NCBI GenBank assembly: GCA_963721455.1
Contig: CAVRJG010000039.1
Span: 192,001-256,000 of the forward strand
Direction: 5' to 3'
DNA length: 64,000 nucleotides
Source of the DNA: an uncultured Methanosarcinaceae archaeon
GTDB taxonomy: Archaea; Halobacteriota; Methanosarcinia; Methanosarcinales; Methanosarcinaceae
Shown here: piece by piece, positions 1 to 64,000 of the stretch
How positions within the stretch are numbered: the first letter of the stretch is position 1
Layout: every line of letters begins with the position of its first letter
Made by a program: the position numbers and the translations under genes
The notes under the pieces: generated by a model
The model's input: only the letters and a program-made list of their open reading frames with translations
Database searches by the model: none
What the model was told of the DNA's origin: nothing

Positions 1-2
1 TT

Positions 3-920
3 GGGAATACTTTTCTGGATGAGCTCAGGCAGGCTCAGGCGATTATCCATGTAGTAGACGCCTCAGGCGGGACAGATGCAGAAGGCAACCCTGTGGAAAT
101 AGGAGACAATGACCCTCTGGATGATGTGATCTTCCTGAACAGGGAAATTACCATGTGGCTCTATGGCATTCTGGAAAGAAACTGGCTCAAGCTTGCCAGA
201 AAGACCCAGGCAGAAGGGCTTAAGCTCGAAATCGTAATTGCAGAACAGCTTGCTGGAGCAGGAATAAAAGAATCCCATGTAAACGCAGCTTTGATGGAAA
301 CAGGGCTTGCAAGGTTGGACCATATTAAATGGAGCGAGGAAGATATGATCCGGCTCTGCGACGCAATGAGGGAGATCAGCAAGCCTCTGCTTATCGCCGC
401 AAACAAAGCAGATATTGCCCCGGGAAAAAATCTGGATAAGCTCAAGGAGCTTGACAGGATAGTGGTGCCTACAAGTGCAGCAGCCGAACTGGCACTTAAG
501 TCCGCAGCAAAAAGTGGAATTATCAGGTACACCCCGGGAGACAGGAACTTCGATGTGCTTAGCGGAGACCTTACAAAAGCGCAGAAAAGGGGGCTCGAAA
601 CTATTCAGGGGGTAATTGAAAGGCTCGGCAGTACAGGTGTCCAGGAATGTATAAACAGGACTGTTTTTGAGCTTCTTGACCTTATTGTTGTATATCCCGT
701 AGAAGATGAAGGGAAATGGTCCGACAAAATCGGGAATATGCTTCCTGACGCCTACCTTATGAAAAGAGGCTCTACGTGCCATGACCTTGCTTACCAGATC
801 CATACCGAAATAGGGGATCGGTTCCTGTACGCAGTAGATGCAAGGACAAGGCTCAGGCTTGGAGAAAAGCATGAACTGAAAAACGGAGATGTAATCAAAA
901 TAGTGTCTACTGCAAAATGA
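3..920 (+). CDS. ychF: YchF/OLA1-family translation-associated ATPase/GTPase, 5' end outside the window
   Basis: Frame is open from the window edge ([25 protein letters not shown]); ANKAD G4-like motif; C-terminal TGS domain ([14 protein letters not shown]). Confidence 0.93.
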
Positions 921-1017
921 AAAACCGGTAAATCTGGAAAAATCTGAGGCGTGATAAAAAACAACGGAAAAGAAGAAATACTGGATTGTTTTAGTTGTCA
1001 GGGAGGATATTTTCCAG

Positions 1018-1692
1018 ATGGATTTACTTTCTTTTGCATATCCGTTTTATGAAAGATACCTGGCATGGCAAATAGCCAGGGCATCTTCAAATACCCCAAG
1101 GCATGTGGCAATCATAATCAAGGAAACCGACCTCCTTGAGCTTAAAGGAATGGAGAGGCTCCTATCTACACTTACCATTTTCAGAAGATTCAAGGTAGAA
1201 CTTGTGAGCATCTATGTAGATATCCTGAAGGCTGACCCTTCATTGAAAGCCGAAATCGCATCAACGCTCAAAACCCGGCTGGAAAAGAGCTTTTCGGACT
1301 TTCCTGCAGGCACAGGTTATAGAATTTATGGCCTTGACGGAGAAATAAATGGCAGTCTCCCTGGAAAGGACTTTTTTGTATATGTATTACTGGGATTCGG
1401 AGGAAGAGACGAAATTACCAGGGCCGTGCTGACCATTCTTGACGAAGTAAAGGCAGGAACTGTCAGGCCTGGGGAAGTGGATGAAAAAATGCTTGAATCA
1501 CACCTCCTCGTCAAGCATGAGCCGGATATAATGATCCGTTCAGGAGGACAGAAGCTTTCGGATTTCCTGGTCTGGCAGTCAGTTTATTCAGAATTGTATT
1601 TCACAGATGTCAACTGGAAAGATGTGCGGAGGCTCGACCTTTTAAGATTGATGAGAGATTTCCAGAAGAGACAGAGAAGGTATGGAAGGTGA
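1018..1692 (+). CDS. cis-prenyltransferase (UppS) family protein, probably the non-catalytic NgBR/Nus1-like subunit
   Basis: PRHVAII, EPDIMIRSGG, LSDFLVWQSVYSELYF and C-terminal RRYGR (RxG); the catalytic MDGNRR motif is replaced by IKETDL. Confidence 0.85.
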   Translation: MDLLSFAYPFYERYLAWQIARASSNTPRHVAIIIKETDLLELKGMERLLSTLTIFRRFKVELVSIYVDILKADPSLKAEIASTLKTRLEKSFSDFPAGTGYRIYGLDGEINGSLPGKDFFVYVLLGFGGRDEITRAVLTILDEVKAGTVRPGEVDEKMLESHLLVKHEPDIMIRSGGQKLSDFLVWQSVYSELYFTDVNWKDVRRLDLLRLMRDFQKRQRRYGR

Positions 1693-2233
1693 GTGAACTG
1701 GGGTTTGGAGAAAAGCCGAAAAATTTTCGCTATGCAGTAATTGTGTGCCCTAAATGCAGACAACATGCGCAGATCACAGAAACCGGAAAAAAAACCCTGA
1801 AATGCCAGCACTGCGGCGCTCTCCTGCAAGCCCGAAAACTCAGGGTATTTCACTTTTCCGGAGAACTTGCAGACGCAGTGGCTTTTCGCACTCGCTTGCA
1901 AGCCGAAATTTCCGGAAAAGGAAGTGGAACTTTTTCGCTGAAACCTTCCCCGGAAGAGTATGAACGCCCGAACCCCGAAACTGAGAGTACAACAAAAAAA
2001 TTTAAACTGTCAGAAAACAGGGCTTCTGGCAACCTGCCTCCTAAAAAAGACCAGAAATCAACTTTTCTGGAACTTCTGGAAGCCGCAGACGGAAAAATCG
2101 AAATTGAAGAGCTTCGGCAGAAAGCCCTGGAAAAAGGGATAAGTCCGGAAAAGTTCGAGTATAATTCTCAAAAAACTTCTGGAAACAGGAGAGACTCTAT
2201 TCTCCCGAACCTGGAATTATAAAACTGGTATGA
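1689..2233 (+). CDS. Zinc-ribbon + C-terminal winged-helix-like protein (DUF5817-like); two apparent +1 frameshifts near the 3' end
   Basis: YAVIVCPKC...CQHCG; removing t2160 and a2194 gives IILKKLLETGELYSPEPGIIKLV* ending at 2233; the ORF track ends at 2222. Confidence 0.7.
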
Positions 2234-2500
2234 AATAATATAGTTTCGACATAAAATTCGCATTACCAATTCAAAATTTTATAACCACGGCGGGCACGGA
2301 AAATCCAATCCAGAAACTGTAACCACCTACAATACGAAAATCATGGAAATCACAAAAACGGTGTCCTTGCTTTATTCCAAGCTGTAGCTGCTTTAAACGG
2401 TTCTAACTAATTTTAGGCTTTTAACCACACGGAAAAAGGTATGTGCTGTAACTTTGCGAAATTAGCCCTCTTGAGCAAAGCTCGGTATCTTCATTTATAA

Positions 2501-2573
2501 ATTAGTCCGCTTGAGCGAACAAGGTGAGCGAAACGGACAGCGCACTGCAGAGCCGCAACTCTGCCGAGACAAA
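2501..2573 (+). repeat. Dispersed REP/MITE-like intergenic element, copy 1
   Basis: ATTAGTCCGCTTGAGCGAA...GCGAAACGGACAGCGCACTGCAGAGCCGCAACTCTG; similar to 19459-19531 and, inverted, 45819-45870. Confidence 0.75.
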
Positions 2574-2736
2574 TTATATTAAGTACGAAAAGATTTACTA
2601 TAATCTAATAAAACAGGAACTGAATCCGTCTTGAGCAGCCGAAAGGGAATAAGCCGTATTCAAAGACTATTTAAAGATTATATATTTTTTTCACGAGTAT
2701 AAACAGTTCATTGATAAAGGTATAACGGTGTTAAAA

Positions 2737-3708
2737 ATGATGGATCCGCAAATTGAGCGAAAACTCATTGAAATTATGAGGGTGATTCACGAAAGTGACA
2801 AGCCTATAGGTGCCCGGGCAATAGCTGATGAACTTAATAACCGGGGCTATGATATAGGAGAGCGGGCTGTCCGCTACCATCTGAGGATCCTGGATGAGAG
2901 AGGGTTCACACGCAAACACGGGTATGCAGGGCGTACGCTTACTGAACTGGGAGAAAGCGAGATGAGTGACGCTCTCATCGGAGACCGCTTTGGTTTCGTA
3001 ATATCCCGAATAGAAGAGATGGCGTTCAGGACTACTTATAACCCCGAGACCAATGATGGGGTAGTAGTTGTAAATGTTTCTTACTTTGATAAGGACGATT
3101 TGGAAACAGTTATTGATGTGCTTTCATATACCGCACATTCAGGGTACATGATAAGCCCCAGAGTAAGGATTTTTGAAGAAGGCGAAGAATTGATTCCCCT
3201 GCCTCCTGGCAAAGTCGGAGTAGCTACGGTATGCAGTGTTACTTTTGACGGGCTCCTTCTCAAAGCAGGCATTCCTGTGGAACCTGCTTATGGCGGAATT
3301 CTCCAGATAGAAAACCGGAAGCCTGCACGCTTTTTAGATCTGATTTCTTACAGCGGAACCTCAATTGACCCTATACAGATTTTCATGAGCAGAAAGCCTA
3401 CATCAGTCCTTGAAGTGCTTGAAAAGGGGGAAGGCAAAATCCTTGCCAATATGCGGCAGATCAATTCCTCAGCGTATGACAGGGCAGGGGAAGTCATCAA
3501 AATTGCAGAAAAAGCCGGGCTTGGTGGTTGTTTCCCTCCCGGTGAAATTGATGAGACTTTATTTGGGGCGCCTGTTGAGACAGGAAAATTCGGCATTGCG
3601 GTCGTAGGAGGTATTAACGGTATCTGCGCTCTTGAAGAGACCGGAATTAAAATTGAGACAAACCCTGTTTCTACTGTTATAGAATACAGAACCATGTCAG
3701 AAATCTGA
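2737..3708 (+). CDS. nrpR: Global nitrogen repressor NrpR (wHTH + one NRD/DUF128 domain, NrpRI type)
   Basis: KPIGARAIADEL..GERAVRYHLRILDERG wHTH; VATVCSVTFDG and GGINGIC NRD motifs; ATG at 2737 or 2740, ORF track starts at GTG 2728. Confidence 0.93.
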   Translation: MMDPQIERKLIEIMRVIHESDKPIGARAIADELNNRGYDIGERAVRYHLRILDERGFTRKHGYAGRTLTELGESEMSDALIGDRFGFVISRIEEMAFRTTYNPETNDGVVVVNVSYFDKDDLETVIDVLSYTAHSGYMISPRVRIFEEGEELIPLPPGKVGVATVCSVTFDGLLLKAGIPVEPAYGGILQIENRKPARFLDLISYSGTSIDPIQIFMSRKPTSVLEVLEKGEGKILANMRQINSSAYDRAGEVIKIAEKAGLGGCFPPGEIDETLFGAPVETGKFGIAVVGGINGICALEETGIKIETNPVSTVIEYRTMSEI

Positions 3709-3717
3709 GGAGAGCAG

Positions 3718-4380
3718 ATGTTCAGGCTTACTGTCATTTATGACAACAAAGCCGGCGATGACTTCACAGGAAGCTGGGGTTTTGCAGTTCTTGTTGAGAC
3801 AGGCAGCGAAACCCTTCTTTTCGATACTGGATGGGATGGAACTCTTCTGTTAAAACATATGAAGAGACTTAGCATTAATCCTGCAAGTATCAGAAAATTA
3901 ATTATTTCCCACCAGCACTGGGACCATACAGGCGGCCTTCCCGAGATTCTCCAGGCAAGCCCTGGAATTGAGGTATATGTTCCTGCATCTTTTTCGGAAA
4001 ACCTGAAAAAAGAGATTGAGAAAAGGGCGACTCTTATTGAAGTAAAAGAACCTGTAGAAATCTGCCCGGGTATTACGAGTACAGGAGAACTTGGGGATAA
4101 AGTAAAAGAACAGGCGCTGGTCCTGGACACCGGAGACGGATGTTATGTGCTTACAGGCTGTGCTCACCCGGGGCTTGGCGCAATTTTAGATACTGCCCGC
4201 CTTTACGGGAAAATAAAGGGAATCCTCGGGGGACTTCATGATAGCGAAGAGTTTGAAAGGCTGAGAGGGCTGGAACTCATAGCAGCAGGGCACTGCACTG
4301 CTCACAGGGATAAAATAAAAGAAATTTTTCCAAGGGAGTTCGTTGAAATCGAAGTTGGCCTGCGTCTGGATCTGAGATAA
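3718..4380 (+). CDS. MBL-fold metallo-hydrolase
   Basis: LFDTG, SHQHWDHTGG, TGCAHPG, GGLH and GHCT motifs; SD GAGGAG upstream. Confidence 0.9.
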   Translation: MFRLTVIYDNKAGDDFTGSWGFAVLVETGSETLLFDTGWDGTLLLKHMKRLSINPASIRKLIISHQHWDHTGGLPEILQASPGIEVYVPASFSENLKKEIEKRATLIEVKEPVEICPGITSTGELGDKVKEQALVLDTGDGCYVLTGCAHPGLGAILDTARLYGKIKGILGGLHDSEEFERLRGLELIAAGHCTAHRDKIKEIFPREFVEIEVGLRLDLR

Positions 4381-4960
4381 ATAGATATGAAGTATAAAAC
4401 CTACTTTCGGCAGGTAACTTGTATTTTTCGCAATATTTTTACTGCTAGCGTTTTTGCTGGAAAACACATATTGTCTGATACCAAACGTTATTGCAAAATT
4501 GGTTCATTGTTCATATATGTCGTGAGATTTGGGTTATACGTTAACCAGTTACAAACCCAATATATATTTGCATAATGTTTGAAAAACGCCATCAGTAAAA
4601 ATTTAATATCTAATGTCGACCTGCCGAATGTAGGATAAAATGTCCTTTTTTGCAAATTTTTAGTTTAAATCCTGAATTTAATATATATTTTAAAAGAGCC
4701 CTGAATTTTAACGCCTTAGTTTTAACAAATGCGTAAAATGTAGAGGAAATGTATAATTAGAAATACAATGTCCTCTAAACAGAATGCAGGACTTAGTGCG
4801 GAATGATGGAGATCAGGCAAAGATACCAGAATTGTCCGATTTTTGCCGTTCTTCCTGCCTCATAGAACGTATTTTGAATAAACGTACTTTGAATGATTAT
4901 TTTCTCGCGATACGAAAAAAGAAAAGGGGAACCGTATCAAAAATGAGATAAACGGAGAAA

Positions 4961-5710
4961 GTGTCGATGCTGAAAATAGAGGACCTGACTGTAGAGGTCA
5001 ACGGAAAAACTTTGCTTCACGACGTGAACCTCGAAGTCAAAAAAGGGTATACTAATGTGCTTTTTGGGCCAAATGGAGCTGGAAAAACAGCTTTGATGAG
5101 AACGATCATGGGCTTTAGCGAGTACAAAGTTGTAAAAGGCCAGATTCTGTTCAATGGAGAAGACATTACCGGCCTGCCGGTGGATGAAAGAGCCCGCCGA
5201 GGACTTGGAATCATGATGCAGCGCCCGCCAGATATGTCCGGGATTAAGTTGAGAGATCTTGTAAGAGTGGCATCCAAAGGAAAGAAAAACCCTGACGATC
5301 TTGCCGAAAAGCTTGATATGAAGCGTTTCCTGGACAGGGATGTCAATGTGGGTTTTTCTGGAGGAGAAATCAAACGTTCCGAACTTCTGCAACTTGAAGC
5401 CCAGGATCCGAGCCTCTACCTTCTGGATGAGCCTGAGTCCGGGGTAGACCTTGTAAGCATAGAACATGTCGGGATGACAATAAAGGGACTGCTCGAAGAA
5501 GGGATCGACTGTCCCGGCGAAACCTGCAAGAAAGGGAAATCAGCCCTTATTATTACCCACACAGGTCAGATCCTGGATTATGTAACGGCAGATAGGGGAT
5601 ATATCCTTTGCAACGGGACGGTTATGTGTTCCGGAAATCCCTTGAAAATGCTGGAAGAAATAAAGAACAGAGGGTACGAGGAGTGTATAAAATGCAGACT
5701 GATGAGGTGA
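4961..5710 (+). CDS. sufC: Fe-S cluster assembly ABC ATPase SufC (SmsC type)
   Basis: GPNGAGKT Walker A, NVGFSGGE, LLDEPESGVD, C-terminal CIKC; overlaps sufB. Confidence 0.92.
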   Translation: MSMLKIEDLTVEVNGKTLLHDVNLEVKKGYTNVLFGPNGAGKTALMRTIMGFSEYKVVKGQILFNGEDITGLPVDERARRGLGIMMQRPPDMSGIKLRDLVRVASKGKKNPDDLAEKLDMKRFLDRDVNVGFSGGEIKRSELLQLEAQDPSLYLLDEPESGVDLVSIEHVGMTIKGLLEEGIDCPGETCKKGKSALIITHTGQILDYVTADRGYILCNGTVMCSGNPLKMLEEIKNRGYEECIKCRLMR

Positions 5711-6915
5711 ACCTAAAAAAGAGAGCCGAGAGCGCAGCCAGTAAAAAAGCGGCTTTCGGAGAGGATTTCGAGCTGGAAAAGTTTGAGGAAGGTTCCAAGG
5801 TTAGCAAGCCTATTGAAGACCTCCAGACCCTTGACGAGGAAAGCAAAAGAACCCTGTTCCAGGTAGGGGTAATCACGAGCGAAGAAGGGAGATCCGGAAG
5901 TCTGCTGGTACTTGATAATGCAGTCTCGCATTCGTCCCTGAAAGACAAGAGTATAGAACTTATGTCGACCCAGAAAGCCCTGAAAAAGTATGAATGGCTC
6001 AAAGACTACTCGTGGAAACTTGTAGCTGTGGATACTGATAAATACACAGCAAAAACCTATCTTGAAAATGCGGATGGATACTTTGTCCGAGTGCCTGCAG
6101 GTAAGAAATCCTCAATGCCAATCCAGACCTGCCTTATGCTGAACAGTAAAAAAGTATACCAGACCGTACATAACATCATAATCGTCGAAGAAGGCGCCAG
6201 CCTTGACATTATCACAGGCTGTACATCTAAAAAAGGAGTAGAAGAAGGAATACATATGGGAATTTCCGAGATGTACGTAAAAAAAGGCGCTACTCTGAAC
6301 TTTACGATGATCCACAACTGGGCTGAGCAGATCGGAGTTCGCCCGAGGACAGTGGTTCGTGTGGAAGAAGGTGGAACTTACATAAGCAATTACATTTGCC
6401 TGAAACCCGTTCGTTCTGTCCAGATGTACCCAACTGTCAGGCTCGAAGGAGAAGGGGCAGTAACCAGGCTCAATACTATAGCAATTGCCCATCCCGGCTC
6501 TGAACTTGATCTTGGAAGCAGGGCGATTTTCAATGCCCCTGGCACGAAAGCTGAACTTGTCTCGAGGACAATCACAATCGGCGGCAGAATAATTGCAAGG
6601 GGAGAAATGATAGCCAATTCAAAGGGAGCAAAAGGGCACCTTGAATGCAAAGGGCTTGTCCTTACCGATAAAGGAAGCCAGCTCGCAATCCCCGTCCTTG
6701 AAGCAAATGTAGATGACGTCGAACTTACTCACGAAGCAGCCGTTGGAAAAATTGCCAAAGACCAGGTAGAGTACCTTATGGCTAGAGGGCTTACCGAAGA
6801 AGAAGCCGTGGGTATGATCGTGCGCGGGTTCCTTGACGTGGGAATCAGGGGTATCCCGGATGAACTGAGAAATGAAATAGAAAATACAATTACACAGACA
6901 GCTTTTGGAATGTAA
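5692..6915 (+). CDS. sufB: SufB/SufD-family Fe-S scaffold (SmsB type)
   Basis: GHLECKGL, LTHEAAVGKI, YLMARGL..A..MIVRGF; ATG 5692 after GAGGAG. Confidence 0.92.
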   Translation: MQTDEVNLKKRAESAASKKAAFGEDFELEKFEEGSKVSKPIEDLQTLDEESKRTLFQVGVITSEEGRSGSLLVLDNAVSHSSLKDKSIELMSTQKALKKYEWLKDYSWKLVAVDTDKYTAKTYLENADGYFVRVPAGKKSSMPIQTCLMLNSKKVYQTVHNIIIVEEGASLDIITGCTSKKGVEEGIHMGISEMYVKKGATLNFTMIHNWAEQIGVRPRTVVRVEEGGTYISNYICLKPVRSVQMYPTVRLEGEGAVTRLNTIAIAHPGSELDLGSRAIFNAPGTKAELVSRTITIGGRIIARGEMIANSKGAKGHLECKGLVLTDKGSQLAIPVLEANVDDVELTHEAAVGKIAKDQVEYLMARGLTEEEAVGMIVRGFLDVGIRGIPDELRNEIENTITQTAFGM

Positions 6916-6977
6916 TTCAAAATATGAAAGGATTTAAATAGACACGGAAAGACAAAGAAAAATTCTTCCCTTATCTC

Positions 6978-7011
6978 TTTTTTCCGTGTTTTTCGGGGGT
7001 ATAAAATCTGG
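6978..7011 (-). repeat. ACCACGGAAAACACGGAAAA-type intergenic repeat, inverted copy
   Basis: TTTTTCCGTGTTTTTCGGGGGTATAAAATCTGG resembles the reverse complement of 19384-19416. Confidence 0.6.
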
Positions 7012-7350
7012 GGCAGATTAAGTGTAAATATTTACGTTTGAAATAACAAGTACAGAAAAGGGTGTGTGGGTCCGGCAGGAAAAAAGGAGAAACCTGTCGG
7101 CTTTTTTGTGGAGCATTTGTGGATTTTAATAAGCTGGAAGCATGATTCTCAATAATAGGGCTTATTCTTGGAAAAGAAAGCCTTACAGCAAATGCTGCTC
7201 ATTAAACTGCAATTTGCAAATCGAAAAAAGGAATTTAAATATATTAATATGCTATCGGTTTTATATAAATTTGTATGAATCGAAATTAGATTACTCACAG
7301 ACGATTAAATACGAGTTTTCAAATTATTTAGGTTCTCGGAAAAGGGGGAA

Positions 7351-10347
7351 ATGGAAGTAAAGATGAGAAAATCTGGCATTGATATTATTGGGGACATTCC
7401 CTGGGGAACACATTTCTGCCAGTTCTACCAGACAAAAGAAGATTTGATGGACATACTTGTCCCTTATTTCAAAGCAGGGCTGGAAAATAATGAATTTTGC
7501 ATCTGGATCACGGCACAACCTCTGGAAGTAGAGGAGGCAAAAGAAGCCCTGAAAAGGGCTGTTCCTGATTTTGATGTTTATCTGGAGAACAGACAAATAG
7601 AAATTGTTCCCTACACCCACGGGTACATAAATGAGAGTGTTTTCGATTCTAAGAAAATCTTGAACGGCTGGGTTGAGAAAACCAGTTATGCCTTGGCCAG
7701 TGGCTACGATGGTTTGAGATTAAGTTTGAACACTTTCGGGCTGGAAAAAACAGATTGTGATTATTTTGCTGATTACGAGGGAGAAGTGGATAGCATCATC
7801 AGCAAACACAATATGATAGCACTGTGCACCTATTCCCTTGATAAGTGCAGCGCAATTGGGATTATTGACACAGTCTCCAGCCATCAATTCGTTTTGGCCA
7901 AAAAAGAAGGAAAATGGGAGCGAATAGAAAACGTTGGGAAGAAAACGGCGGAAGAGGCAACTATTCGAGCCGCAGAAGAAGACGAAATTAAGTTGGGAGA
8001 AGCATATGACAATCCAGAAAAATTATTTAGAAGAATAATGCAGCTTGAGAAGGCTTATATTTTATTGAAAGAAAGCGAAAAAGGTCTTGCTGAAGCTCAA
8101 AAAATGGCTCATATTGGAAGTTGGGATTTAGATATTGCAACTGATGAATCAAAATGGTCTGATGAAATGCATCGTATTTTTGGGCTTGATCCCCACGAAT
8201 TCGGCCCAAGTGACAAAACATTTTTAAGGTATGTACATCCAGACGATCGAGAATATGTGAATAATGCCATCCAAGACGCCTTAAAAGGAAAGCCATATAG
8301 CATTGATTATCGGATTATTTTAGTTAATGGGGAAGAAAGCGCAGTACATGAACAGAGAGAAATTACTTTTGATAAAAAAGATATACCTGTTCGAATTATT
8401 GGAACAATTCAGGATATTGCTGGGCGTAAAAAGATTGAAAAAGCGTTAAAAATAGCCAGAGATTATAATCGCAGTTTGATTGATTCCAGCCTGGATCTTC
8501 TGTTTGTTACCGATCCTGATGGTAAGATAACTGATGTAAATAAAGCTGCGGTAGAGGCTATCGGCTATTTACGGGAAGAACTCATTGGGACAAACTTTAC
8601 TAACTATTTTACAGATCCTGAACAAGCCAGAGAAGACTATCAAGAGGTATTTAGGGAAGGGGCAGTGCTGAATCGGGAGCTTGAAATCAAGCATAAGGAT
8701 GGCCACATAACTCCTGTTTTGTATAATTTTTCAGTTCGTATGAATGAAAGTGGTGAAATCATCGGCGTCTTTGCAGCTGCACATGACATCACAGAGCGCA
8801 AGAAAGCAGACGAAATACTTAAAAAAACACACGACTGGTTAGAAGAAAAAGTTAAAGAACGTACAGCTGAACTTGAAGAAGCTTATAAGGCATTAGTGGA
8901 AAATGAAATAAGACTCAAAGAAGCTCAAAAAATGGCTCATATTGGAAATTGGGATTGGGATATTGCAACTGATAAAGCATACTGGTCTGAAGAAATGTAC
9001 CGTATCTTTGGACGTGATCCTCAAGAATTAGCACCACCCTACAATGAATATTCAAGTTACATACATCCCGATGATCGAGACTACTTTGATAATGCCGCTA
9101 AGAAAGCTGTAAATGGGGAGTCCTATAGTAGTGATTATAGGATTGTCTTGGCTAATGGGAAAGAACGCACAGTCCACGTAAAATCTGAAGTTATTTTTGA
9201 TGCTGAGAATATTCCTATTCGAATGAAAGGAACAGTTCAGGATATTACTGAGCGCAAGCGGATGGAGGATTCGTTGCGTCAGAGTAAAGCGCTGCTTTCC
9301 GCTGTCCTCGAGCAACTACCAGTAGGCCTTGGACTTGCCGATACTCAAGGACGCTGGTTGGTCACCAACAACATGCTCCGTCGCTTTGTAAGTGGAGGAG
9401 TTATTCCGTCGAGCGACCCTGAAAACAGCTGGCGTTGGAGGACATGGGGAGTTGACGACCGTTTACTAGAGCAACCCGAATGGCCGAACGCGAGGGCACT
9501 TCAGGGCGAGAACATAACTCAAGGGCTAGATTTTCTCTACACCTCCGACGAAGGGCGGGAGATATGGACGCGCATAAGCTCGGTTCCTTTCCGCAACGAG
9601 GCTGGGGAGATCACGGGCACTATCAGCGTCATCCAGGATATCGACGAGAAAAAGAGGACCGAAGAAGCCCTGGAAAAAATAGAAAAAACCCGCATAAAGG
9701 AAATTCACCATAGAATCAAAAACAACCTGCAGGTAATCTCTTCACTTCTCAGCCTCCAAGCGGAGAAGTTCAGTGATACAAAAATCCTTGAAGCCCTTAG
9801 AGAGAGCCAGACCCGTGTGGCTTCAATGGCTCTGATTCATGAAGAGCTATATGAAGGAGATAAGATTGATACCTTCGACTTTGCAGCTTATATCCATAAA
9901 CTCACTTCACATCTTTTCAGTTCATATAATGTTAAAAATGATAATATCAGCTTGAAGCTGGATATTGGACAGGTCTATCTGAGTATGGATCCTGCAATAC
10001 CTCTTGGAATTATTGTAAACGAACTGGTCTCAAATGCCTTGAAGCATGCTTTCCCTGCTGGAAGCGAAGGCGAAATCTACATAAGCCTTAGCAAAGCTGA
10101 AACTCCTGCTCCCAAGCATGATATTTCCGATTCGGGCCCGTGCTATATGGAAAAAAATAGCTTCAATTATGTACTTACAGTAGCGGATAACGGAAAAGGC
10201 ATCCCGGAAGAAATAGAGTTTCAAAATGCGGATTCTCTCGGACTCCAGCTTGTAAACATTCTTGTTGAACAGATAGATGGCTGTATAGAACTTAAAAGAG
10301 ATAAAGGAACAGAATTCACTATCTGGTTTAGCAATATAGATAAATGA
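7351..10347 (+). CDS. Sensor histidine kinase: MEDS + 4 PAS/PAC + HisKA_2 + HATPase
   Basis: WGTHFCQFY (MEDS); repeated PAS_3 modules; EIHHRIKNNLQ H-box; NELVSNALKH, DNGKG, SLGL. Confidence 0.95.
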   Translation: MEVKMRKSGIDIIGDIPWGTHFCQFYQTKEDLMDILVPYFKAGLENNEFCIWITAQPLEVEEAKEALKRAVPDFDVYLENRQIEIVPYTHGYINESVFDSKKILNGWVEKTSYALASGYDGLRLSLNTFGLEKTDCDYFADYEGEVDSIISKHNMIALCTYSLDKCSAIGIIDTVSSHQFVLAKKEGKWERIENVGKKTAEEATIRAAEEDEIKLGEAYDNPEKLFRRIMQLEKAYILLKESEKGLAEAQKMAHIGSWDLDIATDESKWSDEMHRIFGLDPHEFGPSDKTFLRYVHPDDREYVNNAIQDALKGKPYSIDYRIILVNGEESAVHEQREITFDKKDIPVRIIGTIQDIAGRKKIEKALKIARDYNRSLIDSSLDLLFVTDPDGKITDVNKAAVEAIGYLREELIGTNFTNYFTDPEQAREDYQEVFREGAVLNRELEIKHKDGHITPVLYNFSVRMNESGEIIGVFAAAHDITERKKADEILKKTHDWLEEKVKERTAELEEAYKALVENEIRLKEAQKMAHIGNWDWDIATDKAYWSEEMYRIFGRDPQELAPPYNEYSSYIHPDDRDYFDNAAKKAVNGESYSSDYRIVLANGKERTVHVKSEVIFDAENIPIRMKGTVQDITERKRMEDSLRQSKALLSAVLEQLPVGLGLADTQGRWLVTNNMLRRFVSGGVIPSSDPENSWRWRTWGVDDRLLEQPEWPNARALQGENITQGLDFLYTSDEGREIWTRISSVPFRNEAGEITGTISVIQDIDEKKRTEEALEKIEKTRIKEIHHRIKNNLQVISSLLSLQAEKFSDTKILEALRESQTRVASMALIHEELYEGDKIDTFDFAAYIHKLTSHLFSSYNVKNDNISLKLDIGQVYLSMDPAIPLGIIVNELVSNALKHAFPAGSEGEIYISLSKAETPAPKHDISDSGPCYMEKNSFNYVLTVADNGKGIPEEIEFQNADSLGLQLVNILVEQIDGCIELKRDKGTEFTIWFSNIDK

Positions 10348-10533
10348 ACCACGATTCATATTTAAAAATATTCACAATAGCAGAGTGCATTCACGTAATT
10401 GCATTCCGCCTCTTGTTTTTCACGCTGTGTACTTTTTGATGTTCTGTACGCGGGTAAGCTTAGATAACAGCGTCAAAAAAGTAAAGTACTTCTTATTTTT
10501 GGCCGGAGAATACGGTACTTGCCAGCGTATATA

Positions 10534-10565
10534 TATTACTGCGGCAATGTTACAGTACTGCAATA
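10534..10565. promoter_or_regulatory. Two tandem imperfect palindromes between a TATA box and the RBS; putative autoregulatory operator
   Basis: TATTACTGCGGCAATG and TGTTACAGTACTGCAATA directly after TATATATA and before the HTH gene. Confidence 0.5.
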
Positions 10566-10581
10566 TTTCAGAGGGATTGGA

Positions 10582-10941
10582 ATGATAGATTTTGCCTGTA
10601 AAGAGTTCAAAATTGAAGACGTGATCAAGTGTGCCCTTAATCTCACAAAGGCAGACCTCAAGGTAATGAAATATTTTTTAAATGAAACCGAGCAGTGGGT
10701 TGACACTGATTTTCTTTCAAAAGTCCTGAAACTGGATATCTCCACAATCCAGCGCTCCGTTAAAAAACTGTATGAAAAAGAAATTCTGCAGAGGTCGCAG
10801 CAGAACCTTGACGGAGGAGGTTATGTCTTCAGATACAAAATTCATTCAAGAGCTAAAATAAAAAATATTATAATGACTGTAGTAAATTCCTGGGCCGACC
10901 GACTAGGACAGGAACTTGAAAAATGGGAAAACGGAGCTTAA
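10582..10941 (+). CDS. Winged-helix transcriptional regulator (TrmB/ArsR/MarR-like)
   Basis: LKLDISTIQRSVKKLYEKEIL HTH, wing GGYVFRY; N-terminal cysteines (FACKEF..VIKC). Confidence 0.85.
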   Translation: MIDFACKEFKIEDVIKCALNLTKADLKVMKYFLNETEQWVDTDFLSKVLKLDISTIQRSVKKLYEKEILQRSQQNLDGGGYVFRYKIHSRAKIKNIIMTVVNSWADRLGQELEKWENGA

Positions 10942-11564
10942 TTAACTTGCTTAAAATAACACCTCACCTGGGAATTTTCGTCCTTATCGTTTCCATCGGA
11001 GGACTCTGGTATCCGGCACTCGGATACTTCATGCTGCTAATTTTTGCTGCAATCTTTCTGATCAGCCCCTTCAGAGGTAGATGGTTCTGCGGAAATCTCT
11101 GCCCTAGAGGAAGCCTTGTTGATTTCTGGGTCAGCAAAATTTCAAAGAAAAGGAAGATACCTGACACTCTGAAAAGCCTATGGGTCCGCCTGCCGATTTT
11201 TATCCTGCTAATGGGCTTTATGGGGTACAGGATAACAGGCATTATCGGAAGCCTTAACACTTTCGAGAAAATCGGCATGGTATTTGTGATTATGTGTCTA
11301 GTGACAACTACAATCGCAGTCCTTCTGGGCAGTTACCTGAGCCCGAGGGCCTGGTGTTCCTTCTGTCCTATGGGAACAGCCCAGCGCCTGCTTGGTGGAA
11401 AGAGGTATCCACTGAAACTCACAAAGGAAAAATGCATTAACTGCAACAAATGCGATAAAGTCTGTCCTATGCAGCTTAAAATTCGCGAAAGCGAAACAAA
11501 ACCTGACTGTATCAAATGCGGGCGTTGTGTGACTGTATGTCCGAAAGATGCCCTTAAATTTTAA
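10923..11564 (+). CDS. Membrane 4Fe-4S binding protein (NapH/MauN-like)
   Basis: Hydrophobic helices, CGNLCP and CSFCP motifs, two CxxCxxCxxxCP ferredoxin motifs. Confidence 0.88.
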   Translation: MGKRSLINLLKITPHLGIFVLIVSIGGLWYPALGYFMLLIFAAIFLISPFRGRWFCGNLCPRGSLVDFWVSKISKKRKIPDTLKSLWVRLPIFILLMGFMGYRITGIIGSLNTFEKIGMVFVIMCLVTTTIAVLLGSYLSPRAWCSFCPMGTAQRLLGGKRYPLKLTKEKCINCNKCDKVCPMQLKIRESETKPDCIKCGRCVTVCPKDALKF

Positions 11565-11815
11565 TTTTTTTCTTTTATAAAATCAATATATAAAAAGCTA
11601 GAGAAAGTAAAATCGCAGAAAACGAACATAGAAAAATAAGATGAATATGAAAATAATTTGGACGTTATTTATAAAAAGACTATTTTTATTTTAGAAAATA
11701 TATAATATAAATTATAGGGGAGCTAGAAAAAAATTTCCAGAACCTGACTTAGCACGACCATCTGCACACACTGTAAAGTGTCCACAAATCGGCTACGACC
11801 CAAGAGGAGAAGAAC

Positions 11816-14800
11816 ATGACAACAAAAAATGTACCGGAACTTTCAGAAATCCAGAAAACAGAACTCTCCGAACTCTTCGGGGAATGCGCCAATCTTGACA
11901 AACGCGAACGCCACTATTATAACCACGATATAGGAGCCCTACCCCCGCTTGTCAAGAAAGTAATTGGGAACACTGACCCTGCAGCTGTTGTAAAAATCCG
12001 GACAGAAGAAGACGTAGTAAAGCTTCTGGAATTTGCAAACAGGTGCAGAATTCCGGTTGTCCCCCGTGCAGGGGCTTCTTCCGGGTACGGCGGGGTAATC
12101 CCTACAAAGGGAGGCATAGTTGCCGATGTCACCTTACTGAATAAGATCATAAGTATCGACCCCGAAGGGCAGAAAGCAGTTGTACAGAGCGGGATAATCT
12201 GGGAAAAGTTAGAGAGGAAACTGAAAGAAAGTGGGCTTTCGGTAAGAGCAATCCCTTCAAGTGCTCCGTCTTCGACCGTAGGGGGCTGGCTGGCCCAGAG
12301 CGGAGCCGGTTACGGAAGTTATGAGTTCGGCTGGGGGTATGAGAGTATGGAAAAAGCCAGGGTTGTCCTTCCCACGGGAGAAGTGCGGGAATTTTCAGGC
12401 CACGAACTCAAGAAACTGATAGGAACCATGGGGACTACTGGTATCATCACCGAAATCACGCTGAAGGTCCAGAGGCTTGAAGAGAGAAAAGCTGTTTCTG
12501 CCAGTTTCTCCGACGCTTCAGCCCTCAAAAAAGCGATCGAGACCATCAGAAAAAAGAACATACCTCTCTGGTCTATTTCCTTCCTGAACCCTGAATGGGC
12601 GGACATGAAGAATAAAGCGCCCAGGAAACTCCACTATGGAGAAGTTGTGGATAAAGACAGGCCGGTGCTGCCCGTAGCTTACGTCTGTACCTTCATGTAC
12701 CCTGCCTCCCGGGATGTCTCTGGCCTGAAAGAAGCAATTGAAAGCGCCGACGGCACAATCCTTCCGGAAGAAATTGCAAAACACGAGACAAAAGAATGGT
12801 TCAAGTCCATGAAGGTCAAAAGGCTAGGTCCCTCCTTCATCCCTGCCGAGATCCTGGTGCCGCTTGAGAAGATGGACAGTGCTTTTGAAGAAATTGGAAA
12901 GAGGATCAAACTGCCTGTGCTCACCGAAGGCATGGTTATAAGCGACGGAAATGTCGTACTCCTTTGTTTCATGCGTCACTCCGAGCGCTCCTTACTCTTT
13001 AATACAGCCTTTGCTCTTTCCCTGAGCATTCTGAAGATTGCGGAAGAAAACGGCGGAAGGGCATATTCTTCAGGGCTTTTTTTCGCTTCCAAGAAAAAAA
13101 GTGTCTTTGGAGACAGGCTTGCTGAAATCGAAGCCCTGAGAAAAGAATTTGATCCCAACGGAATCATGAACCCTGAAACCCTGGAAGGAAAAGGGCTTCT
13201 TAACACCGCAGTATCCCTTGGATCTTCCTTCGAACCCATGGGCAGGCTTGTGGGGAACATGTCGGGAATAGGCGAAGTATCCTTCAAAGATGAAAAAGAC
13301 ATCCCTGCAGAGGTTGCAGAACTTGCCTATTCCTGTTCCCAGTGCGGGTACTGTGTGAGCGAATGCGATCAGTATTACGGCCGAGGGTGGGAATCCCAGT
13401 CGCCTCGTGGAAAATGGTTCTTTATCAAGGAATACCTGGGAGGCCGGGAAAAACTTGACCAGAGGCAGACGAACACCTTTCTCGCCTGCACCACCTGCCA
13501 GATGTGCGATTCCCGCTGTGAACTGGACATGCCAATCGAACATGCCTGGATGACCATGCGCGGAAAGCTGGTAGAAGAAGAGAAAAAGATGACCTTCCCG
13601 CCCTTCGAGATCATGGCTGCAAGTTTGCTGAAAGAGAGGAATATCTGGGCAAACTACAGAAAAGACAGGGACAAATGGATTCCAGATGATATCCGGGCAA
13701 AGATGAAGGATGAAGCTGAATACGCCTACTTTGCGGGCTGTACGGCGTCCTTTGTGGAAAACGACGTGGCTGTAGGGGCTGTCCGCATGCTCGATGATGC
13801 GGGAATAGAGTTTACATGCCTCTTTGATAAGGAAGCCTGCTGCGGAATCCCCATGCTTGTTGCCGGAAAATGGGACGTCTTTGAGAAGATAATGAGGATG
13901 AACGTCTCGAACATGAAAAAGAAAGGCGTAAAAACCGTAATCACTTCCTGCCCTGCCTGCTGGCTCATGTGGCATACGGTCTATCCCCAGTGGGCGGAAA
14001 AGCTCGGGATTGAATACGGGCTTGAGACAAAGCACTACTCTGAAGTCCTCGTAGAGCGACTCGATATCCTCAAGCCAAAGTTCAAGCAGCCTCTGAATAA
14101 AATTGTCGCCTGGCACGATTCCTGCCACCTGGGAAGGGCAGGAGGCAAAGTTTACGAGCCTCCGAGGGAGCTGTTGAAGTCCATCCCCGGAATCCAGTTC
14201 AGAGAACTGGAACATAACCGGGAAAGAGCCCAATGCTGCGGTTCAGTGGTGAGCCTGATTGCCGAACCCCCTGTTGCGTACATACTGGGGGACATAAGAC
14301 TCCAGGAAGCTATTGACGTTAAAGCCGATATCATTGCAGCACTTTGTCCATGCTGTATCTTCCAGTTCCGCGTGGCTGCAGAGAAAAATAACCTTGACAT
14401 CCAGGCCCAGGACCTCGGCGCTCTGGTGGCAAGAAGTCTTGGATACAGCATCCCTGACTCGACCTCCTATACCCTGGAATCATGGGTTCCCTTCGAAAAG
14501 ATGATCTCCCTAATGCAGCCTGAAAATATGACCGACCTGATGGTTGAACTCATGCCGCAGATGATGGCAGCGATGCCGGCACCTCTTCCTGCCATGATGA
14601 AGATGGTCAAATATGTACCAGGCATGGACGCTCTGATGAAACCAATGATGCCAATTATGATGCCCAGGCTCATGCCATTGGTCATGCCGAAAGTCATGCC
14701 TGATATGCTTAAAGCTGTGGAAAGAAGAGTTCCTATGCCGGATTACATGAGAGAGCAGCTTCCTGACCTTATGCCAAAAGCTATGGAGAACCTGATGCCG

Positions 14801-14866
14801 AATATGCTTCCCGAGCTTATTCCTCTGCTGACTCCACGTATGATTGAGTACATAAAAACGCATTGA
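11816..14866 (+). CDS. FAD-binding (GlcD-like) oxidoreductase fused to 2x[4Fe-4S] + two CCG domains (GlpC/HdrD-like), with a Met/Pro-rich tail
   Basis: PRAGASSGYGG, STVGG, DPNGIMNP; CSQCGYC, CTTCQMC; EACCG, TSCPAC, HDSCH, QCCG. Confidence 0.9.
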   Translation: MTTKNVPELSEIQKTELSELFGECANLDKRERHYYNHDIGALPPLVKKVIGNTDPAAVVKIRTEEDVVKLLEFANRCRIPVVPRAGASSGYGGVIPTKGGIVADVTLLNKIISIDPEGQKAVVQSGIIWEKLERKLKESGLSVRAIPSSAPSSTVGGWLAQSGAGYGSYEFGWGYESMEKARVVLPTGEVREFSGHELKKLIGTMGTTGIITEITLKVQRLEERKAVSASFSDASALKKAIETIRKKNIPLWSISFLNPEWADMKNKAPRKLHYGEVVDKDRPVLPVAYVCTFMYPASRDVSGLKEAIESADGTILPEEIAKHETKEWFKSMKVKRLGPSFIPAEILVPLEKMDSAFEEIGKRIKLPVLTEGMVISDGNVVLLCFMRHSERSLLFNTAFALSLSILKIAEENGGRAYSSGLFFASKKKSVFGDRLAEIEALRKEFDPNGIMNPETLEGKGLLNTAVSLGSSFEPMGRLVGNMSGIGEVSFKDEKDIPAEVAELAYSCSQCGYCVSECDQYYGRGWESQSPRGKWFFIKEYLGGREKLDQRQTNTFLACTTCQMCDSRCELDMPIEHAWMTMRGKLVEEEKKMTFPPFEIMAASLLKERNIWANYRKDRDKWIPDDIRAKMKDEAEYAYFAGCTASFVENDVAVGAVRMLDDAGIEFTCLFDKEACCGIPMLVAGKWDVFEKIMRMNVSNMKKKGVKTVITSCPACWLMWHTVYPQWAEKLGIEYGLETKHYSEVLVERLDILKPKFKQPLNKIVAWHDSCHLGRAGGKVYEPPRELLKSIPGIQFRELEHNRERAQCCGSVVSLIAEPPVAYILGDIRLQEAIDVKADIIAALCPCCIFQFRVAAEKNNLDIQAQDLGALVARSLGYSIPDSTSYTLESWVPFEKMISLMQPENMTDLMVELMPQMMAAMPAPLPAMMKMVKYVPGMDALMKPMMPIMMPRLMPLVMPKVMPDMLKAVERRVPMPDYMREQLPDLMPKAMENLMPNMLPELIPLLTPRMIEYIKTH

Positions 14867-14895
14867 GTGTTCTTCGCACAAAACCTGTGCAGGAA

Positions 14896-14939
14896 AAGTC
14901 GAAGGGAAAATTCCAGGGTTCCTTCGACTTAATTTTTTT
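14896..14939 (+). terminator. Hairpin + T-tract terminator
   Basis: AAGTCGAAGG...CCTTCGACTT followed by AATTTTTTT. Confidence 0.65.
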
Positions 14940-15107
14940 AAAAATCTTGGTAAACTACCCTTTTTCCTGTAAGTAAAAATATCCTCATTATCCGGGTCTT
15001 CTCATTATCCGGACCAGCGCATGATTTTACAACAGGTAATTCAGGGTTTCGGGACTGAAAGTTCTGGACTTAATGCACCTGCAAAAATAACCCGGAAATG
15101 ATATTAA

Positions 15108-15168
15108 AAGATCCAGAAGGCTCGTTTTCCAAGATCCAGAACCTGCGCTCCAGAGGAATTCTTATATA
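15108..15168 (+). promoter_or_regulatory. Thermosome promoter: direct repeats + TATA box
   Basis: AAGATCCAGAA at 15108 and 15131, TCCAGAGG at 15149, TTATATA at 15162. Confidence 0.5.
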
Positions 15169-15277
15169 GAAGTGCTTGCATTAAGAATAGGAAAAATTAC
15201 GCACAAAGATAACGTGCTCAGAAATACCACTTATAAAAATTCATAGAAATTCATATCACTATAAAGGAGATTGAAGT

Positions 15278-16906
15278 TTGTCAGCACAACCGATTTTTAT
15301 TTTAAGAGAGGGCAGTAAGAGAACTCATGGTTCCGATGCCCAGCACAACAATATTATGGCCGCAAAGGCGGTTGCTGAAGCAGTAAGGACCACTCTTGGG
15401 CCTAAGGGTATGGACAAGATGCTTGTAGACTCCATGGGTGATGTGGTTATCACCAACGACGGAGCAACAATCCTCAAGGAAATGGACATCGAGCACCCAG
15501 GTGCAAAGATGATCGTAGAAGTAGCCAAAACCCAGGATGCCGAAGTAGGCGACGGAACCACCACCGCAGCCGTACTTGCAGGGGAATTCCTGACAAAGGC
15601 AGAAGACCTGCTGGAAAGCGGCGTTCACCCCACTGTGATCGCAAGCGGTTACAGGCTTGCAGCAGACCAGGCTACAAAGATTCTGGAGACCATCACTATC
15701 AGTGCATCTCCAGAAGATACCGAAACTCTCGAAAAAATTGCAGCCACGGCCATAACCGGAAAGGGCGCAGAGGCTAACAAGGAACACCTTTCCAAGCTTG
15801 CAGTCAGGGCTGTTAAATCAGTTGTTGAGGTAAGTGAAGATGGGAAGATCACTGTGGACATCGAGGACATCAAGATCGAAAAGAGGCCCGGCGGAAGCAT
15901 CGGAGACTCTGAGATTATCGAAGGTGTAATCGTTGATAAAGAGCGTGTCCACACCGGAATGCCGGAAATCGTAAAAGATGCAAAAGTCCTGCTCTTGAGC
16001 GTGCCCATTGAACTCAAGAAGACCGAGACAAAAGCCGAGATAAAGATAACCACCCCTGACCAGATGCAGCTCTTCTTAGACCAGGAAGAAGCCATGCTCA
16101 GGGAAATCGTGGAAAAGGTAATCAGGACAGGCGCAAACGTGGTCTTCTGCCAGAAGGGAATTGACGACCTCGCCCAGTACTACCTGACAAAGGCAGGAAT
16201 CTTCGCCATGCGCAGGGTCAAGAAGAGTGACATGGACAAACTCTCCCGCGCGACAGATGCAAGGATTATCACCAGCATGGATGAAATTGAGGAGTCCGAC
16301 CTCGGCTATGCCGGCCTTGTAGAAGAAAAGGACGTTACAGGTTCCAGAATGACCTTTGTCACAGGTTGCAAGGACAGCAAGACCACCTCAATTCTCCTTC
16401 GCGGCGGCACCGAGCATGTAGTTGAAGGAATTGAGAGAGCGCTCGAAGATGCCCTCAGAGTCGTGGGCGTTGCCCTCGAAGACCAGAAGATTGTTGTGGG
16501 CGGAGGCTCACCTGAAATCGAACTGGCTCTCAGGCTCAAGGAATACGCAGCAACCCTTAAAGGCAGAGAACAGCTTGCTGTAATGAAGTTCGCCGAGTCC
16601 CTCGAGATCATTCCCCAGACCCTTGCCGAAAATGCAGGGCTTGACCCCATTGATATGCTTGTGGAAATGCGCTCCCAGCACGAAAAAGGCAACAAACGGG
16701 CAGGGCTTAATGTCTACACCGGGAAGATTGAGGACATGTTCGAAAACAATGTTGTCGAACCTCTCAGGATCAAGACCCAGGCAATCAACGCAGCCACAGA
16801 AGCTGCAATTATGATCCTCAGAATCGATGATGTAATCGCCTCAGCCGGCGGTGGAAGAGCAGGTCCGGGCGCAGGTCCGGGCGGCGAAATGCCTGAAGAT
16901 ATGTAA
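15278..16906 (+). CDS. thsA: Thermosome (group II chaperonin) subunit
   Basis: [29 protein letters not shown]; TTG start after AGGAGA; subunit identity uncertain. Confidence 0.95.
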
Positions 16907-17164
16907 AACAATTTAGAATATAAATCCAGGTTACCGGAAAAATTCCAGATTTCCGGAACCTTTTTTTCTGATTTTCAGAAAATAGCCTTTTTTTCAGGGA
17001 TCTTTTCTCAAAGGATAAGTCTTTCCGTGTACGTAAGTCTATTTTTGTGTGGCAACATAAAGGCATTTCCGAACTAAAATATTGAAAAATTAAAGAAAAA
17101 GAAGTTTTGGAGCTGTTTTTGAAGCAGAAGTAATTACTAAATTGCACCGTGATTGGTAAAATAG

Positions 17165-17554
17165 TCATCTGGCTTCGTAGCAGGAAATTTCCCTGGCGTC
17201 TACCCTCACCGGTTTCCCGAGTTCGTTTGAAACAACATTTTTTACCCTTGCCATGCACCGGCATTCAAGCTGGATACGGGCTGACATGGCTTCTCGCTCT
17301 TCAACATAGAGATCGTTTGAACTGAGAATGGAGTGAACCGAGACCTGCTTCTGTACAACCCTTGCTATGAGACCCTGAGTCCCATCCGTAAGGTCCTGAA
17401 GGCTTGTAGAGGTCAGGAGGACGTTCTCTCCTGCACTGAGCCCGAGTACCCCTACAAAATTTTGGGGACTCCGAATCTCAAGAGTCCTGAGATTATGTTT
17501 CTTCAGGATCTCGATCAGAGAATCAGCAATTCCTGTTAGCGCGATGTACTCCAT
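17165..17554 (-). CDS. DUF473-like archaeal protein
   Basis: ALTGI..LRTLEIRSPQNF..SARIQL pattern; 4 nt downstream of the PAC2 gene. Confidence 0.75.
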   Translation of the reverse strand: MEYIALTGIADSLIEILKKHNLRTLEIRSPQNFVGVLGLSAGENVLLTSTSLQDLTDGTQGLIARVVQKQVSVHSILSSNDLYVEEREAMSARIQLECRCMARVKNVVSNELGKPVRVDAREISCYEAR

Positions 17555-17558
17555 GGGA

Positions 17559-18305
17559 TCACCCGTACATTGGGAACTCCTTCTTTACTTCTCCTTTCTG
17601 CTCGGTAGTCTGAACATCCTCAGCAAGCCTCTGGAGCTCGAATTCTATGCGTTCAGCCTGCTCTTTAAGCCGGTCTGTATTTATTGAAAGCCCATAGAGC
17701 TCGTTTAAAACCCCAATAACAGCAGAAGCAGCCCTTGGGTCAGGATTCTGAGTTCGGGTAGCACCAAGCAGGCTAAATGCAGGAATCTCACGCAGCAGAC
17801 ATTCAGCCATTACGCTGCCCGAAATTCCGGAGATAGTTCCCATCTGGAAAACCTCTACCTTATCCTTGATTTTATCCAGCATCTCAGACGTGGTGGCTGC
17901 CCCGAAGACTTTGTGCCCCCCATCCATAATGGCAATCCCTGCAATGGAAGCGATCTCTTTTACATTAATAGACTCGGCCCAGTCCACCAGAGCATTGCTG
18001 ACATCGTAAGAGATAGTGTGGCTGATAGGAATATCGGAGATAACAATAATCAGGTTGTGCTCCACGTCTTCGTAGATCCTCACAGGCATGTTTATGAGCC
18101 CCTCATAAAGCACTGCAATAGAGGGAAAATACCTGGATTCGATAGAGCCGATATATTCCATTTTCAATTCTTCGATCATATGCTGACTTGCAATATTCCC
18201 CACAAGCCCGATTCCTGGAAAACCTTCAATCAAAACAGGGTTTTTTGACTTTACAGGTTTGGTAATAATCTTCACATCATTGTTGTCATAATCTGTAGTT
18301 GACAA
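17559..18305 (-). CDS. Proteasome assembly chaperone (PAC2/PbaA-B) family protein
   Basis: EGFPGIGLVGNIA, PDPRAA, C-terminal HbYX motif MYG; TTG start after GAGGTGG. Confidence 0.9.
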   Translation of the reverse strand: MSTTDYDNNDVKIITKPVKSKNPVLIEGFPGIGLVGNIASQHMIEELKMEYIGSIESRYFPSIAVLYEGLINMPVRIYEDVEHNLIIVISDIPISHTISYDVSNALVDWAESINVKEIASIAGIAIMDGGHKVFGAATTSEMLDKIKDKVEVFQMGTISGISGSVMAECLLREIPAFSLLGATRTQNPDPRAASAVIGVLNELYGLSINTDRLKEQAERIEFELQRLAEDVQTTEQKGEVKKEFPMYG

Positions 18306-18686
18306 GTAACCACCTCAACGAAATACAACCCCTATGGTAATATCTGACCTAATCCTAGATAAACAAGTTTCTCAGCAGCCCGGGTCTGCGTTACTTCCTG
18401 CATAGACGTTAATAAAAAATATGCAATGAACCTGGGTTTCCTGATACCCTAACCCTCTTTTTATTAAAAGAGAATCTTTTTAATATATATTTTTACTCCT
18501 GACAGAGAAAAATAATCAATGTGAAGAATATTTATAATGAGAATAAAATTTTCTCTATCCAACGGGTACTCCTTGCAGGGCTGATTATATAAAAAGAGTG
18601 GCTAATAGGAAAAAACATAATAGAGAAAGGGACTGCAAAAAAGAGCTCATAAAAAATAAAATTCGAATACAGGAGGAGAAAAATTC

Positions 18687-19274
18687 ATGGAAAAATCTAT
18701 TCTCTATCTCGATAGTGTAGGAGAGGCAAATACAGAAGCAGTTATTGAAGCGGCAGCAAAAAGGGCGGCCGAACTGGGAATATCCCATATTGTGGTAGCA
18801 AGCACCAGCGGAAAAACCGCTCTAAAGATGGCAGAGGCGGTAAAGGGCAGCGGCATAAAAATCATTGGGATAAGCCACCAGTATGGGCAGAAAGAAAAAG
18901 GCGAATGGGAAGTAGAAGAAGAATATAAAAAGAAACTTGAAGAGCTCGGGGCAGTAATTACCACTCAATCCCATATGTTTTCCGGAATTGAGCGTTCGAT
19001 CACAAAGAAGTTCGGAGGCTATTCCAGAGTAGAAGTGATTTCCGATGCTCTCCGATCCCTCTTCGGGAAAGGCTTCAAAGTAGCCATTGAAGTTGCAATT
19101 ATGGCAGCTGATTCGGGCCATATTCCTGTTTCCGACAACACGGAGATAATAGCGATAGGAGGCACGAGATGGGGTGCAGATGTTGCCCTTGTCCTCAGGC
19201 CAGCCCACAGCGGTGACTTCTTTTCCCTGCAGGTCCGGGAAATTATTGCCATGCCGCGAGCAAAAGAAGATTAA
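18687..19274 (+). CDS. Pyruvate kinase C-terminal-like alpha/beta domain protein, function unknown
   Basis: IVVASTSGKTA, GFKVAIEVAIMAADSG, IAIGGT..GAD. Confidence 0.8.
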   Translation: MEKSILYLDSVGEANTEAVIEAAAKRAAELGISHIVVASTSGKTALKMAEAVKGSGIKIIGISHQYGQKEKGEWEVEEEYKKKLEELGAVITTQSHMFSGIERSITKKFGGYSRVEVISDALRSLFGKGFKVAIEVAIMAADSGHIPVSDNTEIIAIGGTRWGADVALVLRPAHSGDFFSLQVREIIAMPRAKED

Positions 19275-19332
19275 GGTACGAAAAAAGGGAAAACGGAATT
19301 AGAGTTTCGAACCTAAATATCACACTTTACGA

Positions 19333-19416
19333 ACTCCAGGTATTATAACGACCGGAAACGTGGCAGGCACGAAAAAATTCACTCCAGACTTATAACCACG
19401 GAAAACACGGAAAAAA
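19333..19416 (+). repeat. Two tandem ACTCCAG..TTATAAC..CACG(G)AAAA units
   Basis: Units at 19333-19376 and 19381-19416; related sequence at 2278-2303 and 6978-7011. Confidence 0.6.
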
Positions 19417-19458
19417 GGAAAACGAGAAAAACTGTAATTTTGTAAATAAGTTCTTTCA

Positions 19459-19531
19459 ATTAGTCCTCTCGAGCGCAGCGAGAAGGACCGGCGAAGCGGA
19501 ACTGCGAGAGCCGCAACTCTGCTGGCGCAAA
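19459..19531 (+). repeat. Dispersed REP/MITE-like element, copy 2
   Basis: ATTAGTCCTCTCGAGCGCAGCGAGAAGGACC...ACTGCGAGAGCCGCAACTCTGC. Confidence 0.75.
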
Positions 19532-19566
19532 GATAAATATATCTGAGAGGCATCTATAACCCCGGC

Positions 19567-21039
19567 ATGTCAGCAATATTCGAAATTCTCGACAAGGACG
19601 CAGGCGGCAGGATAGGCAGACTCAGGACTCCCCACGGGATTGTTGAGACACCTACCGTCATGCCTGTAATAAATCCGAATATCCAGCTTATCTCCCCGAA
19701 AGAAATGCGAAGTTTCGGGGCAGAGATTCTGATTACCAATTCTTATATTATCTACCGCAAGGAAGAGCTGAGAAGTGTCGCCCTTGAGAAAGGGCTGCAT
19801 GGGCTCCTGGGATTTGACGGGCCCATTATGACGGACTCGGGTTCTTTCCAGCTTTCCGTCTATGGGTCCGTGGAAGTTACGAATGAGGAAATCCTGGGGT
19901 TCCAGCAAAAGATAGGAAGCGACATTATTGTCCCGCTGGACATCCCGACGCCCCCTGATGTTCACTACAGGAGGGCTGAAGAGGAACTTGCAGTTACGGC
20001 CGAACGCCTGGAAGCTGCCCGCAGGTTTGTCCAGGGAGAGCAGCTCCTTGCAGGACCTGTCCAGGGCTCAACCTACCCCGAACTGAGGGAAAAAGCTGCT
20101 TCCCACCTGAAAGACCTCAATTTTGAAGTGTATCCCCTGGGAGCAGTTGTCCCGCTTATGGAGGCCTACCGTTACGCCGAACTTGTTGACGTGATTGCCG
20201 CATCCAAAAGGGGGCTTTCTCCAGCTTCGCCTGTCCACCTTTTCGGGGCAGGGCATCCCATGATGTTCGCCCTTGCAGTAGCCCTGGGCTGCGACCTTTT
20301 TGATTCGGCAGCCTATGCCCTTTACGCCAAGGACGGGCGCTATATTACTGTAACCGGGACCTACCATGTGGAAAAACTAAATTATCTACCCTGTTCCTGC
20401 CCGATCTGTTCGAGATATACTGCAGACGAATTGAAGAAAGCGGACAACATGGAAGAACTTCTGGGAAGGCACAACCTCTACGCTACTTTTGCTGAAATCC
20501 GGCTGATAAAACAGTGCATAAAGGACGGAAAACTGCTCGAACTTGTGGAGCAGCGCTGCCGTGCTCACCCGAAGCTTCTTGACGGGCTGAAAAGATTCTA
20601 TACCCACTCCCCCTGGCTTGAGCAGCTTGACCCGGCTACAAAAGGCACTTATTTCTACTGCGGGCCAGAATCAGCTTCCCGCCCCGAAGTCCTTCGGTTT
20701 GGAAAAAGGCTGGAAAGGTTCAGCCTGGAAGGCTCGGTGCTTATTCGCACAGGCCCGGTAAAAGGAGAGGGAAGCTACGACCAGATTCTCACTTTCAAAG
20801 CGCCTTTCGGGGCATTTCCTGTCGAAATGGAAGAAGTATATCCTTTCAATGCCGAAGTCTCGAAATTTCCGGATTACGAAGCCCTCAGCACAGCTTTCTC
20901 AAACACTCTTAAGCTGATGGAGCTGAACCCACAAGCAGAATTTACTTTTGTCTGCGAAAAAGAGTTCAAGCATCCGCTAATTGAAGAGATAAGTAAAAGA
21001 GCAAAACTGGTATACAGGGAAGACTGGAAAAAAGAATGA
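19567..21039 (+). CDS. tgtA: Archaeosine tRNA-guanine(15) transglycosylase (no PUA domain)
   Basis: TPTVMPVINP, MTDSGSFQ, HLFGAGHP, DLFDSAAY, Zn site CSCPIC...H. Confidence 0.95.
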   Translation: MSAIFEILDKDAGGRIGRLRTPHGIVETPTVMPVINPNIQLISPKEMRSFGAEILITNSYIIYRKEELRSVALEKGLHGLLGFDGPIMTDSGSFQLSVYGSVEVTNEEILGFQQKIGSDIIVPLDIPTPPDVHYRRAEEELAVTAERLEAARRFVQGEQLLAGPVQGSTYPELREKAASHLKDLNFEVYPLGAVVPLMEAYRYAELVDVIAASKRGLSPASPVHLFGAGHPMMFALAVALGCDLFDSAAYALYAKDGRYITVTGTYHVEKLNYLPCSCPICSRYTADELKKADNMEELLGRHNLYATFAEIRLIKQCIKDGKLLELVEQRCRAHPKLLDGLKRFYTHSPWLEQLDPATKGTYFYCGPESASRPEVLRFGKRLERFSLEGSVLIRTGPVKGEGSYDQILTFKAPFGAFPVEMEEVYPFNAEVSKFPDYEALSTAFSNTLKLMELNPQAEFTFVCEKEFKHPLIEEISKRAKLVYREDWKKE

Positions 21040-21249
21040 GCTTTGAGGAGCTGATTAACGGCGCTGAACATTTTATAAGTCCTTCAGGCTTTCTCATAAA
21101 CAAACCCCTGCTTCAGAAAAGATAAAAAGAAAACTTTTTTGAGGTGCAAACCTTTATAGGACTACCTGTAAAGAACCCTCTAAATCGGGAAAGAGCCGAA
21201 ATACAAAATTCCTGATACAAAAACTCCCGTACAAACCGGAAAAGTATAG

Positions 21250-22200
21250 GTGAAACTGTTGTCCCTTACAGCAAGAATCGGGGAAATCAGCCCTTATCTG
21301 CGGCTGCTGCGACCCGAACTCTACTACATGGACCTTACCCTCCCTGCCTCGAGTGCAATCCTGGCTTCCTACCTGGCTACCGGAGGGCTTCCTCAATATT
21401 TTCCCTTCCTAATCGCCTTAATAGGCGGCTTTGCAGCCATTACCAGTTCATATGTTTTTAATGACTGCTGTGATATCGATATTGATACGATTAACCTGCC
21501 TGGCCGTCCCCTGCCCTCTTCCAGAGTTTCAAAGAGTTCGGCGCTTACTTATGCTCTCATCTTATTAGTGATCGCAGGCTCAGCAGCCGCTTACCTGAAC
21601 CCTGAATCTCTCCTGATCCTTGTTATTGCGGCTGGAACTATCACTATTTACTCAATCTTTGCAAAAAGGAATACTTTCCTTAGCTTTTTGCCAGTGGGTA
21701 TCTCCTACGGGCTTGTGCCTGTGGGCATCTGGCTCGCCTTTGACCCGGCAGGGCTCCTGAAAGGCAGCGACGGGGTAATTCTCCCCCTACCAGCTATCTG
21801 TTTCGGGCTCATGATGTGCGTTACGGATTGGGCCTTTACCCTTGGAGGAGTTGCCAGAGACGTTGAAGGGGACAGACTGAAGGGTGCCCCTACAATGCCC
21901 GTGACCTTTGGAATTCCCTTTACTGCCAGATTCGTGACTTTCTGGTGGATTGTCGGAGTTATTGCTTCAGTAATCATAGGCTGGTCAGCCCGGCTCGGGC
22001 CTGTGTACTTTGCAGGAGCACTTGCCTCAGGCCTCTGGATGCTTGCCCAGTGTTTTGATTTTATCAGGCACCCTACCCCGGAGAGGGGCGGCGCGCTCTT
22101 CCTTAACGGCTCAAACTACAGAGCAATTATGTTCGGATCAATGATCCTTGATGTGGTGCTGTGCATTTATGCAGGGGCTTACACCTCTATTCTCTGGTGA
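21250..22200 (+). CDS. UbiA-family membrane prenyltransferase
   Basis: NDCCDIDID..N.PGRPLPS and RDVEGD..GAPTMP Asp-rich motifs; multiple TM helices; GTG start. Confidence 0.9.
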   Translation: MKLLSLTARIGEISPYLRLLRPELYYMDLTLPASSAILASYLATGGLPQYFPFLIALIGGFAAITSSYVFNDCCDIDIDTINLPGRPLPSSRVSKSSALTYALILLVIAGSAAAYLNPESLLILVIAAGTITIYSIFAKRNTFLSFLPVGISYGLVPVGIWLAFDPAGLLKGSDGVILPLPAICFGLMMCVTDWAFTLGGVARDVEGDRLKGAPTMPVTFGIPFTARFVTFWWIVGVIASVIIGWSARLGPVYFAGALASGLWMLAQCFDFIRHPTPERGGALFLNGSNYRAIMFGSMILDVVLCIYAGAYTSILW

Positions 22201-22214
22201 AAAGGTAGAGAAAA

Positions 22215-23372
22215 ATGGACGCGGATATTATTGTAATAGGGGCATCTCCTGCAGGGCTGATGGCTGCCAGGAACGCCTGTGAAAAAGGATCTTCAGTCCT
22301 TTTGCTGGAAAAAAAAGGAGAAATAGGGCATCCCCCACATCCTGCAAATTCTTTTTTTAAGGGAATGTTAGATAAATGCGGAGAGAAGGCAGACCCTTCT
22401 TATGTGGTGCATTATCTCAAAGGTATGCAGATTATTTCCCCATCCGGGCGGACAGTGGAAGTTGAGACGCCCGGATACGCTATTGACAAGACAGAATTCG
22501 ACCGGTTTTATGCGAAGAAAATAATGAAAACCGGCGTAGACCTCCGAAAAGGAGTAGAGGTACACAATATTCACAGGGAAGGAGAGAAATTTACGGTCAG
22601 CACCTCGGCAGGGGTGTTCACGTCAAGACTCGTCATCATTTCCGACGGTATAAACTCAAAAATGGCTTCCCTCCTGGGCCTGAAAACAATGAAACACCCG
22701 GAAGATATTGCCTGGGGAATTGAACTGGAAGTCAGGGCTCCTGACCTTGGAAAACCGGAAATGTTTGAATATTACGTAGGAAACCATGCCCCTGGCTGGA
22801 AGACTACATACTCTCCGAGAGGAGGCGACAATGCCGCAATCGGAGCCTATGTGCGCAGATGCGGAAAGGACGCAACGCCTTACCTTAATGCCTGGGTTGA
22901 AAATTTCAAAAAGCTTAAAGGGCTCAAAGAGCTTGAAGTTGTAAGAAAACTTTCAGGCGGAGACCCTATAGTGACACTTCCGAATGAATACATAACCGAT
23001 GGAATAATGGTCGCTGGTGGGGCAGCCGGTCAGTCCGGGATAGGATATGCGATGAGGGCAGGCCAAATATGCGGAGATGTGGCTGCAGATGCCGTAAGAA
23101 AGGGAGATGTTTCAAAAAATGCCCTGTCAGAGTACCGAAAAACCTGGGAAAAGGAGTTTAAGGCAGAGCACTACCTGGGCCGAATAGGTCTTGAGACCCT
23201 CAGGAAAATGACGGACAGGGAAATTGATGAGATGGTAAGGGTCTTTGAAAAGGAGGACCTCTCATTCATTCATGGAAGTTCAGTTGAGCAGGCGATGCAG
23301 GTCTTTGCATTCATGCTAAAGAAAAAACCCTCTGCAATCTTAAAGTACAGAGCACTCTTCAGGAACAGGTGA
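22215..23372 (+). CDS. Geranylgeranyl-reductase-like FAD-dependent oxidoreductase (divergent)
   Basis: VIGASPAGL dinucleotide fold, FDR, ISDGINS, AGGAAGQ..GIGYAM. Confidence 0.88.
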   Translation: MDADIIVIGASPAGLMAARNACEKGSSVLLLEKKGEIGHPPHPANSFFKGMLDKCGEKADPSYVVHYLKGMQIISPSGRTVEVETPGYAIDKTEFDRFYAKKIMKTGVDLRKGVEVHNIHREGEKFTVSTSAGVFTSRLVIISDGINSKMASLLGLKTMKHPEDIAWGIELEVRAPDLGKPEMFEYYVGNHAPGWKTTYSPRGGDNAAIGAYVRRCGKDATPYLNAWVENFKKLKGLKELEVVRKLSGGDPIVTLPNEYITDGIMVAGGAAGQSGIGYAMRAGQICGDVAADAVRKGDVSKNALSEYRKTWEKEFKAEHYLGRIGLETLRKMTDREIDEMVRVFEKEDLSFIHGSSVEQAMQVFAFMLKKKPSAILKYRALFRNR

Positions 23373-23450
23373 ACCTGGCATTTAAAAACAAGCAAAAAAG
23401 AGCAGAACTGACACAAACATCAGCATCAAATATCAGGTGCAGGAAAAAAT

Positions 23451-24590
23451 ATGCAGTACGATTTTTATAAAAGCCCACTTCTCAGAGTTTATACGGAAAT
23501 CGAAGACGGACACATGAGGGTGAAAACCAGCGGGGCTGCGTCCATCCTTATGAAAAAAAATCTTGAGAAAAACCTCTCGATTTTTGAAGGCGAAAAGCCT
23601 GCAAAAGTGGAGGCAGACAGGCTCATCTGTTCAACCTGGATGCCCCCGGTCCCAAGCCCGGGTTTTGACCGCCTGGTAAAAAGCCAGCTTTTTTCCATTC
23701 TGGGAAAAAAGATTCCAGACCAGGTCACTATCTCCATTACTGAAGAATGCCCGAACAACTGCATACACTGTGCCCTTCCTGACACAAAAAGCCGGGCGAA
23801 ACTTACACCGGAAACAGTAAAATCCACAATCGACCAGGTGCTCGAAATGGGCACAACCTTCGTGATCTTTGACGGGGGTGAGCCACTGACCTATCCGGGT
23901 TTAGAAGACCTGATCCGGTATGTGGATGCTGAAAAAGCCATTACAGGCATGTTTACCTCAGGAGTTGGGCTGACTGAAGAGCGAGCCAACCTCCTTAAAG
24001 AAGCAGGCCTTTATTCTCTCACCGTCAGCTTTGACAGCGCGCACGAAGATAAACACGATTACGTAAGGGGCAGAAAAGGAGTGTTTAAAAGTGCGGTTGA
24101 AGCAGTTAAAAACGGACTTAAGGCAGGGCTGCTTGTAAATATATATGTGGTGCTTTCCAGGGACAATGTAAACGAGCTTGAAGGACTGTATGCTCTTGCA
24201 TCAGAGCTTGGAGTCCACGAACTTTCTTTCTATGAAATAGTTCCTACTGGCAGGTGGATGGACCATGCTTCAGAAATAATGACCCCGAAAGATCTGAGAA
24301 AATTCGACAATTTTGTGTCCAGGGCCAGGGAGAAAGAAGGCCCCAGAGTGTTTCCTATCCCGCAGGTTATGAAGACCACAGGCTGTATGGCAGGCAGAAA
24401 GTGGCTGCATATTACCCCGGAAGGAAATATTCTTCCCTGTGCCTGTATCCCGATCCCTTATGGGAATGTCCATAGAGACAGCATAAAGGATGTCTGGAAA
24501 AAGATCAGGGAAGATCCTGCATATAATGCAAAGTGCTGCCTTATGAGAAACCCCGAGTTCAGAGAGAAGTATCTGAAGCTTTCAGAGTAA
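23451..24590 (+). CDS. Radical SAM protein with SPASM/twitch domain
   Basis: CPNNCIHC, DGGEP, CMAGRKWLHITPEGNILPC...CCLMR. Confidence 0.92.
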   Translation: MQYDFYKSPLLRVYTEIEDGHMRVKTSGAASILMKKNLEKNLSIFEGEKPAKVEADRLICSTWMPPVPSPGFDRLVKSQLFSILGKKIPDQVTISITEECPNNCIHCALPDTKSRAKLTPETVKSTIDQVLEMGTTFVIFDGGEPLTYPGLEDLIRYVDAEKAITGMFTSGVGLTEERANLLKEAGLYSLTVSFDSAHEDKHDYVRGRKGVFKSAVEAVKNGLKAGLLVNIYVVLSRDNVNELEGLYALASELGVHELSFYEIVPTGRWMDHASEIMTPKDLRKFDNFVSRAREKEGPRVFPIPQVMKTTGCMAGRKWLHITPEGNILPCACIPIPYGNVHRDSIKDVWKKIREDPAYNAKCCLMRNPEFREKYLKLSE

Positions 24591-24787
24591 ATTCGGGATA
24601 AAAGTGTTTAATCCTGCCCCTTTATACCGTTTTCAGAATGGAAAGCTGAAGCTAGTAAAGTTAAATTGCCAGGAATAAAAGCAGTCAATGGAAATGAGAG
24701 TAGAATAATAAATAGCGTGTACCATAAATAGCGTGTACCGAATCTGTCAAATACAAGTACAAGGTCCGCCAGAAGAGAAAATGGGAT

Positions 24788-24830
24788 GCAGGTAAAAATA
24801 TACCTGCAACAAATTGATTTTTTTCGGCGA
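24788..24830. terminator. Hairpin between convergent genes
   Basis: TGCAGGTA-AAAATA-TACCTGCA with a downstream T-tract. Confidence 0.5.
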
Positions 24831-24852
24831 TGTAAATTTTTTGTGAGATGAA

Positions 24853-25710
24853 TTAGACTAAACCCGACCTCTGAAGAGTCATCAAGTCTTCGGTGGTGAG
24901 TTTTGCTCCGCCCTTGAACTTATCGAAGATGGACTTGGCATCCTTCTGGAGTTCGGACTTGACAACACGGGACTTCCCATCTTTGTCTTTCTTCTTGAGT
25001 TTGAAGATTTCTTTATCAAGATCCCGAATTTCCTTCTGGGCGTTGATGAAAATCTTGTGCTGTTCGTCAGCTGCTTCCTGGGCTTTTACAAAGTCCCTGT
25101 GGGCAATGTCAGATTCTGCCCTGGTTCTGTCAGCCTCTTTGAAAGCGGTAATCATCTTCTCATGGTATTCCTGAGCCTGCCTGGCATATTCTGCCAGCTC
25201 ATTGTGGAATTCTGAGGCTTCATCCCTGATCTGCTGAGCTTCGTCCAGGATGTCTTTCAGTTCGAGGTTGCTTTCGAGCTGGACTTTTTTGACCTGGTAC
25301 TGCTTTTGAAGCACAGTAATCTTGCTAACAAGTTCCCTTTCCTTGCTTGTGCTCAGGACTTCGGTTTGCTGGGCAAATTCAAGACGGTCGATATCTTTTC
25401 TCAGGGCCTTGATAGAAGGGCCACCCAGGTTGTTCTGCTTCCTGATCGAATCTGCTTTTGCAAACAGTTCATTTGCCCTGGAATTGGTATCATCGCGCTT
25501 GTTCTTGTATTCGCTGACCTTCTCATTAATTTCGTCCCTGAGAACTTTTAATTCCTGGGCTTCGTTGATAAGGTCTTTTGTCTTCTTGTTCAGTTCATTA
25601 CGCTTTGCAGCGAGAGCGCTGGCTTCTGCATTTAAAGCGTTCCTTTTATCCTTGGATTCTTCAGAAATGTCCTTCAGATCTGATCTTTTTTTCTGCAATT
25701 CTTTTAGCAT
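24853..25710 (-). CDS. Conserved archaeal coiled-coil protein
   Basis: Long heptad K/E-rich sequence; LEFAQQTEVL..ERELV and terminal GAKLTTEDL motifs. Confidence 0.8.
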   Translation of the reverse strand: MLKELQKKRSDLKDISEESKDKRNALNAEASALAAKRNELNKKTKDLINEAQELKVLRDEINEKVSEYKNKRDDTNSRANELFAKADSIRKQNNLGGPSIKALRKDIDRLEFAQQTEVLSTSKERELVSKITVLQKQYQVKKVQLESNLELKDILDEAQQIRDEASEFHNELAEYARQAQEYHEKMITAFKEADRTRAESDIAHRDFVKAQEAADEQHKIFINAQKEIRDLDKEIFKLKKKDKDGKSRVVKSELQKDAKSIFDKFKGGAKLTTEDLMTLQRSGLV

Positions 25711-25759
25711 CTCTTATTGTGCCTCCCGATCCAGCAAAAAAGCTGGCATTTTGGTAGTT

Positions 25760-26452
25760 CTACTGTTCGATGTCGACATGCTGTGCCTGATTACAACATT
25801 GATAAGAAAGAGATTCAAGAACAGGAATAACGGCTCTAAGATCTTTTTTTGTTATGATCACGTCCGCATATTCCCTCAGGATGGGCTTGGGATTGAAAGC
25901 TATGGCAAAACCTGCCTTCTCAAAGATACAGGCGTCATTTGCGCCGTCCCCGACAACTACACACCGTTCAGGCCGGACCCCGTTAAGCCAGGTCAGTTTC
26001 TTAAAAACCTCTGCTTTTGAGTCGCTTTGTGTGATGGGGCCGACAACTTTGCCTGTAAGGCAGCCGTCTTTCACAAGCAGTTTGTTGGAAACAACAAAAT
26101 CAATACCAAGCGCTTTGCCTACCGTGTCGGCAGAAATGGTAAATCCGCCGGAAATCATCGCAGTCTTATAACCCTTCTTTTTAACATAGAGGATAAGTTC
26201 TGCTGCACCCGGCATGAGATTTATCTGGTTTACCGCGTCCAGGGCAGCTTCAAGGGGAAGCCCCTTAAGAAGTCTGACCCTTTCTACAAGCGCTTGCTCG
26301 AAATCAAGGTCTCCGCACATCGCTTTATTCGTAATCTCCTCTACTTTACTTACAACCCCTGCGGCCCTGGCGAGCTCATCGATAGTCTCAGCGTCTATAA
26401 GGGTGCTATCCATATCAAAAACAATCATTTTGTTTTCAGTAGAATCATGCAT
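25760..26452 (-). CDS. serB: Phosphoserine phosphatase (HAD family)
   Basis: FDMDSTL, ISGGF, GDGAND; ATG 26452 chosen, GTG 26464 possible. Confidence 0.93.
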   Translation of the reverse strand: MHDSTENKMIVFDMDSTLIDAETIDELARAAGVVSKVEEITNKAMCGDLDFEQALVERVRLLKGLPLEAALDAVNQINLMPGAAELILYVKKKGYKTAMISGGFTISADTVGKALGIDFVVSNKLLVKDGCLTGKVVGPITQSDSKAEVFKKLTWLNGVRPERCVVVGDGANDACIFEKAGFAIAFNPKPILREYADVIITKKDLRAVIPVLESLSYQCCNQAQHVDIEQ

Positions 26453-26870
26453 AGGACAGTTCACTCAATCAAAACCTGGACCTGAATAGCTATTAGTATA
26501 GCGGGATAACTTCTCGAAAAAGGGCATGCTGCCCGGTGTACCTTTCTCAGGGGTACCCCCGCAACCTAGTATAAAATACACTTGCCCTGACATTAAAAGC
26601 CCACCAACGGATAGAGTTTTCAAATTATAATACGGGTTCTGCAAAACAAAACCACAAAACAACAGCATTGATGTCAACGTTTTTGAGTGAAATAAATCAC
26701 ATCCTTTTTAAGCTTTTCGGAGGGGCAAGAGAACATACCGAATAATAATTATAAATAGGAAATATATTTATAAAATATGGGTAATAAGGGATGAAGATTG
26801 CCAAAAGAATTATAAACCCTTTAGGAATTCCATTATTGAAGAAAATGGTCAACACAGGATTTTGAAAAAA

Positions 26871-27701
26871 ATGGTCAACATAGGTTTTATAAAAATGGGC
26901 AACCTGGGAATGAGCCAGGTTATCAATCTGATCCAGGATGAAATTGCAGCAAGAGAGGGAATCACAGTACGGGTATTTGGTACAGGTGCCAAAATGGGCC
27001 CTGCCGAAGCCGCAGATACTGAAAGTTTCAAGCAGTGGAATGCAGACTTTGTGGTAATTATCAGCCCTAACGCAGCAGCTCCAGGCCCCACCGCAGCCCG
27101 TGGAGTATGGAAGGACGTGCCCTGCATTGTGGTCTCGGACGGCCCAACAAAGAAAGAAGCCAGAGAGGCTTTTGAGCAGGAAGGCTTCGGATACATCATC
27201 CTCCCGGTAGACCCTCTCATCGGAGCAAAGAGAGAGTTTCTTGATTCAGTGGAGATGTCATCCTTCAACTCAGATGCAATGAAAGTGTTATCTGTATGTG
27301 GTGTTGTTAGACTCATCCAGGAAGAACTGGATAAAGTAACCGACCAGGTTGCTTCCGGAAGATCGGGAAAAGAACTGGAACTTCCACACATTTTCGCAAA
27401 ACCAGAAAAATGTGTTGAGCATGCAGGTTTTGCAAATCCTTACGCAAAGGCAAAGGCCCTTGCCGCCCTTCACATGGCTGAAAAAGTAGCACAGGTTAAC
27501 TTCCCTGCATGTTTCATGTTAAAGGAAATCGACCAGGTATGCCTGACTGCCGCAGCCGGACATGAGATAATGGGAGCTGCCGCCCAGCTTGCAACTCAGG
27601 CAAGAGAAATTGAAAAATCCAATGACACAGTATTCAGGCAACCCCACGCAAAGAACGGGAACCTGTTGAGAAAAGTAAAATTATACGAAAAGCCAGAGTA
27701 A
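26871..27701 (+). CDS. mtd: F420-dependent methylene-H4MPT/H4SPT dehydrogenase
   Basis: KMGNLG, GTGAKM, SPNAAAPGP, DPLIGAKREFLD, NPYAKAKA, REIEKSND. Confidence 0.95.
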   Translation: MVNIGFIKMGNLGMSQVINLIQDEIAAREGITVRVFGTGAKMGPAEAADTESFKQWNADFVVIISPNAAAPGPTAARGVWKDVPCIVVSDGPTKKEAREAFEQEGFGYIILPVDPLIGAKREFLDSVEMSSFNSDAMKVLSVCGVVRLIQEELDKVTDQVASGRSGKELELPHIFAKPEKCVEHAGFANPYAKAKALAALHMAEKVAQVNFPACFMLKEIDQVCLTAAAGHEIMGAAAQLATQAREIEKSNDTVFRQPHAKNGNLLRKVKLYEKPE

Positions 27702-27866
27702 ATGCCGGAAAACCATTTAAGATTTTGAAACCGGAACCTTAATTGGAGGAACATAGAAATGATGTCCCTGAAAAATAGGCAGGGACAAATCCTCCAATAA
27801 CAGCTTCTTTTTGATTAATCGTATGAGTTTCGGGTCATTATTTTACTAATCATTATTTTACTAATT

Positions 27867-28250
27867 TTACTTCTTTGCGTCCTCGACTTCTTCCAGTACC
27901 GACGTGTATTCCTGAAAAACGGAGGGGATATCTATAGTAGCCAGCAGATCCACAATCCCAAGAGCTGCAATAACTTTACCGTTCTTTGAGCGAATGGGAG
28001 CAACAACCACATGTTTTCCGCTGTATACACCTTCTGTGGGAACCTCATGGGCAACTTTGTTTGTCTTTAATACCTCTTCGAGCACAGGCCCTGTATAGTC
28101 CCTGTCGAGGATTTTCCCTTTTTCCAGACGAAGCCCTTTTCGCTTGAGACTGCGAATGGTCGTAGGAAGTCCAATGACCGAGTGCACTGCGACTGCTATT
28201 GCCTCAAGGTCTTCGGGCCCTGAGTCTTCTGAGATAGATAGGGAAATAAT
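27867..28250 (-). CDS. DUF2111-like small protein; probable ATT start
   Basis: Frame stays open upstream of the track's GTG 28187: (M)ISLSISEDSGPEDLEAIAVAVH; SD GGGGGTGA then AAAC then ATT; YTGPVLEEVL and VVVAPI..IAALGIVD motifs. Confidence 0.75.
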   Translation of the reverse strand: MISLSISEDSGPEDLEAIAVAVHSVIGLPTTIRSLKRKGLRLEKGKILDRDYTGPVLEEVLKTNKVAHEVPTEGVYSGKHVVVAPIRSKNGKVIAALGIVDLLATIDIPSVFQEYTSVLEEVEDAKK

Positions 28251-28298
28251 GTTTTCACCCCCGTAAATTACTGGATACCGAATTGGGTAAAAGGCCAG

Positions 28299-28320
28299 GG
28301 CTTTTCATAAATGAAAAGCC
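28299..28320. promoter_or_regulatory. Perfect 10-bp inverted repeat (operator or hairpin)
   Basis: GGCTTTTCAT-AA-ATGAAAAGCC. Confidence 0.5.
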
Positions 28321-28372
28321 GGGTTCCACTTTTCGGGCATATTTAGAATATGTTTTTTCAAAGAATATATAA

Positions 28373-29038
28373 TCACTCCCTATCCTCAAGTGCTTTTATA
28401 AACGCCTGCTTATGCAGTTCCCCTGACTCATGGATTCCACCAAGATCGCCACGGGAAGCCCGGCAGGGGTAATGCTGGATCAACAGCCCGGCTCTGGGGG
28501 GCGCATCTTTTACAGGAGTTCCAACGATTTCTTTTGCCATATGCCAGGTACTCCCACATGGAGCGCCTTTTATTACCTCGACGCCGGCGATTTTTCCGTC
28601 TTTTGTCTTTACTTTCAGGATAGGAGACCCAAAGATATCCGCAAATGGCCTGTTGAAGGCATTGGGTTCAAGGCTACAGCAGAGCTCATCTACCTCGATA
28701 TCCATGCCTGAAACTTCGGAGATCTTTTTGAGTTCGGGAATCGAAGCTCTGGACGGCCCACCCGGAACGATCAGGGAACGCACACCAGCCTCTGCCGCGA
28801 GCCTTGCAATTGCAGATGTCAGATCCGAATGCAGAGAGTAAGTAATTACGATTTCGGCAGAAAAAACGCTTCTGTCGAAATTAAGAGTTTCCAGGAATTC
28901 ATCAGGCTCTTCAATGAATACAGGCACGAACTCAGGCAAGTCCGCAGTTACAACTGAAAAATCGCTGTGTTCCCTGACAGTCTCGATCAGGCGGTGCCCG
29001 TACTTGCCCCGCGTAATAACTCCTATTATAGTCATCAC
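28373..29038 (-). CDS. DUF166-family protein
   Basis: GKYG.R, CCSL, FG.P, GAPCGSTW, HYPCRA motifs. Confidence 0.75.
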   Translation of the reverse strand: MMTIIGVITRGKYGHRLIETVREHSDFSVVTADLPEFVPVFIEEPDEFLETLNFDRSVFSAEIVITYSLHSDLTSAIARLAAEAGVRSLIVPGGPSRASIPELKKISEVSGMDIEVDELCCSLEPNAFNRPFADIFGSPILKVKTKDGKIAGVEVIKGAPCGSTWHMAKEIVGTPVKDAPPRAGLLIQHYPCRASRGDLGGIHESGELHKQAFIKALEDRE

Positions 29039-29188
29039 TCCAAGCTATTTTTAATATTGTATAAATAGATGCTTATTTTATTTGGAACTCCTGCCCTGAC
29101 TCGCCATCCATATGGAAATCCCTATAGAATATAAATACAGATAGTGCGTTTCAATAAAAACCTTTAAAGAAAAAAAAAGACGGTTCTT

Positions 29189-29806
29189 ATGAGAGGCAAA
29201 CTGATCACACTTGAGGGTATTGACGGTTCGGGTAAAAGCACAGTTGCAAAAAAACTTCAGGAAAACCCTGAAATTAAAGCCTTTGAACCTGTTTTTACAA
29301 GGGAGCCAACGAGAGGCACTCTTACTGGAAATGCTGTGGAAAAAGCCATCCAGTCGGATACCGACCAGCTTGCCGAACTCTTTCTTTTTACAGCTGACCA
29401 TGCCGAACATCTGGCAAAGCTTGTAAGGCCTGCGCTTGAGAGTGGAAAAACAGTGATTTCTGACCGCTATTCCGACAGCCGATATGCTTACCAGAGCATA
29501 ACCCTGAAAACCCGCCTGGAAAATCCACTTGAATGGGTAAAGAATCTGCACGAAGGCTGGACTATTGTTCCGGACCTGACTTTTCTGTTTGATATCAGGC
29601 CCGAAATCTCAGTTGGACGCTGCGGGAAGCGAGGAGAGCAAAGCAAGTTCGAGAAAATAGAGTTTTTACGAGGAGTCAGGGAGACTTTCCTCAGGCTTGC
29701 GGCAGAAGATTCTGAACGTTTTATTGTAATCGATGCTTCCTTCTCCCCTGAAAACGTCGAAAAGGAAGTCGCCGAAAAAATTCTGGAGTTCCTGAGCAGG
29801 AACTGA
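29189..29806 (+). CDS. tmk: dTMP kinase
   Basis: EGIDGSGKST, TREP, ISDRY..S..AYQ, PDLT. Confidence 0.95.
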   Translation: MRGKLITLEGIDGSGKSTVAKKLQENPEIKAFEPVFTREPTRGTLTGNAVEKAIQSDTDQLAELFLFTADHAEHLAKLVRPALESGKTVISDRYSDSRYAYQSITLKTRLENPLEWVKNLHEGWTIVPDLTFLFDIRPEISVGRCGKRGEQSKFEKIEFLRGVRETFLRLAAEDSERFIVIDASFSPENVEKEVAEKILEFLSRN

Positions 29807-29861
29807 CCAGACAGACGGGTCAAACCGGAAAAATTAAACCCGAAAAAAGAGAAATATCCTG

Positions 29862-30122
29862 TTAGAGCTCGTTATCATCCGCGAATTTGATCAGGGCTTC
29901 CCCTAACATCCTGACATGGGTAGGGTTAAGGTTGAACCTGGACTTTTTTACTCCTCCCCGTTCCTTTGCGAGCTCGACATATTCCTTTTCGAAACGGTCA
30001 CTGTGAGCCAGGGAGATGGTCATGTACCAGCCTCCCCCCATCTTGATCTCCACATACCCATCTCCGCTTCTCTCTTCAGTATTTTCCTCAACATTCTCTT
30101 CAGACATGTTTTCCTTTACCAT
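29862..30122 (-). CDS. Small hypothetical protein (86 aa)
   Basis: ATG 30122 after GAGGT; acidic N-terminus, beta-rich core, C-terminal helix. Confidence 0.7.
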   Translation of the reverse strand: MVKENMSEENVEENTEERSGDGYVEIKMGGGWYMTISLAHSDRFEKEYVELAKERGGVKKSRFNLNPTHVRMLGEALIKFADDNEL

Positions 30123-30242
30123 ACTGTAAACCTCACAATTCTTAGTGTTTAAAGTGGAATCTGCTGTTTGAATATAAAGATATTCGATAGATTGTATACC
30201 AGACATATAAGGTAGGAGTAAAAACATTCCCGATATGCATGA

Positions 30243-30977
30243 TCACCTTTTGTTATCCGCTTTAAGCCCTGAACTCAGCACATCCGGAGAAACCAGCCCT
30301 GAGTGAACTGCAGTTGCGACCAGTGCCCCTTTTATCCCGAGTCTATCGAGAGTAAAAAGGTCTTCCATATCCTTGACTCCTCCTGCAAGCAGCACACTGT
30401 GCCTGGAGCTTTCAACCAGTTTGCGAAGGAATTCAGGATCAAAGCCTGAGGCAGTTCCGACCCTGTCAAGGTCAAGAAAAATAAGGTCTTTTAAGGGGAA
30501 ATTATTTAACACTTTTACGATTTCAAAAGGAGATTCAGGAATCTCGGGATCTTCTTTCAGGACTTTTCCATGCTTCATATCAATGCTAACACTGATCCTT
30601 CCCGGGTTTCCGAAAGCTGCGTCTTTGATTGCTGAAAGCGTGCCTGTTTCTGTGCCTATCACAGCAGTCCCCGCAATGGAAAGAGCTTTGTCCACGCCTT
30701 CTGGAGATGAGATCCCGAAATCAAGCATCGTGTCTGCTCTTAAACTCACTTCCCGGATAATTCCGGCATTTGTTTCGAGAGGTCCCTTGCCCTGCAGTAC
30801 ATTAAGGTCGGCAATATAGACTTCCCTGGGCTGCAGGAGTTTGACCATTTCCACAGGGTCCGAGCTGCCACATACAGCACTTGAATCCGAAACCGGAAGA
30901 TACTTTTCCCTGACACCGCCTTTTGCAAGAACTACTCTACGGTTAAATATATCCATCACAAAAACTACGCGGAACAT
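30243..30977 (-). CDS. HisA/HisF-related TIM-barrel protein of methanogen cofactor gene neighbourhoods
   Basis: VMDI..VV.AKGG.R..Y.P, YIADL, LDLDRVG..G, AGGV, ATAVHSG; divergent from mfnB. Confidence 0.85.
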   Translation of the reverse strand: MFRVVFVMDIFNRRVVLAKGGVREKYLPVSDSSAVCGSSDPVEMVKLLQPREVYIADLNVLQGKGPLETNAGIIREVSLRADTMLDFGISSPEGVDKALSIAGTAVIGTETGTLSAIKDAAFGNPGRISVSIDMKHGKVLKEDPEIPESPFEIVKVLNNFPLKDLIFLDLDRVGTASGFDPEFLRKLVESSRHSVLLAGGVKDMEDLFTLDRLGIKGALVATAVHSGLVSPDVLSSGLKADNKR

Positions 30978-31089
30978 ACTTATTCCATAGTTGCATCATC
31001 CTATAAAAAAATATAAAATAAAGTTTATTGTATAAAAAGGATAATATTCCTCATATGATTCAAATTCCATGTTTAGTTAGAGGATTTTT

Positions 31090-31794
31090 ATGAAACTGCT
31101 TGTAAGTCCAATCAATAGAGAGGAAGCAATTATCGCTTCCAGAGGCGGCGCAGACATTGTGGATGTCAAAAACCCGAAAGAAGGTTCCCTTGGTGCGAAT
31201 TTCCCGTGGATAATAAGGGATATAAAAGAGGCTGTAGATGGTAGACAGCCGATAAGCGCAACCATAGGAGATTTTAATTACAAACCAGGGACTGCTTCCC
31301 TTGCAGCATTTGGAGCAGCAGTTGCAGGAGCGGATTACATCAAGGTGGGCCTTTACGATATTCAGACTGAAGCCCAGGCCCTTGAGCTTCTCACAAAAAT
31401 AACACGAGCTGTAAAGGATTACGACTCGACAAAGAAAGTAGTTGCCTCAGGATATTCGGACTACAAACGTATCAATTCGATTTCTCCACTATTGCTTCCT
31501 TCAATTGCCGCAGAGGCTGGGGTAGATGTAGTAATGGTTGATACAGCGATCAAGGATGGAAAATCTACCTTTGAGTTCATGGATGAGAAAGAACTTAAAA
31601 AATTCACTGAACTTGCCCATGAATACGGACTTGAAAACGCGATTGCCGGTTCCCTGAAATTTGAGGATCTTCCGGTACTTGAAAGGATAGGACCAGACAT
31701 TATTGGTGTCCGGGGAATGGTCTGCGGCGGAGACAGAGGAACTGCAATCCGGCAGGAACTGGTAGAAAAGCTTGTAGCTGAGTGTCAGGCCTGA
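31090..31794 (+). CDS. mfnB: (5-formylfuran-3-yl)methyl phosphate synthase (methanofuran biosynthesis)
   Basis: MKLLVSP, DVKNPKEGSLGA, SATIGD, DYIKVG, DTAIKDG, AGSL, GVRG. Confidence 0.93.
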   Translation: MKLLVSPINREEAIIASRGGADIVDVKNPKEGSLGANFPWIIRDIKEAVDGRQPISATIGDFNYKPGTASLAAFGAAVAGADYIKVGLYDIQTEAQALELLTKITRAVKDYDSTKKVVASGYSDYKRINSISPLLLPSIAAEAGVDVVMVDTAIKDGKSTFEFMDEKELKKFTELAHEYGLENAIAGSLKFEDLPVLERIGPDIIGVRGMVCGGDRGTAIRQELVEKLVAECQA

Positions 31795-31896
31795 GAAATC
31801 CTGTGAATTCAATATAAAACTTGAAATTTATGCCGGCAGGTCGTTCAGGCAGGCCGGCCAAAACATAAATATACGCAGATAACTATTTTTAGACTG

Positions 31897-32430
31897 ATGT
31901 TTATTTTTGGACATATTGGGATTACTCTGGGGATCTTTTATTTCCTGAGCTGCTTATCTTCAAAAAATAGCTTCTGGGAAAAAGTTCCGTGGATTGCAAT
32001 CGGGGCGCTCCTTCCGGACTTCATAGATAAGCCTCTTGGCAGAATAATCCTGGCTGAAACCATAGGAAGCGGGCGCATCTTTGCCCACACTCTACTTTTC
32101 GGCATTCTGCTGGGCCTGGCAGGCTATTACCTCTACCACACGGGGAAACCCAAACTCCTGATTATTGCAGGGGCGTCTTTTTGCCACCTTCTTGAAGACC
32201 AGATATGGAATACGCCTGAAGTATTTTTCTGGCCATTTTTAGGCTGGGAGTTTCCGGAAGATACGATTTCCGGGAACTTTATCGAGTATCTGATGATAAT
32301 CTTCAATAGATCATACGATCTCGCATTTACAGGTGTTTTCATCTCAGAAATAATTGGATTGCTTATAATTGTCCTTCTTACTGGCAAATATATTCAATCG
32401 AAAATGAAAGAAAATTCTGTAGTAAAATAA
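31897..32430 (+). CDS. Membrane-bound metal-dependent hydrolase (YdjM-like)
   Basis: GH, LLPDFIDK, R..AHTL, HLLED, FWPF motifs. Confidence 0.85.
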   Translation: MFIFGHIGITLGIFYFLSCLSSKNSFWEKVPWIAIGALLPDFIDKPLGRIILAETIGSGRIFAHTLLFGILLGLAGYYLYHTGKPKLLIIAGASFCHLLEDQIWNTPEVFFWPFLGWEFPEDTISGNFIEYLMIIFNRSYDLAFTGVFISEIIGLLIIVLLTGKYIQSKMKENSVVK

Positions 32431-32466
32431 ATAAAGAGAAAAAGAGAGAAAATTTAACTCTAAGGT

Positions 32467-32527
32467 GGGAAGTCCCCTTCCTCAAGAACCCGAGCTTTCA
32501 GGCAAAGGTCCGGGGAGGGGCAGTTCA
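32467..32527 (+). mobile_element. Orphan IS200/IS605-family right-end-like sequence
   Basis: GGGAAGTCCCCTTCC...GGGGAGGGG-CAGTTCA: subterminal GC hairpin ending in TTCA; no tnpA/tnpB nearby. Confidence 0.55.
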
Positions 32528-34324
32528 TAGTTTGTGTTCATAAATTTCTATATTAAGAGAATCGTAGATCTTGTGTACAGGATAATCGTTCTGAGCCCTT
32601 GAGGTGTTTCCGGTAGAAACTGACGCTTCATCGGATTCTTGTTCATTCAGGCTCAAAGCCTCTGAAAAGGCGGTTACCACAAGATAGGAAGGTTCGTTTT
32701 CTGCTGCTTTATCTAAAGGTATAATCCCTTCAGAATCACTTTTAGAGGCATAAATAGGTCTTGCAGAGATCTCAGCAAATTCAGCCGACCGGCTAAGATT
32801 GCCGCTAAAGGTTCCTGGCAGGGTGCTGCTTCTTTCCTCACCTCCGGAGGACATAATATATGGATAAGTTTCTTTTACTCCGGATAACCACTGAATTCCT
32901 TCTACCTCATTTTGTGAAACTACTTCAGAAATTTCACCGGTATATGGAGAACTGAAGCAGGTAAAGAATCCCAGGGTCCAGAGAAGGCAAAGAACCAGGA
33001 CTGCAGAGCCAAGGCCAAGGGTATATCCTTTTCTGAGGAAAATGACATAAAGAGAATACCCCAGCAGAGGGATCTGAGCAAAAATAATGAAACTCAGATT
33101 TGCAAACCTATCTGGAGGGTAAGGAATAAAGGGGTTTAAAAGGAAGGCAAGCTCCAGGAAAAAGGTTGCGATATAGAGGATCAAAAAGCGGGGATACCTG
33201 CGGACGAAATGGTGGCAAAATCTTTTACGGTTCTGCCATACGATTACGGAATTGATCAGAATAAAAATTAATGGAATATAGTACTTGCCGTAATAGAGAT
33301 TTGAGAGATGCACGAACTCGAAAAAACCATTTTCTGTTCCTGGCACTCTGGAAAAGGCTGTCGCCATTAACGTCTCAGTGCGCAGGACAAGAGTTGAAAG
33401 GAAGACATCGAAAAACTGGGAAGCGTATTTTGCATAGAGCAGGAAACCTCCCGAGGCAAACGACAGGAAGATAAATACAGGGACTTTCCTTCCCTGGTGG
33501 GAACCGGAAAGGAAATTAAGACTCCAAATTTTACGGAGAGATCCGGACTTCAATATTTTGCTCGAAATGCCAAGGCTCAGGGAAAAACAAACCATGTATG
33601 CAAAAATGAAAGGATGGGCTAACGGAATCAAAGGCAACATTAAAAGAAGGCAAACAGCCATTGCCCTATTATTATCATAAAGAGCGTTTCTCAGCACAAA
33701 AAGGTAGAGAGGCACCAGGCAGAAGCACAGATAATAAGGATCTGTCGATGCCTGAAAATGCCCGAAATAAGGAATGAACGAGGAGAGAAATGCTACTGAG
33801 ACTAGTTTTTCCCTGCTCATGAAGACTCGGTAAAAAAGGAACATTCCGGTAATAAACATGATTGAAAAAAAAACTGGCAAAAAATAGGAGAGTTCCCACG
33901 TCTCCAGGCCTGAAACCGAAGATAGGGATGAAACGAGCAGAGGACCCGTAGGAGAAAGGCTGGAAAAGCCTGAAGGATCGGAAAGTGCACTCTGTCCTGC
34001 AAGCCCAATGTATGAAAAGTATTCACCCCTGCCTGCTGAAACATAGCCAAGCATGTAAGGGATGATCAGTACCGTAATGTGAACGAGCAGCAGTATAAGA
34101 ACTGCACTTATTTTTCTGTATGCTAGGAGCAGAACGCAGGCTGAAAGGTAACAAAGTAGCAGGGCTAGGTAAAAGTGAAAAGGAAGCTGCTCATAGATGT
34201 TGACTGTATACCCCTCGGGCGGGATTCCCCTGAGAATAAAGAGACTGTAAACCAGTAGTAACAGAGAAATCGAGGTTACAAGATTTAATATGTTATTGGT
34301 GATTTTAGACAATGTGTCCCCCAT
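32525..34324 (-). CDS. Multi-pass membrane protein associated with glycan clusters (GT-C/polymerase-like, unassigned)
   Basis: About a dozen hydrophobic segments; GYTVNIY and terminal KIYDS..IEIY shared in pattern with 52596-54380. Confidence 0.75.
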   Translation of the reverse strand: MGDTLSKITNNILNLVTSISLLLLVYSLFILRGIPPEGYTVNIYEQLPFHFYLALLLCYLSACVLLLAYRKISAVLILLLVHITVLIIPYMLGYVSAGRGEYFSYIGLAGQSALSDPSGFSSLSPTGPLLVSSLSSVSGLETWELSYFLPVFFSIMFITGMFLFYRVFMSREKLVSVAFLSSFIPYFGHFQASTDPYYLCFCLVPLYLFVLRNALYDNNRAMAVCLLLMLPLIPLAHPFIFAYMVCFSLSLGISSKILKSGSLRKIWSLNFLSGSHQGRKVPVFIFLSFASGGFLLYAKYASQFFDVFLSTLVLRTETLMATAFSRVPGTENGFFEFVHLSNLYYGKYYIPLIFILINSVIVWQNRKRFCHHFVRRYPRFLILYIATFFLELAFLLNPFIPYPPDRFANLSFIIFAQIPLLGYSLYVIFLRKGYTLGLGSAVLVLCLLWTLGFFTCFSSPYTGEISEVVSQNEVEGIQWLSGVKETYPYIMSSGGEERSSTLPGTFSGNLSRSAEFAEISARPIYASKSDSEGIIPLDKAAENEPSYLVVTAFSEALSLNEQESDEASVSTGNTSRAQNDYPVHKIYDSLNIEIYEHKL

Positions 34325-35155
34325 CCTTTTAGAAAGTTACAGAGTCCAGTTTCCGCACCCAGGTATGAACTATCCCTGAAACAGTGGTTTCACTCCTAAG
34401 AGTTTTGCTTTAACAGGCAGCACACAGGCCCAAAAACTTTCGTTCCCACCATGTTCGTCGTTCGTTATTCGTTTCTCCTCTTTCTCATTTTTCCTTATAT
34501 CCAATCGGCCCAACAAATAATTAATGGTTGTGCCCGGAACGCAGGTTGATATACCTGCCTCAACCTAATTAATGTTTTCATGGATTAAAAATTTTCAACA
34601 ATTAAAGGCTTTCGGGCATTATGCTTCACTTTACTATTTTTGCCGGAATAATTCACGGCATATAACGTTATATTTTCCTTGAATACGGATTTTGCTGCTA
34701 TTAGAGTTATACCCGGTCTTAACTTCCCGGATTGAAGATTGAGCTATCCAGATTTATTTTCCTATTCCCGCCTCCGACGGGGTGATCCCGGGATATTCCC
34801 CCAAGAGAGAGAGCATTAAGATCAGAATAATGAGGTGTTTTCCTCTAAAGGCAGGACTCAGGGCAACCGCCGGGACCACATGCCGCATTCCGAAAAAAGG
34901 CAAATTCAATTCCGGATCGACTGGATTAAGGTTAATTTACGAGGAGGAATTTTCCAAAAAATTAGAAGCAGACAGCTAATCCATATAAACAATATAAAGT
35001 GACTGCACTCAACTACCATAATATGGTTTTTAAGCAGGTCGGACAATGAGTCCAATAGGAGTTCTGGTCTTTATTTACCGGCTCCGATTAGAAAATTTTG
35101 AAGACTTTGATAAAGTATCAGACTATTCTAAAGGATTATACTCCTGAGTAATTCC

Positions 35156-36052
35156 TCATACTCCTGAGTAATCCCTCAAGCATATTTTTTTAATCTCATT
35201 CAGGGTTCTCAGAATGTGACGGATTCTATTTTCTATAAGCTTTCCTTTTATGCTCCAGTAAAGGGGCCTGTTGTTCCCTACTGAAGGAAACCTGGCACAG
35301 GAAATGTCAAGCGGGTGGAAATAGAAGATCGTATGTCCTCTTTTCAGGCTCTGGATAAGCCCATTTAATACTAAAGGAGCTCCCAAAAAGCGTAGGATTG
35401 GGCCTCCGGATGTCGGAATTTTCAGTCCGTTCTGATAATAGGCCCAGGGAAACTCAATGAAGTTTCTATCATTACCTGCATCAAGCCTGCTTTTTACAGG
35501 ATAGTAGGGAAAAGATGAAACTGTATTAAGGGACGAATCAGTTTTATTATAAAGAGAATTTACGGATACTGATGAGTCATATTTGAACCCGATCTGTTCC
35601 AGTGAATCCAGCATCCAGCCGCCTATAAGGGCATTCGGGGCCCTGTACCCTACTACCTTTTCCCCACTAATTTTTTCCAGGATTCTTTTTGCAAGCAATG
35701 TCCTCTGCTCAAATTCCTGATTACTCATTAACCGCGTCTTCGTCTCAGGATCGATTTTGCAGGCGTGGTGCAGCCCATGACATGCAAGCTCATGTCCTCT
35801 TTCCACAATTGACTCGACAAGTCCAGGATAGTGCTCTACGATGTCCGCAACTACAAAGAAAGTGGCAGTCACGTTAAACTCATCAAGAATATCCAGTACC
35901 CTGTTTGTAGGCTCGGTCAGGAAATCGTACCTACCCTCCCATTTTTCAAAGAACTCATTTACATTCCTGTAAACGGCATACGGAGAACTGCAGACTGAAG
36001 GAATGTGATACCAATCCTCAAGATCCACTGTAACCGAAAAACTTCCCCTCAT
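35156..36052 (-). CDS. Polysaccharide deacetylase family protein (DUF3473 type)
   Basis: TVDLEDW, ATFF, HELACHG..H, GYRAP, YDSS, YFHP; ATG 36052 after GGGGGG. Confidence 0.9.
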   Translation of the reverse strand: MRGSFSVTVDLEDWYHIPSVCSSPYAVYRNVNEFFEKWEGRYDFLTEPTNRVLDILDEFNVTATFFVVADIVEHYPGLVESIVERGHELACHGLHHACKIDPETKTRLMSNQEFEQRTLLAKRILEKISGEKVVGYRAPNALIGGWMLDSLEQIGFKYDSSVSVNSLYNKTDSSLNTVSSFPYYPVKSRLDAGNDRNFIEFPWAYYQNGLKIPTSGGPILRFLGAPLVLNGLIQSLKRGHTIFYFHPLDISCARFPSVGNNRPLYWSIKGKLIENRIRHILRTLNEIKKICLRDYSGV

Positions 36053-36721
36053 AAGACCCCCCGCACTACCAACCGCACTCATAAACAAGTAATAAATGCC
36101 TGAGTTATACCGAAAGTTATACCGAAAATTATATGGGAATGGAGATATGCAGATTCCCACTTAATAAAAAACTTACTATTTAGTAAAGGATCACAAGAGT
36201 ATAAAAAATTTTTGAACTGTTCAGTTAAAATAAAAAAAGTGCGATATCCGCAGAAATATTTTATCGTTAACACTGAGAATACAATTATTAAATAAACGGA
36301 TATGTGTAAATATAAATACCGGATGATCCTTGCAAATCGTCCTGCTGGGATATGAATAAGGGGTTTCAGGATCTGAAGAGAGAAACAAAGCGTTACCTCA
36401 ACGGATGATCCCAAATCTAAAGCAGTCACTCAAAAGAGCCTTTAAAAATGTAAAATTAATCGAATCCATCGAGTTTTCTCAGAGTGCTCAGACGAATACT
36501 ATGATAATAAACCATATGGGCTATTATAGAAATATCTTCATAGAGATGTGTAATAAATATGTGGGAAGGATAACACTACTTACTTTTTTGCCTCCCTGTT
36601 GATCCCTTCCATTTAAGACAGGAAGAAATTCAACCACTGTGTAGGAGAATTACGAAAATGGTCAAAATAAATGAGGAGCAGGGCAAAAATAAATGGTTTT
36701 GGCTGCAGCCCTCTAAAGCCG

Positions 36722-36970
36722 TTAAAAAAGTGCAACAACTTTGAAAAGAATGATTGCACCAAAGGAAAATAGCAGTGGAATAATTCCCATATTCAAAGAA
36801 ACTTTCACGGCATTTTCCCAGTGCTTCGACACCGGGAGAAAGTCCCTGAGCAAAAGCAGCAAAAGTAGAGTTGCGGTGGCCACGGATGCACCTTCAGGGA
36901 TCCCTGGTACGGCCATACTTGAGAGCGCACCTGAAGAAACTGAATTAGATGAAATTAAACTTGTAAGCGT
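36722..36970 (-). CDS. Small two-TM membrane protein; possible ACG start
   Basis: GAGGAG-8nt-ACG CTT ACA AGT; (M)LTSLISSNSVSSGALSSMAVPG...LLLLLLLRD...IIPLLFSFGAIILFKV; internal ATG at 36916 lacks a comparable SD. Confidence 0.65.
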   Translation of the reverse strand, partial: TLTSLISSNSVSSGALSSMAVPGIPEGASVATATLLLLLLLRDFLPVSKHWENAVKVSLNMGIIPLLFSFGAIILFKVVALF

Positions 36971-37760
36971 AGTTAGAACTCCTCGAGTTGATTCGCATAT
37001 TTAAGAAACAAATACGCAATCTAATATAAAAATTCTCCTCATACTACTTGAATAATTTGAGGAGAAAAAGTATCGAACCAAAAGTTTGGAGGAAAAGCGG
37101 AAAACGGGCCAATAGATCCTAAAATGTTGAGAGTTTTATTAGTATGAAAATTAAAACGCTGAGGATCCGTAATTGCAAGAGCATTTGAAAGCCTGAAAAA
37201 AGGGCATACTTCCAGATTTAACCGGGGGCCCGATTTTCCCAGATAGTCTAAGCCAGAGGAAAGATTAGATTCAAACGATTGTAGAAAATTCACCTGATTT
37301 TTAGCCGAGATAAAAACATGCTTCTGGTTTGAGCAATGGAAGATTTATGTTTATTGATTTTCGGTACGAGATGTAATTATACAAGATGTAAATATAATAA
37401 TATTGAAAATCAAAGACTGGAGACTGTAATGCAAAATTACGAATGAAAAAGAGAAGGCATGGATTAAAGAACTTTACCAGAAAACGTAAAACAAACGAGG
37501 GGCAGGGAAATAAACCAAATCACTTAAATAATTACAAAGTGTATTCAACTAAAAAATTAAGATAGTTACGGACGTCAATGGGAGTGTACATCGGGAAAAA
37601 TAAATCGCAATCGCTATGGGGTTTACCTCGAGCGTATAGATTAGCCCTATCATTGGAAACGTGAAAAACCGAAAGCTATGTAAAGAGTGACCAGGGATTT
37701 TCATGCTCCAACAGAAAGAGCACCGGGTCAATTAAAAAAACCAGATAAACGGGGGAAACA

Positions 37761-38429
37761 ATGAACTCGACTGAATTTAAAATCCACAATTCTTCTAAAA
37801 TATACGGCACCTCTGTAATCGGGAAAGACACAGTAATACTGGAAAATGTGATTCTGGGGTATCCTGAACACAAGATTCTGATGGAAATCCTGAAACAAAA
37901 TATCGAAATTGAAGATTTTGAGTTCTCAGGCTGTTCCATAGGCCCGAATTCGATTATAAGGGCCGGATCAACGATATTTTCCAACGTAAAAACCGGAAAA
38001 AACTTCAAAACCGGACATAATGTAATGATCAGAGAAAATACGGAAATCGGAAACAATGTCCTCATCGGAACCAATGTCATTATAGATGGGCATGTGAAGA
38101 TCGGAAATAATGTAAGCATCCAGGGCAATGTTTACATTCCAACCAATGTTATTATCGAAGACAATGTATTTATCGGGCCCTGTGCTGTTTTGGCTAATGA
38201 TAAATATCCTATTCGAAAGAAATACGAATTGAAAGGCCCCGTATTGAGAAAAGGTGCATCCATAGGTGCAAACGCCACCCTGCTTCCGGATGTGGAAATC
38301 GGGGAAGGGGCAATGGTTGCCGGGGGAGCGCTTGTGACAAAAAGCGTGCCCGCCTGGAAGCTTGCAGTCGGAGTGCCTGCCAGTATCAGAGAACTTCCAA
38401 AAGATTTAAAGGAATTGAATCAAATATAA
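37761..38429 (+). CDS. Hexapeptide-repeat sugar N-acetyltransferase (WbpD/WlbB-like)
   Basis: IGxN hexapeptide repeats, GASIGANAT, VGVPA. Confidence 0.88.
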   Translation: MNSTEFKIHNSSKIYGTSVIGKDTVILENVILGYPEHKILMEILKQNIEIEDFEFSGCSIGPNSIIRAGSTIFSNVKTGKNFKTGHNVMIRENTEIGNNVLIGTNVIIDGHVKIGNNVSIQGNVYIPTNVIIEDNVFIGPCAVLANDKYPIRKKYELKGPVLRKGASIGANATLLPDVEIGEGAMVAGGALVTKSVPAWKLAVGVPASIRELPKDLKELNQI

Positions 38430-38495
38430 ACTTATCAAAAAACCAAAATTAAGTCGGATAAAGTTTTATTGAGATTATTAAAAAGAGGTCCGAAA

Positions 38496-39578
38496 ATGAT
38501 CCCAATTGCCAAGCCCCTGCTGGGTAAGGAAGAGATTGACGCAGTATCGGAGGTCCTGAATTCAGGCATGATTGCCCAGGGCCCGAAAGTAGAAGAATTC
38601 GAGCTAGCTTTTTCCGAGTACACAGGTTGTGAGTACGCAGCCGCTGTAAACTCTGGCACTGCGGCCCTGCACATTGCGCTTCTTGCCCATGGAATAGGAA
38701 AAGAAGACGAAGTGATTACAACTCCCTTCAGCTTCATTGCAACAGCAAATAGCATCCTTTATACCGGGGCAAAACCTGTTTTTGCAGATATCGAGCCAGA
38801 TACATATAATATAGATCCTGAAAGAATTCAGGAAAAAATCACTTCAAAAACCAGAGCCATTATGCCTGTCCACCTCTACGGACACCCTGCAGACATGAAA
38901 GCCATAATGGAAATTGCAGATGATAATAAGCTTGTTTTGATCGAAGATGCCTGCCAGTCCCATGGCGCAGAATTCCTTGGACGAAGGGTAGGAAGCTTCG
39001 GAACAGGGGCTTTCAGCTTTTACCCGACAAAAAACATGACGACCAGCGAAGGCGGAATGCTCACTACAGACGAAAAAGAAATTGCAGAAAAGGCAAAAAT
39101 GATCAGGGCTCACGGCTCAAAAGTCCGTTACCTGCACGAAATGCTGGGTTTCAATCTGCGCATGACTGATATTGAGGCTGCAATCGGGCTTGTCCAGCTT
39201 GGAAAACTGGATAGATTTACAGCAGCCAGGCAGGAAAACGCAGGAATACTTTCAGCAGGGTTAAAAGGCATATCCGGAATTGTGCCTGCAGAGACAAAAG
39301 CCGGCTGTACCCACGTATTCCACCAGTATACGGTCAGGGCTGAAAAGAGGGATCAACTGGCAGCTTTCCTGAAGGAAAAAGAAATAGGAACAGGAGTCCA
39401 CTATCCGATACCTATTCACAAGCAACCCGTTTACAGGGAACTTGGATACAACGATTCCCTGCCTATTTCGGAAAAAGCAGCAGAAGAGGTCCTCTCCCTC
39501 CCTGTACACCCCGCATTATCCAGAACCGACTTACAGGAAATAGTCGAAGCAACCAAAGAATTTTATGCAAAGGATTGA
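38496..39578 (+). CDS. DegT/DnrJ/EryC1/StrS aminotransferase (WbpE/GnnB-like)
   Basis: [43 protein letters not shown]. Confidence 0.93.
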
Positions 39579-39623
39579 GTAATTTTCCAGCCAATGCATT
39601 TTCAGAACCAGGAAGTGAGACTT

Positions 39624-40562
39624 TTGATAAGAGTAGGAGTAATAGGTACAGGTGCCATGGGACAGAACCACGTAAGGATTTACAGTGAAATGGAAGGCGT
39701 GGAACTTGTCGGGATCTCGGATGTAGACCAGAAACGCGTCGAAGCCATGGCTACGCAGTTCAAGACAAAAGCCTTTACAGATTATAATAAGATGTTTGCT
39801 GAAGGGCTTGATGCGGTAAGTGTTGTTGTGCCCACTAAGCTGCATATGCAGGTCGTACTCGATGCCCTTGATGCGGGAATACATGTCCTTGTGGAAAAAC
39901 CTATTGCAGATACGACTGAAAACGCTGACCTGATGATCGCAGCCGCAAAAAACGCGGGGAAAATCCTTATGGTAGGGCATATCGAGCGTTTTAACCCCGC
40001 AGTCATAAAGCTCAAAGAAATTATAAACTCAGGCACTTTGGGAAAGATAGTTTCAATCTCGACCAAACGAGTGGGCCCTTATAACCCGAGGATCAGGGAT
40101 GTGGGAGTAATCCTGGATATTGGTGTCCATGACATAGATGTGATCTCATACCTTTACGGCAAGAAAATAAATAGTGTCTATGCTATTGCAGGTGCAGATA
40201 TTCATTCATTTGAAGACCATGCCTCAATAATCCTGCGTATGGACCATAACTTTGCAGGAGTTGTGGAAACAAACTGGCTGACTCCCCATAAAGTAAGGCA
40301 GTTGACAGCGATCGGAGTTAAAGGTGTTGCATATCTTGATTATATTAATCAGACAGTTCAGCTTCATGACAACGAATGGATAAGAAAAGCCAAGGTGGAA
40401 CCAAGCGAACCCCTGAAAAACGAACTCGCCTATTTCATAGATTGTGCTGCAACCGGCAAAGCCCCCAACCCCTGCGGAGAAGATGGAAAACATGCCCTTG
40501 AAGTGGCAATGGCAGCCATAAAATCCTACGAAGAAGAAAGATTAATTGAAGTAGGAAAATAA
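39624..40562 (+). CDS. Gfo/Idh/MocA oxidoreductase, UDP-GlcNAc(A) 3-dehydrogenase (WbpB/GnnA-like)
   Basis: GVIGTGAMG, VEKPIA, GHIERFNP, DIGVHDID; TTG start likely. Confidence 0.9.
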   Translation: MIRVGVIGTGAMGQNHVRIYSEMEGVELVGISDVDQKRVEAMATQFKTKAFTDYNKMFAEGLDAVSVVVPTKLHMQVVLDALDAGIHVLVEKPIADTTENADLMIAAAKNAGKILMVGHIERFNPAVIKLKEIINSGTLGKIVSISTKRVGPYNPRIRDVGVILDIGVHDIDVISYLYGKKINSVYAIAGADIHSFEDHASIILRMDHNFAGVVETNWLTPHKVRQLTAIGVKGVAYLDYINQTVQLHDNEWIRKAKVEPSEPLKNELAYFIDCAATGKAPNPCGEDGKHALEVAMAAIKSYEEERLIEVGK

Positions 40563-40642
40563 GCTGGAAAAAGTTTTGAGAAAGTAGAATCCCGAAATTT
40601 TCGGAACAAAACATATCTGAAAAAAATTAAAAAGTGATAAAT

Positions 40643-42070
40643 ATGAGTAAATTGGAAAAACTTCTCAAGGAAAGAGGCCCTATAAAAAAAATTGGAGTAC
40701 TTGGAATGGGCTACGTAGGTATCCCTGCGGCTGTCCTTTTTGCAGATGCCCCTTGTTTTAATAAGGTTCTCGGCTTCCAGCGCAATTCGGAAAGTTCAAG
40801 TTACAAAATCGATATGCTCAACCGCGGAGAGAGCCCTCTCAAAGGAGAAGAGCCAGGCCTCGAAGACCTTATTGGCAAAGTTGTGAAAGCCGGCAAGTTC
40901 GAGTGCACTCCCGATTTCTCAAGGATATCAGAACTTGATGCAGTCACCCTTGCAATCCAAACTCCTTTTGCAAATCCCAAAGATCTGGAGCCTGATTTTT
41001 CCGCACTCATTGAAGGCATCAGGAATGTAGGGAAATACCTCAGGCCAGGCATGCTTGTAGTACTCGAGTCCACAATCACCCCTGGCACGACCGAAGGCAT
41101 GGCAAAACAAATTCTTGAAGAAGAGTCCGGCCTGAAAGCAGGAAAAGACTTTGCCCTTGCCCATGCCCCTGAAAGGGTAATGGTAGGCAGGCTTTTGAAA
41201 AACATCAGAGAACATGACAGGATAGTGGGCGGCATTAATGAGGCAAGTACCCGACGGGCTGTTGAGCTATACTCTCCTGTACTGACTGTCGGAAAAGTAA
41301 TTCCTATGAGTGCAACTGCAGCCGAGGTCACGAAAACTGCAGAAAATACTTTCCGCGACCTTCAGATTGCAGCAATCAACCAGCTTGCCCTTTATTGCGA
41401 AGCCATGGGAATAAACGTGTATGATGTAAGGACAGGCGTGGACAGTTTAAAAGGAGAAGGCATTACAAGAGCTATACTCTGGCCAGGGGCAGGGGTCGGA
41501 GGACACTGTCTTACCAAGGACACATACCACCTGGAAAGAGGGGTTAAGATCGGAAGCGGGCAGCTGGATTATCCGGAAGGTGCAGATTCGATCTACGTGC
41601 TTGCACGAAAAGTCAATGATTTCATGCCTGTACACATGTATAACCTGACTGTTGCAGCCCTTGAAAGAATTGGAAAGGAGATGAAAGGCTCAAAGGTTGC
41701 GATGCTCGGCTGGGCTTTCATCCGGGACTCGGACGATGCCAGGAACACGCCTTCGGAACCTTACAGGGACCTCTGCCTGAAAGCCGGTGCGACAGTTACG
41801 GTGCACGACCCTTATGTTTTGAAATATCCAGGGGTTGAGATTTCGGATGATCTTGAAAAGGTTGTCAGGGACGCGGATGTTGTGGTGGTTCTTGCAGGGC
41901 ACAGTGCGTACTTTAATGTAAGGGCCGACTGGGTAAAGGAAGTAACAGGTAAAGCAAATCCGGTTATTGTGGATGGAAGAAACGTAGTTGAACCGGATGA
42001 GTTTATTGGCAAGGGGTTTGTCTATAAGGGGATTGGGAGGGGAGATAAGAACAAACATGTAATAGTATGA
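40643..42070 (+). CDS. Nucleotide-sugar 6-dehydrogenase (WbpA/WecC-like)
   Basis: GMGYVG, ESTITPGTT, APER, KTAENTFRD, GVGGHCL, DARNTPS, DGRN. Confidence 0.92.
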   Translation: MSKLEKLLKERGPIKKIGVLGMGYVGIPAAVLFADAPCFNKVLGFQRNSESSSYKIDMLNRGESPLKGEEPGLEDLIGKVVKAGKFECTPDFSRISELDAVTLAIQTPFANPKDLEPDFSALIEGIRNVGKYLRPGMLVVLESTITPGTTEGMAKQILEEESGLKAGKDFALAHAPERVMVGRLLKNIREHDRIVGGINEASTRRAVELYSPVLTVGKVIPMSATAAEVTKTAENTFRDLQIAAINQLALYCEAMGINVYDVRTGVDSLKGEGITRAILWPGAGVGGHCLTKDTYHLERGVKIGSGQLDYPEGADSIYVLARKVNDFMPVHMYNLTVAALERIGKEMKGSKVAMLGWAFIRDSDDARNTPSEPYRDLCLKAGATVTVHDPYVLKYPGVEISDDLEKVVRDADVVVVLAGHSAYFNVRADWVKEVTGKANPVIVDGRNVVEPDEFIGKGFVYKGIGRGDKNKHVIV

Positions 42071-42131
42071 ATATAAACTCTCTTTTGAGAGATTAATTCA
42101 GTCTTTCAAATCTGGAAAACGGGCGAAAACC

Positions 42132-43178
42132 ATGATTGAGAAATTAAAACAAAACGAAGAACTTTGGGATCTTTTTACCAAAAAAGAAGAATACAATTTG
42201 ACCTTTTCTGACCAGTACGAAAGGTTTCCTTACTATTTAAGCAGTCAGAGGAATGTTTTTGATCCCAGAGTTTCCAGATTTCTGGTAGAAAACGGGTTAC
42301 GCCCTGAGTATCCGGACGGAAAGAAATTCGCTGTTTGCCTTACTCATGATATTGATGTGGTCTATCCGGAAAAACTGTACCCGATCATTGGAACTGCCAA
42401 AGCATTTGCTAAAGGGAATTTAACAGATGCTATGAAGACTCCTTTTTCCAGAATTAACAAGAAGTGGAATCCGTGCTGGAACTTTAGAGAAATTATGGAG
42501 ATGGAAGCAAAATATAATGCCAAATCCAGCTTTTATTTTTTGGCCTTGCGTCCTGGAGAAAAGGATTTCAATTACGAAATTGAGGATCTTGAAGGAGAAT
42601 TAAAGTTTATATCTGCCCATGGGTGGGAAGTCGGCCTGCATGGAGGACACGAATCCTACAAGAGCTTAGAGGACATAAAGGAAAAAAAGCAGAGACTTGA
42701 AAAGGTTCTCGGCAAAAAAATTATAGGTTACAGGAATCATTATTTAAGGTTTAAAGTCCCGGATACATGGGAATTATTAAGCAAAGCAAACTTTAAGTAT
42801 GATACAACATTCGGGTATGCAGACTGTGCAGGCTTTAGAAATGGGATGTGCCACCCTTTCAGGCCTTATAATATAAATACCGGAAAACAAATCGATATTC
42901 TCGAGCTTCCTCTTACTATTATGGATCGGACTTTACTAAGAGATTACATGCGGCTTGACGTTAAAAAAGCCTGGGAGCTCATAAAAAACCTTATTGATAA
43001 AGTTGAGCAGTACAATGGCGTGATTACAATTCTCTGGCACAATAATACATCTATCGAGGGAAAGAACCTTAAATATTACGAAAAATTCCTCGAATATGTT
43101 TACAGCAAAAAAGCGTGGATTACAAGTGGAGAGGAAATCTTTAACTGGTGGTCTAATAACGTCGAAAAGAGACAATGA
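42132..43178 (+). CDS. Polysaccharide deacetylase family protein
   Basis: LTHDID, EVGLHG, GYRNHYL, YDTT, PLTIMD, LWHN. Confidence 0.88.
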   Translation: MIEKLKQNEELWDLFTKKEEYNLTFSDQYERFPYYLSSQRNVFDPRVSRFLVENGLRPEYPDGKKFAVCLTHDIDVVYPEKLYPIIGTAKAFAKGNLTDAMKTPFSRINKKWNPCWNFREIMEMEAKYNAKSSFYFLALRPGEKDFNYEIEDLEGELKFISAHGWEVGLHGGHESYKSLEDIKEKKQRLEKVLGKKIIGYRNHYLRFKVPDTWELLSKANFKYDTTFGYADCAGFRNGMCHPFRPYNINTGKQIDILELPLTIMDRTLLRDYMRLDVKKAWELIKNLIDKVEQYNGVITILWHNNTSIEGKNLKYYEKFLEYVYSKKAWITSGEEIFNWWSNNVEKRQ

Positions 43179-43352
43179 AAATGTCCACACAATCTGAGAA
43201 TATCTGACAATTATCAGAACTATTTAAATAAATCAAGTATTCGTACATAGATGAAACTGCACCAATAAGGACAATAGCGCTAAGTAGCTGTTTAATAAAA
43301 TTCTTTTGGTTCTTCGCTGTTTTGTAGGGATTGAAAATAATTGCTTAGTTAG

Positions 43353-43604
43353 AACTGACTTTCCGCAGATGTCCGTTTAATTTTCACAATTTTTTCTGCT
43401 ATCGTTTTTCTGAAAATTGCCCTGCTTATTCAAACATGTTTTTTTGAAATGTCTTACACTTTTCAATCTTGTACCTTCATTGAAAGCTTCTAACTTATTT
43501 CGGGAAGCTTCAGTTGAGATAATAATTGCAATTTTAGAGCAAATATCCAAAAACGATAGCAAGAGAGAGGTTATTTTCTTGAGGACATCTGCGGAAGGTC
43601 GGTT
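43353..43604. mobile_element. MITE / internally deleted IS, 252 bp with 22-bp terminal inverted repeats
   Basis: Left AACTGACTTTCCGCAGATGTCC; reverse complement of right AACCGACCTTCCGCAGATGTCC (2 mismatches). Confidence 0.8.
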
Positions 43605-44152
43605 AGAAAGTAGCCAGGCTAAAAAGAGAAAACTCAAGCTTGAATGTGATTTCCAACAACAAATGTTTCGAAATTTTAGATATGCTACTTTAATATTTAG
43701 GAGATAAATGGAAGTTACCCACTTAAAACAGCGAAGAGCCATTCTTTTTTTTAATTGTGCAGGCTACTTAAAAGAAGTTAAGACGATTGACCTTGATTTC
43801 TGAAAATATTAATTTTTATGAAGTTAACAGTGAATAGCTGTATAATAACCTGTTCGTTACTGCAATGGCACCCGGCTCGACACCATAAAAAGAGCCCTCC
43901 AGTAGAGGGTCATTAAGAAAAACATCCTTATTTCAACTTAATTGTGCTGCAAAATGAGGGGAGCAGAGAAGTTTATTCAGAAAGGATTTATCTAGAAGGG
44001 ATTTTAGAAAGGAGATAAGATAAATACACACATACCAGCTGGGGAATAAACAACTATGAGGGGTCAATTTTCTTCAAATCGACGAAGTAGTGCATACTGT
44101 TGGAGGTCCCTGAAGCCGAACTCAATGCATAATGTAAGTTAAGGTACTGGCT

Positions 44153-45646
44153 ATGGATGACACAACAGCAGAAGCGACAGAAAACATATCTCAAAATAAC
44201 AAGAAGGAAAGCTTTGCATTTGATGTACTGACACTTGCAGGCGGGACAACCTTTGCTCAAATCCTTACAATTCTATCTGCTCCTGTGTTGACCCGCCTGT
44301 ATGGGCCTGAAGATTTCGGAGTGTGGGCTCTATACATTTCTATCACCAGCATTATCAGCGTTATTGCGTGTATGAGGTATGAATATTCCATAATGCTGCC
44401 CGAATCGGATGAAGATGCCGTAAATCTGTTAGGGCTGAGTTTTCTGGCAGTACTTTTCGTAAGCGGTTTAACCCTTCCAATAGTATGGTATTTTAAAGAA
44501 CCCATAGTTGAGATTCTGAATTCTCAGCAGATAGGAGACTATCTCTGGCTCGTGCCTCCATTTATTTTTGCAAATGGGTTATTTCTTGCGCTGAACAACT
44601 GGAATTCAAGAACAAAACTTTTCAAAAGGCTTTCCCTTTCAAGAGTCTTCAGTTCGGTCTCGGCTACTACAACACAGATAGGTTTCGGGCTTGCAGAAAA
44701 AGTCGGTGCAGGCGGATTAATAGCTGGAAGTCTTGCCGGGCAATCTATTGCAACATTTGTGCTTGGAGGGCAGATCTGGAGAGATGATAGGAAGCTGATT
44801 GTGAGAAGCCTGCACTGGAAGAAAATCTATGAGGGGTTTAAGAAGTACCGCAAGTTTTCGCTTATAGATACCTGGGCTGCCCTTATGAACTCAGTCTCCT
44901 GGCAGCTTCCTGCCTTTCTTCTTGCGGCTTTCTTCACGCCTGCAGTAGTAGGTTTTTACTCTCTTGGCTTTCGCCTTTTACAGCTTCCAATGAGTTTCAT
45001 TGGAGGTTCGATTTCACAGGTATTCTTTCAGAGGGCATCAAGAGCCTTATCCGAGGGCACCCTCCCTTCCCTTGTTGAAAACGTTTTCAGAATGCTTGTG
45101 ATCATAGGCATGTTTCCGATACTGATCCTGACAATTGTCGGCAGTGACGTCTTTACAGTCGTTTTCGGAAAAGCCTGGGCAGAAGCAGGCGTTTACGCCC
45201 AGATCCTGAGTCTCTGGGCTTTTATATGGTTTATCTCGTCCCCATTGACCACGATATACGTAGTAGTCGAAAAGCCCCACTTCGGCTTTCACTACAATTT
45301 TTTCAACCTGATTACACGTCTTCTTTCACTGATTATAGGCGGCCTGCTGGGAAGCGCACGTCTGGCACTGATCCTTTTCTCGATCTCAGGAATTCTGGTA
45401 TACGGTTACCTGTGCCTGAAGATGATGTCCTATTCCGGAGTAAAAGCTTCAACAGCCCTGAAAATAGTATTCTCCAATTTTATCCTCTTCGTCCCTGCAG
45501 GAATTGTGCTTGTTGCCTTCAAAACTGCAGAAATAAACCAGACTCTGCTTGTTATCTTTTCAGGCGTGATTATCGGCATTTATTACCTGTATATTTTAAA
45601 AACCGATGTACAACTAAAAAAGATAATGAGCGAATTCCGAGCCTGA
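44153..45646 (+). CDS. Wzx-like oligosaccharide flippase
   Basis: AQIL...PVLTRLYGPEDFG, RYEYSIMLP, SISQVFFQ; many TM helices. Confidence 0.9.
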   Translation: MDDTTAEATENISQNNKKESFAFDVLTLAGGTTFAQILTILSAPVLTRLYGPEDFGVWALYISITSIISVIACMRYEYSIMLPESDEDAVNLLGLSFLAVLFVSGLTLPIVWYFKEPIVEILNSQQIGDYLWLVPPFIFANGLFLALNNWNSRTKLFKRLSLSRVFSSVSATTTQIGFGLAEKVGAGGLIAGSLAGQSIATFVLGGQIWRDDRKLIVRSLHWKKIYEGFKKYRKFSLIDTWAALMNSVSWQLPAFLLAAFFTPAVVGFYSLGFRLLQLPMSFIGGSISQVFFQRASRALSEGTLPSLVENVFRMLVIIGMFPILILTIVGSDVFTVVFGKAWAEAGVYAQILSLWAFIWFISSPLTTIYVVVEKPHFGFHYNFFNLITRLLSLIIGGLLGSARLALILFSISGILVYGYLCLKMMSYSGVKASTALKIVFSNFILFVPAGIVLVAFKTAEINQTLLVIFSGVIIGIYYLYILKTDVQLKKIMSEFRA

Positions 45647-45818
45647 TGAGCTGGCTCAAAAATTCGTTCGTCAAAGAGCCCTTTCTTTCCAGCAATCGCC
45701 ATCAAGTTTTTTGCTGCAGGAATTATTCGGGTAAGATTTTTTTTCAAAGGGCTTTAATGTGGCTCTGGGCATAAAGGGGCCGTGAAACTAGTAAACTGAT
45801 GAATAGAGTTTTTACCAG

Positions 45819-45870
45819 TAGAGGTGTAGCTCGACGATGCGCGGTCTGTTTCGCTTCGCTCAAGCAGGCT
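45819..45870 (-). repeat. Dispersed REP/MITE-like element, copy 3 (inverted)
   Basis: Reverse complement AGCCTGCTTGAGCGAAGCGAAACAGACCGCGCATCGTCGAGCTACACCTCTA aligns with copy 1. Confidence 0.7.
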
Positions 45871-45917
45871 TCTGTAAATACATAGAAGATAAAAACCTGA
45901 AAAATCCCGGCCGTGTA

Positions 45918-46073
45918 TCATTCACCAGCTGATAAACAACCTTCTTGATGCCATGGACCTTTCCGAACCTTTGCCAAGCATTCAAGAGTGCAGTAAACCG
46001 CTTTTTCTTCTGCAGTTTTCAAAACAAAGAACTCATTACCACAAATAGGGCAAATTTTTCTCACATATTCCAT
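45918..46073 (-). CDS. Small zinc-finger protein (51 aa), absent from the ORF track
   Basis: MEYVRKICPICGNEFFVLKTAEEKAVYCTLECLAKVRKGPWHQEGCLSAGE; SD GGTGA upstream. Confidence 0.75.
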   Translation of the reverse strand: MEYVRKICPICGNEFFVLKTAEEKAVYCTLECLAKVRKGPWHQEGCLSAGE

Positions 46074-46265
46074 AGATAAATCACCATACATAGATTTTTA
46101 ACAAAGAAACTTGTGTTTATTTGACACACAATCACATTAAAATAAGTTAAGAAGTTTTAATATAGGACTGGCCAATAGATAAAAAATTTTTAGGACAGAA
46201 TCTCCCTGAATCTTTCTACACCATATTTTCTCAACAATCACGTCCATCCTAGATCAGAGATTTTG

Positions 46266-46385
46266 TCAGAGTACTTTCTCAGCCGTTTCAAGCCATTCCC
46301 TGTCAGCAACGACCTCTCTTACATCGTAAAGTGTCCTTACTTCAGGAGCGTGGATGGTTTCCCCAAAAATCAACACGTTTTGCAT
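46266..46385 (-). pseudogene. 5' fragment resembling a cupin-type glucose-6-phosphate isomerase, truncated at an IS-end-like sequence
   Basis: MQNVLIFGETIHAPEVRTLYDVREVVADREWLETAE then AGTACTCTGACAAAA; SD GAGGG. Confidence 0.55.
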
Positions 46386-46760
46386 CTTTTTTCCCTCATT
46401 ACAGGTTAAAAAGGTAAATTTTTAGCATAATTCCGAAAATTTTCGATTTGTAAGTGATTTGAGAATGTAATATTTCAGAGTGAAGTTATAAAATTTTTTG
46501 TGTAACTAATACAAAAACAGGATTATAATTAAGAAAGAGAGAATTAAAAAAAGCAAGATAGGGTGGTAATAAGAATAAACCAAATAGCTTAAATAATTTA
46601 AGGTGTAATTCAATAAAAATTAAGATAGTTAAAGGAATCTTTAGGGAAAAAAACAGTAAAAAAACAGAAATTTAACCATTTTCGTTACCTTACTTGCATC
46701 AGATACAAAATTCAATCAGAAAAATAGTCACCTGAACAGAAAATTTTCGGAGAAAAAGTC

Positions 46761-48527
46761 ATGTTTTCTCAAATTAGAGATCATTCGATTAGCCCAAAAG
46801 GCCCACAGAATGAAATGAGTACATTCATCGAGCTTACCACTCATACTAGAAACTACTCGGTTAGCCCAGAAGGAGAAGAATTTTCATTGCCTGAGCCTGA
46901 AGAATATGAAGAAGAGTTTAAAAGAATTGAAACTTTAGTAGGTAAAGCTCGCAAAGAGGGAAAAGAAATTGTTGTCGTCATGGGAGTTGGATTCGTCGGA
47001 GCTGTAATGGCTGCGATTATTGCAGATACAAAAGATAAAAATGGGAATTACAGCAAATTTGTAATTGGCTGCCAGAGACCAAGCACTCGAAGTTACTGGA
47101 AAATTCCCCTGCTCAACAGAGGACAATCTCCGGTAAAATCGGAAGATAAGGAAGTAGATGAGATAATAAAACGATGCGTCCTTAGAACAAAAACGCTGGC
47201 AGCTACCTATACAAATGAGTGCCTGAAATTAGCTGACGTTGTTGTTGTGGATATTCAGTGTGATTACATAAAGTGTGAACTCGGAAACGTCAGGGCAGGT
47301 GAAGCAGACATGGCTGCACTTGAAGCTTCCATGAAAACAATCGGAGAAAATATCTGTCCTGATTGTCTTGTCTTGATTGAGACAACAGTTGCTCCTGGAA
47401 CAACCGAATTCGTCGCACTTCCGCTCCTGAAAAAAGCATTCGAGAAACGTGGGATTAAATCAACTCCTCTTCTTGCACATAGTTTTGAACGTGTAATGCC
47501 TGGAAGAGACTATGTAGCAAGCGTACGTGATTTCTGGAGAGTCTGTGCTGGTTGTACTGACGAGGCAAGAGTAAAAGTTGAAGAGTTCCTTAAAGAAGTG
47601 ATAAACACTAAAGACTATCCCTTGACAGTAATGAATAGGCCGATAGAATCTGAAACCGCAAAAATTATTGAGAACTCATACCGTGCAACAATACTTGCGT
47701 TCCTTAATGAATGGAGCCTATTTTCCGAAAGAAACGGTGTGGATCTTATAAAAGTTATTGATGCTATTAAAATGCGCCCAACTCACAGTAACATTATCTT
47801 CCCTGGACCGGGAATCGGAGGTTACTGTCTTCCAAAAGACGGAGGTCTGGGTTACTGGGCTTATAAGCATATTCTGGGCTTTGAAGACGGAGATGAAGTA
47901 TTCAAGATTACTCCAACAGCAATCGATGTTAATGACACAAGAGCTCTCCACGTAGCCGAACTCACAAGGGATGCTCTTAGAAACATGGGCAGATATATCG
48001 CCGGCGCAGATGTACTTATCTGCGGGTCAAGTTACAGGCAGGACGTAGGAGATACCAGATACAGTGGAAGCGAAATTGTTGTAAGGAAACTTACGGAAAT
48101 GGGAGCCGAAATGAGAGTACATGACCCCTACGTAGACCACTGGTATGAAATGGAAAGCCAGGACGAATACCCTGTATCCGGCCAGTCCTGGAAGCGTTTT
48201 TTTAGAAACCAGGATGGATTGACGGAATTAAAAATTGAAAAAGATTTTGCAACCGTTATTAAAGATATAGAAGCCGTTATTTTTGCGGTCCCACATAATG
48301 AATATCTTAACATGGAACCCGAAACAATTGTAGAAATGGCTGGCGGCCCTATAGCTGTAATTGATTGTTTTGGAATGCTATCTGACGACAGGATCAGAAG
48401 ATACTTTGAACTTGGCTGCGAAGTCAAAGCTCTTGGTAGAGGCCACATTCAGAGGATTAAAAAAGAAGTGCAGGCAAAAAAGTTCCAGAAAGTGTCTGCA
48501 AAATTAACTTTTGAAGGGGCTATTTGA
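46761..48527 (+). CDS. Long-form nucleotide-sugar dehydrogenase (UDP-Glc/GDP-Man dehydrogenase family)
   Basis: GVGFVG, ETTVAPGTT, ERVMPG, KIIENSYR, GIGGYCLPKD, DTRYS; start may be ATG 46815. Confidence 0.9.
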   Translation: MFSQIRDHSISPKGPQNEMSTFIELTTHTRNYSVSPEGEEFSLPEPEEYEEEFKRIETLVGKARKEGKEIVVVMGVGFVGAVMAAIIADTKDKNGNYSKFVIGCQRPSTRSYWKIPLLNRGQSPVKSEDKEVDEIIKRCVLRTKTLAATYTNECLKLADVVVVDIQCDYIKCELGNVRAGEADMAALEASMKTIGENICPDCLVLIETTVAPGTTEFVALPLLKKAFEKRGIKSTPLLAHSFERVMPGRDYVASVRDFWRVCAGCTDEARVKVEEFLKEVINTKDYPLTVMNRPIESETAKIIENSYRATILAFLNEWSLFSERNGVDLIKVIDAIKMRPTHSNIIFPGPGIGGYCLPKDGGLGYWAYKHILGFEDGDEVFKITPTAIDVNDTRALHVAELTRDALRNMGRYIAGADVLICGSSYRQDVGDTRYSGSEIVVRKLTEMGAEMRVHDPYVDHWYEMESQDEYPVSGQSWKRFFRNQDGLTELKIEKDFATVIKDIEAVIFAVPHNEYLNMEPETIVEMAGGPIAVIDCFGMLSDDRIRRYFELGCEVKALGRGHIQRIKKEVQAKKFQKVSAKLTFEGAI

Positions 48528-48540
48528 AGAGGGATTTCTT

Positions 48541-49479
48541 TTGAAGAATAAACAAGTTATAGTTACTGGTGGGATGGGATTCATAGGCTCTCACCTTACT
48601 GAGAGATTACTTGAAAATAATGAAGTAACAGTAATTGATAATGAATCTACAGGTAAGATCGAAAATATCAAACATTTACTTAATCACGAGAACCTGACAG
48701 TAATAAAAGGCAGCATAGTAGACCTGAACCTGACAGAAATCTTCAAAGAAAAAGACTATATCTTCCACCTCGCAGCAATTCCCAGTGTTCCGAGAAGCGT
48801 GAAAGATCCTTTCAGTTCAAATAATTCCAATGTAACAGGGACATTAAATGTTCTAATAGCTGCGAAGGATGCAGGGATTAAGAAAGTTATATTTTCTTCC
48901 TCTTCATCAGTCTATGGCGACACTCCAACTCTTCCAAAAAGAGAAGACATGCCCATAAACCCGATGTCCCCATATGCTATTACGAAAGCAACCGGAGAGA
49001 TGTACTGCAGAGTCTTTCAAGATCTCTATGGACTTCCAACAGTCAGCTTAAGGTATTTTAACGTTTTTGGTCCTCGCCAGGACCCGAACTCGCAGTATGC
49101 GGCTGTAATTCCTAAATTCATAACTGCTATATTGAATGATCGAAGTCCTACTATATATGGAGATGGGGAACAGAGTAGAGATTTTACTTTTGTAAAACAT
49201 GTTGTTGATGCCAATGTTCTTTCATGTGAGTCCCAGACAAGTGGAATTTTCAATATTGCGTGCGGGAGAATGATAACCATTAATGAGTTGGTCGGTTACA
49301 TCAATGAAATACTCGGCAAGAATATAAAGCCTAAATATATTGATCCAAGGTTAGGAGATATCAAACATTCTCTGGCGGATATATCGAAAGCTCGGAATTT
49401 TGAATATATTCCTAAAGACAATTTCAATGAACAACTCGCAGAAGTAGTAAAATGGTTTGACATTGGAATAAATGAATGA
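48541..49479 (+). CDS. NAD-dependent epimerase (WbpP-like UDP-HexNAc(A) 4-epimerase)
   Basis: TGGMGFIGS, AAIPSVPRS, SSSSVYG, YAITK, RYFNVFGPRQDP..YAAVIP; TTG start. Confidence 0.9.
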   Translation: MKNKQVIVTGGMGFIGSHLTERLLENNEVTVIDNESTGKIENIKHLLNHENLTVIKGSIVDLNLTEIFKEKDYIFHLAAIPSVPRSVKDPFSSNNSNVTGTLNVLIAAKDAGIKKVIFSSSSSVYGDTPTLPKREDMPINPMSPYAITKATGEMYCRVFQDLYGLPTVSLRYFNVFGPRQDPNSQYAAVIPKFITAILNDRSPTIYGDGEQSRDFTFVKHVVDANVLSCESQTSGIFNIACGRMITINELVGYINEILGKNIKPKYIDPRLGDIKHSLADISKARNFEYIPKDNFNEQLAEVVKWFDIGINE

Positions 49480-49566
49480 TAGTAGTTGAATTGCTGGATA
49501 AATAAGGAACTCTGGAAAAGCTATTTGCTAAAAATATAAAATTTATAGAAAGGTAGTTTTGAGATT

Positions 49567-51048
49567 ATGCTATTAAAAAATTTTTTTATTCGTATAATGT
49601 CTATAAGCGAAGTTAAACGGCAGAGCATTGCCTCTTTTTCTAGCACAATGGCATGCACACTTTTTGGTTTCATAAGTACAATATATTTTGCACATACTAT
49701 TGGACCTAGTATATTAGGTACGTATTTTCTATTTATTGCATATTTTGGTATAACTGACATGATAAGCGATGGTGGTTTTGGCCGTGCTGCTATAAAACGT
49801 ATCAGTGAAGGAGAAGAGCAGGACGAATACTATTCTGCTTTCTTCGTTCTTCGAATAATATTAACAATTTTAATAGTTGTTTCATTAATCGTAATCAAAA
49901 CCTTTATCTCAGATTCCATAAATCGACAGCTTTTTTATTGGCTTATGTTAGCACAGTTTGCTGCATTGTCCTACTGCCTAGTATCCAAAGGGATTGCAGG
50001 GCGTGGTAAAATGGGAGTATACGCTGTAGGAGAATTTACAAATGATGTGTCACGCATAGTTATTCAGATTGTCGCAATATATTTGGGATACTTAATGGCT
50101 GGTCTTGTAGCAGGATTTATAGCAGGTTATGCAGTCTCAGCTATAATTCAGCTTAAATTCTTCGACTTACACTTTGCCAAGTTTAAATGGAGACATGTGA
50201 AGAGCCTGACTGTATTCTCTTTCTGGTTATTCTTAACTTCGACAGGAGTTGTTCTTTATTCATATGCAGATGTTATAATGATTGGATATTTTATTGACGA
50301 TTCAAGTGTTGGTATATATAAAGTGGCTTTTCAGCTAGCAACCTTTGCAGCACTTATAACTACAGTAATAAATAAAACACTTTGGCCAAAAGTTAGTAGC
50401 TGGGGCAAAAAAGGACAGATGGATTCTACGGAAGAATCACTTGCACGTGCTTTCACCTTTTCTCTTCTTCTAGCACTACCCATACTTGTAGGTGGAATAT
50501 TACTAGGCGAAAGAATCTTATATTTTTTCTATGGTAAAGAATTTACGTCCGGATACTTAACTCTTGTAATACTATTATGTGCCCAGGTAGTGAATATATT
50601 TCAACAACTCTTTACTATGTACCTTGGTGCACTGGATAAACAAAAAGATTCATTCAAGGTGACAGCAATTGGCTCAATTACTAACGTCATTCTCAATGTT
50701 TTTATGATACCACTTATTGGAATTGAAGGAGCAGCCATTGCTACTCTTGTTACTTTAGGAATTAATGCCTTTCTCGCAATGAAAATACTTTCCACAGTTA
50801 TAACTATCAATATTGAAAAAACGAGTTTAATCAACATTTTAAAGGCAACCACTATTATATCAATTGTTGTTTCAATTTACAAATATTACATCAATTTGGA
50901 TAATATATGGCTAACAATATTGCCCATTACATTTGGAGCTTTAATATATATATACCTCATATTAAAACTCGATTCAAAAATATATGATGAGTTTAAAGAT
51001 ATCGTTACAAAAATGAATTTACAATGGCCTCGTTTTTTAGAACCTTAG
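49567..51048 (+). CDS. Flippase (MOP superfamily)
   Basis: YADVIMIGYF...VGIYKVA, LNV..IP.IGIEGAAIAT; many TM helices; start may be ATG 49597. Confidence 0.9.
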   Translation: MLLKNFFIRIMSISEVKRQSIASFSSTMACTLFGFISTIYFAHTIGPSILGTYFLFIAYFGITDMISDGGFGRAAIKRISEGEEQDEYYSAFFVLRIILTILIVVSLIVIKTFISDSINRQLFYWLMLAQFAALSYCLVSKGIAGRGKMGVYAVGEFTNDVSRIVIQIVAIYLGYLMAGLVAGFIAGYAVSAIIQLKFFDLHFAKFKWRHVKSLTVFSFWLFLTSTGVVLYSYADVIMIGYFIDDSSVGIYKVAFQLATFAALITTVINKTLWPKVSSWGKKGQMDSTEESLARAFTFSLLLALPILVGGILLGERILYFFYGKEFTSGYLTLVILLCAQVVNIFQQLFTMYLGALDKQKDSFKVTAIGSITNVILNVFMIPLIGIEGAAIATLVTLGINAFLAMKILSTVITINIEKTSLINILKATTIISIVVSIYKYYINLDNIWLTILPITFGALIYIYLILKLDSKIYDEFKDIVTKMNLQWPRFLEP

Positions 51049-51055
51049 TTTGATA

Positions 51056-52405
51056 TAACCGACTTTCCGTAGATTTACACAAAGATGACACCTATTTTCT
51101 CAATAAGGGCAGTAGTTTAAATGTTCATCTTATCTTTAAGGAATAAATTGGGAAAATCAGTAAATAAATTCTACAGTTCATGTCCACATACCTCCTGCAG
51201 TAACACTCAATGAAACTCCCGAGGAATTCCATATTTCCACTGGACTTCGATAGTTGAATGATGAATGCTCACGTAAATTGTATCCATTTTTCGCAATCAC
51301 AAGAAAGTTCTGAAAATCATTAAACGTTGCATGGTATTGTAAATTTATGAATTCATATTGCAAAGTCTCTATTGCTCGTTCAATGAAAGCGTTTAACCAC
51401 GGATGTGCCTTTGGAAGAATATAGTATATAATATTATTTTTATTACAATATTCACGCACAGTCGCATTATTAAACTCCAAACCTCCATCAGATCGAATCT
51501 CGATTACAACATCTTTTGGTACCATTTTACGTAATTGGTGAAGAGATTCTACCACATTCGCACCAGATTTTGTCTGATGGGCATCAAGAATTACAATACC
51601 ACTGCTAAAAATACCAAGCACACCAAAAGCATACGCAGTCTCACCACTTCCAATTCTCCGTTGAGTATAGTCCATATTGAATGAGCTCAATGGTTCTTGA
51701 GGGCGTTGAAGATGTTTGGAATCTACAGCCGTCTTCTGTTTTCCAGTAAGCCCAGCAATAGCAAGAATATGATGAACCCATGATTTGCCAACACGAACTG
51801 AGCTTTTTTGTTTTCCTTTTTTCTATTGAATAAAGCTGTAATTCTTCGAACTCCCTTCATGGCTTTATCCATTAATCCCGTCAATAGCTGTACTTTCTCT
51901 GGCTTTAAGACATGGTCTGTTTTTTCCATTGCATCAGAAAACGCAAGTTTAGATGATTCGATTCTGTTTGTATCATCCAAACGGAGATTTATTATTTCAG
52001 CTTTATCTTCATCCGTTAGCTTTCGATACGGATTTTTGGGATTCGAAGGCCTGTCTTTTAAGTCTTCTGCTATACTTCCGTCTTTTGCTCGTTCACAAAG
52101 ATCATAGAAAGTACGTTCGCTCATTTCATACATTTCCCACAGTTCTCTATCGGTATATTTTCTAGACTCTCGCAGTTCAAGGATTTTGGCTCGAATTTCT
52201 GCCACTCTTTCAGATGGAAAATATTTTCGGATATCTCCCCATTTATACACATTTATTTCAGACATTTAGTCACGCCTATAATTGCTGCAACAAATAACAT
52301 TTTGTAGCTCATCTAAAGTTGCAGTATTTAGCCTCTTGACTATGGATGTTGATTTGTGTTTACAAATATGTCAGAAGATTTAAATCAAATTTACTGCGGA
52401 AGGTC
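51056..52405 (-). mobile_element. Insertion sequence with rve/DDE transposase (IS481/IS3-like)
   Basis: Imperfect IRs GACTTTCCGTAG (51061) and CTGCGGAAGGTC (52394-52405) flank two overlapping transposase frames. Confidence 0.75.
51178..52265 (-). CDS. Transposase split over two frames (HTH part + integrase core), joined by a -1 frameshift near 51816-51822
   Basis: HTH MSERTFY..DRP; -1 frame reads VGKSWVHHIL...RPQEPLSSFNMDYT, RSDGGLEF, NAFIERAIETLQYEF, YNLREHSS (DDE intact). Confidence 0.8.
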
Positions 52406-52415
52406 TCTGGACATG

Positions 52416-52505
52416 AACCCTAGGTTTATTGAGGATATATGGAATCGATGCACTAGGGTTTATACACTGATTTAGAAGGACTCTAAATACTAATAAACTT
52501 GGGTT
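52416..52505. mobile_element. Short MITE-like element (90 bp)
   Basis: AACCCTAGGTTTATT...AATAAACTTGGGTT inverted ends, ATG on both flanks. Confidence 0.45.
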
Positions 52506-52595
52506 ATGACATTTTCGTTCCATTATCGTAGGTCTTTGGGCTACGGCTGTTTAAATGATGAGTAGATACCATAATTAGATCATGGCTAGAATAAA

Positions 52596-54380
52596 TTAAC
52601 TGCCTACTTTCCACACTATGAACTCCCCATTAGTATAATATTTAGAGACACTTCTGTCTTGATTTAATCGTTCAAAATCCGAATTTAAATATGTAGGATA
52701 TCGCTCTTTCTCAGATTTAAAGACAGAAGACTGAAGATATTTCATACTCTCGTCTGTTATTAGGTAAATCATGCTATGATCAAAATTGCTAACAAAAAGC
52801 AGATGTTCGGTATAGCCGAAGTGAGAAGGGATTTCGTCTTTCATTAAATAGGATCTTTGAAGAGGCTGAGAATTAAACTGAGAATAATACAACTCATATT
52901 TAGATAAAGATTTAATGTTTGTTAACAAAGGAATAGAGTTATTATTGTTCTCGAGGTACCAACTTAAGCCATTTGAATACATTTTAGTCATATGGGATCC
53001 TGTAGTTCCTTTCCAAGGGCTGTCATAAATACTTGCTAATCCTAGAGCGCTCGAAAGAAAAACTACACCAATTGTGAAGATGGCAATAATTTTTTTACTT
53101 TTCACCGAAGATTCTTTCTCCATGAGATAATTAAAAGATATTCCAGATAAAATAGTAGCAAAAACAGTTGGAACTGACAATACTCTTACAGGTTCATTTA
53201 TTACTGAAAACAAAAAAAATTGTAAAACTGCGAAAAATAATGTTGTTACGAAGACTAAACTATAAAGAGAAAACGTTTTGCATCTGTTTTTAGAATAAGT
53301 TTTTTTAAATAAGAGAAGAAGAAAAAAGGATGCTAAAAACAAATATAGAAATAAAGATCCGTACATTTTCATGAATATTGTACATATTTCAAATAAACCC
53401 GAGTTACTAATTGCTAGATTTTCAGTTTGCTGTCCTATGATAACGTTTTCCGGAGTAAATATACTATAAACTAACCTATGAGTGGTATCCAGAAATTGAG
53501 AAAAGTTCATATACCAAACAAGTAAGGCAACAATAAGAATTAAAATTAAATTTTTAAAATTAACTTTTGATTTAATAGCAACACTCCGTTTAAAAATAAA
53601 AGAGAAATAGATATGGAAAGTGCATAAAATAATTAAAATCGTTAATAATATTAATGGATGAAAAAAAACTATTGAAACGGAAACTAAAATTAATAAAATA
53701 TTAAATTCCACTGAATTTTTATTTACTGTTTTTTTATGTAATAAATACATAAATAGGGGAATCATAAAAAGTGCAAATCCATATGGCATAAATGCTTGAT
53801 GAATAAAGGAAAAGATGAGAGGAAATGCGAAAAATACGAACATTAATGACCCACTAAATGTTCCTGTTATTTCTTTGCCTAAGATGATAAAAGATAGAAG
53901 ATATATTAGATAAAAGTAGTAGCTTAGGAAATTAATAGACATTATCCCTAAATCTAAACCAAACAAATGAACAATTGCAGTAAGTATGTGAGTTGCTGGA
54001 TATATCACATATGTTTCCAAATGGCCTGACGTTAGAATGTATTGAATCCATGCAAGATGTGCAAAAAAATCATATCCAGTATTTGCAAAAAAGAAATAAC
54101 CTCTTATAGCAGGGAGAAAGAAAACAATGGCATGACTACAAAAAATTGCCATTAGACCATATATCCAAACATTGGAGTGATCATTGTATGAAAACCCAAT
54201 ACATATTATGCCCAACCAAGCACTTAAAATCACAAAAATCCAAAATAAAATTGAGTAAGTTGTATAAATAGAAACTTCATAACCATTAATATCTCCTTTT
54301 ATGATTAATGTGTAAAGATTAAAAAGAATTAACATAAAAGATAAAAGAGCAATAAGTTTTATTTTTGTCTTCCGTTTCAT
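52596..54380 (-). CDS. Multi-pass membrane protein, putative glycan polymerase/GT-C-like
   Basis: GYEVSIY, GYDFFAH, IYPATHIL, FFHP; many TM helices; last gene of a GT operon. Confidence 0.78.
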   Translation of the reverse strand: MKRKTKIKLIALLSFMLILFNLYTLIIKGDINGYEVSIYTTYSILFWIFVILSAWLGIICIGFSYNDHSNVWIYGLMAIFCSHAIVFFLPAIRGYFFFANTGYDFFAHLAWIQYILTSGHLETYVIYPATHILTAIVHLFGLDLGIMSINFLSYYFYLIYLLSFIILGKEITGTFSGSLMFVFFAFPLIFSFIHQAFMPYGFALFMIPLFMYLLHKKTVNKNSVEFNILLILVSVSIVFFHPLILLTILIILCTFHIYFSFIFKRSVAIKSKVNFKNLILILIVALLVWYMNFSQFLDTTHRLVYSIFTPENVIIGQQTENLAISNSGLFEICTIFMKMYGSLFLYLFLASFFLLLLFKKTYSKNRCKTFSLYSLVFVTTLFFAVLQFFLFSVINEPVRVLSVPTVFATILSGISFNYLMEKESSVKSKKIIAIFTIGVVFLSSALGLASIYDSPWKGTTGSHMTKMYSNGLSWYLENNNNSIPLLTNIKSLSKYELYYSQFNSQPLQRSYLMKDEIPSHFGYTEHLLFVSNFDHSMIYLITDESMKYLQSSVFKSEKERYPTYLNSDFERLNQDRSVSKYYTNGEFIVWKVGS

Positions 54381-54396
54381 GCACTGTCGCCCCTTA

Positions 54397-55566
54397 TTAT
54401 CTACTTCCCAAAAGATTAATGGCAGCTTTAAATTTCACCAAGCTTTCTTCATAACTAAATTCAGTTTCAATAAATTTCCTTGAACGATTTGCCATTAATT
54501 CCAAATCAAGATGATCTAGTGCTCTTAACACATTTTCTGCGATGCAAGCTGGAGAATTATTATCCATAATAAAGCCAGTTTTTTCATCTATTACAAGAGC
54601 TGGAATTGCACCCACAGGGGTTCCAAGAATGATTGTTCCACATGCCATTCCTTCCATAATCATATTAGGAAGTCCTTCTTTTATAGAAGGAAGAACAAGT
54701 AATTTTAAGTTATTTAGACATCTAGGAAGACGCTCATGGGATATCCATCCTTCTAATTTAATGTTAGGATGGTTCATATATTTAATTCGATTTTCTACTT
54801 CTTCTTTCTGTACACCATTGCCAGCAATAAATATTTTCAAGTTAGGTTTAGTTTCTAGAATAAAAGGAATACTTTCAACAAAATTCATAACTCCCTTTAC
54901 TTCACTAAAACTGCCAATATATCCCACATCATATTGTCTTGAAGTTAAAGGAGTTTCGAACTTAAATTTATGATCTACAAAAAGATTTGCGACATGAGTT
55001 TTATTGTATTTTTCAAAATCGTTTTCTCTAATTGCATATTCACACTCAGTAAGTATAACATCAGCTAGATTGTAGTTAACTTCCTCAATTATTTTGAAAG
55101 CTTTGGTCTTAATAATTGATTTTGATTTTAAATTTTTTTCAATAATAAAAGTGGGTCTACCAGAACTACGAATAATAACTTTTTTCCCCAATGCTTTTGA
55201 GATAATTATTGGAAGTACCTGTAAATCTTGCCCCATTGTAAATAGTACAATGTCAAACTTGTGCTTAATATAATATGATATTATGTGAAGACTATCCATT
55301 ATTTGTGCATAGATAAAAGTAGCAGCTTGATTACTAAATAATTTTAAAAACGAGATATTATTTGGATCTAACAAGTTTTTTTTATTGAGTATATGGATAT
55401 ATTTCTTATCACAAAAAGTAATATAATAGACATTGTCAAAAATAGCAGTCAGAAGTTGTAATAATTTATTTTGATTAGTAGCTACTGACTCGCTGTTAAG
55501 AGTGCCACCTGCAATAACTAGAAGGCTTTTTCGCTCTTTATTTAAATTTTTGTTAGTTTGAATCAT
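54397..55566 (-). CDS. Glycosyltransferase family 4
   Basis: IGSF..VKG, PSIKEGLPNMIMEGMACG; ATG 55566 after AGGTGA. Confidence 0.92.
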   Translation of the reverse strand: MIQTNKNLNKERKSLLVIAGGTLNSESVATNQNKLLQLLTAIFDNVYYITFCDKKYIHILNKKNLLDPNNISFLKLFSNQAATFIYAQIMDSLHIISYYIKHKFDIVLFTMGQDLQVLPIIISKALGKKVIIRSSGRPTFIIEKNLKSKSIIKTKAFKIIEEVNYNLADVILTECEYAIRENDFEKYNKTHVANLFVDHKFKFETPLTSRQYDVGYIGSFSEVKGVMNFVESIPFILETKPNLKIFIAGNGVQKEEVENRIKYMNHPNIKLEGWISHERLPRCLNNLKLLVLPSIKEGLPNMIMEGMACGTIILGTPVGAIPALVIDEKTGFIMDNNSPACIAENVLRALDHLDLELMANRSRKFIETEFSYEESLVKFKAAINLLGSR

Positions 55567-55889
55567 ATAGTCACCTATAACTGTACTAAATGTATTCTTA
55601 TCTTGGATCATTTCTATAAATTATTCCAGCAGCTTACTAATATTTTATAGAAACTCATTGTTAAGGAGAATCTGGATCTTCAAAGATTGACATTTCAATA
55701 AGATTCCAAAATTGTCAATAGAGTTTGATCTTATTAATAAATTTTATGACCATTATGAAGAGCAAATATTATCGATTTTGAACGCAATTTTCCACACTAA
55801 GTGTCTAAAATTATATGTATTGAGCTCACATAGAAAGTACTGTAAATGCTCGGTTTATTTATGGGCCACTCTCATAACTCACTTTGTCC

Positions 55890-57071
55890 TTAATCATTTA
55901 GACTTGATACGCTTATAGAATAAATTTTCTCAATTTTCTTTACAGTAGATTCAAGGGATAAGTTTTCATAAACGAATTTTTTACCATTATCAACAAATTC
56001 ATTACCTCTTTGTGGATTTTTAAGAATATTTCTCATTTTTTCTTTTAAAGAATTCACATCGCCATACTTGATGATATATCCGCTTCTAGACTCTTTGATT
56101 AATTCCCCACACCCACAGTTATCAGTCACAATCACTGGCGTACCACACATAATGGCTTCAAATGGAACAAGTCCAAATATCTCAAAAGAGGAGGGATAAA
56201 CTAAAACATCTGCATCAAGATATGCAGCAAATTTATCTATTCCAGATATGTATCCTATGAACTTTACATTGTTTAAATTCAGTTGAGAAATTAGCAATTC
56301 CGCTTTATCTTTGAAACCGTCATCAGGACCAGCTAAAACTAATATAAGATCATCGACTTCAGAAGCTAATTCTGCATAAGATTTGATTAAAAAATCGATA
56401 CCTTTTATTTTATTTAGACGTCCTAAAAACAAAACAACGTGTTTTTCAGAAATATTATATTTCTGTTTAAATGTACCTTTTTTAGGTAAAAATTTAAAAG
56501 ATTCGATATCTATCCCATTTGGAATATTAACTATTTTCTCATCTGGCACCCCTATTTGCTTATATTGATTAACTTCAATATTGGAAACTGCAATTAACTT
56601 AGATGCGCCTTTTAAAATTTTGTTGCCCCATAACGTGTCAAATATCCTTTTTTGATTCTGATTTCCAATTGTAGTTGGAATCGATCCATGCGCCTGTAAT
56701 ATATAGGGGACATTATATTTTTTTGCGTAATAATGAGTGATTATTGCAAGCAGTGTCCGATGTTCATGAATATGAATTATATCAAAATCCTTAATTTTTT
56801 TTATAGCTATAAAAGGTAAATAATAAGGAATGGTAATATTATTTTTTGATAAATAATTGGACAAATTTCTAAAGTAATAAGTATTTATTCCATCAACATC
56901 TACAGGCTTATTTTTATTAATTTTCAACCTAGATTTAAATCCATCTGTAGTATAAACTGTTACTTCATGACCTTCGCTTACTAGATTTTTTGAAACTTCA
57001 TATGCGACTCTTGCCACTCCCCCTGCTTCCCAAGAGGGTTTAAAAAAATTAGTTACCTGTAAAATTTTCAA
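55890..57071 (-). CDS. Glycosyltransferase family 4
   Basis: AGG, IPNGID, GRL..IKG, PSSFEIFGLVPFEAIMCG; TTG start. Confidence 0.93.
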   Translation of the reverse strand: MKILQVTNFFKPSWEAGGVARVAYEVSKNLVSEGHEVTVYTTDGFKSRLKINKNKPVDVDGINTYYFRNLSNYLSKNNITIPYYLPFIAIKKIKDFDIIHIHEHRTLLAIITHYYAKKYNVPYILQAHGSIPTTIGNQNQKRIFDTLWGNKILKGASKLIAVSNIEVNQYKQIGVPDEKIVNIPNGIDIESFKFLPKKGTFKQKYNISEKHVVLFLGRLNKIKGIDFLIKSYAELASEVDDLILVLAGPDDGFKDKAELLISQLNLNNVKFIGYISGIDKFAAYLDADVLVYPSSFEIFGLVPFEAIMCGTPVIVTDNCGCGELIKESRSGYIIKYGDVNSLKEKMRNILKNPQRGNEFVDNGKKFVYENLSLESTVKKIEKIYSISVSSLND

Positions 57072-58249
57072 GATAAATACCCCAAGGATTTTTCAAACTT
57101 AAGAACTAGTGAATCCCACCCATAATCTTGAGTATACTTTAATGATCTCTCACTGTATTTCCACATTAAATTAGTATTAATGAGTTCGATAGCCCTGTTC
57201 AAGGCTTCTTTAGGATCATTTATATATATAATTCCACTATTATTGCCGAATTCCTTTTTAATTCCAGGAAGGCTTGTGGCTATGACTGGTTTTCCCATAG
57301 CCATATATTCATATAGCTTAATTGGTACAATATTCATCATGATTTCATTCTTATAAGCCGGCAAAAGACATATGTCAGCAGCAGCAATATATGATGGAAT
57401 CTGTTCAAAAGGCACTTTCCCGGTAAGAATTAATCTATCCTTAAGATTTTCTTCGGTACTCATTTTGTGTAAAGTATTATAGAGATCACCGTCGCCAACA
57501 ATCATTAACTTTGTAGAGTTGCCTTCAAAATTAGCAAGACTTTCAGCTACTTCTCTCATACCTGAAAATTCGTAAATCCAACCCATGAAAAATAATAGTG
57601 TATCATCCTTTTTTATATCGTATTTTTTTCGGATTATTGAACCATCTATCTGTAAATTGAACTTATCAAGGTCAACTCCAGAAGGAAGAACATATACTTT
57701 ATTCAGATTCCCCCCCATCTCCCCAACGTAATCTTTCAGTCCTTGATTAAGTACGAAAATTTTATCAGCACATCGAATATTACTTTTTTCAAATTGTTTT
57801 GCAATTGTCTGGGTTAATTTGCTAGGTAAAAGGCAATGGAGATGATCCAAAAGATAATATACAAATGGAATCTTGTGCTTATTAGCATAGTGTAATCCTA
57901 GATACGCATTTAGGATGCCGAAAGCGATTATTACATCAGGCTTAAATTCTTTTATTTGCCTTTTTATTTCGATTGTATGGAAATATAAGATAGAAGCCAT
58001 ATCTAGACCAGAAATTTTAATCATTCCAGGTCTGATGAGAGTAATATTAGAATTTTCTAACGTCTTGTAGGCATTTTCAAATACCCTTCTGTGAGTAAAA
58101 ATTTTCCTTTCAGAATTTTTTTTCCAAAGGTAGTCATAGTCAATTACGCGAATTTTATGACCTCTTAAAGCCATTCGATCCATAAGATGATGCTGAGTAT
58201 GAGGACCTCGTTTAATCCAATCAGTTTCCTGAATAACCAATATTTTCAT
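57068..58249 (-). CDS. Glycosyltransferase family 4
   Basis: PSGVD, IVGDG, VPIKLYEYMAMGKPVI. Confidence 0.92.
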   Translation of the reverse strand: MKILVIQETDWIKRGPHTQHHLMDRMALRGHKIRVIDYDYLWKKNSERKIFTHRRVFENAYKTLENSNITLIRPGMIKISGLDMASILYFHTIEIKRQIKEFKPDVIIAFGILNAYLGLHYANKHKIPFVYYLLDHLHCLLPSKLTQTIAKQFEKSNIRCADKIFVLNQGLKDYVGEMGGNLNKVYVLPSGVDLDKFNLQIDGSIIRKKYDIKKDDTLLFFMGWIYEFSGMREVAESLANFEGNSTKLMIVGDGDLYNTLHKMSTEENLKDRLILTGKVPFEQIPSYIAAADICLLPAYKNEIMMNIVPIKLYEYMAMGKPVIATSLPGIKKEFGNNSGIIYINDPKEALNRAIELINTNLMWKYSERSLKYTQDYGWDSLVLKFEKSLGYLS

Positions 58250-58317
58250 AATCCTCACGTCTAACTTTAAATTTTAAAATTCGAATATTTCAACAGTTAA
58301 GTCTTATCAGTTATTCA

Positions 58318-59442
58318 TCACAAATAATATTTTTTCTTCGGAACAATTTTATTCAACCCTACAACCAGTCTAATCACTTTGTCAGAAACGTTCTCTTCCT
58401 GATAATCCGAAGGATTTCTGAATTTAATGTTATTTTCTGCCTGTTCTCTAACAATCTCGATTGAGATTAATATTGTTTGGGGGTTTACACCAGTCAGTAT
58501 AACATTACCAGTATCGAAGGCCTCAGGCCTTTCAGAGCTCTCTCTGACGACCAATGCAGGAATCCCCATTATCCCGGCGTCCTCATGAATAGTTCCACTA
58601 TCAGAAAGGACACAATAAGCATTTTTTTGTAACTTCACAAAATCAAACATCCCGAATGGTTTATGGAAATTAAATAGGTCACTCATCTTAGAATTCAGTT
58701 CATCAATACGGTTTCTTGTCCTGGGATGAGTTGAAACGATTAGCGGATATCCATACTTGTTAGCTATGGATTCAAGAGCACTAAGGATCACTTTCAAATT
58801 AACGGGATTATCTACATTTTCTTCCCTGTGAATACTTACGAGGAAATATTTTCCTTTCTCAAGATTCAACTCGTCAAGAATAGAAGAGCTTTCTATTTTG
58901 TGGAAGCTCGCTTTAAGGACTTCAGCCATTGGAGAGCCGGTAACATAAATACTGTCAGGGCTCAAGCCTTCTCGTAATAAATTCCTTCGAGCATGCTCTG
59001 TGTAAGGGAGATTGATGTCAGCTGTGTGATCTACAATTCTCCGGTTTATTTCTTCAGGCACTCTGTCATCGAAACACCTATTTCCGGCTTCCATATGAAA
59101 TATGGGAATTTTTAGTCTTTTAGCAACAATGCAGGAAAGAGCGCTATTCGTATCTCCAAGGATAAGTAATGCATCAGGCTTTTCCTTTAACATGACCTGT
59201 TCGGTTTGTGCCAGAATATTTCCGATTTGCCCTCCTACAGAGCTGCTTTTTACGTTCAAAACGTAATCCGGTTTTCTGAGCTGAAGCTCGTCAAAAAATA
59301 TTTGATTTAATTCATAATCGTAATTCTGGTTGGTATGCACAAGGACGTGATCCACAAATTTATCGAGTTTTTTAATAGTCTCTGAAAGGCGGATAATCTC
59401 TGGCCTTGTTCCAAGGATGGTCATCACTTTTAAATTATTCAT
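58318..59442 (-). CDS. wecB: Non-hydrolysing UDP-HexNAc 2-epimerase (FnlC/CapG/WbjD type)
   Basis: GTRPEIIRLS, HTNQNYD, GDTNS, HMEAGNRCFD..VPEEINR, HREENVD, SDSGT, ERPEA. Confidence 0.93.
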   Translation of the reverse strand: MNNLKVMTILGTRPEIIRLSETIKKLDKFVDHVLVHTNQNYDYELNQIFFDELQLRKPDYVLNVKSSSVGGQIGNILAQTEQVMLKEKPDALLILGDTNSALSCIVAKRLKIPIFHMEAGNRCFDDRVPEEINRRIVDHTADINLPYTEHARRNLLREGLSPDSIYVTGSPMAEVLKASFHKIESSSILDELNLEKGKYFLVSIHREENVDNPVNLKVILSALESIANKYGYPLIVSTHPRTRNRIDELNSKMSDLFNFHKPFGMFDFVKLQKNAYCVLSDSGTIHEDAGIMGIPALVVRESSERPEAFDTGNVILTGVNPQTILISIEIVREQAENNIKFRNPSDYQEENVSDKVIRLVVGLNKIVPKKKYYL

Positions 59443-59446
59443 AATC

Positions 59447-59818
59447 TCACAAATCCTGGGGTCGGAATGTATCAGGATCCTTTTCGTCGTATTCTTCGCT
59501 TATTATGATCAGTAACTCACTGTCTTCCTCAGAACTCGAGTTAGTAATTATATGATTCTCGAAAGGATCGACTTTAATAAATTCGCTATTAGAATCATCA
59601 AGTATGATAGACTTAGAGAGTTTAGTATTGATATTTGTCAATTTTAGCTCACATTTTCCATGAAGGCAGCAAAACCATTCTTCTTTTCTTGTATGGTAAT
59701 GATTCCCACGCCAGCTGCCCGGAGAAATAACCAAGTGGCTTAGTTGTCCAAATTTTACGTCATTTGCCCTTGCAAGTTCTTGAAAACTTCCTGTTTCATT
59801 TTTATGAACCGGATACAT
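59447..59818 (-). CDS. Stand-alone cupin (WxcM-like; C-terminal half of FnlB/CapF)
   Basis: GSFQEL, FGQ, RGNHYHTRKEEWF, H.I.N, terminal PDT. Confidence 0.85.
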   Translation of the reverse strand: MYPVHKNETGSFQELARANDVKFGQLSHLVISPGSWRGNHYHTRKEEWFCCLHGKCELKLTNINTKLSKSIILDDSNSEFIKVDPFENHIITNSSSEEDSELLIIISEEYDEKDPDTFRPQDL

Positions 59819-60474
59819 CAGCCTACCTTCCTGTAAAAATCAAAACAAGCCTTCAATTTATCATGTTCGCCAAATCGATCTGTCAGGAGAGAGTAAATTT
59901 CACCAATTGAAAGTGTTTCTCCTTCAGGATACTTGTAAGAGTTAAACTCAGGGTTTAAAAATTCCTGGATCAAATCATCGATGTAAATAAACTCCCTTAG
60001 AACAGAGGGATCATGAATAGTCACCTGCTGTCCTTTAGAAAGCTGATAACAAAATGTGGCTACAACAGAGTTATAGAACGGTTTACCGCCTGGACCATAA
60101 ACATTCGGAATTCTGAAAATACACCATTTAGTAGCTTTTTTGAGAAGTTCTTCTTCCAAAATTTTTGTAAAGCCATATTCGGAGTCAGGATTCCAGATAG
60201 TCTGCTGGGATGACGCAAAGATGATTTCAGGGAATTTATTTTCTAATTTCATTGCAAGAATTATGTTGGCTGTTGAAACGAGATTGTTCTTTAAAATTTC
60301 CCCACAGTTCGCCCTATTCTTACCTGCCAGATGGTAAATCCGATCACATTCCCGGACAAATTCCCTTACCTGAGCTATATTATTAAGATCTCCCTGAAAA
60401 ATAAACGGATTTTCTAAAGCGTTTTTTAAGTGTGTACCTATGAATCCATTTGCTCCAGTAATCCCAACCTTCAT
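59818..60474 (-). CDS. SDR reductase (N-terminal half of FnlB/CapF)
   Basis: TGANGFIG, HLAG.NR, SS.Q, YGFTK, RIPNVYG...PFYNSVVATFC. Confidence 0.85.
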   Translation of the reverse strand: MKVGITGANGFIGTHLKNALENPFIFQGDLNNIAQVREFVRECDRIYHLAGKNRANCGEILKNNLVSTANIILAMKLENKFPEIIFASSQQTIWNPDSEYGFTKILEEELLKKATKWCIFRIPNVYGPGGKPFYNSVVATFCYQLSKGQQVTIHDPSVLREFIYIDDLIQEFLNPEFNSYKYPEGETLSIGEIYSLLTDRFGEHDKLKACFDFYRKVG

Positions 60475-60486
60475 GCCAATACACCA

Positions 60487-61470
60487 TCACAAAAGTTCAG
60501 CTTTTTTAATTAACTTCAGAGTTTCTTCTATATTTAGTATAGTAGTATTGGCGGAAGTGAAAGGTTCAGCGATTTTACAATCTTTTCCGTGATAGAAATA
60601 GTCTCCAATATTACCATCGAGCCTTGGAATCTTCATATACTCAATACCATTGTCAGTAAACGTTTTTGCTCGGCAAAGTTCTTCAGGTGTAAGGAGAGTT
60701 TCGTCCATCTTCTCTCCAGGACGAATTCCTATAATTTGTTTCTCAAGTGCTTTCCCATAGTTTAATTCAAGTGCATCAACAACTGTTTTAATGGTAGCTG
60801 CTGGAGGCCTTATAACAAAAAGATCACCACTTTGCCCAATTTCTAAACACTTTTTAGAAAGAGCGACAGCATGACTCAGGGGAAGCAAGAACCTTGTCAT
60901 GTTTTCATTTGTTATAGTTAGGGGCAAATTATGCTGAGCCTTGTCGATGAATAGAGGAATTACAGATCCTCTTGAACCGATAACATTACCATACCTGAGG
61001 CTTACACAAGCAGTGTCTCCTCTGTGAGCACTCATTAATTTTTCAGCAAGAGCTTTACTCATTCCATAAGCATTGATGGGGTAAACGGCTTTATCAGTAC
61101 TAAGGTTTACTATTTTTTCAACACCACATTCTTCAGCAGCTTCAATAACATTTTTTGTACCGAGAACGTTGGTGTTAATAACTTCTTCAGGGAACTGTTC
61201 GCCAGTAGGAACGTGCTTCAAAGCGGCAGCATGCATTACATAATCTACGTCTTTGAAATGTTTCAAAACTCTACTCTTGTCTCTGATATCACCTACAACA
61301 TACTCGATATTATTATCGTTTCTTTCAACAAACATGTCATGCTGTTTTTTTTCATCTCTGCTGAAAACAACGAACTTTATATCACAATCTTTTGAGAAAT
61401 CAATGAAAGCATTTCCAAAAGAGCCTGTACCGCCTGTAATTAATATTCTTTTTCCGTTTATCAGATTCAT
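60487..61470 (-). CDS. fnlA: UDP-GlcNAc 4,6-dehydratase/5-epimerase (FnlA/CapE/WbjB type)
   Basis: TGGTGSFG, SRDEKKQ, HAAALKHVP, STDKAVYPINAYGMSK, RYGNVIGSRGSVIP, MTRF. Confidence 0.88.
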   Translation of the reverse strand: MNLINGKRILITGGTGSFGNAFIDFSKDCDIKFVVFSRDEKKQHDMFVERNDNNIEYVVGDIRDKSRVLKHFKDVDYVMHAAALKHVPTGEQFPEEVINTNVLGTKNVIEAAEECGVEKIVNLSTDKAVYPINAYGMSKALAEKLMSAHRGDTACVSLRYGNVIGSRGSVIPLFIDKAQHNLPLTITNENMTRFLLPLSHAVALSKKCLEIGQSGDLFVIRPPAATIKTVVDALELNYGKALEKQIIGIRPGEKMDETLLTPEELCRAKTFTDNGIEYMKIPRLDGNIGDYFYHGKDCKIAEPFTSANTTILNIEETLKLIKKAELL

Positions 61471-61545
61471 AAAATCACTTTCCAAAAATGACGGGTATTA
61501 AAATTAAGGTGGGGGTTGAAATCAGTATAAAATAATATACTTCTC

Positions 61546-62517
61546 TTAAGCTACCCTCGCTTCCTTCATGATTGCAGATACCGAATGCAACAGGATTCCT
61601 GTAAGAGCCATGAAGGTTCCTACAACAATGAACAGAACCATTAGCATAGTCGGTCCAAACTGTAAGCCTCCTCCCATAGTGAAGTTTTGCAAGAATACAG
61701 CACCCATGTAAAGGCCACCGACTCCAAGAGAAAGGCCAGGAACTGTGAAGTAGTAAAGGGGCTTGTTGAATTCGATATCTTTTAAGACCATAATGAAAAC
61801 ACCAAAACCATGTTTTATCGGGCTTATGGTTGAGCAGTCCACATCGTAACGGACGCCAATTTCGACTTCTTTTATGCGGAGGCTGGATTTGCCTGCGTCT
61901 GCAAGCATTTCGCTTTCTATTGCCATACCCTGGGCGTTGAAGCGGAAAATATCTTTTGTAGAGGCTGCAAAGGCACGAAAGCCACTCTGGGAATCTGTGA
62001 TCTTGAGGCCTGAGTTTATATTGGTGAACCTGTCCAGGATTGTCTGCCCGAAGCGGCGGTAGATTGGAGTGTTTTTGTCCAGGCCGTTTAGATAGCGGCT
62101 GCCGTTGACCATATCTGCGCTGCCTTCAATGATGGGAGCGACGAGTTTCGGGATGTCGACGGGGTTGTGCTGGCCGTCTGAGTCCATGGTCACTATTATA
62201 TCGGCTCCAAGGTCAGATGCGGCTGTAAAGCCGGTTTTGAGAGCTCCACCTTTTCCTTTGTTTATCTCGTGGACGATTACTTCGGCACCTGCTTTTCTGG
62301 CAACGTCGGCTGTGCGGTCTGAACTGCCATCGTCGACCACGATCACGTTGTCTGCGTAGTTTCTGGTAAGGAGGACGATGCTTCCAATAGAGACCTCTTC
62401 ATTGTAGGCTGGAAGGATCACCGTGATGTTTTGGGGGGCGGTGCCTCCCCTGCACGCTTTTCCCTCATTTTTACTCATGCGCCTGGCGCTTTTGCCCATA
62501 AGCAGTTCATTGTTCAT
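61546..62517 (-). CDS. Glycosyltransferase family 2 (Dol-P-sugar synthase-like) with two C-terminal TM helices
   Basis: PAYNEE, VDDGSSD, NKGKG, MDSDGQH, DSQSGFRA. Confidence 0.92.
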   Translation of the reverse strand: MNNELLMGKSARRMSKNEGKACRGGTAPQNITVILPAYNEEVSIGSIVLLTRNYADNVIVVDDGSSDRTADVARKAGAEVIVHEINKGKGGALKTGFTAASDLGADIIVTMDSDGQHNPVDIPKLVAPIIEGSADMVNGSRYLNGLDKNTPIYRRFGQTILDRFTNINSGLKITDSQSGFRAFAASTKDIFRFNAQGMAIESEMLADAGKSSLRIKEVEIGVRYDVDCSTISPIKHGFGVFIMVLKDIEFNKPLYYFTVPGLSLGVGGLYMGAVFLQNFTMGGGLQFGPTMLMVLFIVVGTFMALTGILLHSVSAIMKEARVA

Positions 62518-62654
62518 TTTGAATGACCCCATAATGATATTATGAAAATTATGAAAGAAATTGTAACTATTCAGACACCAGCGTAACAAAATTAATAGGC
62601 TGAATTTGCATGTTTTTCCCAGAGCAGGTGTCTGAATAACTGAATAACATATAT

Positions 62655-63626
62655 TTATACAGTCTCGGTTTGCGTGGTCACCTCTGCCAGGGAATGCATC
62701 ACAATTCCACTCATTGTCATATAGACCCCGGCAACAGCGAGGAAAACCATCAGGAATACCGACCAGCTATGCAGACCTTCTACTCCAAGGAGAAAGGCTT
62801 CAAGAAATTTCAAACCCATATAGAAGCCGCATGTAGCAAGGGCAAAACCTGGAACTGCATAGAAGTACAGCGGCTTATTGACCTCTATATCCTTTACTAC
62901 ATTCTTCAGGGCTCCAAGAATGTACTTGATCGGATCTCTGACCGGGTCTTCAAAATCATGAAAGGTCTTGATTTCGACTTCTTTTATGCGGAGGCCGGAT
63001 TTGCCTGCGTCTGCAAGCATTTCACTTTCTATTGCCATGCCCTGGGCGTCGAAGTGGAAGAGATCTTTTGCGGAAACCGCGAAGGCACGAAAGCCACTCT
63101 GGGAATCTGTGATCCTGAGGCCTGAGTTTATATTGATGAACCTGTCCAGGATTGTCTGTCCGATGCGGCGGTAAACAGGAGTGTTTTTTCCCGGGCCGTT
63201 CAAATATTGGCTGCCGGTGACCATATCTGCACTTCCTTTAATAATTGGGGTAACGAGCCTGGGAATGTTGGCAGGGTTATGATGGCCTCCCGAGTCCATT
63301 GTCACAATTATATCAGCGCCAAGATCGGCTGCGGCTTTAAAGCCTGTTTCGAGAGCTGCACCTTTTCCCTTGTTAGACGTGTGTACGATCACTTCTGCCC
63401 CGGCTTTTTTTGCGATCTCGGCTGTTCGATCTGAGCTGCAGTCATCAATCACGACCACATTATCGGCATAGAGCCTGGTGAGAAGGATAATGCTTCCGAT
63501 GGAGACTTCTTCATTGTAGGCAGGAAGGACCACCGTGATATTTTGAGGGACTCTGCCCTTAGCACATCTATTTTCTTTACGGGCTGTAGACTGGATGCCC
63601 TTGCCCATAAACAGTTGGTTAATCAT
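62655..63626 (-). CDS. Glycosyltransferase family 2, tandem paralogue with altered DxD motif
   Basis: PAYNEE, IDDCSSD, MDSGGHH, DSQSGFRA; long identical DNA stretches with the neighbour. Confidence 0.88.
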   Translation of the reverse strand: MINQLFMGKGIQSTARKENRCAKGRVPQNITVVLPAYNEEVSIGSIILLTRLYADNVVVIDDCSSDRTAEIAKKAGAEVIVHTSNKGKGAALETGFKAAADLGADIIVTMDSGGHHNPANIPRLVTPIIKGSADMVTGSQYLNGPGKNTPVYRRIGQTILDRFININSGLRITDSQSGFRAFAVSAKDLFHFDAQGMAIESEMLADAGKSGLRIKEVEIKTFHDFEDPVRDPIKYILGALKNVVKDIEVNKPLYFYAVPGFALATCGFYMGLKFLEAFLLGVEGLHSWSVFLMVFLAVAGVYMTMSGIVMHSLAEVTTQTETV

Positions 63627-64000
63627 TTTGGATGACCCCTGAATGTATTATGTAAATAATGTAAATATTTTGTTTGTGTAAATGTTTTGAAAATATTTTA
63701 GAATTAATTTATGTATAAAGACCTTAAAGGCTATTTTATCTGAATGAAATTAAGACCGTTGAATATGCCTCAAAATATTAATTTTTTAAAGTGTGATTTA
63801 GGAGAAGACTATATAAATTTATTTACCGCTGTAACACAATAAAATAATAATTAAAAAATAGAAGTAGCGAGAGAACCTTTATCAAAATAAATGTAATATT
63901 ATACGATTGAGCTAACGGTCTTTGAAAATCAGTCTTGATTATAAGATCATAAGAATATAAATTTAGATCGATAAAGAAGATGAGTTTCAAAACCAACGTC

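Follow-up and report, generated by a model that had tools for sequence, protein, structure and literature searches.

What do an UbiA-family prenyltransferase, a flavoprotein related to geranylgeranyl reductases (GGRs) and a radical SAM enzyme do together when they are encoded one after another in the genome of an uncultured Methanosarcinaceae archaeon? The Methanosarcinales, which turn acetate and methyl compounds into a large share of the biogenic methane formed worldwide, use methanophenazine as their membrane electron carrier, and the marine ANME-2 and ANME-3 archaea, which oxidise methane, are expected to do the same. The biosynthesis of methanophenazine was stated in 2018 to be not identified (PMC6315138), and passages of a 2021 article call it undeciphered except for the C25 diphosphate synthase (PMC8546582). 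Assignment of the three genes was not found in the searchable literature. The present analysis suggests that the set probably encodes late steps toward methanophenazine or an equivalent prenyl-ether carrier of the lineage.

The three genes lie on the plus strand of the window (the whole stretch of 64,000 nucleotides that was analysed): the UbiA-family gene at 21250-22200 (316 aa, GTG start), the flavoprotein gene at 22215-23372 (385 aa) and the radical SAM gene at 23451-24590 (379 aa). The ORF coordinates give gaps of 14 nt and then 78 nt, which agrees with the initial description of three closely spaced, co-oriented genes. The preceding gene, of the tRNA-guanine transglycosylase family, ends at 21039, and the following 210-nt gap (21040..21249, plus strand) is presumably the promoter region of the three-gene unit. 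Downstream, a DUF7121 gene (24853-25710) lies on the minus strand in convergent orientation. ORFs of at least 80 aa other than the three genes were not found on the plus strand at 21040-24850. Other Methanosarcinaceae genera keep the order UbiA, GGR-like, radical SAM, with 54-70% identity (L086-L088), which indicates that the arrangement is not due to chance. The operon claimed in the first-pass annotation thus holds in this genome and in other Methanosarcinaceae genera, but not in all lineages. The three genes are scattered in Methanotrichaceae (f7), only the UbiA and radical SAM genes are adjacent in Methermicoccaceae (f8), and only the GGR-like and radical SAM genes are adjacent in family f11. 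The operon arrangement is limited to some lineages, and three-gene adjacency is not universal.

The prenyltransferase and the flavoprotein

The UbiA-family protein matched PF01040 with 137.8 bits (cut-off 34.2) and is therefore a member of the superfamily. The first-pass annotation saw both Asp-rich motifs in it, and both types, NDxxDxxxD and DxxxD, were confirmed; N71, D72, D75, D77 and D79 as well as R203, D204, G207 and D208 are invariant across 11 orthologs. The protein reached none of the NCBIfam equivalogs, the best being PRK12884 (106 against a cut-off of 269). The scores were below the cut-offs for DGGGP synthase (NF009521, 85.7 versus 296; NF009522, 66.1 versus 353), 4-hydroxybenzoate polyprenyltransferase (TIGR01474, 51.9 versus 275.45) and heme O synthase (TIGR01473, 79.8 versus 210.3). 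Among solved structures, DGGGP synthase 6M31 was the nearest (6e-13) and chlorophyll synthase the second; these nearest relatives are O-prenylating enzymes. The protein has the two Asp-rich motifs and the membrane fold family in common with 6M31; the reaction that we propose, formation of a prenyl ether on a hydroxyl acceptor, is the one that DGGGP synthase catalyses. Unlike DGGGP synthase, the UbiA protein has a restricted distribution that is not universal in archaea, and its acceptor would presumably be aromatic instead of glycerol phosphate.

That the protein might be an ordinary DGGGP synthase had been named beforehand as an outcome against the methanophenazine reading. This was not seen; the true DGGGP synthase is encoded elsewhere in the genome (407.4 bits, cut-off 296), and the UbiA protein is only ~26-27% identical to it. 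Orthologs matched at E<1e-88, and the next, paralog-level matches within the order were at ~1e-15; a second UbiA in family f33 matched at 2.6e-32, also at paralog level. The protein belongs to a distinct ortholog group of the UbiA family. We propose that it may act as an O-prenyltransferase, transferring the chain of a polyprenyl diphosphate to hydroxyphenazine, the head group, or to a precursor of it. A single further UbiA paralog was found; it was present in 34/43 genomes of Methanosarcinaceae (f1) and 0/9 of Methanotrichaceae, and does not follow the carrier distribution. Some public records call orthologs of the UbiA protein 'protoheme IX farnesyltransferase'; such names are automatic annotation.

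Residues 4-359 of the flavoprotein aligned to Thermoplasma GGR 3OZ2 (E 2.9e-30), and the predicted model (pLDDT 91.3) gave TM values of 0.88 to 3OZ2 and 0.86 to Sulfolobus 3ATQ, so that the protein as modelled has the GGR fold. It scored 112.9 bits against the geranylgeranyl reductase family TIGR02032, below the cut-off of 158.8, which two canonical GGRs encoded elsewhere in the genome exceeded with 238 and 218 bits. The RCGEG, YIWVFP and GDAA stretches of 3OZ2, which we take to be the GGR hallmark motifs, the first with the presumed catalytic Cys, correspond to HPANS, KTTYSP and GGAA in the flavoprotein, and six residues are deleted after GGAA. Pro occupies the Cys position of RCGEG, KxTxSP stands for YxWxFP, and GxSxxG for GxGxxG. 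The derived motifs GASPAG, PANTFF, GWKxTxSP and GGAAGQS were kept in 10/10 aligned orthologs, and the replacements differ from the residues of both canonical GGRs encoded in this genome. Orthologs matched at E 1e-64 to 1e-249 (paralog level ~1e-33). The early description of a GGR-like fold lacking the usual CG, YxWxFP and GDAA motifs is thus confirmed by alignment, model and orthologs: the flavoprotein is similar to 3OZ2 and 3ATQ in fold but differs in hallmark changes conserved within its own ortholog group. Since the Cys, YxWxFP and GD motifs are missing and GxSxxG is present, neither reductase activity nor even FAD binding can be taken as certain. The 'selective reduction' ascribed to the protein at first is not secure because of this loss of the catalytic motifs; we nevertheless propose that it may reduce the first-isoprene double bond in the ether-linked chain.

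Radical SAM paralogs and the C25 diphosphate synthase

The third protein belongs to the radical SAM superfamily (PF04055, 84.4 bits versus 29.5). Its CxxxCxxC motif (C100/C104/C107) is nearly invariant, as are the auxiliary C312, C330 and C363, while C332 is conserved in the operon type. A SPASM/twitch domain had been suggested; PF13186 (SPASM) scored above its cut-off (31.3 bits versus 21.5), and the three to four conserved auxiliary Cys are fewer than in the full SPASM motif. A single twitch-like cluster would fit this Cys pattern better than a pair of SPASM clusters. The enzyme resembles the SPASM/twitch enzymes AhbD, NirJ, PqqE, SkfB and MoaA in its CxxxCxxC core and C-terminal Cys-bearing auxiliary domain, but has fewer auxiliary Cys and an invariant N-terminal motif of its own, STWxPPxPSxxFxR, in a family-specific domain. 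The scores against the AhbD, NirJ2 and PqqE equivalogs (123.7, 125.4 and 120.2) were below the cut-offs (500, 500 and 381). The best fold matches of the model (pLDDT 92.7) were SkfB, CteB and SuiB with TM of about 0.6.

There are three radical SAM paralogs per genome, including the operon copy, and two of the paralogs adjoin isoprenoid genes. Since the backbone of the radical SAM tree lacks resolution, the operon copy is assigned to its orthologs by synteny and best hits. The nearest paralog (41-42% identity, E 8.6e-103) is located directly downstream of a polyprenyl synthase gene, whose product passed the NCBIfam geranylfarnesyl diphosphate synthase equivalog with 609 bits (cut-off 600). This adjacency was observed in 8 places in 7 genomes (G000, G288, G295, G303, G373, G393 twice, G125), and it links the C25 synthase to the paralog, not to the operon gene. 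According to passages of PMC3017947 and PMC8546582, which cite Ogawa 2010, geranylfarnesyl diphosphate synthase is the sole gene tied to methanophenazine. Close homologs of the synthase (E<=1e-60) were also present in set-less families (f10 52/52, f16 8/10, f24 2/2), and no such synthase was found in an ANME-2 genome that carries the set and is 100% complete (G019; best match 121 bits). The position of a radical SAM paralog beside the C25 synthase is a link that goes beyond the reasoning of the first-pass annotation.

Distribution of the set and of electron carriers

An order-wide survey of 284 genomes (E<=1e-30) detected the UbiA gene in 172/176 Methanosarcinaceae genomes and in two ANME-2 families (f2 18/20, f3 25/27), and all 8 misses in these three families were in genomes 56-83% complete. 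It was found in 1/53 genomes of family f4, 0/49 of its large genus g4 (Methanoperedenaceae), 0/1 of f5 and 0/6 of f6. In the class sample, 72/74 Methanotrichaceae and 3/3 Methermicoccaceae were positive. A phylum sample of 301 genomes contained 59 positives, all in f1, f2, f7, f11 (3/4) and f33 (2/2); in the Halobacteriota families sampled outside Methanosarcinia, no UbiA ortholog was found except in the small uncultured f11 and f33.

The class profile of the GGR-like gene (f1 67/67, f2 2/2, f7 69/74, f8 3/3, g4 0/4) is nearly the same as that of UbiA. One Methanotrichaceae genome (G324, 99% complete) contained UbiA and gave no GGR-like match at E<=1e-55. When UbiA-positive genomes were checked (G288, G295, G303, G373, G393, G285, G287, G020, G025, G125, G019, G552), all 12 contained members of the GGR-like and radical SAM families. 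Only paralog-level matches were obtained in UbiA-negative genomes, both for the GGR-like gene (G021, G026, G077, G023, G022) and for the radical SAM gene (G021, G026, G023, G022, G450, G415, G368, G378, G389). Named records with orthologs include Methanosarcina, Methanococcoides, Methanolobus, Methanohalophilus, Methanomethylovorans, Methanosalsum and Methanimicrococcus, as well as ANME-3, ANME-2 (Methanocomedens, Methanogaster, HR1) and Methermicoccus.

Passages of PMC5244752 and PMC9012536 describe Methanoperedens as a menaquinone user, with an enrichment lacking methanophenazine, and ANME-2a/b/c and ANME-3 as expected methanophenazine users. The futalosine menaquinone marker PF02621 was detected in 19/21 genomes of genus g4. 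Within the order, the set lies on one side and this marker on the other, a division that points to a respiratory carrier. The set is present in lineages expected to use methanophenazine, which was chemically measured in few taxa and is an expectation for ANME-2, Methanotrichaceae and Methermicoccaceae, and is absent from relatives with menaquinone or with no membrane carrier. Since producer status is largely expectation, the profile is partly a comparison with a predicted trait; moreover, relatives are not independent, and the pattern comes down to a small number of gains or losses in the phylogeny. With this reservation, the phylogenetic profile proposed beforehand agreed with the methanophenazine reading: the set was not widespread in methanogens without the carrier in the 301-genome phylum sample, nor was it missing from expected producers in the order and class samples. 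The set is conserved, separate from the lipid enzymes, matched to the carrier in its phyletic pattern and linked to the C25 synthase through a paralog.

The two families outside Methanosarcinia are less straightforward. In family f11, all 4 genomes encoded a complex-I NuoH/FpoH homolog and none of the 4 gave the futalosine marker, so that some other lipid-soluble carrier would be needed. Protein and profile searches detected no HdrE homolog in the set-carrying f11 (0/4) and f33 (0/2), and Methanoperedens-type genomes have HdrE and lack the three-gene set. The methanophenazine operon of the first-pass annotation stands in part: the profile, the identity of the UbiA protein as something other than DGGGP synthase and the paralog by the C25 synthase favor it, whereas the lost GGR motifs, the restriction of the operon arrangement to some lineages, the small number of presumed producers with chemically demonstrated methanophenazine and the occurrence in f11 and f33 without HdrE do not.

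Proposed chemistry and competing readings

We consider it reasonably likely that the set O-prenylates a phenazine head group and saturates the first isoprene unit of the chain, with a further step catalysed by the radical SAM enzyme. The catalytic assignments, the order of steps and the acceptor are inferred. The UbiA protein would ionise an allylic polyprenyl diphosphate and form the ether by joining the chain to the hydroxyl group of 2-hydroxyphenazine or of a precursor; geranylfarnesyl diphosphate, from the synthase encoded elsewhere in the genome, would serve as donor in Methanosarcina. The GGR-fold flavoprotein would saturate the first-isoprene double bond after the transfer, as that bond must still be allylic at transfer. 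All three radical SAM paralogs may act on the head group or the prenylated intermediate. 'Ring coupling' by the radical SAM enzyme, as first suggested, is purely speculative.

Similar combinations are known. In ChlG/BchG with ChlP/BchP and in mycobacterial MenA with MenJ, attachment of an unsaturated polyprenyl chain to a pigment or redox head group by an UbiA-type enzyme is followed by saturation of selected isoprene units by a GGR-family flavoprotein, which is the logic proposed here. The present set differs from these pairs in the absence of GGR hallmark motifs, the proposed ether linkage and the additional radical SAM enzyme. Paired radical SAM enzymes build redox-cofactor rings anaerobically in the futalosine pathway (MqnC/MqnE) and in F420 synthesis (CofG/CofH); the service of paralogous radical SAM enzymes to one carrier, lipid-soluble or deazaflavin, resembles our proposal as a functional analogy only. 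A bolder version by analogy, which we regard as doubtful, is that the UbiA protein, the GGR-fold protein, the three radical SAM paralogs and the C25 synthase constitute a complete oxygen-independent route to methanophenazine, independent of bacterial Phz, in which the radical SAM enzymes would build or close the ring and the GGR-fold protein would have a new aryl-allyl-ether site.

A different isoprenoid specific to Methanosarcinia, such as an unusual ether lipid or a polyprenyl derivative, might be tailored by the set, with a non-phenazine acceptor and a flavoprotein that modifies the chain. We regard this as unlikely, although the nearest families of the UbiA protein are DGGGP synthase-like, the flavoprotein has a GGR fold whose lost reductase motifs would suit a non-reductive modification, and f11 and f33 hold the set without HdrE. 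The housekeeping lipid enzymes are encoded separately, and g4 has the futalosine marker (19/21) but no UbiA ortholog (0/49). Hydroxyarchaeol, the best-known lipid trait of Methanosarcinales, occurs also in the set-less Methanoperedens, according to PMC6581649. The paralog link likewise leads to a C25 synthase, and methanophenazine is the only use known for its product in Methanosarcina, according to the source passages.

It is improbable that the set adds and tailors an isoprenoid tail on a heme- or F430-type tetrapyrrole, in the manner of chlorophyll synthase with ChlP or of heme O synthase, together with an AhbD/NirJ-like radical SAM enzyme. Tetrapyrrole enzymes (NirJ2, AhbD, AhbC) are the best-named relatives of the radical SAM protein, chlorophyll synthase is second among the solved UbiA relatives, the GGR family takes in BchP/ChlP (76 bits), and the farnesyltransferase name in public records would agree. 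However, the scores are far under the curated cut-offs (heme O synthase 79.8 versus 210, AhbD 123.7 versus 500), Methanoperedens-type genomes have HdrE without the set, f11 has the set without HdrE-type cytochrome b, and we know of no prenylated tetrapyrrole from Methanosarcina. Still less probable is a RiPP-type peptide maturase in an operon that puts a lipid on a peptide or protein. The best fold and sequence matches are the peptide maturases SkfB, CteB, SuiB and PqqE, and three N-terminal strands and a helix in the model may be read as a peptide-recognition element, but TM does not exceed about 0.6 and rmsd is 9-13 A, the plus strand at 21040-24850 has no further ORF of at least 80 aa, the gaps measure 14 and 78 nt, and two radical SAM paralogs adjoin isoprenoid genes. 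Ordinary duplicates of DGGGP synthase and GGR beside a radical SAM gene by chance are the least probable, as this agrees with superfamily membership only and is contradicted by the missed equivalog cut-offs, the bona fide DGGGP synthase and GGRs elsewhere in the genome, the derived yet conserved active-site motifs of the flavoprotein, the restricted distribution compared with universal lipid enzymes, and the co-occurrence of the three variably linked genes across distant lineages.

For methanophenazine synthesis, the UbiA gene, the derived GGR-fold gene and the three radical SAM paralogs make a short candidate list in a genetically tractable genus. According to passages of PMC9012536, carrier use is at present judged by indirect means, namely Fpo/Fqo trees and a lack of menaquinone genes. 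If the assignment is true, these genes would be a genomic marker that separates methanophenazine users from menaquinone users among uncultured archaea. Applied here, this marker flagged two uncultured lineages outside Methanosarcinia as possible methanophenazine users.

The three-gene set and its surroundings

Three open reading frames on the plus strand encode a UbiA prenyltransferase (21250-22200, 316 aa), a flavoprotein of the geranylgeranyl reductase (GGR) fold (22215-23372, 385 aa), and a radical SAM protein (23451-24590, 379 aa). They are separated by gaps of 14 and 78 nt. The set seen at 21250-24590 in the first-pass annotation is real. A tRNA-guanine transglycosylase family gene borders the set upstream across a 210-nt gap, and a convergent DUF7121 gene borders it downstream. 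Other neighbors in the window encode a thermosome, PAC2 and DUF473 proteins, a HAD phosphatase, and the F420-dependent methylene-H4MPT dehydrogenase. Related Methanosarcina records showed 80-94% identity, and public records give the three proteins generic names. Short contigs (at least 99%) in one of two metatranscriptome runs covered parts of all three genes, although such contigs demonstrate neither transcription nor its level nor a shared transcript. A promoter and terminator scan gave counts that did not differ from those of shuffled sequences; its consensus is bacterial and not applicable to an archaeal host. The DUF473 and PAC2 genes (17165-18305, minus strand) are located ~3 kb upstream of the set, and in the Methermicoccaceae loci L081 and L090 they directly adjoin a UbiA–radical SAM pair. 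Their placement looks like an old synteny that was broken in the window by two inserted genes. The segment 50001-58000, with a G+C content of 0.29-0.35 compared with about 0.43-0.50 in the rest of the window, may be an island or a foreign segment.

The UbiA protein matched PF01040 with 137.8 bits, and both Asp-rich motifs were invariant among 11 aligned orthologs. It reached none of the NCBIfam equivalogs, and the top matches, an unnamed prenyltransferase model and DGGGP synthase, stayed far under the cut-off. The solved structures nearest to UbiA were DGGGP synthase and, second, chlorophyll synthase, and both enzymes put the prenyl chain onto an oxygen atom. A protein atlas search with UbiA returned generic UbiA clusters only. 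The radical SAM protein contains CxxxCxxC at residues 100-107 and a C-terminal SPASM-type domain. Its own N-terminal motif was invariant and three or four auxiliary Cys residues were conserved, and it reached none of the curated equivalogs.

The flavoprotein was aligned to 3OZ2 with an E value of 2.9e-30, and its structure model (pLDDT 91.3) showed a TM score of 0.88 to 3OZ2, but its score of 112.9 did not reach the GGR family cut-off of 158.8. Its dinucleotide motif is GxSxxG. At the GGR motifs, the Cys of RCGEG is replaced by Pro, YxWxFP by KxTxSP, and GDAA by GGAA with a 6-residue deletion. These replacements were common to 10/10 orthologs from five families, whereas the genome's own two canonical GGR paralogs retain the classical motifs, which indicates an active site that is conserved and derived rather than decayed. 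The loss of the usual motifs, already remarked in the first reading of the sequence, is thus borne out by the alignment to 3OZ2, the 10 orthologs, and the two paralogs. Since the GGR catalytic motifs are lost, a reductase role of the flavoprotein is uncertain. In G006, which belongs to the same genus and is 99% complete, the GGR-like gene (contig C7:478832-479987) is split and contains in-frame stops (one TGA and one TAG), which points to either a pseudogene or a misassembly.

Distribution of the orthologs and of electron carriers

When UbiA was used as a query, orthologs were found at E<1e-88, whereas the next-best matches were at ~1e-15 within the order and at 2.6e-32 for another UbiA of f33, a family of uncultured Halobacteriota that come from a single type of habitat. 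By sequence, the orthologs are sharply separated from paralogs. In the order sample (284 genomes), whose counts, like those of the other draws, come from related genomes and are not independent observations, the ortholog was present in 172/176 Methanosarcinaceae and in 18/20 and 25/27 genomes of the ANME-2 families f2 and f3; the eight genomes of these three families that missed it were 56-83% complete. It was found in 1/53 genomes of f4, which owes the label Methanoperedenaceae to its one positive member, with 0/49 in its large genus g4, and in none of two further families (f5, 0/1; f6, 0/6). The class draw gave 72/74 for f7, which we take to be Methanotrichaceae, and 3/3 for Methermicoccaceae (f8). 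The phylum draw, which comprised 301 genomes with a completeness of 85% or more, yielded 59 positives in Methanosarcinaceae, f2, f7, f33 (2/2), and f11 (3/4), the last being uncultured genomes labelled Methanocellales, and none in the remaining families of that draw.

The class profile of the GGR-like protein was near-identical to that of UbiA (Methanosarcinaceae 67/67, f2 2/2, f7 69/74, f8 3/3, g4 0/4). Spot checks revealed a GGR-like ortholog and two to four radical SAM family members in each UbiA-positive genome checked; in UbiA-negative genomes (g4 and families f5, f6, f10, f16, and f24), the other two genes gave generic or paralog-level matches only. The three genes adjoin one another in Methanosarcinaceae and in one Methanoperedenaceae member, and in f33 they do so in a different order. 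ANME-2 (f2), f8, and f11 keep only pairs, and in Methanotrichaceae the genes are dispersed. Named records bearing the ortholog include Methanosarcina, Methanococcoides, Methanolobus, Methanohalophilus, Methanomethylovorans, Methanosalsum, and Methanimicrococcus, as well as ANME-3, ANME-2 (Methanocomedens, Methanogaster, HR1), and Methermicoccus with a related lineage. Orthologs of 64% (L206) and 49% (L254) identity were also detected on contigs assigned to bacterial bins (Anaerolineales and Cloacimonadota); these contigs are most likely archaeal and misbinned. The only further UbiA paralog detected, a PRK13591-family protein, does not fit as a carrier gene: it was found in 0/9 Methanotrichaceae and is absent from two Methanosarcinaceae genera. 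It was present in the single g4 genome sampled.

According to PMC3017947, all Methanosarcinaceae analysed contain methanophenazine. In PMC9012536, methanophenazine use is expected for ANME-2a/b/c and ANME-3, and the futalosine menaquinone pathway is assigned to ANME-1 and Methanoperedens; a Methanoperedens enrichment is described as devoid of methanophenazine in PMC5244752. The futalosine-pathway marker PF02621 was present in 19/21 g4 genomes. From this published carrier use and the ortholog distribution, it follows that the three-gene set is on the methanophenazine side of the methanophenazine/menaquinone divide. The comparison of producers with non-producers suggested in the first-pass annotation thus came out in its favor, with UbiA in f1 (Methanosarcinaceae), f2, f3, f7, and f8 and missing from g4. 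Some Thermoproteota methanogens ("Methylarchaeales") are also predicted to make methanophenazine (PMC9478090). In the 301-genome draw, UbiA co-occurred with HdrE in 54 genomes; five had UbiA only, seven HdrE only, and 235 neither.

Radical SAM paralogs and the C25 synthase

Besides the radical SAM protein of the set, the own genome encodes two close paralogs. The closest one (41-42% identity) is encoded directly downstream of a polyprenyl synthase gene, beside the A-type ATPase operon. This synthase passed the geranylfarnesyl diphosphate (C25) synthase equivalog (609 bits vs a cut-off of 600), and the C25 synthase is the sole gene for which experiments have shown a tie to methanophenazine (Ogawa 2010, as cited in PMC3017947 and PMC8546582). 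The adjacency occurs at eight places in seven genomes (Methanosarcina, three Methanotrichaceae, two f11, and the positive Methanoperedenaceae member) and was not found in the ANME-2 genome G019 or Methermicoccus (G285). C25 synthase homologs (E≤1e-60) are also present in three families without the three-gene set, and the synthase family failed as an independent profile because its homologs are spread more broadly than the set. Since no such synthase was found in G019, a complete genome that has the set, either lineages may vary in chain length or the tie to the synthase may be less close than it appears. The tree of the radical SAM family had an open backbone and gave no proof of three ancient orthogroups.

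The third paralog, outside the window (own genome, G000:C33:62854-63891; L092:7732-8958, plus strand), has lost CxxxCxxC and all conserved auxiliary Cys residues, both of which are present in its ANME-2 ortholog (L183:6882-8063). It looks like a "pseudo-SAM" protein kept in Methanosarcina. At the same locus, a class I Trp/Tyr-type tRNA synthetase is encoded by two overlapping ORFs (L092:9265-10167 and 10142-10753) spanning profile positions 4-174 and 165-292, which reflects a frameshift, a gene truly split in two, or an error in sequencing.

Proposed late steps of methanophenazine biosynthesis and alternatives

In methanophenazine, the chain is joined through an ether and its first isoprene unit is saturated. 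UbiA enzymes require an allylic diphosphate, so the chain would still be unsaturated when it is attached and would be reduced only later. We propose that UbiA would form the ether with the unsaturated chain and that the GGR-fold enzyme would then act on the allyl aryl ether, which would account for both the ether link and the saturated first isoprene unit. For the radical SAM enzymes, analogy with anaerobic pathways to other cofactors would suggest a step at the head group. The ether link and the C25 chain are described in PMC3017947, and the pathway was called unidentified or not deciphered in PMC6315138 (2018) and in PMC8546582 (2021). The three-gene set is a strong candidate for this long-open pathway, and a role in its late steps is on the whole probable. 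No paper assigning the three genes was found in a literature search that covered mainly the main texts of open-access journals, and six guessed Methanosarcina acetivorans locus tags had no literature match.

No HdrE homolog was found in f11 (0/4) or f33 (0/2), both of which have the three-gene set, and this counts against the methanophenazine reading; f11 has a complex-I NuoH/FpoH homolog (4/4) and lacks the futalosine marker (0/4). That the set serves another isoprenoid specific to Methanosarcinia is unlikely, but this alternative survives best. Hydroxyarchaeol is an unlikely product since Methanoperedens makes it (PMC6581649) without the set. A prenylated tetrapyrrole as the product of the set is quite improbable. 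For the radical SAM protein, the nearest solved folds were peptide maturases at a modest TM score of about 0.6, and we give very little credence to a peptide-modifying system. Plain duplicates of lipid enzymes can practically be dismissed; the genome encodes elsewhere two GGRs, both above the family cut-off, and a DGGGP synthase (407 bits vs an equivalog cut-off of 296), which removes the objection, anticipated in the first-pass annotation, that UbiA might be an ordinary DGGGP synthase.

For the methanophenazine ring, neighbor annotation in Methanotrichaceae, ANME-2, f11, and f33 yielded no convincing pathway member; housekeeping genes, a ThiC-family gene (f33), a cupin-type isomerase-like gene, and a flavoprotein–ferredoxin fusion were all that it turned up. 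The f33 cluster (L080:6847-12308 in G552; also L186) encodes, in this order, a UbiA, a radical SAM, and a GGR-like protein, then a radical SAM protein of the ThiC family (PF01964, 568 bits) and another UbiA. The presence of a ThiC-family enzyme among these prenylation genes is a hint that the head group in f33 is another heterocycle. The small flavoprotein–ferredoxin fusion (PF02441 and Fer4; L170:2730-3278, L171:11440-11994, L182:3442-4167) recurs in f11 close to the GGR-like and radical SAM genes and in ANME-2 close to a radical SAM paralog, and in the own genome (C41:116944-117648) it is located about 10 kb from hdrED.
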